Origin: Eledone cirrhosa
Lineage: Eukaryota
DNA: 64,000 bases
Assembly: GCA_964016885.1 (NCBI GenBank)
Contig: OZ024753.1
Coordinates: 29,326,001-29,390,000 of the forward strand
Reading direction: 5' to 3'
This document shows, in pieces, positions 1 through 64,000 of this stretch; position 1 is the first letter of the stretch; every line of letters starts with the position of its first letter. A program made the translations under genes and the position numbers. The notes under the pieces are model-generated. The model saw only the letters and a list, made by a program, of their open reading frames with translations. It was not told where the DNA came from and did no database searches.

Positions 1-388
1 AGAGAGAGAGGGAGAGAGAAAGAGAAAGTGAGTGAGTGAGAGAGCGAAAGAGAAAGGAAGAGAGTGAGATAAATAAAGAGACTGTGTGTGTGCGTGTGTG
101 TGTGCATATCTATGTGTAAGCGGCTGTGTGTGTATATGCCAATACACATGCTAACTCTTTTACTTATATATAATTATATATCTATCAATTCTTAAATCAA
201 ATCATCTATTCCTGGATTAACTTATATAATTATTTTCCCTTATCGCACAGATTTCTCTCCCCTTTTTTTATGTCGTTTCCTCATTCAAAATTCAAAGCAT
301 TTCTACTGAATATAGAAACGATTTTGTAATTTCCATTTGAAAATATCTTACCCGTTCATATCTTCTGCGTTCGGGATATTTTCTATAA

Positions 389-486
389 GATTGTAATCAT
401 GTTATAATAAGAATATGTATGTATGTGTATATATATATATATATATACACATACATACATATTCTTATTATAACATGATTACAATC
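389..486. repeat. Palindrome centred on (TA)n
   Basis: gattgtaatcatgttataataagaatatgtatgtatgtg-(TA)n-exact reverse complement. Confidence 0.9.
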
Positions 487-764
487 GTGTGTGTGTGTGT
501 GTATATATATATATATTTTGAAATACTGTTTGCTTCATGCTCACAATAATTTCTATACTTTCATTTATATATATATATATAGATATAGATGTGAGAAAAA
601 CCACAGACCCTCCATCTCAATTTTACTTTTGAAAAGCACAAGAACTGCGAAACCGATCAAGGAACCAAATAAATATGTTTTTTTTTTAAAAAGACTCCAG
701 CTGCATTTTCGATTTCATCTTTTTTCCTTATATATATATATATATATACCTATATATATATATA

Positions 765-931
<167 letters not shown>

Positions 932-954
932 ATATATATATATATATATATATA

Positions 955-1063
<109 letters not shown>

Positions 1064-1085
1064 ATATATATATATATATATATAT

Positions 1086-1201
1086 ATAGGAACCAGTAAA
1101 ACCCCGACAGCTGAGCTCAAGCCGTTTCGACGGCTAATTCTCATTAGAATTAGCCGTCGAAACGGCTTGAGCTCAGCTGTCGGGGTCTTACTGGTTCCTA
1201 T
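1086..1201. repeat. Fold-back inverted repeat, 56-bp arms, 4-nt loop
   Basis: Arms 1086-1141 and 1146-1201, one mismatch seen. Confidence 0.95.
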
Positions 1202-1277
1202 TACCCACTCTACTACCTCAAGTATTGAGTACTTTGGTGCGTTATGGTCCACCTGGTTCCTTACCACATTTCCTTCG

Positions 1278-1331
<54 letters not shown>

Positions 1332-1338
<7 letters not shown>

Positions 1339-3185
1339 TAACAGATTAAAGTTTAAGCAAAGAATCGCTGCTTTCACCCTTAACGGGATCTTCTGAAACT
1401 AACAAAGTCAATCTGTAAACGCAGAAGTGGATATTTCAAAAAACGTTGCAACCGGAGGAAGACAGGAAGACGATACTTTGGTTCATGGTGACGTTCCCTG
1501 GCAAAGAACGGGAAAAAACGAATATATACGTCATTAATAGGAGCGGTGAAAAACAATTACGCGCAAAGACAGAACCACGTTTATGGTATAAAAGAGGTCG
1601 TAGACTAATGTTCTCTTAGGTGGTGCATAGAGACGTTCTCTGGCAATGAACGAAAAAAACGAAGATAATACGTCATATGTGGAGCGGGGAGAAAACCACG
1701 CAAAGACAAAACCACGTAAATGGTATAGCAGAAGTCGTAGACTAAAATTCTAACTAGGAGACCGAATGAATCTCCGCTACAGAGTTAAGAACAAAGTAAA
1801 TAAATACAATACAGAAGTAATAGAAATAAATAAATACATACACGCAAACAAATACGTACATACACAAGCATACGCAAAAACTTACCATAGGTAAACAAAA
1901 CCACGCACATATAAATATGTGTATGTGTGTGTATGCGTGTATACAAATAAATAAATAATTATATAAACGTATATAAATAAATAAATACGTATATAACAAG
2001 CGCACACACATACCTATATGTAAATACACGAATGTTCGGAGACGTAAGTCAACCAAAACATGAAGTACACATATACACACGCCCTACATACGTACGAACC
2101 TGCATGCTTACACAGACGCAAAACTCCCGTATACACATAGCCGAACCATATGTACCAGAATATATAAAAAAAATATACGCCATAACAATCAAATATACGT
2201 ACGAGAAGGTATACGTACCTTCACAAAACATACGGGTAATATATACTTACCTATGCAAATAAGTAAAGGTATAAACCAAACATATACTTAGCTCCCACAT
2301 CAAGACGTAAAATATCCACGTATAGATCGTACTATCCGTTAGGGTATAACGTGGGGCTGTAATACAGGAAAGTTTTGTGCAATTTATGTTTACAAGCCGA
2401 AATTGCCTCAGATTTTTTGTTTAAGATGTGGTCTGTGGCGTAGAGTATTTCCAGGGCCTCAGCGGCGCAGAGGTCACATGGTCTTTTATTTCCGTTATAC
2501 GATCTAGCCCTAGCTAGGATCTCCCAGTGTAACTTATATTGGGTCAGGTTGTCATTTAGACTCCAGATATAAGCTGAAAGTGACGTCATATTCCTTCTTA
2601 GAGGGTAACGAAAAGAATGGGTATACATGTAAAGACGCTGCTTGAATCTATTGGCGGTTAACCCTATGTAGGCCCTACGGGACGTGGGTGTTTCAACCTT
2701 ACATTTGTAGACAATGTTACTAGAGAGGCATTTCCCGGATAGGGGGCAATCAACCCGATTCCTACAATTACAGTTAGTACCAACTACAGTGTTGCACGTG
2801 TTCCTACGGCTAGGTAGTTTAGCTAAATTTGAAGCTGTGATGTTATGTGCAAGGTTAGGAGTCGTAGAGTAAGAAATTTTAATAGTATTTCTATTAAAAA
2901 TTTTACTATATTTATGTGTAGGGGGAAAATGCTTCGTAATAAGGGAAAGAAAGATCTTAGCTAATGGTGTGGCCACCTCCATATTATATGGTGGGTTATA
3001 CCAACAAATGCGACGGGATTTATTTCTTCTAGGTCTATTTTCGTACTCTGTATATGCTACCTTATCGACAAATCCACTTCGAGCAAGAGCTTCATTGTAA
3101 TAAGTGGAATGGTCGTTGAAAATACGCTCGTTGGTGGAAAGACGGGAAAGCCTCAACGAAACGTTTCTTACCAGGTTCTTACACA
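1332..3185 (-). mobile_element. 5'-truncated Penelope-like retroelement (PLE): end of RT/linker + GIY-YIG ORF, ~1-kb 3' UTR, hammerhead-like terminus abutting (TA)n
   Basis: Contains ORF 2332-3213(-). Downstream on the minus strand it runs to CAGAAGA-TCCCGTTAAGGGT-GAAAG (~1395-1370) and ends in a (TA)n tract. Confidence 0.85.
2332..3185 (-). pseudogene. PLE polyprotein C-terminal fragment with GIY-YIG endonuclease
   Basis: Motifs WYNPPY, KIFNRNTIKISYS, CNCR..CPLSGKCL, NIVYKC...AYIGLT..FKQR and CDLC..E are typical of PLE linker plus GIY-YIG. The RT core is absent. Confidence 0.9.
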
Positions 3186-3199
3186 TATATATGTTTTCT

Positions 3200-3597
3200 C
3201 CAAGATCAACCATGAATGAAGAGAACTATAATCTGAAACGATGCAACAGGTCGCTGATGAAAGGAAGACCAACTAATACCGGGGATTGTCCAGCCGCTTC
3301 CTCTTCGCACTGGTCACCGTCGAGATTCCAACCGTACATGGACCCCGTACTGCTGAGCTCCTCCCCAAGATCGGAACGTCACCAGCCCGTCTGAGGAAGG
3401 GGCCCCGCGAGATAGGGTGGCTGTTTCAGCGGGTGTCGCTGTCCATTGTCTGCGAGAATGCTTTTTACGGTCTTCTCCGCAGGGCGCAGCCCCACTACTA
3501 CCGCGCCCTAGTCCCAGAAGCCAACACCCTCCCTCTTCCCCCTCCCATTCTTCTGTGATCCTAGAAACCCTTGCCTTTCCCTTCCTTTTCCGTTTTC
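3200..3597 (+). mobile_element. CRE-clade non-LTR retrotransposon 3' fragment (restriction-like endonuclease C-terminus + 3' UTR)
   Basis: Frame from 3241 reads ADERKTN*YRGLSSRFLFALVTVE...GP...IG.....REIGWLFQRVSLSIVCENAF, matching the K..KY...F.P.AVET.G..G...L.QR.S....GNA pattern. A second copy of its 3' UTR is at ~4024-4138. Confidence 0.7.
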
Positions 3598-3646
3598 ATA
3601 ACCACAAAAGACACTCATTTTTTTACAATAAAACATATTCCTCTGC

Positions 3647-3850
3647 ATTGGCAGTATCAGTAGAGGGTCGGATGTCATGCGTTGCAGCATAGAGTTACGC
3701 TCCTTTACGGTCTGAGTTCAAAGGTTAACTTTTCCTTTCATCCTTACGGGGTCGATCAAATAAAGCACCAGTAATGCACTGGGTCGATTTAATCGACATT
3801 CCCCTCCCCTTAAAAAAATTGCTGGCCTTGTGCTTAAAGTAGAAGCAATT
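3647..3850 (+). mobile_element. tRNA-derived SINE family 1, long variant
   Basis: A-box tggcagtatc.g, B-box gagttcaaa, core cctttcatccttacggggtcgat, gtcgatttaatcgac palindrome, tail ggccttgtgc..aaagtagaa.caatt. Confidence 0.85.
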
Positions 3851-4234
3851 ATTTCCGTTACATTTAAGAAAGAGGTTAGGGCATCAAATCTGAAAACTCC
3901 ACGGCATAAGGGCTAGTTGGTATTGTGTTAACGAAATGTTAATTATTAATCCGAAATTATTAAATAAAATTATTGAATAAAATTATTAATCCGAAATATA
4001 TAAGTAAAGAGAAATCAATGAATAATGCTTTTACGGTCTTATCCGCGGACCGCAACCTAGGCCTAGAACCAATAACACTTCCCCTTCTCATTCTTTTGTG
4101 ACCGCAGAGTACTTGACCCTTTCCTTCATTTTCCGTTTCTAAATATCTGTAGTGTTGTTGTTATTTGAAATAGATTTGTTTATGATTTTTTTTTATGTTT
4201 ATTCACAATAAATTATTTATTCTGTATGCTTTAA

Positions 4235-4436
4235 CCCTTTAGCATTTAAACAGGCAGTATCCGGCCAGAATTCTCTCACCTCTTTCTGTTCAAACCGGCT
4301 GTAACCAGTAACTAATACTGATGTTAAGGTATTGTTCTCAGAATAAATAATATCAAAATCTCATAGATTCGATATTATGCGAAATATTATCGTAAAAATA
4401 TAATAGTAAATACAGAGTAATGTAAATGCTAAAGTG
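4235..4436. mobile_element. piggyBac-type MITE
   Basis: TTAA at 4231-4234 and 4437-4440; TIRs ccctttagcattta / taaatgctaaagtg. Confidence 0.75.
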
Positions 4437-5263
4437 TTAAACTAAATGAAGGTAGATTATTGAAAAGAAAACATTTTGAATGTCACCTTGAAGGGGTTTA
4501 AAATCTAACATTATAATAGAGGTCATAACTAAAATTATTACTGATAATTAAAAAAGACTTAAATATTAAAAAATAACATCAAATAACCATCTTGTTATTA
4601 AAAACGCGAATCATATACACGTATTGTAGAAAGCAAATATTCTGACACGCTGACAAAGAACAAAATAAGAAGGAAAAAAATCGAAAATTTGCTTGGAAAT
4701 AATTAATTTGTATTTTCTCTCTTTATTAATTAATTAGATTTGATGTTAGATCTCAATTTCATTAATGACTTTAACTGTCATTTATTTCTTTGTAGATGCT
4801 TATGTTAAGTAGCTGGTGACAACACATACACACGGGCACACACACACGGGAACACACACATGAACACAGACAGGAATATATCTTATTTAGTTCTTTAGTT
4901 TGTTTTATTCAACTCAGCTAGGTCAATGCTTTCTCACCATCTTCATATATATATATATATATTATTTATTATTATTACTATATAATATATATATATAATA
5001 TATCTCTCTCTCATATATATGAGAGAGAAAGAGAGATTATATATAGATTATATATATATATTATATAGTAATAATAATAAGTGTGAAAACTAAAATCCGA
5101 AGAGGGCTCGATAAGGATAATATATATAAAAATATATAAAAACCGTAGAGGAAATATTTATTAAAATAAAAGATTAAAGTTTTAAGCAAAGAATCGGTGC
5201 TTTCACTCTTAACGGGATCTTCTGAAAATCAATATATATATATATATTATATCTGCCATATAT

Positions 5264-5314
<51 letters not shown>

Positions 5315-5604
5315 TGTGGTTCAGTAGATTCGTGATTTACTGAGGCAGGAACCAGTAATGAAATTTTGGCTTTGCTTGATTAATAAGTCTTGTGAGCAGT
5401 TCGGGCTGGAGTCGGATCTATAGCATTAATATAGATCCTGAGCTACCCATCTGTGAAACGGTCGTAACTGCGTATAATCAATAAAGACCTTAATGTGAAA
5501 CCTCGCCTTGTTTTCAATATGTGTGTATATATATATATATATATATTGTTATACTTTGGGTGGGTCATGTTGCCAATAAGAAACGAAATTCAGAAACGAA
5601 ATAT

Positions 5605-5635
<31 letters not shown>

Positions 5636-6011
5636 GTGTGTGTGTGTGTGTGTATATAGTTGCAGAACAGGACTGTGTACTTTAAACTGACTATTCGACA
5701 GGAACAGAGTTGAAGTTAAATCTATATCACGCTCTATGTAACCTGCCATATATGCCTATGTGTATATATGTTGTTGTTTAACTCTATATCTGTTTTGCTA
5801 TTAAACAAGGTTTACCAGTTAAGATCCTGTGATTTTCTCTAGACAAATTTTACATTATTCAATGGAGATCTTTTCTTTTTTTTAAACGTTAGCATGCGAT
5901 TGGTAAGTGGTGCTGAGTTGCGATTTCTAGTATTTTTAGGCAGATCTATTGACTACGCAATGTCTGCACGTGTTTTTAATATATCTAATACATGTATGTA
6001 TATATGTTTGT

Positions 6012-6075
<64 letters not shown>

Positions 6076-6627
6076 GGTGTGTTTTTGCGTGTGTTATATT
6101 CATACACAAACCCATCTACAGGAGGTTTATGTTTAAAAAGGAAAGAGGAGAGATTTTCAATAAAATAGAGAGGGTAGGGAGGAGAATGTGAGAGAAGAGG
6201 AAAAATAAAAGAAAATATTTGGATTAAGGCAGCCAAAAAATGCTGAGAATACATGGAAGTTGTTGATTTGTGAGGAAGGAAACCAAATGAAACAAACTGC
6301 AAAGGGATGGGAGTGGGTGGGGGTAAATTGTAGAGCAGTGAGATCCCAAAGTGTAAATATTCTGACACTGTCATCAAGGAATGAGGGGTATAACCCTTAT
6401 CGGCATCTAAAAAATTCCAGATGTTGATAAACTGTAGCTGTTGACTTGCTCATTAACAGCATCAAAAGATTAGAATGTGATTTGAAGCAAAGTTTGAATG
6501 TTTAAAACGATCACATCAGTAATGTGCAAGAGATACACACAATCCTACATATATATATATATACATACATACATTCACACAGACGTACACATATACACAC
6601 AGACACAGGCATTTATAAGAGTACGTA

Positions 6628-6680
<53 letters not shown>

Positions 6681-6681
6681 C

Positions 6682-6716
<35 letters not shown>

Positions 6717-6784
6717 CATACATATATATTTATATATACATATATATTTATATATATACATATATATTTATATATATGTATATA

Positions 6785-6890
<106 letters not shown>

Positions 6891-7073
6891 TATATATACA
6901 CATATATATACATATATATATATATACACATATATATATATATATATATATATAATTGTTTCTACTATTGGCACAAGGGCAGCAATTACCCAGTAAATTA
7001 CCAATTCACCTAACACATATATAATGTATACGTATAATTATAATGTATGTACTTTATATATATATATATATAT

Positions 7074-7800
7074 AGAAAAAAAGATGAAATCGAAAATGCA
7101 ACTGGAGTCTTATTTTTTTTTTAAATATATATATTTATTTGGTTCCTTTACCGGTTTCGCAGTTCTTCTGCTTTTCAAAAGGTGAGTTGAGATGGAGGGT
7201 CTGTGGTTTTTCTCACATCTGGTTGGTCTCTGAATGTTACTTGTTTTATATGGAAAAAGTGGCTCGAAATGCCAGGTTTTTCGAGAAGTAATTTGATTGG
7301 TTGGACAATAATTATAATAAATTTCGTGCCAGTTCGCGTTACAATAGTTCTTCAAATAAGAGGGGGGGGGGGTGTCACAGGTTGTTTTTTCATATATGAG
7401 TGTTTGAATTTCTTTTTACTTTATTAAAAAAAAAGCCTTCGTGAGCCCCCTTTTTTCATGTAAAAAGAAATTCAAACACTCATATATGAAAAAACAACCT
7501 GTGACACCCCCCCCCCCTCTTATTTGAAGAGCTATTGTAACGCGAACTGGCGCGAAATTTATTATAATTATTGTCCAACCAATCAAATTACTTCTCGAAA
7601 AACCTGGTATTTCGAGCCACTTTTTCCATATAAAGCAAGTAACATTCAGAGACCAACCAGATGTGAGAAAAACCACAGACCCTCCATCTCAACTCTACTT
7701 TTGAAAAGCAAAACTGCGAAACCGGTAAAGGAACCAAATAAATATATATATTTTTTTTAAATAAGATTCCAGTTGCATTTTCGATTTCATCTTTTTTTCT
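7074..7800. repeat. Inverted repeat, ~340-bp arms, ~40-bp spacer
   Basis: Near-identical ORF translations on opposite strands (7203+/7416-, 7110-/7524+); a few substitutions and indels. Confidence 0.95.
7145..7182 (-). ncRNA. Minimal type I hammerhead ribozyme motif, U3-A8 variant
   Basis: CCUU-UUGAAAA-GCAG(aagaa)CUGC-GAAAC(cg)GUA-AAGG. Mirror copy at 7698-7730(+), third copy at 626-661(+). Confidence 0.7.
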
Positions 7801-7846
7801 TTATACTTTCACTCGGTTATTTTTCATTTAGTAAAAAGAACCTCAC

Positions 7847-7889
<43 letters not shown>

Positions 7890-8281
7890 AATATGATAAT
7901 AATGGAGCTGCGGCGTTGCAAATGGGTTACATATGAAAAAGTTTGTCCTTCATCAGTGATCTTCCAACCATCATAGGCATTTCATCGCTTTAAAGACCAT
8001 ATACCCCCGGTTGGTGCGAGCAACGGCTAAAAAAAGTCGTTGGGACACGTAAATAAAGGGGACGCGAGGGTAAACAAACAAAATGGTTTAAGCAACAGAA
8101 AGTGATGAAGAAAGAGACAAGTCCCAGATTTCTATGAATTTAAATTCGGTGAAATCGTGAACGAGAGAATAAAGACCATCAAACCTGGTTGAAATGTGAG
8201 CAAGGAAGGAATTTCGCACAGGTCTAACGGGGGGAAGAAGGGGTCTGGTCTGCGAATTCGGTAAACATAAGTTCTGTGAAG

Positions 8282-9022
8282 AGAGAGGAGAAACGATGCA
8301 CCAATATACCAAAATTATATTTATTCACAAGTGACAAACGTGCGTCACATGTGAATAAACACAATATTGCTATATTGATACTTGGTTGCTGCCCCTTGTT
8401 ATCCACTCCCTGCTACTTAAGGATGTTGACTACTTAAGGATGTTGACTGGAAGACCACATATATATATATAGTAAAACCTTTTTATATATACATAAACAA
8501 ATATGTATGGTAATGTATATTGCATGTGTGTAAGGATGTGTGTATATAAAAAGAGACAGAGAATGATATAGGAAGTTAGACAAATACATATATATATATA
8601 CAGGGTGTCCTACAAAATGTATACACACTTTGATTACCTGTACAGGCAATATTCATTAGAATTGTGTTGATGTGTCTATACATTTTTAGGTGACACCCTG
8701 TAGGTATGTGTGTGTGTGTGTGTGTGTTTGTGTGTGTTTGTGTGTCTATATATATATACATCTAGACATATATATAGACATATATACATATATATATATA
8801 TCAGAGAAAGAGAGCGAGAGAGAGCGAGAAAGAGAGCGAGAGAGAGAGGAGAAACGATGCACCAATATACGAAAATTATATTTATTCACAAGTGACAAAC
8901 GTGCGTCACATGTGAATAAACACAATATTGCTATATTGATACTTGGTTGCTGCCCCTTGTTATCCACTCCCTGCTACTTAAGGATGTTTACTACAGTGTA
9001 ATAACAAGCCTGGAAGACCACA
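8282..9022. repeat. Local direct duplication (~8282-8460 and ~8843-9022)
   Basis: Shared agaggagaaacgatgcaccaatatac...ctacttaaggatgtt; identical ORF translations 8224-/8746-. Confidence 0.9.
8601..8700. mobile_element. Tc1/mariner-type MITE (100 bp)
   Basis: TA-cagggtgtc...gacaccctg-TA. Related copies at ~10025-10123, 10425-10511, 12492-12660, 51847-51921, 55349-55410 and 63362-63459. Confidence 0.8.
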
Positions 9023-9168
9023 TCAGTAACCGGACCCATATTGACATTGTGTGCTCCAACTGGTGAACCAATAAACTATATATATATATAGGCTTGTTAT
9101 TACACTGTAGGCAATCCTCCGTGAGCTTCAGCGATCTCTCTCTATATATATATATATCTATATATATC

Positions 9169-9220
<52 letters not shown>

Positions 9221-9347
9221 GCTGAAGCTCATGGAGGAGATGACGAAGGACTTTGACGAATGTAAAGATGCTATGATGAATAGGACTCATCCCACCCTTG
9301 CAAGCAGAGAAAGTGATGATGATGATGATTATATATATATAAACTAG

Positions 9348-9407
<60 letters not shown>

Positions 9408-9425
9408 TGGAGCTCTGAAATAGCA

Positions 9426-9926
9426 ATATATATATGGATGTATATATAATGTATTTTGCAATACACTTTATGCTTAATTAAAAGCATTTTGAAGACCGTA
9501 AGCTATTGTTTTAAAGTAGTGACAAATTCACTCACTTTGATCTCAGCAAACAGGGGAGATAAGCCGACAAGTCTTGTTTCGCTTTGGTTGAAGCTTATCA
9601 AGGCCAACTACCCCACCTGTTTACTGAGATCATTGATGTTATATTCTTATAGAAATCTAGTAAATAATCAGGAGCTGATTATGCAGAGCTACTAGATTTC
9701 TATAAGAATATAACATCAATGATCTCAGTAAACAGGTGGGGTAGTTGGCCTTGATAAGCTTCAACCAAAGCGAAACAAGACTTGTCGGCTTATCTCCCCT
9801 GTTTGCTGAGATCAAAGTGAGTGAATTTGTCACTACTTTAAAACAATAGCTTACGGTCTTCAAAATGCTTTTAATTAAGCATAAAGTGTATTGCAAAATA
9901 CATTATATATACATCCATATATATAT
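9426..9926. repeat. Inverted repeat, 237-bp arms, 27-bp spacer
   Basis: Arms 9426-9662 and 9690-9926; identical ORF translations on both strands. Confidence 0.95.
9748..9789 (+). ncRNA. Type I hammerhead ribozyme motif, U3-A8 variant
   Basis: GCC-UUGAUAA-GCUU(caacca)AAGC-GAAACAAG(a)CUUGUC-GGC. Mirror copy at 9563-9604(-). Confidence 0.75.
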
Positions 9927-10120
9927 ATATAAATTTATATATAAACTAACTATATATATATTTATATATAAACTAACTATATATATCTATATATATAAAC
10001 TAACTATATATATATATATATAAAGAGGGTGCCACCCCCACCACCCCAAAATGTATACACACTGTACAGGCAATATTTATTAGAATGCTGTTGACGTGTG
10101 TATACATTTTTTAGGACACC

Positions 10121-10160
<40 letters not shown>

Positions 10161-10514
10161 GATAAAAGTTTTGTTTACATGTATTTAGTTTTTTTTATTG
10201 TGTATCGACCTGTAACGCACATTTTGCAGACACTATATATACTAGCAGAGCTATCCGGTAATGCCCAGGTGTATTATGTAACTAACATTATATTTTGGCA
10301 GATATTGCTAGTCTCTTTTCCCCACATCCTCTCATCCTCATTATGTGTGTGTGTGTATAACAGGAATTTCGGGTGTGCAGACAGTAAGACTTCCTATAAT
10401 ATGAGTAGGATACACACACACACTCAAATGTATACACACTTTGATTACCTGTACAAGTAATATGCATTAGAATGGTGTTGAAGTGTGTATACATTTTTAG
10501 GTGACACCCTGTGG

Positions 10515-10553
<39 letters not shown>

Positions 10554-10974
10554 CACATCTAGACATATATATATATATATATCAGAGAAAGAGAGAGTGA
10601 GGTAGAACACTGGAAAGTAATATCTGTAGTGGTAGAGCACTCAGTTCATGACCATTACGAACCGAGGATCCGCTAAGGTGAAACTATTGTTCTCGGTATG
10701 GTGAACTAACTTCTCTCTATATAATACACACACACACACACACACAAAGAGAGACAGGGAGAGAGACAGGGAGAGAGAAAGAGAGACAGGGAGAGAGAAA
10801 GAGAGATAGGGAGAGAGAAAGAGATCTGGGGGGTGTGTCGGTAGTGGTGTAAATATGTTAAAGGAGAAAATTAAAATTAGAACGAACAGGTGACTGAACA
10901 TGGCGAAGAAATTTATCGGATGCTAAAACTGTCAGAGTCGTCGTCCTTGTTATCAGCGTAATCATCATCACCAT

Positions 10975-11027
<53 letters not shown>

Positions 11028-11547
11028 TCAGCAGCATGCTCATTTTTCATTTTCATCCTTATGATCATCAGCATACACCTCATCACCCTCACTCACCATT
11101 ATCATCATCTTCATCATAAACAACATCATCACCACCCCCATCTTCCTCCTCATCATCATCCTCATCATCAGCATCATCAAAGCATCATCATCACCACCAT
11201 CATCATCATCATTAACAACATCATCGCTTTCATAGTGAAATAAATGTTATCACTTAACCCAAATATCAGTTTTCTTTCACTTATTTTCGTTTATTTTATT
11301 CTCTATATTATCTATTACCTGCTGTACCAGTGATCTTAACGGGTTAAAGGGGAAGTAAATTCCTGGTTTAAAAATAGCAGCCGTATCTCCAACAAATGAT
11401 ACTGTGCCCTCTCTAAAAAGGGACACATTAAACAATGTCGGTCAGGCTCTCTATAAAAAGGGACACACTGAACAATGTAGGGTTACACTATCTTAGAAAA
11501 CGATGGAACGCTGTTGATTAGTAGTTTGCTTTATCATTGTCGACATA

Positions 11548-11642
11548 ATTGTTTCTACTTTTTGGCACAAGGCCAGCAATTACCCAGTGCATTACTGGTA
11601 CTTTATTTTATCGACCCCGTAAGGATGAAAGGCAAAGTCAAC
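11548..11642 (-). mobile_element. SINE family 1, 5'-truncated, short variant
   Basis: 11-bp TSD gtcgacataat at 11539-11549 and 11643-11653. Confidence 0.9.
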
Positions 11643-12097
11643 GTCGACATAATAGAAGATAACAATAACAGTAACATGATTTAAGGACCCTTTCATAAGC
11701 GTTAGCACAGCTAGCACGGAGTTGCCTCTGTATCACTAAAGATTACTTACCTATATCTATTATATTCATACCATCTGACGACATACCATCTGATTGTTTT
11801 GCGTCATGATCTGATGACGTAAATCAGTCAAAGAAATACGTATTATACAACAACAAGAAAAACGAAGTTATTGAAATTTGGTCTTCTCATGTTTTTCGTT
11901 AAAGTATTTAACTCCATTCCTAACCTAGCCACGAGATACAACATCTATAATGGAAAATAGACATAACGTCGAGTGCTTTTGTTATTGCGTTCCGGCATGT
12001 TGATCGAAATGACTGGATCACAAACCCAGCTACCTATTAGTAAAACCACACAATGTAAGGGATATATATATATATATATATATAAAATATATAATAT

Positions 12098-12284
12098 AAT
12101 TGTTTCTACTTTTGGCACAAGGCCAGCAATTACCAGTACATTACTGGTACTTTATTTTATCGACCCCGTAAGGATGAAAGGCAAAGTTAACCTTGGCGCG
12201 ATTTGAACTCAGATCATAAAGGGCCGTAACTTTAGGCGTGAAAGCATGGCGTCCGACCCTCTACCGATACTGCCAATCCACCGT

Positions 12285-12285
<1 letters not shown>
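12098..12285 (-). mobile_element. SINE family 1, full-length short variant
   Basis: Full homology including A/B boxes. Confidence 0.9.
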
Positions 12286-12347
<62 letters not shown>

Positions 12348-12415
12348 TACATACATTTGAAAATGACAAACAAACAAACGTACATGGTGTTATTAGCTTC
12401 ACGCGTGTGTGTGTG

Positions 12416-12481
<66 letters not shown>

Positions 12482-12491
12482 TATATATAAA

Positions 12492-12660
12492 CAGGGTGTC
12501 CCAAAAGAAGTATACACACTTTGATTACCTGTACAGGCACATAATTCAATTGTATGTAAACACCCAAAAATATTTACATAATTTAAATAATGCATATAAA
12601 ACAGAAATTATTTTAATGCATTTTTGTTCCTGTTGAAGTGTGTATACATTTTTGGGGGAC
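12492..12660. mobile_element. Longer copy of the same Tc1/mariner-type MITE family
   Basis: cagggtgtcccaaaag..gtatacacactttgattacctgtac...gtgtgtatacatttttgggggac. Confidence 0.7.
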
Positions 12661-12795
12661 ATATATGTAATGTATATATATATATATATATATGTATATA
12701 AAGTTCTACCAACTGTTGAGTGCTACTTATCTGATATATGCATAGTTTTATTGTTCTACAATATTACTCACCTCCTACATATATATGTATATATG

Positions 12796-12885
<90 letters not shown>

Positions 12886-14249
12886 ACATGTAGAATTGTG
12901 TATTTGTGTGATATTTTTTTACATTAGTAAAAAGACAGCCATATTCCTGAACAGAACAGATAATTCATATCTCTTTCAATACACATTGGTCTCCCCACAT
13001 TAGCATATACACATATATACACACATATATTCATTAATAAATATCTTCATACACAGTGTATGTGTGTTTATATGTACGTATGCATGTATGCATGTATGTA
13101 TGTACGTATGCATGTATGCATGTATGTATGTACGTATGTATGTACGTACGTATGTATGTACCTATGTGTGTGTGTATGTATGTATGGTAGTAGAAATGTG
13201 TATACGTATGCAATTTTCACTGTTGTAACATCCGAGCTTTGCTCATTAGTTATTTTTCATATCTAATCCCATACAGAGCATGTAATTAGTTCTACGCTAT
13301 TAAGAGCATATTTTCTTTTTCTCCACATATAGCAAAACGCTTTACGCACGTGCAGTTTATAATCACATATTTCTTCTCTATCCGCTACATATTCTAACTC
13401 AATTTGTGTGAAATAAATATATATATAAATAAACATTTATATATTTATTTATTTATTTTATATATATATATATATAATATATAATATAATATAATATAAA
13501 TAAATATATACTCTTGGGTCTCGAATAATCTCCTCCGTCCACCTTGCTTATTAATTTTTCAGACCCCTCCTAGCACTTATTCCAAACCGCCCGCTTATTA
13601 AATTTTACTAATCTATCTTCGGCGAAATTTTATTTTAAGTGGTAGCATTCCGGCGACAATTAATTTTCTTTATACATTAAAAAAACATTGAACGGGTGCG
13701 TGTATGTGTGAGCCAAACTCTTTTTTTTTTTTTTTTTTTTATTTCATATATTTGTTGCCTTCTTCTCGTCAACAGAGTACTGATCAAAGTTTTACCAGAC
13801 ATGGAACCATCTTTTCCTTCTTCAAGAAGGTACAGTGTGATATGGAAATTTGGCTGAAATGCTTTTCTGAAGGGGTTCCACTACACAGACCTTTATATTT
13901 TCAGTTGTAAGTGATCACAGCCAATTAAGCATATAATTTAGTTATTAAATTTATTCCCCACTATCCATTCCAACTCCTTTCCTCTTTACAAATATCCTTC
14001 TTTCTTGCACTGGAAAAATCATTTTAACCAATTAAGACTACATGAAAGCTGTTATATTAATGTTTCATTTATTCTGTAGTGTTGTCGCACTTCTGCGACA
14101 AAGTTTTATTATTGACTCACACATTTAAACTAATTATTCGTTCTTTGAATTAGTGACTCATCGTATACACCAGACAAGCAAAATGTTTTCAGAAAGCTGC
14201 GGTATTGTTACTCCCCCTATACACATCACGCTACACTGCATACACAAAC

Positions 14250-14900
14250 CTCCATACTGATATACAATGGAAACACAGATATCCAGGAAGAGGATATCTA
14301 TGGTGGAGACTGTGGATGCGAAGTCGAGGACTGAGTGGAAGGAGAGGAGCAGAGCAAAGAAAGAAAGGAGTCGAGCAGTTCCCGGGTGTGTGAGGGGATG
14401 CCAATACAGTCGTCGGCATGATATCTGTTTAGTTTGTGGGTGAGACCAGTGTATTGGTCAAAGATTTGGGCCTCAACGTAGTCAAGTTGGCATAGTTGCG
14501 GCTTATTCTTGTTCTCATAGACACCCTGGTTACCTGTTGGTAAAACTAACCCCAGAAGGAAGATCAGTTGAGGGGGAGGACAACTTCGAGAAGGCGGAGG
14601 TAGAAAGTTGAGGAGAGGGGCGAAGCTTGAAAAAGTGTTGGAGGGCACGGAGTCCTTCTGTGTTTGGAATGACTGTGTAAAGCGATTTTATGTCGACAGT
14701 AAAAAGGAGGGGGTTGAGCCAGACAGAAAGACGAAGGTATCGAAGAGATGGGGGGGGGGGCGTGATTGGTGTCTGAGATGTGGGAAAGGAAGGCTGCTAT
14801 GAGTGGTGTGAGGATGGAGTCAAAGTAGACGGAGATGTATTTGGTGGGGCAGTTACAAGCAGAGACAATAGGGCGGTGAGGAGGTGTCGGGATTGTGTAT
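14250..14900 (-). pseudogene. Degenerate PLE reverse transcriptase fragment
   Basis: Frameshifted motifs in order: RPIVSACNCPT..IS...DSIL.P, TVDIKSLYTVIPNTEGLRAL, YQQV..VSM...YANL, RY..DDCIG, ILFLDI. Confidence 0.85.
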
Positions 14901-14954
14901 TTTGAGGAGGAGGCTTGCAAGCATAAGCAACTGCTAGTTTTTTTCACACACACA

Positions 14955-14999
<45 letters not shown>

Positions 15000-15005
<6 letters not shown>

Positions 15006-15382
15006 ATTAAATAAATGGAAACTATATTTATAAAACCATATTTATTTCATTATATATATTTCGGGGATATCATATTAACAATATGCTATGCCTTCCTCAG
15101 ACAAAATACAATATAAACAGTTTTATAGATAAATAGATTCGACATACCGTTATAACACCGACTTCCATTTGAAGAGGTTTAAGCTGGCAGTCTGCCAGCT
15201 TAAACCTCTTCAAATGGAAGTCGGTGTTATAACGGTATGTCGAATCTATTTATCTATAAAACTGTTTATATTGTATTTTGTCTGAGGAAGGCATAGCATA
15301 TTGTTAATATGATATCCCCGAAATATATATAATGAAATAAATATGGTTTTATAAATATAGTTTCCATTTATTTAATATTGTA
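15000..15382. repeat. Perfect palindrome, 191-bp arms, 1-nt loop
   Basis: Centre aagctggcag-t-ctgccagctt at 15191. Confidence 0.95.
15278..15335 (+). ncRNA. Hammerhead motif with extended stem II (degenerate)
   Basis: CUGAGGA-aggcatagcatatt(gtt)aatatgatatcccc-GAAAU(auau)AUA; mirror copy in the left palindrome arm. Confidence 0.55.
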
Positions 15383-15574
15383 AATATACTCCAAATATCT
15401 GTCGAGTGCTTTTATATCAGTTATAAATATTTACTAGTTGTAACCCAACAATTTTAAATATAACTTTCCATATATATATATATACATATATACATATATA
15501 AAGAAGGTGTGGTAAGATGCCAAGTGGACCATAACGTACCAGAGTACTCGATACTTAGGGTAGTAGAGTGGGTA

Positions 15575-15699
15575 ATAGGAAAATTGTCAGGACCCCGACG
15601 GCTGAGCTCCGACCGTTTCGACAGCTAGATCCGAAAAGTTGGGATCTAGCTGTCGAAACGGCCGGAGCTCAGCTGTCGGTATCCTAACTCTTTTCCTAT
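15575..15699. repeat. Imperfect fold-back, same family as 1086-1280
   Basis: gtttcgacagctagatcc(gaaaagttg)ggatctagctgtcgaaac. Confidence 0.85.
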
Positions 15700-15956
15700 A
15701 TATATATTGCTCCTTCTCCTTGGAGTTGCGACCGATAGATAGTTCTAGCAACTAGAAAGACCGACGGAAACATTGTTTCTTCGGTCCGATTTGACGAAAG
15801 TCGATCGATCCTTTATATATATAAGGGATAACAAAATATCGTTATAGGTAATCCAGTTAGAGGTTGTGAATACTTCGTATTATGGATAGTTTTAGCGTAG
15901 GGCGTTGTTTGACTCAACAAGGGGTTTACATAGGTGGCGAGTTTATGATTTCTCTT

Positions 15957-16097
15957 GTATTCCTACTTAAGTTTATCTTGGAGTAAGTATTCCTATGTAA
16001 GTTTATCTTGGAGTAAGTATTCCTATGTAAGTTTATCTTGGAGTAAGTATTCCTATGTAAGTTTATCTTGGAGTAAGTATTCCTATGTAAGTTTATA
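15957..16097. repeat. Minisatellite, 30-bp unit, ~4.7 copies
   Basis: (gtattcctatgtaagtttatcttggagtaa)n. Confidence 0.95.
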
Positions 16098-16411
16098 TTG
16101 AAAGAGTGAAGAATAACATGGTCAACAGTACAAAAAAGGGTTTTATTTACAGTCTGACAATTGTTTCATTGATTAAGTTGTCTAAAAATTGCTTGAAGCA
16201 GTGTCACTCAATTTTAAATATGATGTTACCTTAACCAGATCATCGGAGATAACATATATATATATAGATATATATATGTAGAAGTTCTATTTAAATTGTT
16301 GGGATACAACAAGCAAATATTTTTATAACTGATATAAAGCACTCAACAAATTATTGGAGTAAAAATACGATATATTAACAAATGGAAACTATATTTATAA
16401 AGCCATATTTA

Positions 16412-16472
16412 TTTCATTATACATATTTCAAGGACACCAAGTTAAATTATGGTGTGCTTTCATCAGATAAAA
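16412..16472 (-). ncRNA. Type I hammerhead ribozyme motif, canonical core
   Basis: UUUUAU-CUGAUGA-AAGcACACCA(10 nt)UGGUGUcCUU-GAAAU(augu)AUA-AUGAAA. Confidence 0.7.
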
Positions 16473-16596
16473 TATAATATAGAGCAGTTTTATAAATAAA
16501 TATTGACATACCCTTAAAGAATGCTTCCAACAGAAATGGTCGCATTCTTTAAGGGTATGTCAATATTTATTTATAAAACTGCTCTATATTATATTT
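16470..16596. repeat. Inverted repeat, 55-bp arms, 17-bp spacer
   Basis: Arms 16470-16524 and 16542-16596. Confidence 0.9.
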
Positions 16597-16676
16597 ATAG
16601 ATATAGTATATTATATTATATTTATATAGTATAATATATTATATTTATAAATATAGTTTCCATTTGTTAATATAAC

Positions 16677-16739
<63 letters not shown>

Positions 16740-16822
16740 TGTTACGAAGAATGAACTGTGACGTGAACTTATTTCTAAAAACCCATTCCGGGTCATGTAA
16801 GGAACGCTTTTTAGTTTTTTAT

Positions 16823-16862
16823 GCCCTTGAGAAACCCTTTCGGGCGAAACGTACGTAGGTGC
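16823..16862 (+). ncRNA. Minimal hammerhead motif, U3-A8 variant
   Basis: CC-UUGAGAA-aCCC(uuuc)GGGc-GAAAC(guac)GUA-GG, followed by AATAAA. Truncated sister copy at ~20969-20997(-) has GCCC/GGGC. Confidence 0.6.
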
Positions 16863-17004
16863 TATTTTAAATAAACATGTTTTAACGGTTTGTTCTCCTT
16901 TATATATTTCTCCACGTGTAACCGCTCTGTTGATTTGGTATTGCCAAATAACTACATGTATCGCCTATTTCTTCTTCTCTTTATCGATACTTAATTACTC
17001 TCTC

Positions 17005-17093
<89 letters not shown>

Positions 17094-17954
17094 ACTCAGG
17101 CCAGCCAGTGAGAAACTTTTCAGTGACAGAACCCACACTCTTATGAGACACATGGCTAAACGGTTATATAACTTTTTTCTACAAAACTTTGCGACGGACG
17201 CCTAACACATTACTTTTTCGTCTGAATTACTGTCAATTTCATAACATTAATAGGCGACAAAAGCTTTCTACTGTTCACATATTCCAGTGCATTGATATCT
17301 GTTTGTGTACTCACTTTCGGATAAAGCTAGCCAACCATAAATAATTGTGAAATATTGTTCCTTCTCAGTTGCCATTATATTCAGAATTGAACATTTTATG
17401 TTCTCTTTTCTTATACGTTTATTTTTGGTATTTTCTTGTTACCTATCACTAGCTTCTCCACCACGCCTAGCCTCTCCACCATCACTAGCTTCTCCATAAC
17501 TAGCCTCTCCATCATAACTACCCTCTTCACCACCACCACCATTAACCTCTCCACCAACATTACCCTCTCCATCACCACTGTCATCTCCACCACCACGACC
17601 CTCTCCACCAACACTGTCATCTCCACCACCACTACCCTCTCCACCAACACTACCCTCTCCACCACCACCACCAGCATCTCCCACCGCCACCATCATCTCC
17701 ACCATCACTGCCAATAATAATAATGAAAAAACCAACAATAATAATAATGACAATCACCAACAATAATAATAATGAAAAAACATCAATAATATAATAATGA
17801 TAAAATAATAATAATATCACAATCATCATCATCATCATCATCAACGTCATCTTCGTCATCATCATCATCACAACTATGACTGAGACCACCACCACCACCA
17901 CGAACAAAATAATATGATAATGATAACATGAATAACAACAACAACAACAATAAT

Positions 17955-18123
17955 AATTGTTTCTACATTTGGCACAAGGCCAGCAATTCACCAGTGTATT
18001 ACTGGTACTTTATTTTATCGACCCCGTAAGGATGAAAGGCAAAGTCAACCTCGGCGGGATTTGAACTCAGTCCGTAAAGGGCCATAACTCTTTGCTGCAA
18101 AGCATGGCGTCCGACCCTCTACC
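17955..18123 (-). mobile_element. SINE family 1, short variant
   Basis: Homology to the other copies. Confidence 0.9.
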
Positions 18124-18803
18124 ACCACAAGTTAATTATCATAATCATCACCGTCAACACAAACAGCAACAATAACAACAACAACGGCACCAACAACAAC
18201 AACAGCAACAATAACAACAACAACGACACCAACAGCAACAATAACAACAACAACGCCACCAACAACGGGAACATCAACAACAAATCCAGGACAATGACTG
18301 TACTTAGTCATTCTAAGCGGGAACATCTGTGGATGCCATTCCTTTCCAGTTCATTGCCATGACGTAGTGGAAGGGACCCGTCTTTATATTCCTTACGCGA
18401 GGGAGAACGTTAGATGATGTAAAAGGGGAGAGAAAAAGGATGTTTAAAAATAGACATAGTGAACAAAGATGGTATGAGAAGGAGGATGTGGGTAGATGAG
18501 GGTAAGGAGATTTGATAGAGATTAGTGTGTAGATGGATAGAAATTAATAGTTAGAAAGGATAGTGTATGTGTGTGTGTGTGTGTGGTAGAAATGAAACTG
18601 CTTCTTCTAAAGTTAATGAGTGGATTTCAGTGTATGATGTGTGTATATATATATATATATTCTCTTCTACCTGTTCCAGTCATCCAGGTGAGGCCATGCT
18701 GGGACACCGCCCTGATATATATATATATGTATATATACATATATATACATATAATTTTTTCTGTATAATACAGAGTGGATAACCAAGACTGCATCCATGT
18801 GTG

Positions 18804-18898
<95 letters not shown>

Positions 18899-19040
18899 GC
18901 GAGAGAGAGAGAGAGGGGGGAGACAGAGAGAGAGAGAGGGGGAGACAGAGAGAGGGGCGAGAGAGGGAGAGAGAGAGAAGAAGTAGTTCCACAACAGTTA
19001 ATTCGCCATAACGAGAACAAATATTTCACCTTATGCGAAT

Positions 19041-19125
<85 letters not shown>

Positions 19126-19569
19126 TAGTAGTAGTAGTAGTAGCAACTGAACTAATATATAGGGATTCATAATATCATAATAAGAAGGAATATATAATAT
19201 ACCTATGCCTCGCTAGGAGTGCCTTAATCTGCAGTTATACCACATTTATCTCAATAGCCAAGTGAGAACTCCAAACACTAGTTTTTACTACATAAATATT
19301 ACTTTATGTTCGTAGATGACCTGGGATCATGGGGTGTTTCGGAGTTTCACCACCATACACCGTTGACCAGATAATCAGGTACCGACTTACATCCCTGGAT
19401 CACCACCCAGCTATAGATCATCCTTTTTTATCCAATGATTTCTCCCAGACTTCGCTTGCGACTCTCATAAAACACAATCTGAATTCTTTGTAGAGTGAGC
19501 GCCTGTATAGCCTCTACCACCCACTTCAGAAGCCCCACAGTATTTATTACAGCTAGAAACGAATGGTTA

Positions 19570-19631
<62 letters not shown>

Positions 19632-19846
19632 AAGGCGGGTAAAATTCCCGAGATCCATGGACTAGTTCTCTCCAGCGGTCTCTGTCCCTCATTATCGCTG
19701 CCATATCCTGCATCTCCAACAGACCAGTGTCTGTCCTTAGGGCATCAACATATGTCAACCAATAATTGGTGTTGGATGCTTAAAGCGTCCGTATGCGGTA
19801 GGCCGTATGATCATTCAATGCCCTCATAGAGCAGAATATGATATCA

Positions 19847-19976
19847 CAGAAAAAAGAGAATCAGTGTTGCGACGAAAGGAATTTATTGGACATATTACAA
19901 TTGTTTCTCGGGCTTGAAACAATTGTAATATGTCCAATAAATTCCTTTCGTCGCAACACTGATTCTCTTTTTTCTG
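19847..19976. repeat. Inverted repeat, 61-bp arms, 8-nt loop
   Basis: ...acaattgtttc(tcgggctt)gaaacaattgt... Confidence 0.95.
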
Positions 19977-20010
19977 GGATATATATATATATATATAATA
20001 TATATATATA

Positions 20011-20769
20011 TATAAACTAATATGTATGTGATGAAACACAGATACCAACACATCTGTATATATATTGCAAAAGAAAAATTTAGCCAGATTGAAGTATACT
20101 AATTATTATACTACAGTTTGTCCATATCGATTTAAAATAATAAATCAACAAAGACGAACTGTATTGCCAAGAGGCTATGATGTTTAGACACATTTAAATT
20201 TCAAAATCAAACCTGTTCCGTAGATAAGTTTAAACTTTAAAATCCAAATATGTTTCGAGTTAAATAAGTGTAGGAATATCATGTCCTGCTCTCCTCAGTA
20301 AACATCCAGGGACAAATTGATATGCTTCACTTCTAAATAATTTAAAAGACTGCGTGACGCACATGGTTTTACAGTATCTAGCTAGATACAGTATCTAGCT
20401 AGATACTGTAAAACCATGTGCGTCACGCAGTCTTTTAAATTATTTAGAAGTGAAGCATATCAATTTGTCCCTGGATGTTTACTGAGGAGAGCAGGACATG
20501 ATATTTCTACACTTATTTAACTCGAAACATATTTGGATTTTAAAGTTTAAACTTATCTACGGAACAGGTTTGATTTTGAAATTTAAATGTGTCTAAACAT
20601 CATAGCCTCTTGGCAATACAGTTCGTCTTTGTTGATTTATTATTTTAAATCGATATGGACAAACTGTAGTATAATAATTAGTATACTTCAATCTGGCTAA
20701 ATTTTTCTTTTGCAATATATATACAGATGTGTTGGTATCTGTGTTTCATCACATACATATTAGTTTATA
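20011..20769. repeat. Near-perfect palindrome, 379-bp arms, 1-nt loop
   Basis: Centre at 20390; one mismatch noticed (aggaatatc vs gatatttct). Confidence 0.95.
20479..20535 (+). ncRNA. Hammerhead-like core (helix III degenerate)
   Basis: CUGAGGA-GAG(29 nt)CUC-GAAAC; mirrored in the left arm of the 379-bp palindrome. Confidence 0.45.
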
Positions 20770-20832
20770 CACGGCTCAGTGGGTATTTTCCTCCTTCGAG
20801 CTAATTCCATTGTAAAAGAATTCATTACCTTA

Positions 20833-20916
<84 letters not shown>

Positions 20917-21415
20917 AAATGAATACAAGGAGTTTAACACCGTTAGAACATATTTATATAACAGTGCGCCTACGTACGTTTCGCCCGGAATGGGCTTATA
21001 TATATATAACGAAGGAATTGTGGTAAGGGGCCAGATGGACCGTAACGCACCAAAGTACTCAATACTTCAATACGTCGAAACGGCTTGAGCTCAGCCGTCG
21101 GGGTCATACTTGTTCCTATATATATATAACAAAGTTGTATCTGATCGAGATGAAGCGAAAGTGTATTTGAATACATAAATGAGAAAACTGATCGCTAGAA
21201 CAGCTGTTAAAAGAGCTAAATGCTGTCAAAGACAGCGATAGGCAAAAATGCCTCAGAGGACAAAAACCAGCGGCCAGTGGTCAACAGAGAGACAATCTAC
21301 AAAGTGGATGAGAGGCAATGAACTGTAGAAAAAATTGAAAGAGGAGAAGGACAAGGAGAAGTGCACTGACACACAGAAGTGACTGGAAGAAGGAAATAGA
21401 GAAACGCACACATAC

Positions 21416-21471
<56 letters not shown>

Positions 21472-21693
21472 TTTTCCTGAGTCCAACCATTTTCGTTGCT
21501 ATGGCAATGCGGCTGGACTGCCGATCGCTATATTTGATTTGCAAAGTTGTCTAAATGTATTGTTATTACTCTGGGGTATTATTCTCTATCGAGTGCTAAA
21601 GCTTCATTCCGAATTTGCATTCGTCAGCTTAGCCGCAGCCTAAAGCTTCGTTAATGCTGTACTAAAATTTGTATATATATATATATATATATA

Positions 21694-21871
21694 TAGTGAA
21701 ATTCTGTTATAACGAAATTCACGGGGTATAAAAAAATAATTCGTTGTAATGAAAAATTCTTTATAACGAGATCGACCTAACATATCCAGCGTGTGGCCGG
21801 GGATGGAAAAAAAATTTCGTTACACTGAAAAATTCGTTATAATGGTAATCGTTATAACGGAATTTTACCTG
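21694..21871. mobile_element. pogo/Tigger-like MITE
   Basis: TIRs agtgaaattctgttataacga / tcgttataacggaattttacct, TA flanks, internal sub-terminal ttataacg/cgtta repeats. Confidence 0.65.
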
Positions 21872-23045
21872 TATATAAATGTGTGTGTGTGTGTCTGTGT
21901 GTGTGGGTAAATTCGTTCAACTTTCAAAATATATTCCGATGGCGCAAAAAAAAGAAAACGAATGATATTAGAAATACAAATCGGATAAGCTGTGGAAGTT
22001 ATGAACATTTTGTTTTAGGTTTTCATATTGAATGAGTCAAGGATTAGTGAAGATTAAAGATAGGAAGTGATAACATCAGGTGTAAGAAAAGGTAGAAGAA
22101 GTCAATGTACAGCTGTGTAGATATACTTAGAATCTAAGACGACAGAGCTCTCGGGATTAAGATAACAAATCCAGCCTGAATATATTATGTAAAAGGATAT
22201 TTAGTGAACATGATTCCGGATAATGTGTGTATGTGGGTATGTATATATATATATATATATATATATGCGTGTGTGTGTGTGAATGTGTGTATGTATGTGT
22301 AGGTGTGAATGCGTGTGTGTGTGTATATATATATGTGTGTGTGTGAATGTGTGTATGTATGTGTAGCTGTGAATGTGTGTTTGTATATATGTGAGTGAAT
22401 AAGCATGTATGTATGATTTTATGAATTTATATATTCATGTAGGTATGAATGTATGTGTGTGTGTAAGTATGTATGTATGTACGTGTATGTATATGTGTAT
22501 GCACATATATATTTGTATGTATATGCGTATGTATGTGTGATAAATGCATAAAGATACGACTTTTAATCACTATATTAATTTCTATATCTATACGTGTTTG
22601 TGTGATCGTGTGCATATATACTCACGCACATGACGGTTTGTATGTATATATCCATATATTAATGTATAAGCAAAGAAATATATTTATATATGTGTAGTGT
22701 GTGTGTGTTTATGCTTTTATTTTGAATCGAATTGTGACGCGCGTTTCAGAGATGATTGGCTCAATGTCACCTATAGAACCTATGAATCCGACTCCACTCC
22801 AGCATTGATCTACTCCCCAGACTAGTAATTCAACAGTCTAATGAGAAGACCGATGCTTGAGTCTGGTTCATAACTTCTATAGGTGGCCTGATCCAATCAT
22901 CTGCGAAACAGGTCGTAACAGGTCGATATTCAATAAATACATAAATATATGTAACGAAGCCTTTTTCTTATTATATACACCCTGCTTGTACATAGTGTGC
23001 TCATATTGGTACCACCACCAGCAATTCACTGAATCAGCTATATAT

Positions 23046-23174
23046 ATATTTAATATAGAAATGGCTTCTACAAGACTAGAACTGTTTCATTGGGAGGAAA
23101 TCATCAGAAACCCAGGTGATTTCCTCCGAATGAAACAGTTCTAGTCCTGTAGAAGCCATTTCTATATTAAATAT
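23046..23174. repeat. Inverted repeat, 58-bp arms, 13-nt loop
   Basis: Arms 23046-23103 and 23117-23174. Confidence 0.9.
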
Positions 23175-23433
23175 TTATACTCTGCTATGTACTTAGTACC
23201 TTACTTACTGTGGTTATCCCTGATGAACCCTGGATAAACACATATAACCTGATTAGTTCCTTCGTTGTTTTGGTACTGTATGGTTGGGTTTTGCCTACCA
23301 CAATTTTCAATTTGTCAAGCTATTTAAACGTAATGTTATTACTCTAAAGTTATTGAGTGCTTTGCTACTCATTCCTCATTGTAGGTCGACTTTGCTTGGC
23401 CACAGCCAAAGCTTCGATTTTACTAAGTTTCCA

Positions 23434-23483
<50 letters not shown>

Positions 23484-23486
<3 letters not shown>

Positions 23487-23507
23487 GTATATATATATAT
23501 AATTAAG

Positions 23508-23538
<31 letters not shown>

Positions 23539-24292
23539 ATTACCTATAGGGGCCTACATCTTACGACCGATTTTCATGAAACTTTACAGGCTCATAGATT
23601 AGTCATCGGGGAGTATTTTCTATATATCAGCGTATCTTTTTTTTTATTCCGGGGTCATTCTGCAGATAAAAATCGATAGGGGGGGGGGGTCACCTTTTTT
23701 TAGGTATCGAAAAATAAGATGTTTGGCTCTAGCTCCCACATTTTGCCACCGATTTCGTTCAAATTTTAAAGCAAAATAGAATTTATCCTTGTACATCATG
23801 TAATGGCTTTATATTTTGCATTTGTTGTTCAGGTACGGCGTGGCATCCGCTTAAATATTCAAAAATACCACTTTTAGACTCAAATTTCCACATTTAACAA
23901 CCTACTTTGTTGAAATTTTACACTACGCTAGATCTGATTATTTCACGCCTTAGAGTCGCTTTACATTTTGGATTTTTTTTTTTTCAGGAACGGCGTGGCA
24001 GCCGCTTAAATATTCGAAAATACCACCTTTTCGCTCAAATTTTGGCCTTTTCGGCTCTAGCTCCCACATTCGGCTCTAGCTCCCACATTTTTCAACCGAT
24101 TTCGTTCAAATTCGAAACTCCATCCCCAGCATGCCCCTTCGTCAGTCACCCGCGTTTCTCAGTGATAGAGGTCATCACCACCCTCCCCCGCATGGCCTGT
24201 GTGTGTCATCGAGAAGCAGTCGCTAAGATAACACCTTTTCATCAAAGCAGATATTATTTTACCTACCCAGGCAACGCTGGGTACTGCTGCTA

Positions 24293-24293
<1 letters not shown>
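23484..24293 (+). mobile_element. Non-autonomous Helitron
   Basis: 5' TC start, 3' hairpin acccaggcaacgctgggt followed by CTAG, inserted between A and T with no TSD; internal partial direct repeats. Confidence 0.75.
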
Positions 24294-24361
<68 letters not shown>

Positions 24362-24467
24362 ATGTGAAGACTAAAATCCGGAGAGGGCTCAATAAGGATA
24401 ATATATATATCAGAAGATCCCGTTAAGGGTGAAACCAGCGATCCTTTGCTTAAACTTCAATCTGTTA

Positions 24468-24519
<52 letters not shown>

Positions 24520-25231
24520 TGTGTATACATATGCCGATACATGCACATGTATATGCTTTGTTAAGTTATACTCCTGTATGATTGACTGGAGGTTTAAAAC
24601 CAGCCAACCTCGAGTCAATTATAATAGAGTGGTTCTGCTACTTAGAACGTTGTGTCAACTCACTGTTTAAAATTAACAGTCTCTCCCTTCAGCACTTTGC
24701 TATACACACCCTCCAAATATCTGCTGCATTAAAATTCTGTAATGCTTTAATAAAGTCAGCAATAACATAATGATTACATCATGCACGAAATACGATCACC
24801 ATTTAAAACACACACAGGCACACACATAAATACATACACACACACACACACGCATACCTACATTACATATATACAGACACACATATATATACATACATAT
24901 ATACAGACACACATATATATACATACATACATATACATATATACATACATATACATATATACAGTTAGGGAAGCAGAAAATATATATATATATATACATA
25001 CACATACATATATACATATACACATATATATATATATATACATACATATTATATATATATATACACACATATATATATATACATATACACACACATATAT
25101 ATATATATATACATATACACGCAACACAATAATACACCTAATACACAACCACCCACTAACAAACAGTATGCACAAAACACACTCACACACACATCCCAGC
25201 CCACCTATAACTCCACCACTGCCCATAACAG

Positions 25232-26335
25232 AAATTGTAATTGCCACCTTCCAGAGACTTGTCCATTGAATAACGAATGTTTGCATTCAAACCAAGTGTA
25301 CAGGTGCTCGGTTGAGTCGGACAACCAAACCTGGCACTACATAGGCAGCACTGCAAACACCTTCAAAACTCGTTGGTACACGCATCGTTACGCAATAAAG
25401 CACCCCCAACACCGTTACGTAACGACTCTCGCCGACAAAATTTGGCACTTAAAGGGGAGTAACCGACAATACACCCTTAAATGGACTAAACTCTCACATG
25501 CTCCTCCATACCGGAGTGGGATGAAAACGTGCCCGTTGTGTAATAATGAGCTCTTCCATATCCTAAACTCAGGCCACCAACTACTCAACAACAAAATTGA
25601 AAGGTCAATCTTTTGCCAGCATAAACTAAAAGCGAAGTTCTCACACTTCAAACCTTCAACTAAATCTTAACACTACCTCTCTTCCTTTTCTACCCTAAAT
25701 AACAATTCTACACTCCTAAAAATAGACTATATATGAAATTTAATACTTTCTTCCTTCATCTATTCTCTGGTAAAACTTTCGCCTGTCCACTACCAACTGC
25801 CACTTAATATTCTATCTTCCTTCTCTCTCCCTCTACTCATCACAACTTTTAGCACACAACCCTCCTCCCCCTCCCTTCTTGTAACTTAACTATATTCTAT
25901 ACAAATCCTCTCACACCACCCTATCTCTTGCTCTCCCTACCTCCGTCCCTTTTCTCTCTCTCTCTCTCTCCCTCTCTTTTGCCCCTCTCTCTCTCTGTTC
26001 CTCTATCTTACACTACTACCCCTTATTTCATTTCCTAAGGTCATTTCAACTTTGTATTTTGAAAATTCGGATGCCACAGTATCTTTCTTGATTGCCTATT
26101 ATTACATAGTGTAGCAATAATGGACTGAAATTCTGATGAAACAATTGTTAATACGTGGATTAAATCCTTTTGTAACTGTTTACCTTCGTCCTATTTCTCT
26201 GTTTTGATTACACTCCTCGTTTGTTCGTGTTTCCACTACAGAATCCCTACCAACCTGTCGAGTCACCTTAACGTATGTTGATAACTTTCCTCACAACTTG
26301 TTCTACCAAGCTTTGGAATATTCCTAATTACTGAA
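25232..26335 (+). mobile_element. Second 5'-truncated PLE: GIY-YIG domain (to 25670) + 3' UTR ending at (TA)n
   Basis: [22 protein letters not shown]...HYIGST...FKTRW...CPLC..E. Downstream GAAACAATTGTT hammerhead half-motif at ~26138. Confidence 0.85.
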
Positions 26336-26493
26336 TATATATATATATATATAGAGAAGTAGTAACACATCAATTTTTCTCGGTATGGTGTACTAACTGT
26401 TGTGTTACTACTTCTACCAAACTCGTCCCATGAACTGAGTACTCTACCACTACGGATATATTACCTTCCAGTGTTCTACCTCTCTGCCTCTCT

Positions 26494-26548
<55 letters not shown>

Positions 26549-26764
26549 TAGATATGCAAACAGTTCTAGTAACAACAATGGATTAATTCAAGTTAAAGAC
26601 AGAAGATGAGATAATTGTCAGACAAAAATATTTAGATTTTTCGATAGGTATAATTGAATTTAAACACTGCTGCCTTATATACCAAAATAAATATTATACA
26701 AACCCTCTCTGTGATGTGGCGAATAATAATGTATAATACACTCACATTCCTCAATCCTAATCTC

Positions 26765-26948
26765 TAATCTTCGGTGCCACGGCTCGTTCTCCGCCCCCAA
26801 CCTTGTCGTGTCGTTTCGGCTACAAACCTGGGAATCGCCGCCCGTGTAGGAAAATAGTTAAATACCGGGACTTGACCGAGGACTTCCTTTTCTAGCCAGC
26901 CGCCGTCTAGACCTCTGGTGTCCTAGATTCCTGAACTATACAGCTGTT
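26765..26948 (+). mobile_element. CRE-clade RLE fragment (degenerate)
   Basis: FSAPNLV..SATNLGIAAR..RKIVKYRDLTEDFLF*PAAV*TSGVL; homologous to the 3200 and 41010 fragments. Confidence 0.65.
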
Positions 26949-26983
26949 TATAAAAAAAAAACATATTTTACGGGCATTATGTT

Positions 26984-27034
<51 letters not shown>

Positions 27035-27497
27035 ATTTATATGTAGATGTATATATGTGTCGATCTCTCATCAGAGTATAAATTCCAACTGTCTGAAACA
27101 AAATATATTATATATAAATGGAGATAACATATATCTAAAAATCATCAATCTATCGATTATGTATCTAGATATCGATCGATTAATCTATGAATTTATTTTC
27201 TTTCTTTCTAGATATCTAGCCACCACGGAACTATCTAGCCATATGTCTAGTTACCACTTCATTTGTTAGCATATGTATATGTATGAACATGTGTGTATGT
27301 AATTGTGGAAGGGTATGAACCCGTAACTCCTGAGGCGTCGTAGGGGCGCCATTTTAAAATATAGCGTTTCTAGGGCATTTTTAAAACCTGGCGGAACCCA
27401 TCTCCTCTCCAAGCCTGAATACAGCAGGTTTCTTCCAGAAAAGAATAGATAGAGTGAGAGAAAGGAAGTGTAGAAAGAGATTTAGAGGAAGAATCCA

Positions 27498-27815
27498 CCC
27501 AGTACTTGACTGGTACTTTTTTATCGAACATGAATGGCTGAAAGGTAAAGTTGACCGCGGCAGGATTTGAACTCAGAGAGCAAAGAGACGGAACAAATAA
27601 TGATTTCTAATATAGGCACAAGGCCAGTAATTTGGGCGGAGGGGAAAGTCGATTAAATCGACCGCAGTACGTTACTGGTGCTTTATTTTATCGACCCTCA
27701 AGGATGAAAAGCAAAGCTAACCTCGGCGGGTTTTGAACTCAGACCGTAAAGGACCGTAACTCTATGCTGCAAAGCATGGTGTCCGACTGTCTACCGATAC
27801 TGCCAATTCGCCGCC
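27498..27815 (-). mobile_element. Two adjacent SINE family 1 copies (old partial 27498-27595; long variant 27599-27815)
   Basis: Two successive core/B-box matches. Confidence 0.8.
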
Positions 27816-28465
27816 TATGTATATATATATATAAAAACTGTAAAATAATTTAATCGTAAACCCCATAGATTGCGACATAATGTTGTAACAACTACTCTTT
27901 TATGACTGAAAAATGGCTATTGTTTTCGGAGAAGAAATATAAACATATGGAAGATTTTTAATTTTGATTAAGGGAATTTAGGTTTGGAGACTGGAATCTT
28001 TTGAATGAACAAAAACATAAATCCGAGATAACATCTCTTAAGATTTCGTATCTAGAAATAAAAATAAACCCAAAAGGATTTTCTTTTCTTATATGATACA
28101 CATGTACAATTTATAAGTAGCCTACAGTATTCTTTAAGAATGATGTCGAGGGGTGGGTATACTATACCGTTCTTTGAATCTATTTTAAAAGAATAGGCAA
28201 ACAGTTGTTTTCTGATATAAAGGCGAGAATGGTGAAAAACAGGCACGTGAGCTGCCATTACAAATAGCTTACAGATGGATTATGAATTGTTATTGCGTTC
28301 TTTGTTTTTGCCGTTTGTCTGTTGATATATATTTACTTTCCAGTAAAGATGCAGCTGATTAATGTGATGTGATTGCCAGCACACGCTCGGAAGAATTTAT
28401 CGGTCATATTACATGCTATGTTGCCTTAACTCCTTATTGAGTATCCAGTAGTGATATATGGCCAA

Positions 28466-28592
28466 TTCTTCTTCTTCTTTGGTATCTTTTGTTCCCCAAG
28501 GAGTAATGGGCGACGTGAGATCTCCATTCCACATGCTTGCAAACCTCGTTACAGGTCTGCTCCATGGCCATTCATCTGCTTGTCGTAACTGT
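28466..28592 (-). mobile_element. Probable LINE 3' terminal fragment with (GAA)n tail
   Basis: (ttc)n followed by a GC-richer segment, same layout as the other RTE 3' ends here. Confidence 0.35.
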
Positions 28593-28605
28593 AGAAATTT
28601 TAATT

Positions 28606-28792
28606 AATTGTTTCTACTTTAGGCACAAGGCCAGCAATTACCCAGTGCATTACTGGTACTTTATTTTATCGACCCCGTAAGGATGAAAGGCAAAGTCAAC
28701 CTCGGCGGGATTTGAACTCAGATCGTAAAGGGACGTAACTATGCTGGAAAGCATGGCGTCCGACCTTCTACCGATACTGCCAATCCACCGCC
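28606..28792 (-). mobile_element. SINE family 1, full-length short variant
   Basis: TSD ttttaattaat at 28598-28608 and 28793-28803. Confidence 0.9.
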
Positions 28793-29009
28793 TTTTAATT
28801 AATGGAGGTAAGAAATTTTAATTAATGGAGGTAACGTTGCTAAACTTGCTTTCCGTCCCTCCACCCTTCTCGACACAGGTCGGAATCTAACCTAGCGTTT
28901 CAAAGTCAAGGGGGTTGGTAATTCTAGATAGAGACCCCTTTTAGTTGCTATCAGCCGGAGCCAGCTTAACCTGGGACTCAAATAACTTTACTGTTTTTTT
29001 AAGAACATT

Positions 29010-29181
29010 GTTAGCTACGCTGTAGAGGGTTATGGCCCTTTACGTTCAGAGTTCAATTCCCGCCGAGGTTAGCTTTGCTTTTCCGTGTTGATAAAATAAA
29101 GTACCAGTAATGCACTGGAGTCGATTTAATCGATTTTCCCCTCCCGTTCAAATTGCTGGCCTTGTGCCTAAAGTAGTAACA
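29010..29181 (+). mobile_element. SINE family 1, long variant, partial
   Basis: B-box gagttcaattcc and gtcgatttaatcga segment. Confidence 0.8.
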
Positions 29182-29325
29182 GCTTTTTCCAGTATCTAAA
29201 TAACATTTTAAAAACATTAGCTTATAATTTGAAGAAGATTTTACTGTTATTTCTAGGTGGTCGAGCAATCATGTAGAAGATCCATCGTGCCTATTTAGTA
29301 TTTTTTATATAGTAGTAAAGAAATA

Positions 29326-29519
29326 CAGACCTGCCAACCTTTATAAACCCAAATAGGGAGTATCATGAAAAAATGTGTTCCAAGACAGGGAGAAATGAGG
29401 CAAATTGGGGAGATTTTACATACTGAAAGCTATAGCCGTTTTCATCAGAGAAGACATTCTCGGCCACCTCAAAGTGGGTGGGAGATTTCCCCGTCGGACG
29501 GGGAGAGTCGACAGGTCTG
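29326..29519. mobile_element. hAT-like MITE
   Basis: TIRs cagacctgccaac / gtcgacaggtctg; degenerate 8-bp flanks aagaaata/aatacata; second inverted copy at 57838-57995. Confidence 0.6.
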
Positions 29520-30280
29520 AATACATATTGCTCCTGACACATTTAATTAGAGTGTCGGTGAGAAATAAAACGTTAACTCATTTGGGGAAAGAAGGAATAA
29601 AGAAAATAACAAAGCAAACAATTAATAACAATAAAGAAAAATATTGAATAAAATACGTTGTTTTTTATATCCTTCCAAAGAACACGTAAGGAACTGACTA
29701 AACTTGCCACTCAAGCCATATGGAATTGATAAAACACATAGGCTAGTAATCAGGCCTTTATCCATTTAAATTCTCCACTGTCGTATCTATTTCTGCTTGA
29801 TTTCTTCCTCATACAGGATTTATTTTAACCAAAAATAAAATGGCATTTTGATAAGCAGGCTGTAAGTAATCTTGTGTTCATTCTTGTACAAAACAAAGCT
29901 TATAAAATATGGTTGAGATAGCAGAGATAGAAAGCTAAATGCATTCTAGGAGTGGATTTGTGCCTGTTGATGATCTATGAGTTGAAATTGAGTTGAGTTT
30001 ATTTCTCATACTTTGCAAGATCGATTGATTAAATTTTGTAAATATTATTTACTAATGACAAGAGTCCATAGGGATATGATAGACGCCTGCAGTTTCCGGT
30101 TGAGAGATGATAAACTTGAAGTTAGGAGTGACATTATCTAAGTGCAAAAAAACTTTATCAAAAATCCCGATATAGCGATTCCCTACTGAAAAACAATAAC
30201 AGTAGTTTAGAATTAAATGTTTTACCCAGCCACAAAACGAATCATTTGAAGTGTTGTATATAAAGAATACACACACACAA

Positions 30281-30410
<130 letters not shown>

Positions 30411-30603
30411 GAAAGTTTCGTTTACATATAAAAGATATTTATCGAGTATCGACCTGTTACGTACGTTTCGCAGAAAATTGGCTCAAGGTCACCCATCAGA
30501 GTTATGGACCCGATTCCACTATGGATGTGTTCCCCAGACTGACGATGTGACAAAAAAAAAAAGAAATATCTTTGATATGTAAACGAAACTCGTTTTTTTT
30601 CCT

Positions 30604-30741
<138 letters not shown>

Positions 30742-30790
30742 TTTTCTCGAAGAACGAGTTGAGGCGCGAGTGTATTAGAATTCATAGAAT

Positions 30791-31006
30791 AATGGTTTCG
30801 GATTTAGGCACAAAGCCAACAATTTTGGGGGAAAGGGAAAGTCGATTAAATCTACCCCAGTGCATTACTGGTACATATTTTATCGACCCCGTAAGGATGA
30901 AAGGCCAAACTAACCTGAGTAGGATTTGAAATCAGAAGGTAAAGAGTCGTAACTCTGCCGCGATGCAGGGTGTCCGGCGCTCCACGGATACTGTCAATCT
31001 ACCGCC
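30791..31006 (-). mobile_element. SINE family 1, long variant, diverged
   Basis: Homology to the other copies. Confidence 0.85.
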
Positions 31007-31593
31007 TAAGAATCTACCGTCTAATAATAGAATGAAGACGTGTCTGGTTTCCTACACACCTCATCTCTATTTAGATATATATAAAAATGAAGTACAAAAA
31101 GACATATTATACACATACGCTACACGCCTGGAACAGACGCTCGTATGTTATCCAAACCACATTTAAAATTAATTTTCTATTAACTCAAATTAACCTCTAT
31201 TCATATCTAATATATGTGAATTTTATATGCTCGGCTCAGTTAAAGAAAAGTTTCCATATATCAGTACACTCTTTTCAACGGAGGATTTCAGATGCATTTT
31301 CAATTATATGGAATAATTTCCAACATATTTATATTCCTTGGATTATTATTTTCTCTCTAGAGACATATTCTGTTCGATCAATTACATCTAAAAAAATACA
31401 CATAAATATATATATATATATACACGCATACATATATTTACTATAATATATGTGTGTGTGAGTATGAGTGTATGTGTGTGCCTTCATACATTCAAACACA
31501 CACAAGAGAAATCCAGATAGAGAGATATATTTTGATAGACAAATAGGCATATGGTAGGATGTAGATAAATGTCAATGTATTGATAGGCACGAA

Positions 31594-31782
31594 CTTCTTC
31601 TTCGCCCACTTATTCCTGAGAGGGTCCTGGTGGCAGAATCCTGAAACACTCCTTCCAGCTAGTCCTGTCACAAGCAACCGTCTCCAAGCTGGATCTCCAA
31701 GCTAGACCTCCAACTGGATCTCCAAGCTAGATCTCCAACTGGATCTCCAAGCTGGATCTCCAAGCTAGACCAGCCAAGCTCA
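31594..31782 (-). mobile_element. Second copy of the same Rex3-like LINE 3' end, with internal 12-13-bp minisatellite expansion
   Basis: Shares cgcccacttatt.ctgagagggtc.tggtgg...aaacactccttccagc...gaccagccaagctcat with 60540-60790; (tctccaagctgga)-type repeats at 31681-31770. Confidence 0.7.
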
Positions 31783-32243
31783 TAAACGATAAACCTAGAC
31801 AGTGGATTACATTCCTTTTCCCTGTCTCTAGCTTCTGAATTCATAAGAACCCCATATATAATTTTCTTCTAAAATCAAAATTGATGGAGGAATTGTTCAC
31901 CGAAAACTATTCAATTGGCTCCTTCAGCTATTTTAGCCCGTCTAGTTTATCCAATATACAATAACATGAAGTGTATTAGTTTCACGTTTGGAGGAAATAG
32001 AATGAGTTACACACACACTTCTATCTTCGGTTAGCTTTCCCCTGTGTTGTTTACTTGTCTCACTCGCTTTACGCGTTTCAATTGTCCTAATAACTTATTT
32101 TAGTTATTATCGCACCAACGTGAGGTATATGATTATTAATGCGATGAAATACCAATGATCGTTGGCAAATCACTGATGAGGGACTCATTTTATAACATGT
32201 AATCCATGTGCAACCATGCAGTATTCTTCTCCCCATATTTTTC

Positions 32244-33920
<1,677 letters not shown>

Positions 33921-34442
33921 GTCAATTCTTTCCATTGATTCTTCTCTATTTCTCTTTATATTTCCAGAGTTTTTACATATTTCCCTATTTCTTAACCGTA
34001 AAATGTTATCTTATCGCAATAAAATATAGCGTGAAGAAAAATAATTTGGAACTAAGTAGAGATAGAAAAAGAAACTGTCGGATAACTTTAAAGTTCTTAC
34101 GATGTATTGTACAACTAAATTTGAAAGTATAGATATGAGAAATAGGTGAAGAGAAAATTTTGGCTTAGATTAAAATTTAAGATAAGGCGTTACAAAACGA
34201 GGCCAGAGAGGGGGATCGAGGGAGAGAGAGAGAGACATTTGAAACTTCAGGCTTGTTAGATGTAATGTATTCGGCAGGCTGGAAACTATGCGTAAACATA
34301 TACACACACTCATGCATGTGTGTGTGTGCGTGTATATTAGTGCGTGGAGAAATAATATTTGTATAATAAATACTCATATATATGTATGTTTTGTGTGCGC
34401 GTGTATATTTATATATGTATCATAATTCTGTGGGGGGGGGGT

Positions 34443-34508
<66 letters not shown>

Positions 34509-34605
34509 ACACACACACACACACAATTATGATACATATATAAATATACACGCGCATATATATATATATGTATATATATACATACATAGAGAGATTGAGA
34601 GAGAA

Positions 34606-34638
<33 letters not shown>

Positions 34639-35018
34639 CATAGAGAGGGAGAGAGAATGCACGGGTACACTACACACATACATCCAGAGTGATAAAGAGA
34701 TAAGTAAAGAGACAAACAAGTGACTGTTAATATTATCTACAGTGATATGTGATAAGTAGTCCAGAAATAAGAAATAGTCTGAGAGGAAAACTGGGTGGTT
34801 TTCTAATATTTATTTAATCTCAGAAATTTCACACTTGTATTTTCAGCCTCGGCCACCTTGCGGGTTACATATTTTAATTCAACTTCAACAGGTTAAATAA
34901 TCGAATGGTTCCTTATTTTAGACATGTATGTATGTAAGTATGGTCCCGTAACTCCTGATGGAGTCGTAGGGGCGCCGTATTGATATACAGTGTTTCCTGG
35001 GCAGTTTTTACTACATTG

Positions 35019-35197
35019 TGGCAGTATCGGTAGAGGGTCGGACGCCATGCTTTGCAGCAAAGAGTTGCGGCCCTTTATGGTCTGAGTTCAAATCCTGCCG
35101 AGGTTAACTTTGCCTTTCATCCATACGGCTTCGATAAAATAATGTACCAGTAATACACTGGGATAATTGCTGGCCTTGTGCCAAAAGTAGAAAAATT
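35019..35197 (+). mobile_element. SINE family 1, short variant, followed by an inverted partial copy (35221-35296)
   Basis: Homology; the two copies are tail-to-tail across a (TA)n tract. Confidence 0.85.
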
Positions 35198-35322
35198 ATA
35201 TATATATATATATATATATAATTATTCCAGAGTATTACTGGTACTTTATTTTATCGAACGCGTAATGATGGAAGGCAAAGTTAGCCTCGGCGGGACATAT
35301 ATATATATATATATATATATAC

Positions 35323-35692
35323 TTTGTTTTGGAGATGTTGATGTATAAGCCAGCCTCCAGCGAATGTTTGGCCAGTACATATCTGTATCAGTGAGCTACT
35401 CAACGTTTCTAAACTTAGCCCAATTACATCAATTGTCAAGTCAAGAGTACTCAAACTATACGATCATATAAAAAGATCAACTGGTGGTGTGAGTAGGTTA
35501 TGCCTGGAAGGAATGTTGGCTGGTAAGAGAAGCAGAGACCGACAGCCAAAACGATGGCTTCATAATGTCAACCTATGGACTGGACTTGATCTTTGCTCTT
35601 TGAACTCTGCTGCTGGTGTTCGAACTTTGTGGAGAAAGATATCTCATGTTGATGCGCAGTCTGCAACTAGCGGAGTTTAGCGTCACAAGAAG
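35323..35692 (+). mobile_element. RTE-clade LINE 3' fragment inserted in (TA)n
   Basis: ...VKSRVLKLYDHIKR...LCLEGMLAGKRSRDRQPKRWLHNVNLWTG...RTLWRKI resembles the RTE C-terminal EG...G.R.RGR....W.D motif. Confidence 0.75.
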
Positions 35693-35724
<32 letters not shown>

Positions 35725-36310
35725 ATGAGAGAGAGAGGGGAGGGTGTACTATTGTCAACTTTCCGGTGAGGCCAGTGTGTACTCGTGTATTTACACAAAC
35801 ACACACAAGAATGTACTAGCACACACCCAAGCTACAATAGGACGTGTTTTCTATTTCTGAGACAAAGGGAAATGGCACGAAATATTTGTTTCTACACTCG
35901 CCATATCATTTAAATAGATGAAATTCCTATAAAGTTTTCTATTGATATAAATAAATAAACTATCTGTTTGAAGTTGCATGCATTGTACCAACTGCAGAGA
36001 AGGTGGATATAATAAGGTGAACACTTAATGTTATTATTGTTACATGCATCTTCTTTATAAAAGCTATAATACTTAACTTGTTTTAGAGAAAGATTATTAA
36101 TACGATTTTATAGTAAGTAGCTAAAGTAAATCATGATAAATTCATTCACGGATAATTTATTCTAAACAATCTCTTACAGATTTTGTGAAGAGTCAGCTTC
36201 ACTGGGGCTTAATGTAATTGTAAATATGGAATTCCGATCTATCACCTGTAATAAACCTGAAATTGTCTTAATGCAGGGATAGAAATTAAATATATTATTA
36301 CATAGGAAAT

Positions 36311-36496
36311 TGGTGGATTGGCAGTAACGGTAGAGGGTCGGACGCCATGCCTTGCAGCACAGTTACGTCCCTTTACGGACTGAGTTCAAATCCCGCCGAG
36401 GTTAACTTTGCCTTTCATCCTTACGGGGTCGATAAAATAAAGTACCAGTAATACACTGGGATAATTGCTGGCCTTGTGCCAAAAGTAGAAACAATT
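36311..36496 (+). mobile_element. SINE family 1, short variant
   Basis: 17-bp perfect TSD attattacataggaaat at 36294-36310 and 36494-36510. Confidence 0.95.
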
Positions 36497-36592
36497 ATTA
36501 CATAGGAAATGAATTTCATTCGTACGATAGTAGTAAGAAACTCTCAGGAGAGCTGGACAGCAGAAGGTCTTCAGAGAAGAACCCTCACCCAC

Positions 36593-36647
<55 letters not shown>

Positions 36648-37800
36648 TGTGAAGATAGACTTTAAATATCACAAAATTAGATTTGAAATAGAAACGCCTG
36701 GAACACGAGGATGTCTGTCAACGCCCTGTAATAATTTAAAATTAAAATAAAAAAACAATAAAAAATTCGCAGGTAAAAGTAAAACCCACAATATTAAGTA
36801 TGTGTGTGTCAAAAATGAGATCGATAACGTATGATATCTAACGCAGTGCACACGGCATCGAATATCTGGGAGAGAGTTGCAATCGATTAAATTGACACGA
36901 GTTATGTTTGTTAGGAAATGAAAGACCGGTCGCATGACAGAAGGTAAAGATATCCGACTAAATACAGGCATTTAATAATTTGCCTTACAAATTGTGCCCT
37001 AAACATAGATAATATTATTCTATTATAATATTCCTACGCTTCTTTTCCGGTTATTTCATCTCTTATGCAAGGATTTTTTATCTCAGAATTCTATGATATC
37101 AAAGTAATTGTAATTGGAATAATGTAATAGCCTGGATCATTTTCTTTTATCTCCTATATGCGAGTATATATTTACTATCAAAAGCACTAGCATACTTCAA
37201 TAGCCAACTTAAAAGGATATATAAGATTTAAGTTTAATCTAGTGTTACGTTGTATTATCAGCAGCTGTTGCCAGGTAAATGAGAATGAAAGTATCAAATA
37301 TATTGCTGATAAAATAATTCATTACCAGTGATGTGATAAGAACTCATATAACCTCAGTTCACAATTCAACGTCGTTGCCGTTGGCATGTTATGAATCCTA
37401 TTATAATTTCTCAAAATGCATATATTATAGTAGGCATTTATCTCAATTGTCTCTTGTCAATTATTGAACCAAGGATTTTTTCTACGGTATATTAAGACAA
37501 GTCAATCTTCAATTTACAGATTAGTAGCGATTTCTCCTTTCTAGCATGAACACTTTTAAAATCACAGAGCGTATGAAACACGGAATATATATTTTCTTAT
37601 CATAAGTTATCTCTAGCAACCAAAATATAGTTCTGCGAAATAGACACATGAGCTTCGAAAAATTGATAAACACACAACATATTATTAACGCAGCAGACTA
37701 AATATTTGGATATTAATTCTTATATATGTATGGTATAGTTTACAAGTTCGCATTGATACAGAAATCTGTTTCGCATACACATACACACATGCGAAAATAA

Positions 37801-37835
<35 letters not shown>

Positions 37836-37846
37836 GTAATAATAAT

Positions 37847-37952
37847 AATTGTTTCTACTATTGGCACAAGGCCAGAAATTACCCAGTACATTACTGGTAC
37901 TTTATTTTATCGACCCCGTAAGGATGAAAGGCAAAGTCAACCTCGGCGGGAT
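37847..37952 (-). mobile_element. SINE family 1, truncated, inserted in the 3' tail of a PLE-end fragment
   Basis: Flanked on both sides by tagtaataataataat. Confidence 0.85.
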
Positions 37953-38043
37953 TAGTAATAATAATAATAAATGTGAAAACTAAAATCCAAAGAGGGCTCG
38001 ATAAAGATAAATATATATCAAATACAGAAGAACCCTAGAGCAA

Positions 38044-38177
38044 ATATTTATTAAAATAACAGATTAAAGTTTAAGCAAAGAAACGCTGCTTTCACCGTTA
38101 ACGGGATATTCTGAAACTGTTATAGGTGAAAGCAGCGATTCTTTGCTTAAACTTTAATCTGTTATTTTAATAAATAT
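38044..38177. repeat. Inverted repeat, 53-bp arms, 28-nt spacer (PLE 3'-end family)
   Basis: Arms 38044-38096 and 38125-38177. Confidence 0.9.
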
Positions 38178-40098
38178 ATATATATACAGAGAGAGAGTGT
38201 GTGACACACACACACACATATATATATATTATATATACGTTTATGTATTTGATGTGAAATCGTGTGTTGAAACAGATATCGTTATATTTAGGATTGGTCA
38301 TGTAGCCAATGTTCGTGTATTGTCCAGGGAGCCGTAAAAATAGCGGAAAGTATGCGGCACGATGTACGAAAATACAGCCTCCAACCGCTAAACTCTAAAG
38401 GATGAATACCAATGGAGGCATCAAAACAGATGAAGCCAGGATATGAAAAGGAGTTTGAATAAATACTTCGAAGCATTTTAATCCGATGCCAAGGCGGTCC
38501 CTAGTCTAGGTCTCACACAATTGCCATATCGCATGTAAGCAACATACATACATGTGCATACACAAGTGATGTATGTGTCTTTAAGATGCGAATACGTATG
38601 GCAACGGCTTACGAGCGCATACTTTCGTTGGATATTGAAATAATACAACCCTGCCCATTTAAATTGAGTTCTTTTTTTTTAGATGCGAATCACATTTATA
38701 TTTCTAACTGTAATTTAGTATTTCTTTAACTGAGCTATAAATCCTTGATTAATTATAATTTGGAATCGCCGAGAACCATTGCCATGACATAAAGTTATGT
38801 TATTTACAATACATCGTTTATGATATTTTTTGTTTGTTTGTTGTGAATTTTTTTGTTGTTGTTGCTGTTTTAACGTAATAAAATTGATCCATGAGGCAAG
38901 CAGAAGATTACACAGAGATCGTAAAAATTAATACTTTCACAAATTACAAGTTTCAAATGGCCTTTGGTAGATTAACTGTTGACTTTTCCAGCATAAATTG
39001 AAACAGCAACAATTAGAATTTTGTACAGGCTACTACGTTAATCAACTCAAAATTACCTGTTACTCAAATACCCAGTTTTTTTTGGGGGGTGGGTGGCATT
39101 TTTCACTGAATACTGCCCTGTAGAAGTAAGTTCTAGCTGAACAGCAGTATTAAGTTTGCAAAGCTGGAAAAAAGTTTTGTATCAATACATTATGTTTAGA
39201 TAGTGAGGCTTGGAAATTCTCATGAGTAGAGAATATATTTATGAAGTTTTAATAATTTGATCTTTAAAGGTGTAGTTTAGAGTATAGATTTTGTTTCACA
39301 ACTCCTTAACGTAATAATTTTTTTATTACCAATTTTCGACTGTTTTGAAGGCTATAGTCACTCTTTCCCTATGTTAAATAATTGGTATAATGCAACACAT
39401 TTAAAGGGGCAATATATATATTTAAATTGTCAATATAACTGACTGTAATACGATGGCCGATGGAATTAAAGTCTATGCTAACTGAGTTGTGATTTGATCT
39501 CAGTAAATAGAGACACAGAATTAAATAATATTTGACATTCTAACGTTTCTAGCAACGAAATACTGTCATATAATCTGTACTACAAAACGCAAAAGCGTGA
39601 CAGTTTCTTAGAAACAGATGGCATTGTAGGAATTATTCTCATCACTGTATTTTTAGGCGGTTAAAAACTGCTAGATTTCATACAATTTCATTCCTCTGAT
39701 GTTCTATTCTTGTGATACATTAGAACGAATAAAATTTTCTGGTCTTTACCTCACACAGAAACATTTAATCAAGGAGATTCCAGAGGTTAGAAACAGCTAC
39801 TAAAAGACACTCCCATTCGATATTTAAACAATCAGAGTCGTTCACCTGCCTTTATTGACATGAATTCCAATTAATGTAAATTTTTTTTTCTTTACACATG
39901 TATATTTAACTGATGAAACGTTTTATTTGGCTCACTAAATTATGTTAACCTCCACATAACCGCATATTCTTCGTTTTAAAAAACATCTCTAGCAAACTTT
40001 CCCATTCATGCTCTATTCTCAGTGTATGTTTTTGTTACTCAAATATATATATTCTCCCCTCGGTTATTATTAGATATGAGAACAGTTAAGACTATGCA

Positions 40099-40135
40099 CT
40101 GTTGAAGAAGTCTAATAGGACTGAAACCTGTCCAG
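40099..40135 (+). ncRNA. Isolated minimal hammerhead motif
   Basis: CUG-UUGAAGA-AGUCU(aaua)GGACU-GAAAC(cu)GUC-CAG. Confidence 0.6.
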
Positions 40136-40639
40136 AGTTGTCGCACAAACGAAAGATCAGAAGCATTCTACGCCGCATGCCCCACTTATTTTTAAAATAA
40201 ATTTAGAATTTGGAGTTTTCTCTTTGGACTCCCTGCACGAGAATTATAATTGCTAATGACTTTCCTTTCCGTTTAGACTGTAATTCTCACTGATTAAACA
40301 TTTCCTTTTACTCGTTATATTAAGTATTTTTGCTGTCTTTAACTATACCAACAACTTTTTATTATGGCAGTCATTAGTAAACTAGCGAAGCATATACTTA
40401 CAGATTTTAATTTAATCCTGACTGAAATCAAAACCATCATAAGTTGCCTTTTAAAAACTCGATGTCGAGAGAACAAGCAGAAGTAATGGAGAGATTTCAA
40501 GAATCAATGTGATATTAAGTACAAATAAATGCTTTTTCTAGATGTTACAAAGGAGAGGCTTCCTTGTTGGCAATGACACCATGAGTAAAACTGATGTGGC
40601 TAAGAGCAGCTAAGTTTGTTTACTTACAGAGTTAGAATG

Positions 40640-40860
40640 AATAATCGTTTCTACTTTAGGCACAAGGCCAGCAATTAGACGGGAAGGGGGAAAGTCGATT
40701 AAAAGACCCCAGTGCATTACTGGTACTTTATTTTATCGACCCCGTAAAGATGAAAGGCAAAGAACCCTCGGCGAGATTTGAACTCAGAACGGAAAGGGAC
40801 GTAACTAAATAGTGAAAACCATTTTGTCCGATGCTTTACCGATTCTGTCAATCCACCGCT
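40640..40860 (-). mobile_element. SINE family 1, long variant
   Basis: TSD gagttagaatg at 40629-40639 and 40869-40879. Confidence 0.85.
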
Positions 40861-41009
40861 CAAGAATTGAGTTAGAATGTCTAATTACGACAGATTTTCA
40901 TTAATAAGCTATTTTTCTTGAAATACTTTAATACAAAACCAGAGTTAGTTCCCTTAAGAGGGAAAGAGGGGGCAAACTCTACGCCTCTGGTTAGGAAGTA
41001 ATCATATCT

Positions 41010-41397
41010 TAGCTGCGCCCCGAGGAATAGATGGCGAAAGCCTTGCCACGGAGAACAACTAGCGACACTCAATGCATTAACCAACTAACCTCACAAGAAT
41101 TCTTCCTTAGGCGGGATACACACCTCCCGATTTTGCGGAAGAAAACCTCAGTCCAGGGACTGAGGATATTTGAGGTTTCAACGGCGATAGTACGAAAAGG
41201 AAGTGGTTGTCAAGTCCAGATACATTCGGCTCTCTTGTGTTCAGGTTTGTGGCCGAAACAACAAGGCTGGAGCCGAGGAACCTGTCACAGCAGGTAGTGT
41301 CCTATTTTATAAATTTAACCTATAGGCGCTTACCTTCATCCACGGCCGAAGCCTGAGGCTCCAGTTGTTATGGGAAACCGGCCTCGTCAAGCGAAAG
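41010..41397 (-). mobile_element. CRE-clade RLE fragment (degenerate)
   Basis: SLDEAGFP*QLEP...DEGKR..., (W)DTTCCD.F..S.LVVSATN, HFLF..IAVETS...KIGR.VSRLRK...EVSWLM..VSLVVLRGKAFAI. Confidence 0.75.
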
Positions 41398-42143
41398 ATC
41401 TAATCGATAGGAGAGGATGATGCGGTCGCTATTGCTATACGATGAGGAGGAGGAGAAGAAGGATGAGGATGAAGGGAATTATAAAGTGATGATGGTGGGG
41501 AAAGAGAAGATGGGAAGGATCAACAATGATGGTAATGAGAATCCTGATAACGAGATAAGATTAACATAATGCCATCCTAAATTTTTATTGCAATATTTAA
41601 TGTAACCATTACAAGAAGACTGATTGCGTAGACACAATGTGTCTGTCTGTCTGTCTGTCTGTCTGTGTCTGTGTCTGTGTGTGTGTGTGTGTGTGATATG
41701 AATATATTGTAATATGATTATCTGTGTAGGATATAAAGAGAAAGAGTGTGTTGGTGATATTGTCGCCGTCGATGTTGCTATTGTTGTTGTTGTTGTTGTG
41801 GTGGTGGTGGTGGTGTTGTTGCTGTCGTCGTCGTTGGTGGTGGTCGTGGTGGTGTGGTGGTGGTGTTGTTAACCAGAGCAGACTTGGAACTAAACTACGA
41901 CGAAACCAATAAGAAACAGTGACAGATTCGCTGATGTGATTCGCAGTGGTAGTTTATCACCTCCATTTTAGAGAGATGTCTTTAGGAATAGAACTGAAGG
42001 AACAGACAACTAGAAAGACAGACAGACATACAGATTCCCTCTCCTACAGATAGACATGAATGATGAGCAGTCAGTTTCGATCAACTGAAATACGTATTCA
42101 TGAAATTTAGGTGAAAGTAACTGTGTGTGTATCTGCGTCCGTG

Positions 42144-42198
<55 letters not shown>

Positions 42199-42208
<10 letters not shown>

Positions 42209-42492
42209 AGATCAAAAGATGGTTAAAAGAGTTCCATGTATTTTATTATGCGCATTTCAAAAACAAATATCATCATGCAATAACATTTGTGTTTTCATCA
42301 GATAAAATAGGAAGATATGTTGATTTAAAACTGCACTATCCACAAGTGTTTTTTAACCTTCATATCATGTCTTCCTATTTTATCTGATGAAAACACAAAT
42401 GTTATTGCATGATGATATTTGTATTTGTTTTTGAAATGCGCATAATAAAATACATGGAACTCTTTTAACCATCTTTTGATCTTATATATTAT
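42199..42492. repeat. Inverted repeat, ~120-bp arms, 54-bp spacer
   Basis: Arms 42199-42315 and 42370-42492; right arm carries a 6-bp duplication. Confidence 0.95.
42376..42452 (+). ncRNA. Type I hammerhead ribozyme motif, canonical core, 8-bp helix I
   Basis: UAUUUUAU-CUGAUGA-AAA..long GU-rich hairpin..UUU-GAAAU(gcgc)AUA-AUAAAAUA. Mirror copy at 42239-42309(-). Confidence 0.8.
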
Positions 42493-42763
42493 GTATACTC
42501 CAGTCCTACAAACTGTAGAGTGCTTCTTATCCGATATCTGCATTGCTTTATTGTACTACAATAAAACTTACCTCCTACATATATATATATATATATATAT
42601 ATGTTTGTTGGTTCACCACTGGATAGAATTGATCATTCCGTATGGTCAATCTTGATGTAATATTATGGAGAATATTCAACGTAGTGCAGTTCACCCGACT
42701 TCGTTTGTCTAGTTGGTGGCGCTAATATATATATATATATATACCCAATTTTGATTTGGCTTT

Positions 42764-42820
<57 letters not shown>

Positions 42821-42825
<5 letters not shown>

Positions 42826-43569
42826 TATGTACACGTACATACATATATGTATACAGACGTACAGTAGTATGTATATATATATACATACATGCACACATAT
42901 ATATATATGTACGTATGGATTCACCGAACATTTATTATAATGCTCGATGTGTTTGTAAACAAACATCCCGTATTAAGCCGTAGTGTCTAGCAACCATCGT
43001 TGCTATGTGTGCATGTATGTATATATATATATATACATACTACTGTACGTCTGTATACATATATGTATGTACGTGTACATACTTATATTTAAGTAACAGC
43101 CGTACTAAGAGTCGGAAATGAAATTTCGTTTCATTTTTTCCGTTTATCGTTTTCGGTGCACCCGGCCGATTAACCCACTCGATATGCAAATTGGGCTACT
43201 CAGCCGTTAATATGCATAAGGTAAGTATATACGTTCAACAATCTGGCAGGAAGGTATACGTTGCTGACGATAGCTAATAAGCTTGAAACTAGTACAGCGT
43301 TCCTTTGTCAGTGTTGAACAAACGAGCAACGATGGTTGCTAGACACTACGGCTTAATACGGGATGTTTGTTTACAAACACACCGAGCATTATAATAAATG
43401 TTCGGTGAATCCATACGTACATATATATATATGTGTGCATGTATGTATATATATATACATACTACTGTACGTCTGTATACATATATGTATGTACGTGTAC
43501 ATACTTATATTTAAGTAACAGCCGTACTAAGAGTGGGAAATGAAATTTCGTTTCATTTTTTCCGTTTAT
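42821..43569 (+). mobile_element. Retrozyme-like / PLE pseudo-LTR cassette: inverted 184-bp segment + ~1.3 tandem copies of a ~426-bp unit with one hammerhead
   Basis: 42821-43004 is the reverse complement of ~43325-43508; 43005-43147 repeats at 43431-43569; both ends lie in (TA)n. Confidence 0.7.
43258..43300 (+). ncRNA. Type I hammerhead ribozyme motif
   Basis: ACGUUG-CUGACGA-uAGCU(aaua)AGCUu-GAAAC(ua)GUA-CAGCGU. Confidence 0.75.
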
Positions 43570-43698
43570 ATATATATATATAATAAATTTCTATATTAAA
43601 TGTGTTGTATACATTCTACTAATGTATTAAGTACCTTACTTACTGTGGTTACCCCCAATTGAACCCGGCACGTGTGTGTGTGTGAGAGAGAGAGAGAG

Positions 43699-43771
<73 letters not shown>

Positions 43772-44079
43772 GTGAGTAAAAACAGCAGAGAAATAAAGAA
43801 ATCATTGCTATAGGAAAATGAAAAAAAGAAAAAAAAGTGCTAGAAGTTGCATAAATGTAAATAACTGAATGTTGACTTGACGTTCGAATGCAGTGATGTA
43901 ATAGGATTTGATAATGATAGAGTATATCGCAGCAATGTAACTTGGACAGCGTAATTATGGATGTTACTGTCTTTACAGAGAACACCATTTTATTCTTTGT
44001 AGTCAATATCACCATTATATTTCATAGAGAAAACTTGGAGCTATACAGATAATATATATGTATGTACGTGCACACACAC

Positions 44080-44226
<147 letters not shown>

Positions 44227-44337
44227 CATATATATATACATATATATATACATATATATATACATATATATATACATATATATATATACATATATATATA
44301 CATATATATATACATATATATATACATATATATATAC

Positions 44338-44404
<67 letters not shown>

Positions 44405-44421
44405 CGTGCACACACACACAT

Positions 44422-44513
<92 letters not shown>

Positions 44514-44636
44514 TCAAGCTTGTAATTCAGTAAGCATGATTTAAGGGAGATTTGGATGATAATTCTTGCACAAAGATATTTATTTCATTCACTTACATAA
44601 GTGCACACGTGTTGACAGACAGACACACCCTGATAC

Positions 44637-44688
<52 letters not shown>

Positions 44689-44722
44689 ATTTATATATAT
44701 ATATATTTATATATATATATAT

Positions 44723-45024
44723 ATAAATTAATAAAATCAATGAAATAAAAACAAAGAACAAGTTCCTTATATTAAAAAATTCATCATTTTACGATCGTTT
44801 CTAGGATGTATATGTGTGTTGGTATGTATATCATATAGATCTATGTAAAAATAGTTCAAACTATCAGAGGAAATATACATACCTTCACGTATATATTTTT
44901 ACATAGATCTATATGATATACATACCAACACACATATACATCCTAGAAACGATCGTAAAATGATGATTTTTTTAATATAAGGAACTTGTTCTTTGTTTTT
45001 ATTTCATTGATTTTATTAATTTAT
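44723..45024. repeat. Inverted repeat, 131-bp arms, 40-bp spacer
   Basis: Arms 44723-44853 and 44894-45024; contains GAAAC(gatc)GTA. Confidence 0.95.
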
Positions 45025-46184
45025 CTTGACTCTGTTTTTCGTATGATTTTCATCGAACATTTTTGAATGCATCTTCTCTTTTCATGATATTTGGATTACA
45101 TTGAGTTCTACATACGGATTGGACACTACCGTATATTTTGGTAGATTTATCTACATATATATATTTATATAAACTGTTGAAGATCGCTTCGGTTTGTCTC
45201 ATATTATTATTAATGGTGAGGGGGGTGATTGTTGGACACCCTGCGGGATAAAAAACATAACCCGTTAAAGAACAGAGCAACTCATGAGAGACAAGGGCCA
45301 TCCAATAGTGTGTAAAAAAAAAACTGGTACATAAGTCCTTATACTTAATTAGCAGACTGTCTAGGAAAAGGATCGGTCAGATTTCAAAACTGGGGTAGAT
45401 AGGACTCAGTCACTTTAGTAACAACCTTGCACGTAACTAACGGCTTCATCCTTCTGATGAAAGTGAATGAACTGTGTCTCAGTAGCCAGCTTCCAAGTAA
45501 TGGTCAAGCGAGGATTCGGGACCCGCCGACGTCACTTTTGTTCTGGTAAGAATTATGGACATACAGCGTGATATAGATGAGCAATTGTCCATGGTCTCCA
45601 ACCCTCAGCAAAGAGGATGTGAAAACACCAGACCAGTCCAATCTTTATCTTTCCATTACTGATTCCTCGTATATATTTGTTTGTAGTGTTTTCCATGTGT
45701 TTTATTTCAGGAACTTTCCTGTCTTGTATTGATATGTATATTTTATGTCTCATTTTTCATACTTTAGCTTTCATGTCCTTAAATATAACTTGAATGAAAT
45801 ACATAATTCACAATCTATTGTGGCGAGTGTTTACACATACAACTGATGGCGCGGTCTTCCATCAGTCAACCTATATTTAATTACATCAGCAAATCAGGAA
45901 CCACGACCATCTGAGGTTTCATTTACTATTTCCATTTACATGTATTAGAAAAATAAATGGGCCTTAACTCATGAAGGAGTCGTAGGGATGCCATCCTGTT
46001 ACACTATATGTCTCATGCATGTTAAACGTGGTGCCTTATCTATCTATTTATCTATCTATATATCTCTCTCTCTCTATATATATATATATATCATCATCAT
46101 CATCCTCGTTTAACATCCATCTTCCACGCTAGCATGGGTTAGACGGTTTTGTTCCATCTGACCCATATATATATATATATATAT

Positions 46185-46251
<67 letters not shown>

Positions 46252-46271
46252 CGGTAAGTTAGTTCACCATA

Positions 46272-46311
46272 CCGAGAACGATTGTTTCACCTTAGCGGAT
46301 CCTCAGCTCGG
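46272..46311 (-). ncRNA. Minimal type I hammerhead motif
   Basis: CCGAG-CUGAGGA-uCC(gcuaa)GGu-GAAAC(aauc)GUU-CUCGG. Mutated sister copy at ~10660-10696(+). Confidence 0.7.
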
Positions 46312-46583
46312 ACTGGTCATGGTTATACGGAATAGGAAGAAGGTTCTTCGGTATGGTGAACTAACCGTTGTGTTACCATTTCTACCTAACTCGTCCCATG
46401 GACTGAGTGCTCTACCACTACGGATATTACCTTCCAGTGTTCTACCTATATATATATAAAAGGAATATTTAATACATTATTATCAATGCCAAATACACTT
46501 CAACATAGCAAGTTTACGCTCGTGTAATTGTTTCTACTTTTGGCACGAGGCCAGCAATTTGAAGGGAAGTGAAAAGTTGATTC

Positions 46584-46683
46584 GCATGTATGTGTGACCA
46601 TTGGTTTCAGTGTCCAGTTATAACCACCACTGTATAGTAGTGGCCATAATTGGACCTCGAAACCAATGGTCGCCCATACATGC
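46584..46683. repeat. Imperfect 100-bp hairpin
   Basis: gcatgtatgtgtgaccattggtttc...gaaaccaatggtcgcccatacatgc. Confidence 0.8.
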
Positions 46684-47439
46684 TAAGTGTATGAAATTTT
46701 ATTGGTACTATATATTTTTTTTTTTTCGTTCTTCTGGCCTCACTGCACATTGACGTGGAAGGTGTTGTTTATCCCTTTCTGTTTTAACTAGTAAATGTAT
46801 CTTGTTGGTGAGGTAGAATTACGTTTGTTTCTGAGTATGGGTGTTGAAGGTTTCTTTCATCAGCTAAGTGTACATTACGTTAATACCGTTGTCCAAATGT
46901 ATAATGGCTCTATACATCAGCTCTTTCGAAAGTTATCTGTTATTTAGGGTGCATCTAATTGCATTTCTATGGATACATTCGTCCAGAATTTAGTCTGTGA
47001 CATGTCTAAATGCTTTTATTATGGTTTACAATCTTACTTCCCATTTTAGTACAACTCTTATGAGCCCCCAAGCAATAGGTGGGTACTGCTGCCTACAACT
47101 TGCCAATAAATAAATGGAAGGAAAAATCATATCATTTTTTAAAGGTAGAAAGCCTCGTTTATTAATGGAAACAGTAAAGGTAATGTTCTGAGTAATTTAT
47201 AGAAATGAATTGACTAATAAACAGTTCGCGTCCTTCTAGTCATCGGGTCGTTTAAAACATTTTGAAAGCTACAATACCAATGTGACCACTTTGTTTGAGC
47301 TTACAAATAAGATTATGTAACACCAAATTATTTCGGTAATAAAATGTTCTACACCATTCTATGTTTGCAGTTAACTACACAAGTTTATCTCTTTCAACTA
47401 TATATTTTTTTATGCTAGTCGCTTCATTTTCCTTCTAAG

Positions 47440-47486
47440 ATATGGCGTCCACTGCCAACGTGGAAGCCATGCAGAATAAATCCATG
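47440..47486 (+). other. Candidate small coding exon (MASTANVEAMQNKSM)
   Basis: Pyrimidine-rich acceptor ttcattttccttctaag, ATG at 47442, 15 open codons, donor ATG|gtaacg; GC-richer than its flanks. No homology recognised. Confidence 0.25.
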
Positions 47487-47601
47487 GTAACGCTTTATCT
47501 TTTTCTTCTATAATTGCTTTCCTTAAACTATGTTATTCATTCCTGAGAACCAGTAGCAACAAAAGTGATAGCTGTAATATATTAGGAATAGCAGTTGTAA
47601 C

Positions 47602-47890
47602 GTCGAGGCGCGTGGCCTAGTGGTAAGGGTGTTGAACTTACGATCATGATAATGTGAGTTTGATTCCTGGACCGGGTTGCGTGTTGTGTTCTTGAGCAAA
47701 ACACTTCATTTCACGTTGCTCCAGTATACTCAGCTGAAAATGAGTACCAGCAATAGCTGGGGGTTTAACCCTGCAATGGACTGGCGTCATGTCCAGGGGG
47801 GAGTCTTGTACTCTCAATCGCTTCACGCCATGAAACCGGGATAAGCACCGGCTTAGGGAGCCTTCTGGCTTAAGACAGACTTTAGACTTT
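47602..47890 (+). mobile_element. tRNA-derived SINE family 2 (CORE/V-like central blocks), full length
   Basis: A-box tggcctagtgg, B-box gagtttgattcc, gtgttcttgagcaaaacactt block, aaccctgcaatggactggcgtc.tgtccaggg block, (agacttt)2 tail; TSD agttgtaac at 47593-47601 and 47891-47899. Confidence 0.85.
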
Positions 47891-48879
47891 AGTTGTAACA
47901 GCTATAGTAACAACAATAGTAAGATGTCTCACAAGAATCTGTCGGTAAGTTAAACGGCTGGGTGAATAAATGATTGTGCAGGCAAGAAATATTTTAAAGA
48001 TCTTGATTCAATGATTTGAATTTGCCATCTTTCCTGCTGTCGTTTTATATCTGACTGTCGAGCTAAGCCCTGATGTTTCGTTTAAAATACTACACGCATG
48101 ACAGATTTTGCATTACATAACAGTAATTTCGTTCGCCTCCGTTTAATTTCGCCCTTCTCCCGTTGCTCCTAAAAACTCTTCTTTGTGTACAGTAAAAAAA
48201 AATTGAAACCTATTAGATCTATTAATATATACACTGTAAGCTGTATGTTGAGTCGTCGACCAATGTAGTGTTGTTTCGTTGAAGTAAATAGCTGATTGCT
48301 TCACTAAAACGAAGCAACAAATGGTACCAGTTTATAACTATTACAGCACTGACAATTATCCCGATCATGAATGTGGCTTTGTAGAGCGATAAAATCTATC
48401 TTGTACTAATATAAAATCTGGTCTTCGGCGTTGCCAAGTGACCCATTGAGATATCGAATTTGTTCACATAATGACAGCAACGAGGATTACCCATCAATCA
48501 TTTTACTACTGCCAAACCAACCCAACCACCTCAAACACTACCAATACCAACACATCTACAACCACCACAAATAACTAACGTAAGCAAGAGTACACATCTC
48601 AATCTAAATATTAAATGTTAAACAGAGACTATTTGCTTACCTGCCTTTTTACCTGTCCATCTTTCTGTTTGTCTGCCTAGCCCGAAAGAAAGCTATGCGG
48701 CCACACTCACAGAAGCTCGCATTTATTATTATAGATTCATACACACACGCATATATATATTTATATATACACGGTCTCTCTCTCTGCCTCTCTAAATATA
48801 TATATATATATATATCCCGTTCTTGCTTTCCTCTTTTTATAAGTACACCTTATCCAGCAACTATACAGCCTCTATTTAT

Positions 48880-48932
<53 letters not shown>

Positions 48933-48947
48933 CATATATATATATAT

Positions 48948-49129
<182 letters not shown>

Positions 49130-49135
49130 ATATAT

Positions 49136-49166
<31 letters not shown>

Positions 49167-49950
49167 CATACATATATATATTACATTCATTCGCGCACGA
49201 ATGAACACACACGCACACATATATATGTGTACGTATATCATTCTTATATTTATAGATAAATATTTCAATAATATTCTCATATATAATACTGGCAGCCATT
49301 TACCGAATATGGATTTACGCTGATGATTTTTCATCCAATTCAATGGTCAGCAATAGATTTATTTCAATCTGGGTTGTGGTTGCTGTGCAAATCCAGCAAA
49401 GACCTTTATTGCACAAGTTGAGCAAAAGGGTAAATCTGATGAATGGGTTTTTCGACTTAACCCATCGTTAAGGAAAATCTTAATGGTTATATTAAGTTAA
49501 TCAGTGACTATGTCCATCAAATGTAACTACAGCAGTTGTCCATTAAGTATTCGAAGCAGAAATTGAGTATCAAAACCAAATGTTATCAATATGATTGATA
49601 CATATTTCAGTCAGCCCTGGTTATTCTAGCAATTAATCAAGTCGTACCAGGCGTGATCATCGCAATGTTCTTTCTATTTAACGTCTTCCTTTCGTAAAAC
49701 GATAGGGAGTGGGTTTAAGTGAGATTTAGTTGTTTTCCTTATGACATGTAGAGTGATCACATAGTGATTCCGTCATCGACTCCATTTATATTTGGGGGTA
49801 ACATAAAGCGCAAGGCCGAGAAGATGGCAACCTTGCGGTCATGAATTCGATCGCACTGCTCAAAATTTGGAGAAAATTATAATCTATAGCTTCGAATCGA
49901 ATTAAACATACAGACATATATATATATATATATATATACACACATGTATG

Positions 49951-50022
<72 letters not shown>

Positions 50023-50576
50023 TGTATGTATGTATATATATATAGTAATAATAATTACGCATATCAAAATCCGAAAAGGGCTCGATAAGGATTTCGATAT
50101 ATAAATATATCAAAAAAAGTATATATAAACCCGTAGAGCAAATATTTATTATTAGTACAGATTAAAATGTAAGCAAAGAATTTCTGCTTTCACCCTATTA
50201 CTGGATTTTTTTGCGGTGTGGGGGGGGGGATACATGTGTATCTAATCAGTGTTGTTTGATCCAAGCAATCTACCAGCTTCTAAGTCTCAGAAGATCACGT
50301 GTAGGCGCGTGACAGAGTGGTTAAAATAATTGGATTCCCAACTGTGAGATTGTGAGTTCGATTCCTTGAGGAAGACTTGGATTTGCGACCGGTAGATAGT
50401 ATCAGCAATGGAAAAGACCAATGGAAACATTGTTTGCTCGGTCAGATTTGACGAGTTCCACTCCACTCATTAAGCGAATGAAGCTTGGGATTTTGTCGAT
50501 CGACATGTGTCTACTCAGGGAGTTTACTTAACATTCCCTATTGAATACACCGGTACTAGAAGTGAAACCCATGCTA

Positions 50577-50668
50577 GTTGACTTTGCCTTTCATCCTTAC
50601 GGGGTCGATAAAATAAAGTACCAGTAATACACTGGGTGATTGCTGGCCTTGTGCCAAAAGTAGAAACA

Positions 50669-50671
<3 letters not shown>
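50577..50671 (+). mobile_element. SINE family 1, 3' half
   Basis: Core plus tail followed by (tta)n. Confidence 0.85.
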
Positions 50672-50703
<32 letters not shown>

Positions 50704-50734
50704 ATTCTCTAACCACTCAATCACGCGCCTTCAC

Positions 50735-50782
<48 letters not shown>

Positions 50783-50927
50783 AAATGGGGTATATGCATA
50801 CACACATGTATCTATATATCCAGAAATTTTGTAATCACTTCCTTTTTCTCCATCCTTTTCTCTCTCTCATTCTCTCTTTCTTTCTCTCTCTCTATCTGTA
50901 TACATACACACATACAATGTGTATATG

Positions 50928-51062
<135 letters not shown>

Positions 51063-51558
51063 ATAAGCATAGATTTATATTCATGTATAAGTATATATTC
51101 ATATGTGTGAATGTATGTGAGTGAGTGCGAGTATGTGTATGTGTGTTTGTGTATTTATGTATGTATGTGTGTGTATGTATGTGTGTGTATGTGTGTATGT
51201 ATGTGTGAATGTGTGTGTATGTAAACGATCGCTAATACCAATGTGTATATAGTGACACTGACACACAAGCCAGAGTATTACCAGGCACTAGACCAGCGTC
51301 ACAGTGAATTCCTTCTATCTACTTAATTGAGCAGACGACGTTGAGGTCTCCATAGTAACCACCTAGTCAGGTGAATTCTCACAAAAAGCTAGTCATTGAT
51401 TATCTCACTTGTAACCAATTATTTATTTCTTCAGCCTTGCTCTCTCTCTCTCATTATTCATAATCTTTGTAACTTTTAGATGTGGTTTATTGTTACTCTG
51501 TGTATATATATATACACATACACACACACAGACACTCATATGTGTGTGTGTATGTGTA

Positions 51559-51620
<62 letters not shown>

Positions 51621-51621
51621 G

Positions 51622-51662
51622 CTTTCCTGATGATTTCTCCCGAATGAAACAGCTCTCGTCCT
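51622..51662 (+). ncRNA. Hammerhead-like core
   Basis: CUGAUGA-uUUC(uccc)GAAu-GAAAC(agcu)...; same family as 23046-23174. Helix I is not convincing. Confidence 0.45.
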
Positions 51663-51756
51663 GTAGAAGCCATTTCTAGTATATTAAATATTTATACTCT
51701 GCTATGTATTGAATACCTTACTCATTATAGTCACCCCCGATTGAACCCGGGATTGA

Positions 51757-51848
<92 letters not shown>

Positions 51849-51922
51849 GGATGTCCTCAAAATGTATACATATAGTTATTAGAATGCCGTCGAAGTGTGT
51901 ATACATTTTTGAGACACCCTGT

Positions 51923-51954
<32 letters not shown>

Positions 51955-52617
51955 CATACAAATGTGCGTATATATCTATATACATAAATATATACATACA
52001 CATACAAACACATTCAGACACACACATAGATATATTAGTGAGAAACATATATGTTGCAGATACAAAAAGAATATTATTTAAGAGTATTAATCTTAGCAGA
52101 GGAATCTAAGGAATAAGTGGTTTCTATTTCGAAATTATTAGCATATCTCTCAGTATAATATTCAGAAATAGAAGCTTTCTGATCGTGATTTCTCTGCTTT
52201 CGGTTATATACGAAGATAATATCGTTCGTGGTATACAGGCTTATATGCAACAAACTTGGTGACCCATATATCAGAAGCACTGTCCGGAAAGCACGCATAC
52301 TGATCAAAGAATATATGAACACGTGTGTTTGCTCCGTCAAAAAATATCTAGAAAATTCTAAACTCGAGATATTGACGTCACCATACATGCCATCGAGATA
52401 AATATGAGAAATGTATGCATAAAAAAAGTTATTGTTATCAACAGGCATAAACTTATTATAAATAACAGATTTGAGCTATCACAGTTGTCTGTGCATGTCA
52501 CCTTTCCAACGACTGGTTTCCTCTACCGGTTATTACAACAAAGAGTAACTCGGAAGAAGATTCTCCCCCTTTCTTAAAGATGTTCTGTCTTCGAAGTATT
52601 ATGAGATACATAACAGT

Positions 52618-52832
52618 GACGGTGGATTGGCAGTAATCGGTAGAGCGTCATACATCATACTTTGCAGTATAGAGTTATAGCTCTTTACTTCTGAGTTCAA
52701 ATCCCGAGGTTAGCTTTGCCTTTCATCCTTACAGGGTCGATAAAATAAAGCACCAGTAAGGTACTAGGGGTGATTTAATCGACTTTCCCACCCTTTAAAA
52801 TGACTGGCCTTGTACTTAAAGTAGAAACAATT
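52618..52832 (+). mobile_element. SINE family 1, long variant
   Basis: A/B boxes, core and tail; degenerate TSD attatgagatacataa/attataagatatataa. Confidence 0.85.
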
Positions 52833-53058
52833 ATAAGATATATAATACAACTCTTGTTTTCTTTCGTCCTTAATCTAATCTACTCCAGTTCCATTATTGT
52901 ATTTCCTATTCGCATTGTACTGGCTTTCACAAAACATTCTTAACGAAGATATTTTCTTTGCATCTACGTGATATTTGTATTATTAATATCTACTAAACCT
53001 TTTAGGATTTGTTATATCTGAAAGTTAAGTTCTCTCGTGTATAATTCTATATAAATAT

Positions 53059-53431
53059 AATTGTTTCTACTTTTGGCACAAGGCCAGCAATTATCCCAGT
53101 GCATTACTGGTACTTTATTTTATCGACCCCGAAAGGATGAAAGGCAAAGTTAACCTTGGCGAGATTTGAACTCAGACTGCAAAGGGACGTAACTCTATGC
53201 TACAAAGCATGGTGACCGACCCTCTACCGATTCTGCCAAAATATAATTGTTTCTACTTTAGGCACAAGGCCAGCAATTATCCAGTGCAGTACTGGTACTT
53301 TATTTTATCGACCCCGTAAGGATGAAAGGCAAAGTCAACCTCGGCGGGATTTGAACTCAGATCGTAAAGGGACGTAACTATGCTGGAAAGCATGGCGTCC
53401 GACCCTCTACCGATGCTGCCAATCCACTGCC
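53059..53431 (-). mobile_element. Two head-to-tail SINE family 1 copies (53059-53238; 53245-53431)
   Basis: Second copy flanked by 15-bp ctgccaaaatataat at 53233-53247 and 53427-53441. Confidence 0.9.
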
Positions 53432-53523
53432 AAAATATAATGTCACATTGTTCGCCTGGTTCGAAGTAGTTTTGATTACTTTCGGTAGAAGAAGGACGTT
53501 TTTTTTTTCAATGATCTAATTTT

Positions 53524-53685
53524 GTGGTTCCCAAAGTAGGTTCCGCAGAATGTGTGGGTCTCCGTGAAAAGAGGTAGACAAGTATATTTATATTACGACC
53601 ATATAACAGTATTAGACTTTGGGGTTCCCCCAAAAGTTTGTGAACCAAAAAGGGTTCCGCATTTGAAAATGTTTGGGAAACCCTG
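53524..53685. mobile_element. hAT(Charlie)-like MITE
   Basis: gtggttcccaaa...tttgggaaaccctg termini; internal ggttccgc repeats. Confidence 0.5.
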
Positions 53686-53754
53686 ATCAAATGGCTACAT
53701 ATTATTTCTATTGTCATAACTAAACGCGGCTTTGGGTTCTTATTCTGAAAAAGT

Positions 53755-53944
53755 GCCGGTGGATTGGCAGTATCGGTAGAGAGTCGGACGCCATGCTTTG
53801 ACGCATAGACATACGGCCCTTTCCATTCTGAGTTCAAATTCTGCCGAGGTTAACTTTGCCTTTCATCCTTACGGGCTCGATAAAATAAAGTACCAGTAAT
53901 GCACTGGGATAATTGTTGGCCTTGTGCCAAATGTAGAAACAATT
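53755..53944 (+). mobile_element. SINE family 1, short variant
   Basis: Near-perfect 15-bp TSD ttattctg(a/c)aaaagt. Confidence 0.9.
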
Positions 53945-54502
53945 ATTCTGCAAAAGTAGTATTTCCATAATATACGACACCCAAAACGATCAAAAGACTG
54001 GAATACATGGGCATCAGAGACTGTAGAGTATTTAGGCTATTTGCTATGTCCTTGGGTTTAACTAACAACATTTCCCCCTGTATATGTTCAATTACTTTAA
54101 TCATTTGTTTGGTCTGAAAATATTTCCTGTCTGTTCTAGCAGTCTATTTAGGTTCAAAGGGCAATAAATGGCTGATATTTTATAGCGTCGGCTAAAATAC
54201 TTTGTGTTATTCAGTCACATCAATTTACGATCTAAGATCAACGATAGACTTGAACCAATTTAGCTGTCATCCATCAGGAGACGATAAAATTATGTACAAA
54301 TTTAGTAATGTTAAATCCTATTCACTATTCCCCATCCCGAAATGTTTAGCCTTGTGCTTAGGTAAGAAATTATCATCTCAAGGGATAAAGGCCCGACCAA
54401 CTGTCAATACACGTGTTGACTTCCTCTTCCATTATGTACATATATGTATACGCTTATTTACACACACACACATACTTATATGTATGTATATCCATATATA
54501 CA

Positions 54503-54592
<90 letters not shown>

Positions 54593-54676
54593 AGTGTGAC
54601 AAACTAGACATTGAATATACATGAAGAAATAAAGAGACATTCAACTTATGATCAGAGGTATATCCGTTACGAAGGA

Positions 54677-54707
<31 letters not shown>

Positions 54708-54710
<3 letters not shown>

Positions 54711-55289
54711 TGGCTGCCAACTCGTTTTCGAGTACGGCCACTACTTTATATCCCTGTAGGAGAACCCCTACCGATGCGCTGAACGAGTGACTTTTTAGTC
54801 CAGCCACAAACACTACACTTGTGACAATTATTGACATATAGTTCTGGGCCCATGGTACCATGTGACGACAAGTGCAGAGAGATCTCCAGATATAAAGCAA
54901 TGCCCGTGAAGCTTTTATAGTGAGCAAAGGCACTGCACAAAGCCAGTCCCACTCTCTTAACCAAGATGATAATTACCAAAAAGAAGAACAAGTCAACATC
55001 ATTGGATACCATCAGGGTTGCAGGTGTTATATCAGAGTTTTCCATCTCCTAGAATTCTGCCTTGACAAAGGCTAAGGGGTCATCTCTCCCACTGATTTTG
55101 GATGGCCATTGACTCTTAAGAGCTCCTTTGCCCTTTGACAGGTTTTGCTTTTAGTCCTTCAGGATGTCCAAAGTCACTCTCCTCACCAAGAAACCTTGGT
55201 GGGGTTGCCAGTTTAGTCGCCAACGACCCGACCATGAGACAGGTTGTACTGGGATACATGTTACCAGTAGCACCAACTGGTAACCTGAC
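54708..55289 (-). mobile_element. Probable RTE-type LINE 5' region inserted in (TA)n
   Basis: GC-richer island with minus-strand motif ggcagaattctaggagatggaaaactctga, which resembles a motif I recall from RTE 5' regions. No protein homology seen. Confidence 0.4.
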
Positions 55290-55301
55290 ATATATATATA
55301 T

Positions 55302-55350
<49 letters not shown>

Positions 55351-55413
55351 GGGTGCCCCAAAATATGTATGCACACTTTTATTAGAATGTTGTTGAAGCG
55401 TGTATATATACCC

Positions 55414-55445
<32 letters not shown>

Positions 55446-55598
55446 ATGTATATATATATACATTATAATATATACTATATATACACCCAGACATAAATGC
55501 ACACAGATGTTTATATATAATTCTAAAAATAGGAATATGTGTTTCTATATATCACTACACAACAAATATATAACACCCTCAGAAGGCTGCATACATAT

Positions 55599-55718
55599 AA
55601 TTGTTTCTACCTTTGGCACAAGGCCACCAATTTTTTTCAGTATATTACTGGTACTTCATTTTATCGACCCCGTAAGGATGAAAGGCAAAGTTAACCTCGG
55701 CGGGATTTGAACTCAGAA
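55599..55718 (-). mobile_element. SINE family 1, truncated
   Basis: Tail, core and B-box. Confidence 0.85.
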
Positions 55719-56102
55719 TAATATATTATACACGCTTAACTTTCAACATACACTACCACAATGACACATAGCAATCTGTTTGTGGCGTTGATATAATTTC
55801 TGAAAAGATCTGAAGTATCTCGCCCAAATTGGGAATGTAAAAAACGGAAGCATTTCAGATCAGAAAATGTGCGGGCGTATAAAGCCGACTTTATTGAATT
55901 TCATAGCATTTTCTCATTCTAATTCTCACATCTACATGTGATATATAGAGAAACCATTCCTGCTCGCCAACTCTTTTTCGGTCATTTGTAATACATTTGA
56001 CTAATGATTTGGTTGGTAAGCATTACTTATGGAAAATTGTCAGGCCATGAAACTTTTAGCAGCGCAATAGATTATCGTGTATATGAATCATTATATAAAG
56101 GG

Positions 56103-56134
<32 letters not shown>

Positions 56135-56412
56135 AAAGAAAAATAGTTGACAGGTCTGGAAAATGTATTTTATGAATATATTCAAGTATGTTGACTTCTT
56201 TAGACCTGTTTTAGTTTAAATAAATTATTACTTAGATGTTTATTCAAATTATTTGTTACACTAAAATACCTGCAATAATGTAGATTATATTGATTTTCGG
56301 ATTTCAGTATAAACCAATTTGTTTATAAAATGTATTATTTTTTTTCTCAAGTAAACGTTGTTGTAAGTTAATAACTTCTCAAAATATTGAAATGTAGAAG
56401 ATAATTATTTCA

Positions 56413-57270
56413 AAGTATACAGCTTGTCATATATATTATTGGTACTTTCTAAAAAGTATACAATTTGTCATATATATTATTGGTACTTTCTAAAAAGTAT
56501 ACAATTTGTCATATATCATATTGGTACTTTCTATAAAGTATATACAGGTGGTTATATATCATATTAGTACTTTCTATAAAATATACAATTTGTCACATAT
56601 CCTATTGGTACTTTCTATAAAATATACAATTTGTCACATATCCTATTGGTACTTTGTATAAAATATACAATTTGTCACATATCCTATTGGTTTTCTATAA
56701 TGTGTATAATATGTCATATATCATATTGGTACTTTCTATCAAATACACAATTTGTCATATATCCTATTGGTACTTTGTATAAAATATACAATTTGTCACA
56801 TATCCTATTGGTTTTCTATAATGTGTATAATATGTCATATATCATATTGGTACTTTCTATCAAATACACAATTTGTCATATATCCTATTGGTACTTTCTA
56901 TAAAATATACAATTTGTCACATATCCTATTGGTTTTCTATAAAGAATATAATTTGTCATATATTATATTGATACTTTCTATAAAATATACAATTTGTCAT
57001 ATATCACATTGCTACTTTCTATAAAATATACAATTTGTCATATATCCTATTGGTACTTTCTATAAAATATACAATTTGTCACATATCCTATTGGTTTTCT
57101 ATAAAGTATATAATTTGTCATATATTATATTGATACTTTCTATAAAATATACAATTTGTCATATAACACATTGCTACTTTCTATAAAATATACAATTTGT
57201 CATATATCACATTGGTACTTTCTATAAAGTATACAATTTGACACATATCCTATTGGTACTTTCTATAAAG
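56413..57270. repeat. Minisatellite, ~41-bp unit, ~21 copies
   Basis: (atatacaatttgtcacatatcctattggtactttctataaa)n with 39-bp variants. Confidence 0.95.
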
Positions 57271-57837
57271 TGCTGGAATAATATGTTATATTGAATTAAG
57301 TTTCCACTGAGAGTGACTCATCTAAACAAATAATCAATAATCAAATACATTGACAGATTTTAATGGTCCAAGTATTCTTCCTTGGGAATTAAATTTCATT
57401 AAATTTGTCTCGAATAGATTTGGATATTTGATATTAGGTAAACCCATGTCTATTTATGAAACTTGACCCGTAAAATATTACACAAAATGTATCAAATTAT
57501 TTATAAACGATTTAGTAAAATTCTATCATAACTGAAATATTGTGTGTGAGAGAGAGTTTTCTTGTGTGTGGGGGAGAGAGAGTGTGTATGTGTATGTGCG
57601 TGAGTTTGTATGTGAGTGAGTGAGTGAGTGAGTGAGTGTGTATGTGTGAGTGAGTGTGTGAGTGAGTGAGTGAGTGTGTATGTGTGTGAGTGAGTGAGTG
57701 AGTGAGTGTGTATGTGTGAGTGAGTGAGTGAGTGAGAGTGTGAGTGAGTGAGTGAGTGTATGTGTGTGTGTGTGAGTGACTTAGTGAGTGTATGTGTGTG
57801 AGTGAGTGAGTGTGTGTGTGTGTATGTGTGTGTGTGT

Positions 57838-57995
57838 CAGACTTGTCAACACTCCCCGTCCGGCGGGGGAGATCTCCCACCCGCTTCGGTGTGGGTGAGA
57901 GATGTCTTCTCTTGTGAAAATGAGTATAGCTTTCATTATGTAAAATCTTTTTTTCGTGGCACTCCCGTTTGGGTTGTTAGAGGTTGGCAGGTTAG
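57838..57995. mobile_element. hAT-like MITE, second copy
   Basis: Reverse-complement homology to 29326-29519 (cagacttgtcaac...gttggcaggttag). Confidence 0.6.
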
Positions 57996-58749
57996 GTGTG
58001 TGTGGGGGGGGGGGGGTGTATGTGTGTGCGTGTGTGTGGGGGGGGGTGTTCAAACATATTTCAATTGTAGCTGATACTTCTTTTTGGATATAAGAGTGAA
58101 ATACTGTCAGAAAAATGTCATAGTATTTATTTCCCCGAGGCTTATTTTAGAAAATTCAGAAATGTATTAGAGTTAACAAACTCCAGAGTTTGCAAACCAT
58201 TTAAAATATAACTTTCTGTAACTGTGTATTTTATCAGGATTAAATCGGTGTTTGAATTTTATAATTCTATTCATGTGACACAATGTCTTTTATAAAAATA
58301 ATTCAATTCAAGGCCTCGTTGTTTGTGCAAACATGTCAATATATTGAAAATGTTCATCGTAGAAAATAAATGCATTTTGTCAGAGAGTCGTTTTGTTCAA
58401 CATACCGGGCGTATAATTTCACAAATAAGAATATCGTCAATGCATGCATACAATTATAGGTGTTTGCATAAAACCTTTGTGTTGAACATTTTTTCGCATA
58501 TAATATATAAAAATAAATCTAGCTTGTAGATTTTATGACATGTCTTACGTCAATTCCTTTCATGCCACTATTGAATAGGAATTTGAATATACGAAATGGG
58601 GACCAATTATTCTAAGGTAACTAGAACTGTAAAAGAAATATCCTTATGGTACATCATTCGCATTTTACTTCATTAATTATAGATGGATTTTTTTTTCGTT
58701 TAACCCCAGGTCCATATTCATATACACAGAGACGGGCAGATACACACAC

Positions 58750-58779
<30 letters not shown>

Positions 58780-58780
<1 letters not shown>

Positions 58781-58884
58781 ATCCCGCCGAGGTTAACTTT
58801 GCCTTTCATCCTTACGGGGTCGATAAAATAAAGTACCAGTAATGTACTGGGTAATTGCTGGCCTTGTGCCAAATGTAGAAACAA
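58780..58884 (+). mobile_element. SINE family 1, truncated, in (TA)n
   Basis: Core and tail. Confidence 0.85.
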
Positions 58885-60539
58885 TATATATATATAATAT
58901 ATATATAGACAGACAGACAGACACACATAATGTGACTGACAGACTTCTGCACACTTTTCGGTTTCCAAATTTCACTCACAATCTGTTGGTCAGTCCGATG
59001 CAATACCAAAATATAAAATCACACTGGTCCAAAGTTTCCCACAGCGAGTTTGAACACGAAACAACGAGTTGTGAAGTAAACTTCAGCATACAACCAACCT
59101 ATCAATTTTTTTCTTTCTTTTTCTTTCTTTCTTTCTTTATTAGTGATATCAGAATCCTGACATCAAACGTTCGACATAGTTTTGTATTTCTGGCGAACAT
59201 ATGCCCCGAAACATCGCCATTGCTTTCATGTTAACAGTACATTGCGTTTGGGAAATAAGCACGTGGAAAATATTTCATTTCTGAATGGATATCTTTGAGA
59301 AAGAAAAACCGCATTCTTTTAAAGAAAGATAATCTGAAAACATTCAGCTACATCTCACCATTCTGGAGACAGAACATTTAGGAAATCTAGTATCTTTTAA
59401 CTGATGTCATATATGATGTTAATAATATGTGATTCTGCTATTCCGAGTTTGACACAATCGGAATGCGTCTTCCGAATTAGTAGCTGTTGTGGTTTAACCC
59501 CAACGTAGCCTTAATGATGCATAATGAAAGGCATTTAAGCCATAACAATCTGGTATTTTCTTTTTAAGTTATAGTTTATCGCGGATATATTATCCAGGAT
59601 TTTCTTTTGTGGTTTTGGGATTTAGCTGTTGTTTCTAGCAGATTGACTGACGCGCGCATTGATGGCTTGTCATGTTGCTTATATCTTATTTAGATGAGTT
59701 TTATCTGGGTTTCATATAAATGTCAATATAACACCGAAAGCCCCCCAAAAATATAGATTCTGTTGATCGATGGCACAAAACATAAATGGAAAATAGAACC
59801 AATTTATTTGTTCCTATGTCTTTGTCAAGCCGCGTTTAAATGTATTCTCCATCTTGTCGGTCGGGACCCAGAGGCAGAGGGCTAGAGGTGGAAGGGGAGG
59901 ATACTCGTTCGGACGTTACTTTCTCTATTTCTTTAAAAATCTCTCCAAAGGTCATATACGGTTAAAAATACTGTTTTGGAAGAAACTATCAATGTTTACC
60001 GCTCGGATTAGCTTATTAATGATTTCCCTTCAAAAACTAATGAATTATTCGATAAAATATTTATAATATAGGTTATATACGCTCAAGGGATTTCGAAAAT
60101 GTATAGGATTATCGGGTATTTATATAGAATCATATATATATATTACATTTTTAGTAAGATGTATAGGGAAAATATAATTAGTTTTATCTAAATAAACATT
60201 TTATCTAAAACATTTGAAATCCGTTATATCCATAGTTGAATGTGCTGAATATTACACTAAATATTCAATCTTAATTAAATTGTTCGTAATGTGAAACGAA
60301 TGACGTCGATATTAAGTTAAAGGCAATGAACTTTACGTAGAAAATGTATATGCTATTTCAACACATACAAGTGCGTACACACACACACTCACGCATTGCG
60401 TGCACACACATCCACACACATTTGAAGAGTATTCAGTATATACATGCATGTAAAGGTATTTATATATGTCTGTATATATTAGGTTGAGAAATTACCCAAA
60501 AGAAATACGTGCCATTTACGATAATTTGTTCTATATAGC

Positions 60540-60790
60540 TTCTTCTTCTATTTCGCCCACTTATTGCTGAGAGGGTCGTCCACTTATTGCTGAGAGGGTC
60601 GTGGTGGGAGAGTCTTCAAACACTCCTTCCAGCGGGAAGCAACCGTCTTCAACTAATCCGGTTGAATCCTCAAGCTTGACCAGCCAAGCTCATGGATGTT
60701 ATCCAATCATCTTGCTCAAGGTCTACCCCTGGGTGTCCTGCCGGTTGGTTTTGCCGGTAAAAATCTATCCACGATTCTTTCCTGAGACAT
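60540..60790 (-). mobile_element. RTE-clade (Rex3/Expander-like) LINE 3' end with (GAA)n tail
   Basis: Minus strand reads AKPTGRTPRGRP*AR*LDNIHELGWSSLRIQPD*L...WKECLKTLPPRPSQQ*. Contains a 22-bp local tandem duplication at ~60557-60602. Confidence 0.75.
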
Positions 60791-60800
60791 TCTAACTCTA

Positions 60801-60863
60801 TATAGCTTAGTATTTAATATAGCTTAGTATTTAATATAGCTTAGTATTTAATATAGCTTAGTA
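60801..60863. repeat. 17-bp tandem repeat, ~3.7 copies
   Basis: (tatagcttagtatttaa)n. Confidence 0.9.
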
Positions 60864-61215
60864 ACTTATCATTTCTTGTTTGTTAAGTTAAACTTTTTAT
60901 TTAATAGTAGGAATTATATTTATTACTCAGAAGACAGTTAACCTGATTGAACAGAGACGTGATCAGATACTCAATCTCGTCATTTTTGGAGATATGTATG
61001 ACTACATTATGTAATATGTCATTGCCTGTTAAACACGGCTTGTGTGTGGGGGGTTGGGGGGGGGGGTATTTCGTTTCTATTTCTAGCAATTCCAGCAGTG
61101 ACCATGTAAAAGCTCACTTGCTGGCTCTTGAAGATGAGCTGATGGTGACGATGATGATGACAATGGTGACGATGATGATGGCGACGATGAAGATGATGGC
61201 GATGACGAAGATGGC

Positions 61216-61261
<46 letters not shown>

Positions 61262-62437
61262 CATTACCATCTAGCTCTGTTCCAGCTATAGAAATTGTTG
61301 GCTACTATATTGTCCAATGTATTAATCACGAAGCTGATTAAACTGAACTTTATTGCATCTGCAATGTCTAAGAGTCCGAGATATTTTGTTTCTCTAATAG
61401 GGTGAGAATTAAAGAACCAGAGAGAAACCGAAACACCTGGGTTAATTCAGCGGCCCGGGTTTAATGTATCAACCCGTTTTCTTTTAAGTTAGGTTATGAT
61501 GTGTTAGCGAGTTGGAATGGCTCTTCCAGTGCATCTCCCTTACCATCCTTTGGTGAAACGCCTTCTCCATTCTGTCTGCCGGGGCTGTGGGGCGGCCAGC
61601 ACGTGGGACCCCATTTGCTCACTATACAGATAGATGGGGGGGGGCGAGAGAGATGGGGGAAATGACGGTGGGAGTTCGGCTCTTCCGCGTTCGGACATAT
61701 TGCACCTGTCAAGAGTGTATTTTGATTCCTTCATTCTTTAATAATGTAGGATCACATAACTTGTAAATACACAAACATCATCATGTCCTAGCTGCCATTC
61801 ATAGCAGGTCAAGCGAACACGATGAGGTCCTCTCGTTTGGTTCGTGTTTGGTATCATATTAAAACAGCAGGTGTGTTTTTCTCTGAGATAATGTCATACA
61901 AATCGTTTCTGTTTATTTTAATATTGTTGTAATTCATAAACATTAAAGTTGGCTACCAATGGTGGCATGAAGCAGTAATATATAAAAAGAGTTTGACAGT
62001 TTCATAATTATTATTTTCGATATTCGTACGAAATCAATAAAATAAAAAGCTATACACAGAAACAACTGACAAAAAAAAATCTTCTTTTTATTCAAACAGT
62101 TTCTCTCTTGCATTTTATCACGTCTGCACATTAATAAAAAATAATACAGTTCTGTAAAAGCTATGCTAAGAAAATACTTCTTATATTATCAAGGGAAGAA
62201 CTTTCATTACATAAGCTTTGTAACAGAATGACCGCTATGTATGGCGTGAGTAGTACTGTAGTCTTAGAAGGAGAGTGGTCTTAGTGAAGTAGTGTTCTAT
62301 TTACATTACACTTCTGCTGTTAATGCTTTTTGTCAGAATGCGAACGTTACAGAATCTTATTAAACTACATTAAACATACGAGTCATCGCAGTCGAAATAA
62401 CAAATAACCAAGTACCAGTAGCTGTATTATTAATAAA

Positions 62438-62654
62438 GGCAGTGGATTGGCAGTATTGGTAGAGTGTCGGACACCTTGCTCAGCGGCATTGAGTTACGGC
62501 CCTTTACGTTCAGAATACAAATCCCGCCGAGGTTAGCTTTGCTTTTCATCCTTATGGGGTCGGTAAATAAAGCACCAGTAATACACTGGGGTCGATTTAA
62601 TCGACTTCTGCCACACTTTAAGTTGTTGACCTTGTACCTATAGTAGAAACTATA
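62438..62654 (+). mobile_element. SINE family 1, long variant, diverged
   Basis: Homology to the other copies. Confidence 0.85.
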
Positions 62655-63361
62655 ATATTATTATTAATGCGGGAGATGGTAGAGTCACAGCATTATTACT
62701 GCTGATGGTGATGTTGTTGGTTGTGGGGGTGTTGTTGTTGGTGAGGGTGGGGTGGGGGTTGATGGTGCTGGGGGTGTTGTTAGTGATGGTGGTGGTGTCT
62801 GCATTTTCTGCTGGTGTTTTTGTGATGTGTACTTATACCTCTGTATAAGCGAGCTTACAAAAGGCAAAGAGAACAAAAAAAAATATTGAGCAAGTATTTT
62901 ACATAAGCATAAAATAGTCTATTAGAATAACCAGTAGAGGGGAAGTTGTTATATAGAGAAAAAATAACCGGGCGTATTCTGAATTATATTTTAAATTATA
63001 TGTAAACATGAGAATTAAATGTACTGCTTAAATTCATCAAAATATTTTACTCGCCTCGAATTGTACGAGGGTGGGACAAATATGTTCATTTTCTGCGTGT
63101 AGTGGCGGATGTAAAGACAAAGAAAATAGTTATATTGTACCGGTGTAAGTCCGCGGTGAGGTAAACGATGGAGTTTGTTCCTAGAAGCGACCTGTCAAGT
63201 ATTTGTCTTCGCCTAGCAACGTTCGCGTGGTAAAATAAGTACATGTTTATATATAAACAGCACCACCTACCATGATATATAAAAGACTAAAAAACACCGT
63301 TTTAAGAACTGGTGGTCACCATGTACACTAAGAAGTTGATACACATATATATAGAGAGAAA

Positions 63362-63459
63362 TGGTGTCCCGAAAAATGTATGCACGCTTCAACATCATTC
63401 TAATAAATATTGTTTGTACAGGTAATCAAAGTGTGTATACATTTTTGGGAGACACCCTG
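63362..63459. mobile_element. Tc1/mariner-type MITE copy, opposite orientation to 8601-8700
   Basis: ggtgtcccgaaaaatgta...tacatttttgggagacaccctg-TA. Confidence 0.7.
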
Positions 63460-63468
63460 TACACACAT

Positions 63469-63563
<95 letters not shown>

Positions 63564-63629
63564 CAAATGAATGTGTGAATGAAAGAGTTACAAACTTATG
63601 GTTTAAATTTCATATAAATCGAAGGGAAA

Positions 63630-63794
63630 CATTTTTCAGCGGGGGTTTGTGCCCTCGGGGAACCCCCTTTGATTAAAATGAAATATACTTATAACCTGGG
63701 CAATGTAGTTTCAGAATATATATGGTTATGGGGGTCTATCTCCAAAACCATAGGAGGAGTTCGTGAACAAACAAACAAACAGATAGGAACTACA

Positions 63795-63802
<8 letters not shown>
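63630..63802 (+). mobile_element. Possible Helentron-associated (DINE/HINE-like) 3' fragment
   Basis: ggagttcgtg-(aaca)n-gata...aactttatatata layout. A matching-type 5' end (actagcagagctatccggtaatgcccagg) occurs at ~10241-10270. Confidence 0.35.
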
Positions 63803-63849
<47 letters not shown>

Positions 63850-63850
<1 letters not shown>

Positions 63851-63970
63851 AGAAGGTGTGGTAAGATACCAGGTGGCCCGACGGCTGAGCTCCGGTCGTT
63901 TCGACAGCTAGATCAGAACTCTAACTGTCGAAACGGCCGGAGCTCATCCGTCGGGGTCCTGGCTCTTTTC
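63850..63970. repeat. Fold-back copy of the 1086/15500/21008 family
   Basis: ccgacggctgagctccggtcgtttcgacag...ctgtcgaaacggccggagctcatccgtcgg. Confidence 0.85.
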
Positions 63971-64000
63971 TTGTGTGTGTGTGTGTGTGTGTGTGTGTGT

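Follow-up and report, generated by a model that had tools for sequence, protein, structure and literature searches.

Short hammerhead cassettes in an Eledone cirrhosa genomic window as probable derivatives of a Hydra-clade Penelope-like element, with a variant ribozyme core and a candidate hairpin signal at their ends

Introduction

Are the short noncoding cassettes that recur around a Penelope-like element (PLE) in the genome of Eledone cirrhosa pieces of that element, and if so, what set their ends? The question is raised by a stretch of 64,000 nucleotides (contig OZ024753.1, positions 29,326,001 to 29,390,000; hereafter the window, in whose coordinates all positions are given), which is AT-rich and rich in microsatellites and for which a first-pass annotation had proposed that one cassette family is physically the 3' terminus of a PLE with a GIY-YIG endonuclease. 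That solo hammerhead ribozyme (HHR) cassettes are PLE remnants is already established by published work (PMC4209133); this and the other sources given by identifier are cited from portions of their text. The new parts of the present analysis are an HHR core with A in place of U4 (A4) and a hairpin/tail rule for the ends of the copies.

Results

The PLE copy occupies 1332-3183 on the minus strand and consists of a partial RT/GIY-YIG ORF, a 3' UTR of ~935 nt, a type-I HHR, and a (TA)n tract. The ORF (2332..3183, minus strand), truncated at its 5' end to 283 aa, encodes the RT thumb, a CxCx5C linker (read as CNCRNRVDC), the GIY-YIG endonuclease, and the motifs CxxC (CDLC) and CxH (CKH); its frame is open, with neither stop nor frameshift, and the stop-free minus-strand frame ends at 2332. 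Homologue searches with this ORF, returning 60 longer proteins and 183 of similar length, identified it as the C-terminal 40% of the protein, matching residues ~423-696 of RT+EN proteins of ~705 aa at ~40% identity, with P0054 as the closest relative (61% identity over 122 aa). Full-length relatives carry RWK, DKT, and YRDD upstream and have the CxCx5C linker, the GIY-YIG core, and CxxC/CxH in common with the window ORF, and P0054 has RWR and DKT; both the RWK/DKT region and the RT core are truncated away in the window copy, and YRDD was seen in the ~705-aa relatives only. Pfam gave no match for the window ORF and none above the cut-off for seven relatives. The Hydra clade is described as having a CxCx5C linker, CxxC/CxH flanking conserved E and N, RWK, and DKT rather than DKG (PMC8557442, section 11), and its elements are under 3 kb, insert at (TA)n, and carry 3' HHRs (PMC8557442). 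Judged by these motifs, the window PLE is a member of the Hydra clade, in a family apparently not yet catalogued; a Neptune or Nematis identity was ruled out by the linker motif. At residue 187 of 283 (window ~2623, minus strand), the ORF has Tyr where relatives have a nearly invariant His, and the endonuclease of this copy may therefore be defective. The ORF first delimited as 2332-3213 is a genuine PLE fragment, with homology starting at ~3180 and not at 3213; it stops at a short (TA)4 (3184..3191), probably the other half of the (TA)n target. Within the 64-kb window, neither this ORF nor the UTR upstream of the HHR recurs.

Several other sequences were observed in the window. Next to the PLE 5' end, and facing away from it, is a plus-strand reading frame (~3297-3480) ending in ...EIGWLFQRVSLSIVCENAF, with a weak copy of its 3' part at 4049-4138; it appears to resemble the restriction-like endonuclease at the C terminus of CRE-type non-LTR elements. 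Besides 3644-3699, an abundant dispersed SINE-like repeat occupies at least 10 further sites (among them 35019, 27755, 36314, and 53188), and 5312-5520, a single-copy segment enclosed by (TA)n runs, contains palindromes and a GAAAC motif and may be a degenerate HHR cassette. A second, different Hydra-type PLE fragment (25176-26335, plus strand; 39% aa identity to the first) has CxCx5C and GIY-YIG and a 3' region of ~665 nt up to (TA)n, with a degenerate or uncertain HHR at ~26080-26155 and a possible hairpin at ~26212-26268.

A scan of genome contigs yielded 11 related loci (L001-L011), 10 at 33-46% identity and L011 as a 25-aa match at 64%; these are distant families only, and none is of the window PLE's own family. 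All are eukaryote-type Hydra PLEs within bacterial MAG contigs, presumably host carry-over. Three of the 11 contigs stop inside the ORF and eight have 3' flank, and among the latter a sense-strand HHR was found soon after the ORF by the scan in seven and by eye in the eighth, 80-194 nt past the stop in six. L002 (~1480-4170) is a complete pLTR-ORF-pLTR copy, L005 contains a head-to-tail junction, and the terminal redundancy of L004 is a tail of ~70 nt. The order in related full-length or tandem loci is HHR, hairpin 1, hairpin 2, and ATG.

The 3' UTR of the window PLE (1417..2331, minus strand) measures ~935 nt from the stop to the HHR core, where six related loci have 80-194 nt, and contains microsatellite-like stretches. 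It also contains an unexplained 137-nt tandem duplication (1479-1745; 1.9 copies, 79% matches), preceded by a small minus-strand hairpin near 1758-1776. A type-I hammerhead-like fold of 76 nt (1341..1416, minus strand) was delimited by a relaxed scan (1350-1400) and extension of helix I. Its proximal helix I pairs 1396-1400 with 1350-1354 (5 bp) and, across a 7-nt bulge, its distal helix I pairs 1408-1416 with 1341-1349 (9 bp); the core CAGAAGA lies at 1389-1395 with A4 at 1394, helix II has 3 bp with U and U on its flanks and is followed by GAAA, and helix III has 4-5 bp, with the cleavage triplet CUU and the site at 1355/1354. The core departs from the consensus CUGANGA/GAAA/NUH: C3, G5, A6, G8, A9, GAAA, and UH are kept and U4 is A. 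A compatible fold, a three-way junction in type-I order, has -13.0 kcal/mol and is not the minimum-energy structure, a competing fold having -15.1 (z-score -0.63). In Rfam, the HHR region alone had no hammerhead match at E <= 10 and three chance matches, and for the whole window there was no hammerhead among the 150 listed of 278 weak matches, nearly all of them microsatellite or miRNA noise. The element ends at TTATTTTAAT (site B), which runs into the (TA)n target (1279..1340, minus strand).

It is conceivable that an unrelated, (TA)n-seeking cassette came to lie beside a PLE fragment by chance nesting, considering that the UTR exceeds that of relatives 5-10-fold in length and contains repeats, and that the (TA)n tracts of the window gather many insertions. 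However, the join of UTR and HHR has no TA run. Both helix-I segments are obtainable from only 27 of 127,940 window 30-mers (0.02%), and a helix I completed by the element's own UTR sequence argues that the HHR is native to the PLE; moreover, one orphan cassette has an exact Watson-Crick partner where the PLE HHR has a G-U pair. Order and orientation are as in Hydra elements, and the tail described below bears the Hydra hairpin. We consider chance nesting extremely improbable and derivation of the cassettes from a Hydra-clade PLE nearly certain, and the earlier suggestion that the orphans are linked to PLE machinery is upheld by this extension of helix I and by the HHR after the ORF in relatives.

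BLAST of 1250-3700 against the window placed the last ~65 nt of the PLE at 5120-5227, 24410-24516, 38044-38118, 38119-38186, and 50097-50209, and in five arms this module is 95, 95, 95, 100, and 82% identical to the PLE copy. With up to 3 mismatches allowed, a 23-nt probe taken from the HHR 3' half matched at six places (1355, 5184, 24429, 38073, 38126, and 50171) and at none in 100 shuffles, bearing out the claim that the PLE 3' end recurs at four ORF-less loci. The cassette at 5068..5228 (minus strand), with TA-rich flanks, consists of an HHR module (5160-5227) and a full tail to a second terminus, site A (TTATTACT). The copy reported at 24333-24475 is present, although not as one piece: it contains an inversion, its minus-strand arm (24333..24409) being the 3' half of the tail up to site A and its plus-strand arm (24410..24474) an HHR module that ends at site B, with ~35 nt missing at the inversion junction. 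The geometry of this locus is like that of L1 twin priming. The fold-back recognized at 37953-38177 does comprise two inverted arms, 37953..38118 (minus strand; HHR module with G8 -> U, full tail, bulged hairpin at 37994-38041) and 38119..38177 (plus strand; partial HHR to site B, tail-less). The most diverged orphan (50043..50209, minus strand) has a degenerate core, a full tail, and a bulged hairpin at 50078-50139; its locus had been correctly placed, and the copy reaches ~50209 instead of 50196.

Seven target-joined 3' ends fall at two sites ~95 nt apart, namely, site B for the PLE, 24474, and 38177 and site A for 5068, 24333, 37953, and 50043, and both two-armed loci (24333 and 37953) have one arm of each end type. 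The terminus TTATTTTAAT-(TA)n, as annotated, thus holds for the PLE, 24410-24474, and 38119-38177 but not for 5068, 37953, and 50043, which continue for ~95 nt. This ~95-nt tail is present in whole or in part at all four orphan loci, and the PLE copy is without it; a 29-nt tail probe gave four matches, none at the PLE and none in 100 shuffles. The PLE 3' end and most cassette ends adjoin (TA)n, the exceptions being the left end at 37953 and the right end at 50209. At 37953, the cassette directly adjoins the end of another SINE-like repeat, different from the abundant one at 3644-3699, at ...GGATT. All window copies of the cassette are dispersed or inverted, with no tandem array. Spreading at the DNA level, by microsatellite-mediated recombination or fold-back repair and with no reverse transcription, would account for nearly all ends adjoining (TA)n and for fold-backs being common in the window, yet the ends are confined to two constant internal positions linked to an RNA hairpin, and just one of the arms carries the tail, in line with published PLE insertions (PMC8557442, PMC3846280); such spreading therefore appears very unlikely.

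Directly after site B, and beginning ~52 nt past GAAA in the tail of the window PLE family, there is a bulged hairpin of the pattern RC[U/A]C...UN-G[A/U]GY-[A/G/C]C, 21-36 nt long in most families. Other window cassette families also have it ~50-65 nt past GAAA (1207, 15544, 15388, 16339, and 42497), and a strict scan of the window gave seven matches, four of them in HHR cassettes, compared to a mean of 1.6 and a maximum of 4 in 50 shuffles. In L002, L004, and L005, two copies of the hairpin separate the HHR from the next ATG, and likewise in L001 with the first copy degenerate, the last hairpin lying 13-33 nt upstream of the ATG in these four loci. Hairpins in this position indicate that in relatives the tail opens the next tandem unit; by analogy, the tail of the window cassettes would be the 5' start of the next unit, and hairpin 2 and an ATG are predicted in the window PLE family from its relatives. 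The reading of the cassette as the PLE 3' terminus hence stands as regards the link to the PLE, but over half of the cassette is tail that matches the start of the next unit. Among the sequences of File S7 (PMC8557442), inspection by eye shows the hairpin at the 5' start of Hydra-1_Ajap and, for Hydra-2_Amil, Hydra-2_Ajap, and Hydra-1_Crog, in the 3' tail; in Hydra-1_Obim it is not evident by eye.

The position of the hairpin coincides with the ends of the copies. In 13 of 14 arm pairs from eight families, each consisting of a shorter arm and a longer sibling picked by eye once the hairpin had been noticed, the sequence common to both runs out -1 to +6 nt from a hairpin, with end positions blurred by several nt in TA-rich DNA; the background for a hairpin near an end is 0.6-2% per 100-nt interval. 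In the single miss, the hairpin is degenerate. Left out of the 14 pairs were the L001 3' end, the 63958 arm, the 46284/10596 family (1-nt bulge, CT-repeat flank), and the L007/L008 family (no tailed sibling); L001 is a counter-example, its 3' end falling ~33 nt short of a degenerate hairpin. L002 and L004 end directly before hairpin 2 and the others directly before hairpin 1. The first two reach site A as full-length copies, and a tail is thus not always the mark of a short copy. Pair swaps among 18 hairpins, in a table biased by a search pattern that itself demanded pairing, were 13 G-C and 5 A-U at position 1, 16 U-A and 2 A-U at position 3, and 8 U-A and 10 C-G at the first inner pair. The hairpin and tail of the window PLE family folded no better than shuffles (z -1.7 to +1.2), and folding z-scores were not significant for five HHR and four tail segments. 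A literature search found no title or abstract start describing the hairpin, which may stand in the figures of PMC8557442 or elsewhere. For Poseidon, the limits of the PLE tail have been shown to be set by a pair of RT start sites, and HHR cleavage can be dispensed with in vitro (PMC11167929). Altogether, the comparison of sequences suggests that the hairpin is probably an RT start signal.

Further cassette families were observed in the window. One (1088-1280, 15490-15690, 21007-21119, and 63877-63958) forms fold-backs centred in HHR helix II and has a palindromic helix III loop and the same tail hairpin, the tail being confined to one arm. Long inverted pairs whose cores are canonical (CTGANGA) lie at 14994-15470, 16307-16560, and 42200-42580, also with tail and hairpin on one arm, and a CTGATGA family (23041-23235, 43592-43668, and 51610-51760) has degenerate tail hairpins. 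Another HHR cassette family (10596-10711, 18979-19020, 26358-26490, and 46257-46447) has a hairpin with a 1-nt bulge, and its short arm adjoins (CT)n, not (TA)n.

We then considered the core. As had been noted, A replaces U4 in the copies that keep the core: it was seen in 4/4 arms with a recognisable core, the core of the 50043 copy being a degenerate A-run and the second arm at 38119 beginning within helix II. U4 is present in all 16 HHR matches of related loci (10 distinct sequences), in 6/7 HHR matches of the window, and in all 25 Hydra families of File S2 (PMC8557442), whose descriptor demanded U4; because it demanded CUGANGA, A4 cores would be undetectable by it. In a mutational scan, changes in CUGA led to low activity except for a C3-G8 swap (PMC9901934, section 7), and a natural U4C variant is still sufficient in vivo (PMC3088659). 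By analogy with the low activity of CUGA mutants, the A4 hammerhead is likely to be slow or dead. It had also been suggested that this core is conserved, which was not borne out: the copies are ~5% diverged, with changes also at G8, helix II, and the helix III/15.2-16.2 pair, a pattern that fits neutral decay from an A4 master. As read from these alignments, A4 is common to the copies by descent, with no sign of selection. The intact cleavage site is kept in all copies, implying that templates were uncleaved or re-ligated. Placing U at position 4 in silico raised the probability of helix I from 0.07 to 0.11 and that of helix III from 0.32 to 0.44, a gain too slight to make A4-induced misfolding a strong explanation. 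A splice-acceptor role of TTTCAG, which A4 creates, found no support, as three orphans keep the would-be intron side. A literature search combining "hammerhead" and "U4A" found no paper. Lunse et al. 2017, which reportedly deals with PLE hammerhead variants, may list U4 variants. The portion of PMC11014351 consulted contains nothing on U4.

The 5' ends of the cassettes are also restricted. Heavily 5'-truncated insertions had been proposed as the usual product, and copies are indeed very short in four of the five loci (<230 nt); however, five orphan arms (5/7 arms in all) stop at PLE 1384-1400, whichever 3' site they have, and this clustering within 17 nt indicates that truncation is not random. 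Under a constant-hazard null, with the 17-nt interval set post hoc and exposures estimated by hand, the p value is ~3e-5 without the long copy and ~5e-7 with it (n=6-7). Plain random truncation of full-length RNA, by a low-processivity RT that falls off after ~100-170 nt, would account for the short loci, agrees with the strong 5' truncation described for PLEs (PMC8557442, PMC4209133), and would accommodate the families 15043/15274 and L007, whose arms reach ~85 nt beyond the core. It is nevertheless quite unlikely, given that arms begun ~95 nt apart, at A or B, stop in the same 17 nt (p ~3e-5, post hoc, n=6-7). Starts directly upstream of the core were also found in L008 and L010. An initiator-like YYANWYY is centred on A1400, the 5' end of the longest orphan, a weak indication with the motif at 1% of positions.

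Leader run-off from a pLTR transcript, a structure-induced stop, and a short non-autonomous master each fit the clustered 5' ends. The last would be a separate, pLTR-derived unit of ~165 nt, SINE-like or monomeric retrozyme-like, mobilised in trans by a Hydra protein. It would explain why the three tailed arms are 161-167 nt long, with near-identical 5' ends within a few nt and no upstream UTR; in addition, retrozymes have been proposed as non-autonomous PLE derivatives (10.64898/2026.07.22.740005), and pLTR cis-sequences are sufficient in trans (PMC3846280). On the other hand, there is no tandem array, the orphans are 91% identical to each other versus 95% to the PLE, i.e., a star pattern around the PLE, and the same short architecture in several other window families and related loci suggests a general by-product. 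We therefore regard a separate master as unlikely.

Discussion

For the cassettes as a whole, we favor, as reasonably probable, a mechanism that combines hairpin-set internal initiation, double priming, run-off or stall, and a dispensable ribozyme. The element would be transcribed from tandem or pLTR copies, and the RT/GIY-YIG protein would nick (TA)n and bind the bulged hairpin in the RNA, with cDNA beginning at the AU-rich stretch immediately 5' of the hairpin. Hairpin 1 would give site B and tail-less copies, and hairpin 2 would give site A and tailed ones, while priming from both nicked strands would produce inverted cassettes with the tail on one arm only. Short cassettes would arise where cDNA synthesis gets no further than the 5' edge of the hammerhead, whether by run-off of a transcript with its 5' end near 1400 (pLTR leader) or by stall or snap-back. 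Templates would be uncleaved or re-ligated at the HHR site, and the A4 core, probably slow or inactive, would have been inherited from a master copy able to transpose regardless. More tentatively, it may be that Hydra RTs start by a clade-wide hairpin that stands twice in the 5' leader and so sets the tail, that most solo HHRs are leader run-offs, and that the A4 family transposed on.

Where PLE reverse transcription starts is a long-open question, for which the hairpin is a candidate cis signal; it bears as well on why PLE insertions carry an optional tail and inverted ends. As a structure of 21-36 nt in most families, whose position predicts element ends over eight families, it offers a directly mutable signal. 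The A4 core across a family bears on whether PLE hammerheads need cleavage, and CUGANGA descriptors miss whole families of this kind. If the A4 family was indeed still transposing, it would be natural evidence that HHR cleavage is dispensable, and if the proposed mechanism is true, the ~165-nt cassette with its hairpin would serve as a minimal cis element directing insertion to (TA)n.

Among known systems, the window PLE is closest in design to the Hydra clade (Craig et al. 2021, PMC8557442; e.g., Hydra-1_Obim, Hydra-2_Amil, and Hydra-1/2_Ajap), with which it shares the C-terminal GIY-YIG, CxCx5C, and CxxC/CxH, (TA)n insertion, and a sense HHR near the 3' end. Hydra-1_Obim is a different family, set apart by eye only. 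All 25 HHRs listed there carry U4, and their helix III is short and in most cases palindromic; as in the window, U and U flank helix II in 14/25 and H17 is U in 10/25 (by eye). The window PLE HHR differs from them in A4, G15.2-C16.2, and a non-palindromic loop of 7-9 nt, and the window PLE has a much longer 3' UTR. The 37953-38177 fold-back, like the two-armed locus at 24333, is a miniature of the PLE pattern "inverted pLTR, tail on one end" (PMC8557442, PMC3846280). Like the orphans, the solo or inverted min-HHRs of Cervera and De la Pena 2014 (PMC4209133) are mostly dispersed single motifs from truncated PLEs, and some PLE HHRs are opposite-strand pairs 100-700 bp apart; the core variant given in that source is U3-A8, as opposed to A4 here, and the portion cited does not describe the tail hairpin or the two-end pattern. 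Poseidon PAc (Frangieh et al. 2024, PMC11167929) resembles the present case in its two RT start sites, optional tail, and AT-rich target; protein-binding RNA lies 3' of its start region, and its HHR mutants insert unimpaired in vitro. The PAc tail is 30-40 nt long, lies inside the ORF, and has an AC-rich stem-loop, unlike the window tail, which is ~95 nt long, is 5' UTR by analogy with relatives, and would be bounded by two repeated bulged hairpins. Finally, non-LTR (animal) retrozymes (10.64898/2026.07.22.740005) are, like the orphans, short, non-coding, and PLE-derived with a type-I HHR; they are defined as tandem repeats with intact HHRs, whereas the orphans occur as scattered single units or as inverted pairs, and their core is non-canonical.

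Follow-up and report, generated by a model that had tools for sequence, protein, structure and literature searches.

How does a short non-coding unit with a hammerhead ribozyme come to lie in a genome as one and a fraction turns of itself, preceded by an inverted piece of its own interior and embedded in a (TA)n tract? The insertion that raises this question lies in the window, by which we mean the whole 64,000-nucleotide stretch of Eledone cirrhosa DNA analysed here (contig OZ024753.1 of assembly GCA_964016885.1, forward-strand positions 29,326,001 to 29,390,000). Our answer, which we hold to be probable, is that the unit represents a non-coding hammerhead family of 422 nt whose two-site ends in (TA)n would arise when the reverse transcriptase (RT) of a Penelope-like element (PLE) acts in trans on a predicted circular monomer. 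The value of the locus lies in an unusually clear mechanistic footprint rather than in the element itself.

Anatomy of the insertion and its ribozyme

A sequence-only reading had described a ~426-bp unit present as a partial tandem (~1.3-mer), with an inverted copy of its own internal segment ahead of the direct arm, all within (TA)n. The arrangement stands as described: in a self-comparison of the window, 43004-43147 recurs at 43430-43569 with 139 of 144 positions identical, the inverted arm matches 43325-43513 once reverse-complemented, and (TA)n lies to either side (Table 1). The repeat is likewise real, but its period is 422, and 426 arises here only through a TA slip, the direct-repeat offset being 426 at its start and 422 at its end; the differences between the two copies, one substitution and 4 extra TA bases, both lie in the first. 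With the unit numbered 1-422 from window 43148 to 43569, the insertion reads as inverted unit 178-366 placed head to head, with a 1-nt overlap, against direct unit 283-422 followed by 1-422. The arm that ends at the long (T) site thus measures 562 nt, or ~1.3 turns, and the arm that ends at the short (S) site 189 nt.

Table 1. Features of the insertion, in window coordinates.
Feature	Position	Strand	Remark
Left (TA)n target microsatellite	~42768-42821	.	sequence
Inverted arm, unit 178-366; outer end at the short (S) start site, without tail	42816-43004	-	187/189 match
Partial unit, 5'-truncated (unit 283-422)	43004-43147	+	4 extra TA bases and one substitution
Full 422-nt non-coding unit	43148-43569	+	strongly folded, z -8.1, partly from TA-rich hairpins
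AG/GTAAGT donor-like motif	43219-43226	+	one subfamily only
Type I hammerhead	43258-43300	+	predicted cleavage after 43294; palindromic helix III 43288-43293
56-nt 'tail', S site (unit 366) to long (T) site (unit 422)	43514-43569	+
Tail-terminal hairpin	~43535-43563	+	conserved in 469-nt sister family
Right (TA)n target microsatellite	~43568-43582	.	sequence

The hammerhead had been called well formed, and closer inspection agrees: its helices are present (helix I of 6 bp, CUGACGA, helix II of 4 bp, GAAA and a 2-bp palindromic helix III) and carry compensatory changes. Among eight natural variants, pairing holds in 95% of cells and both partners have changed in six pairs, a level that 0 of 500 shuffles reached and no slid control approached, although the eight related sequences were hand-picked and include the sister family, the structure was hand-drawn, and kinship inflates such counts. 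The core is intact in proportions ranging from 6 of 12 to 12 of 13 units across six arrays. As far as the accessible text of PMC4209133 describes the canonical metazoan type I hammerhead, the two are alike in the 6-bp helix I, the 4-bp helix II, the 2-bp helix III with palindromic loop and the unpaired base before helix II, and the canonical form with this short helix III works as a dimer. Unlike it, the window hammerhead escapes Rfam, whose models gave no hammerhead match in the unit and only microRNA-like chance matches below gathering scores; it is known here from its sequence and covariation. The palindrome would allow a 6-bp intermolecular duplex of -6.8 kcal/mol, whereas a monomeric helix III is not evaluable as a legal fold, and helix III is predicted to act as a dimer.

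A new family within a known class

The unit belongs to a large family. A search of the 3.0-Gb genome for an exact 33-nt core gives 9,489 copies, against 0 for a reversed-pattern control, so the family is not a product of chance. Its period is 420-426, mostly 422, and its copies range from stumps through 1.x-mers to arrays of at least 72 units. We analysed 117 loci, all on one contig (C1) and chosen on an intact core or donor motif: 79 were collapsed from the first 100 listed places of the 33-nt core search, and the remaining 38 were selected, with a preference for multi-unit loci, among the first 100 places listed for the donor-bearing subfamily.

The assignment to the retrozyme type made from sequence is borne out by these loci, in which the units form tandem arrays, each with one hammerhead, and none is joined to the open reading frame (ORF) of a PLE (0 of 117 loci). 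The unit is short and tandem, carries one type I hammerhead each and, as the sequence-only reading had it, is non-coding: no ATG frame in a natural array exceeds 51 aa. Copies are dispersed and numerous and bear the signs of retrotransposition, namely fixed 3' and variable 5' ends. The arrangement of an autonomous PLE, an RT and GIY-YIG ORF between terminal repeats (pLTRs), is absent from the family. In the available parts of the work on metazoan non-LTR retrozymes (PMC7229834; 10.64898/2026.07.22.740005), those elements likewise consist of non-coding, low-GC units in tandem, each with a single type I hammerhead; they number in the thousands, as anything from monomers to long arrays, and occur alongside PLEs. 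The 422-nt unit, known here from DNA, is slightly longer than the 170-400 nt circles reported there, and the retrozyme ends are not described in those parts as head-to-head arms with two fixed starts. A literature search, mostly of open-access papers without their supplements, found no description of the 422-nt family, nor of paired S/T ends in retrozymes or twin priming in PLEs. Judged by DNA-level tests, we regard the family as a putative new one of animal non-LTR retrozyme, the class itself being known.

Could the unit instead be the pLTR stump of a yet-unfound autonomous PLE, amplified as a satellite? The PLE-type tail, the inverted arm, the (TA)n target and the hammerhead would all fit, and there is a 22-nt match, weak in itself (3 of 200 shuffles score as high), between the donor context and the 3' region of a PLE in the window. 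Against this, in none of the 117 loci does a unit run directly into a same-strand PLE ORF; the PLE protein matches in 26 of them are separated from the unit by TA tracts or lie in opposite orientation. What comes after unit 422 is either unit 1 again or (TA)n, and tandem units lie inside single insertions with intact ends. We therefore consider a stump most improbable. The splice-donor-like AG/GTAAGT that the sequence-only reading had singled out is present but not conserved: of 109 units, 31 have GT at this position and 73 have GA, and the motif is absent from the 469-nt sister family. It is probably incidental, and the idea that it marks the start of a PLE pLTR intron was rejected on the same count of GT.

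The sister family itself (467-469-nt unit; L043:843-1845 and L188-L206) resembles the 422-nt unit in its tail hairpin, in the unit start (first ~50 nt) and in the ribozyme core, including the helix III palindrome; one of its arms comprises 15 pieces at an exact 469 period. Long satellite-like arrays also occur (L031-L033, L034-L036, L037-L039), with 49-72 units or more in over 20-30 kb and neighbouring units 6-8% diverged. Contigs under two other organism labels hold the unit as well, one as a 360-nt piece with 7 differences, and the family may span more than one species.

Two end sites, one per arm

The 3' ends of the copies lie mostly at two sites. Scoring runs longer than 100 nt, with S defined as unit 358-371 and T as unit 412-422, we find 69 S, 84 T and 23 other ends among 176 runs; hence 153 of 176 3' ends fall in windows spanning 25 of the 422 positions, where 5' ends number 0 of 176. 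The copies are thus not freely permuted: variation is limited to their 5' ends, the 3' ends being fixed. The sites also combine in a regular way. The 117 loci contain 57 head-to-head pairs, of which 44 have both ends resolved, and 42 of these join one S to one T end (binomial p 1e-10; 41 of 43 without the duplicate count of the locally duplicated L132). Two pairs break the rule, L135 (TT) and L149 (SS). TA-rich DNA adjoins 76 of the 88 ends of resolved pairs, and a further 70 solo runs, without an inverted partner, comprise 38 T, 18 S and 14 others. The same rule holds in 10 of 10 resolved pairs of the sister family (13 pairs in 20 loci, 3 of the 13 being cut short by the identity filter or truncated) and, by eye, in 9 of 9 head-to-head copies of a local PLE family (L168; 15 family loci among 20 fetched). 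One end rule is thus followed, within one genome, by both non-coding families and by a PLE that is young and apparently intact.

The S and T ends are those of a PLE 'tail' with two reverse-transcription start sites, and one priming event per target strand is the simplest reading of the rule. In LINE-1 twin priming, too, both target strands prime, which gives rise to an inversion; in the 422-nt family, by contrast, the outer end of each arm falls at a fixed site of the element and the arms overlap in sequence. Its insertions show the head-to-head inverted, 5'-truncated arm, the one-sided tail and the AT-rich or (TA)n target of PLE-type insertion. Endonuclease-bearing (EN+) PLE insertions, in the accessible text of PMC8557442 and PMC3846280, share the fixed 3' ends, 5' truncation, partial tandem, inverted arm, one-end tail and AT-rich or (TA)n target; their tails are 30-40 nt, against 56 nt here, 68 in the sister family and ~100 in the local PLE, and the 422-nt family differs in lacking an ORF. 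A biochemical counterpart comes from the anole PLE in vitro, where, in the available account, both strands were cut and extended from two internal starts flanking the tail by a predicted dimer (PMC11167929). Start sites are there reported as no different between strands, whereas the 422-nt family has one site per arm, and quantifiably so. Since the outer ends are fixed, with one site per arm, a PLE-type enzyme likely copies the predicted circular RNA from the two cut strands of the target DNA at once.

The sequence-only reading had accounted for the inverted arm by fold-back. Under such fold-back or antisense self-priming (PMC3846280), one cDNA turns back and the second arm copies the first, so the second must lie within the first. 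This is so for the pair in the window and for 22 of 39 clean S/T pairs (S within T in 16, T within S in 6), several junctions carry palindromic overlaps of 16-34 nt, and self-priming has been argued for PLE palindromes (PMC3846280). In the other 17 of 39 pairs (16 of 38 with the duplicated L132 left out) neither arm contains the other, and fold-back would need an extra one-sided resection there; it must also account for a copy that ends precisely at whichever of the two sites the first arm had not used. Given that each arm has its own fixed outer end (42 of 44 resolved pairs), we prefer to see the inverted arm as a separate cDNA with a priming event of its own. Fold-back seems improbable to us, although the window pair is compatible with it and one-sided resection could rescue it. 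The origin of the inverted arm and one-sided tail of PLEs is still debated, and the near-strict rule of one site per arm, together with a monomer-length bottleneck, offers a countable footprint both for the spread of retrozymes and for the shape of PLEs.

Template and enzyme

The bottleneck is seen in rare variants, defined here by a frequency of no more than 4% among loci. Their rate of sharing is 1.85 per 1000 sites when the final two units of an arm are compared (72 arms) and 1.82 when the comparison is between terminal units on opposing arms (48 pairs; Fisher p 0.73), against 0.08 per 1000 sites between loci. Unshared variants run at 17.5 per 1000 within an arm and 20.5 across arms, and between neighbours in six long arrays at 45-72. 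Because sharing within arms equals sharing across them, and unshared variation stays below that of long-array neighbours, each insertion points to one template unit rather than to transcripts of an old array. It counts against a circle that within arms only 22 rare variants are shared and 208 unshared, with any sharing in 15 of 72 arms; the unshared ones may be post-insertion mutations. In one locus (L138), where one arm carries four units and the other five and the ends are S and T, a single private set of variants is found in all 6 whole units compared across the arms, and units are letter-identical within each arm. In another (L170), 3 of 3 whole units are identical.

At the predicted cleavage site there is no pile-up of 5' ends (3 against 4.5 expected, of 174) and no excess of deletions, which argues against a cut linear monomer. 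The 23 of 174 5' ends at unit 1 are at least partly an artefact of the query boundary and were not used as evidence. The earlier proposal of copying more than once round a monomer thus gains indirect support: rare variants are shared equally within and across arms, units are identical on both arms of young insertions, and copies do not stop at the predicted cleavage site. We suggest from these DNA-level patterns a monomer-length template that was probably circular.

The same two-site PLE priming could also have used a linear RNA, whether a multimer transcribed from a young homogeneous array and left uncut, or a cut monomer that the enzyme enters again by template jumping; the hammerhead would then be a passenger and a circle unnecessary. 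RNA read from a young array of uniform units would leave a variant pattern no different from that of a circle, and arrays of identical units exist as possible masters (L138, L170); PLE insertion in vitro took unprocessed RNA, and ribozyme mutants of the anole PLE left that insertion unaffected, in the available text of PMC11167929. Two-unit periodic patterns in L137 and L188, which point to later DNA-level duplication, likewise count against the circle. Yet a private variant common to all units would still need a one-unit bottleneck, within-arm differences are not above those across arms and lie far below those of long arrays, a cut monomer would leave the pile-up or deletion excess that is not found, and the hammerhead shows compensatory changes. 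We consider a linear template unlikely, though an alternative of some weight. A fixed allele order at unit 388 (C in the penultimate, G in the terminal unit) was entertained as proof of a linear master and rejected as an ascertainment artefact, since the DNA search skips common words and so picked copies with the window's rare C, which makes up ~2% of depth and is absent from L130-L167. The alternating A/B units of L137:2514-6826 and L075, which differ at ~3.5% of sites and in L137 form three letter-identical AB repeats, may reflect either a dimeric circle or later duplication of DNA.

Taking the circular template as our working reading, arrays would be transcribed, paired hammerheads would cut out monomers, and these would be ligated into circles. 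A PLE protein, probably a dimer, would nick both strands of a (TA)n tract, and each target 3' end would prime a cDNA, the start lying at unit 366 for one and at unit 422 for the other; each enzyme would run a variable distance, often more than once round, before the two cDNA ends were joined head to head, and long arrays would later be reworked by DNA-level duplication. At the level of DNA, the copy number, the arrays, the fixed 3' and variable 5' ends, the S/T rule and the monomer-length bottleneck are observed. More tentatively, and with somewhat less than even credence, we hypothesize that a dimeric Hydra-type Penelope enzyme grips one circular ribozyme RNA at the hairpin, with two starts 56 nt apart, one for each (TA)n strand, and travels round it repeatedly; a single double-primed rolling-circle reaction would then yield both the retrozyme arrays and the inverted, one-tailed Penelope shape, which has long lacked an explanation. 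Mobilisation of metazoan retrozymes by PLEs via circles was proposed by Cervera and de la Pena in 2020 (PMC7229834), and co-occurrence and pLTR similarity support PLE mobilisation in a study with a vertebrate focus (Li et al. 2026, bioRxiv 10.64898/2026.07.22.740005). In the accessible part of the latter, eight of nine frog retrozyme dimers did not cleave, which tells against our working reading.

A candidate partner is the L168 family (L168:2203-8000 and 14 further loci), a young, high-identity PLE with a pLTR hammerhead and a tail of ~100 nt that inserts head to head in (TA)n. It was reached by protein search and has open frames of up to ~895 aa; the reference copy has an 894-aa frame with RWK, DKT, CxCx5C, CxxC and CxH marks, which the available text of PMC8557442 gives for the Hydra clade of PLEs. 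Pfam and PDB searches did not name the PLE proteins, and the assignment follows the motifs listed in that paper together with the anatomy. Its candidacy derives solely from its target, its end rule and its youth; the unit has no significant similarity to it (in five of six local alignments 7-82 of 100 shuffles score as high, in the sixth 1 of 100). Of 57 frog retrozyme families, 24 matched a known element, mostly PLEs, in the available text of 10.64898/2026.07.22.740005, whereas for the 422-nt unit a comparison with the PLE families met in ~200 loci gave no PLE pLTR homology beyond the weak 22-nt match. With a 422-nt template and an 894-aa candidate enzyme, the proposed mechanism is directly testable in vitro.

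Retrozymes and PLEs meet elsewhere in these loci. At L170:1400-3638, the three identical whole units belong to a 476-nt variant of the family that has its (TA)n tract in common with a young PLE. At L073:1700-4760, a retrozyme dimer lies antisense in a PLE ORF with an apparent 9-bp duplication and then recurs in both arms of the PLE insertion; a chimera of retrozyme and PLE arm was rejected, and the locus reads as an antisense dimer in a PLE ORF, later carried by that PLE. The window itself holds a 5'-truncated PLE, thumb to endonuclease, at 1326-3225 (-), whose ~1-kb 3' region contains a donor-like motif and two 137-nt repeats, and within 900 nt of whose stop a hammerhead pattern search returned nothing, as well as a PLE endonuclease fragment of a different family at 24969-25670 (+). 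Other short palindromic or hammerhead-like repeats in (TA)n lie at window 42195-42490, 44723-45024, 15100/15282, 16466, 20298/20482 and 46306; they recur in many loci and are probably stumps of further PLE or retrozyme families.
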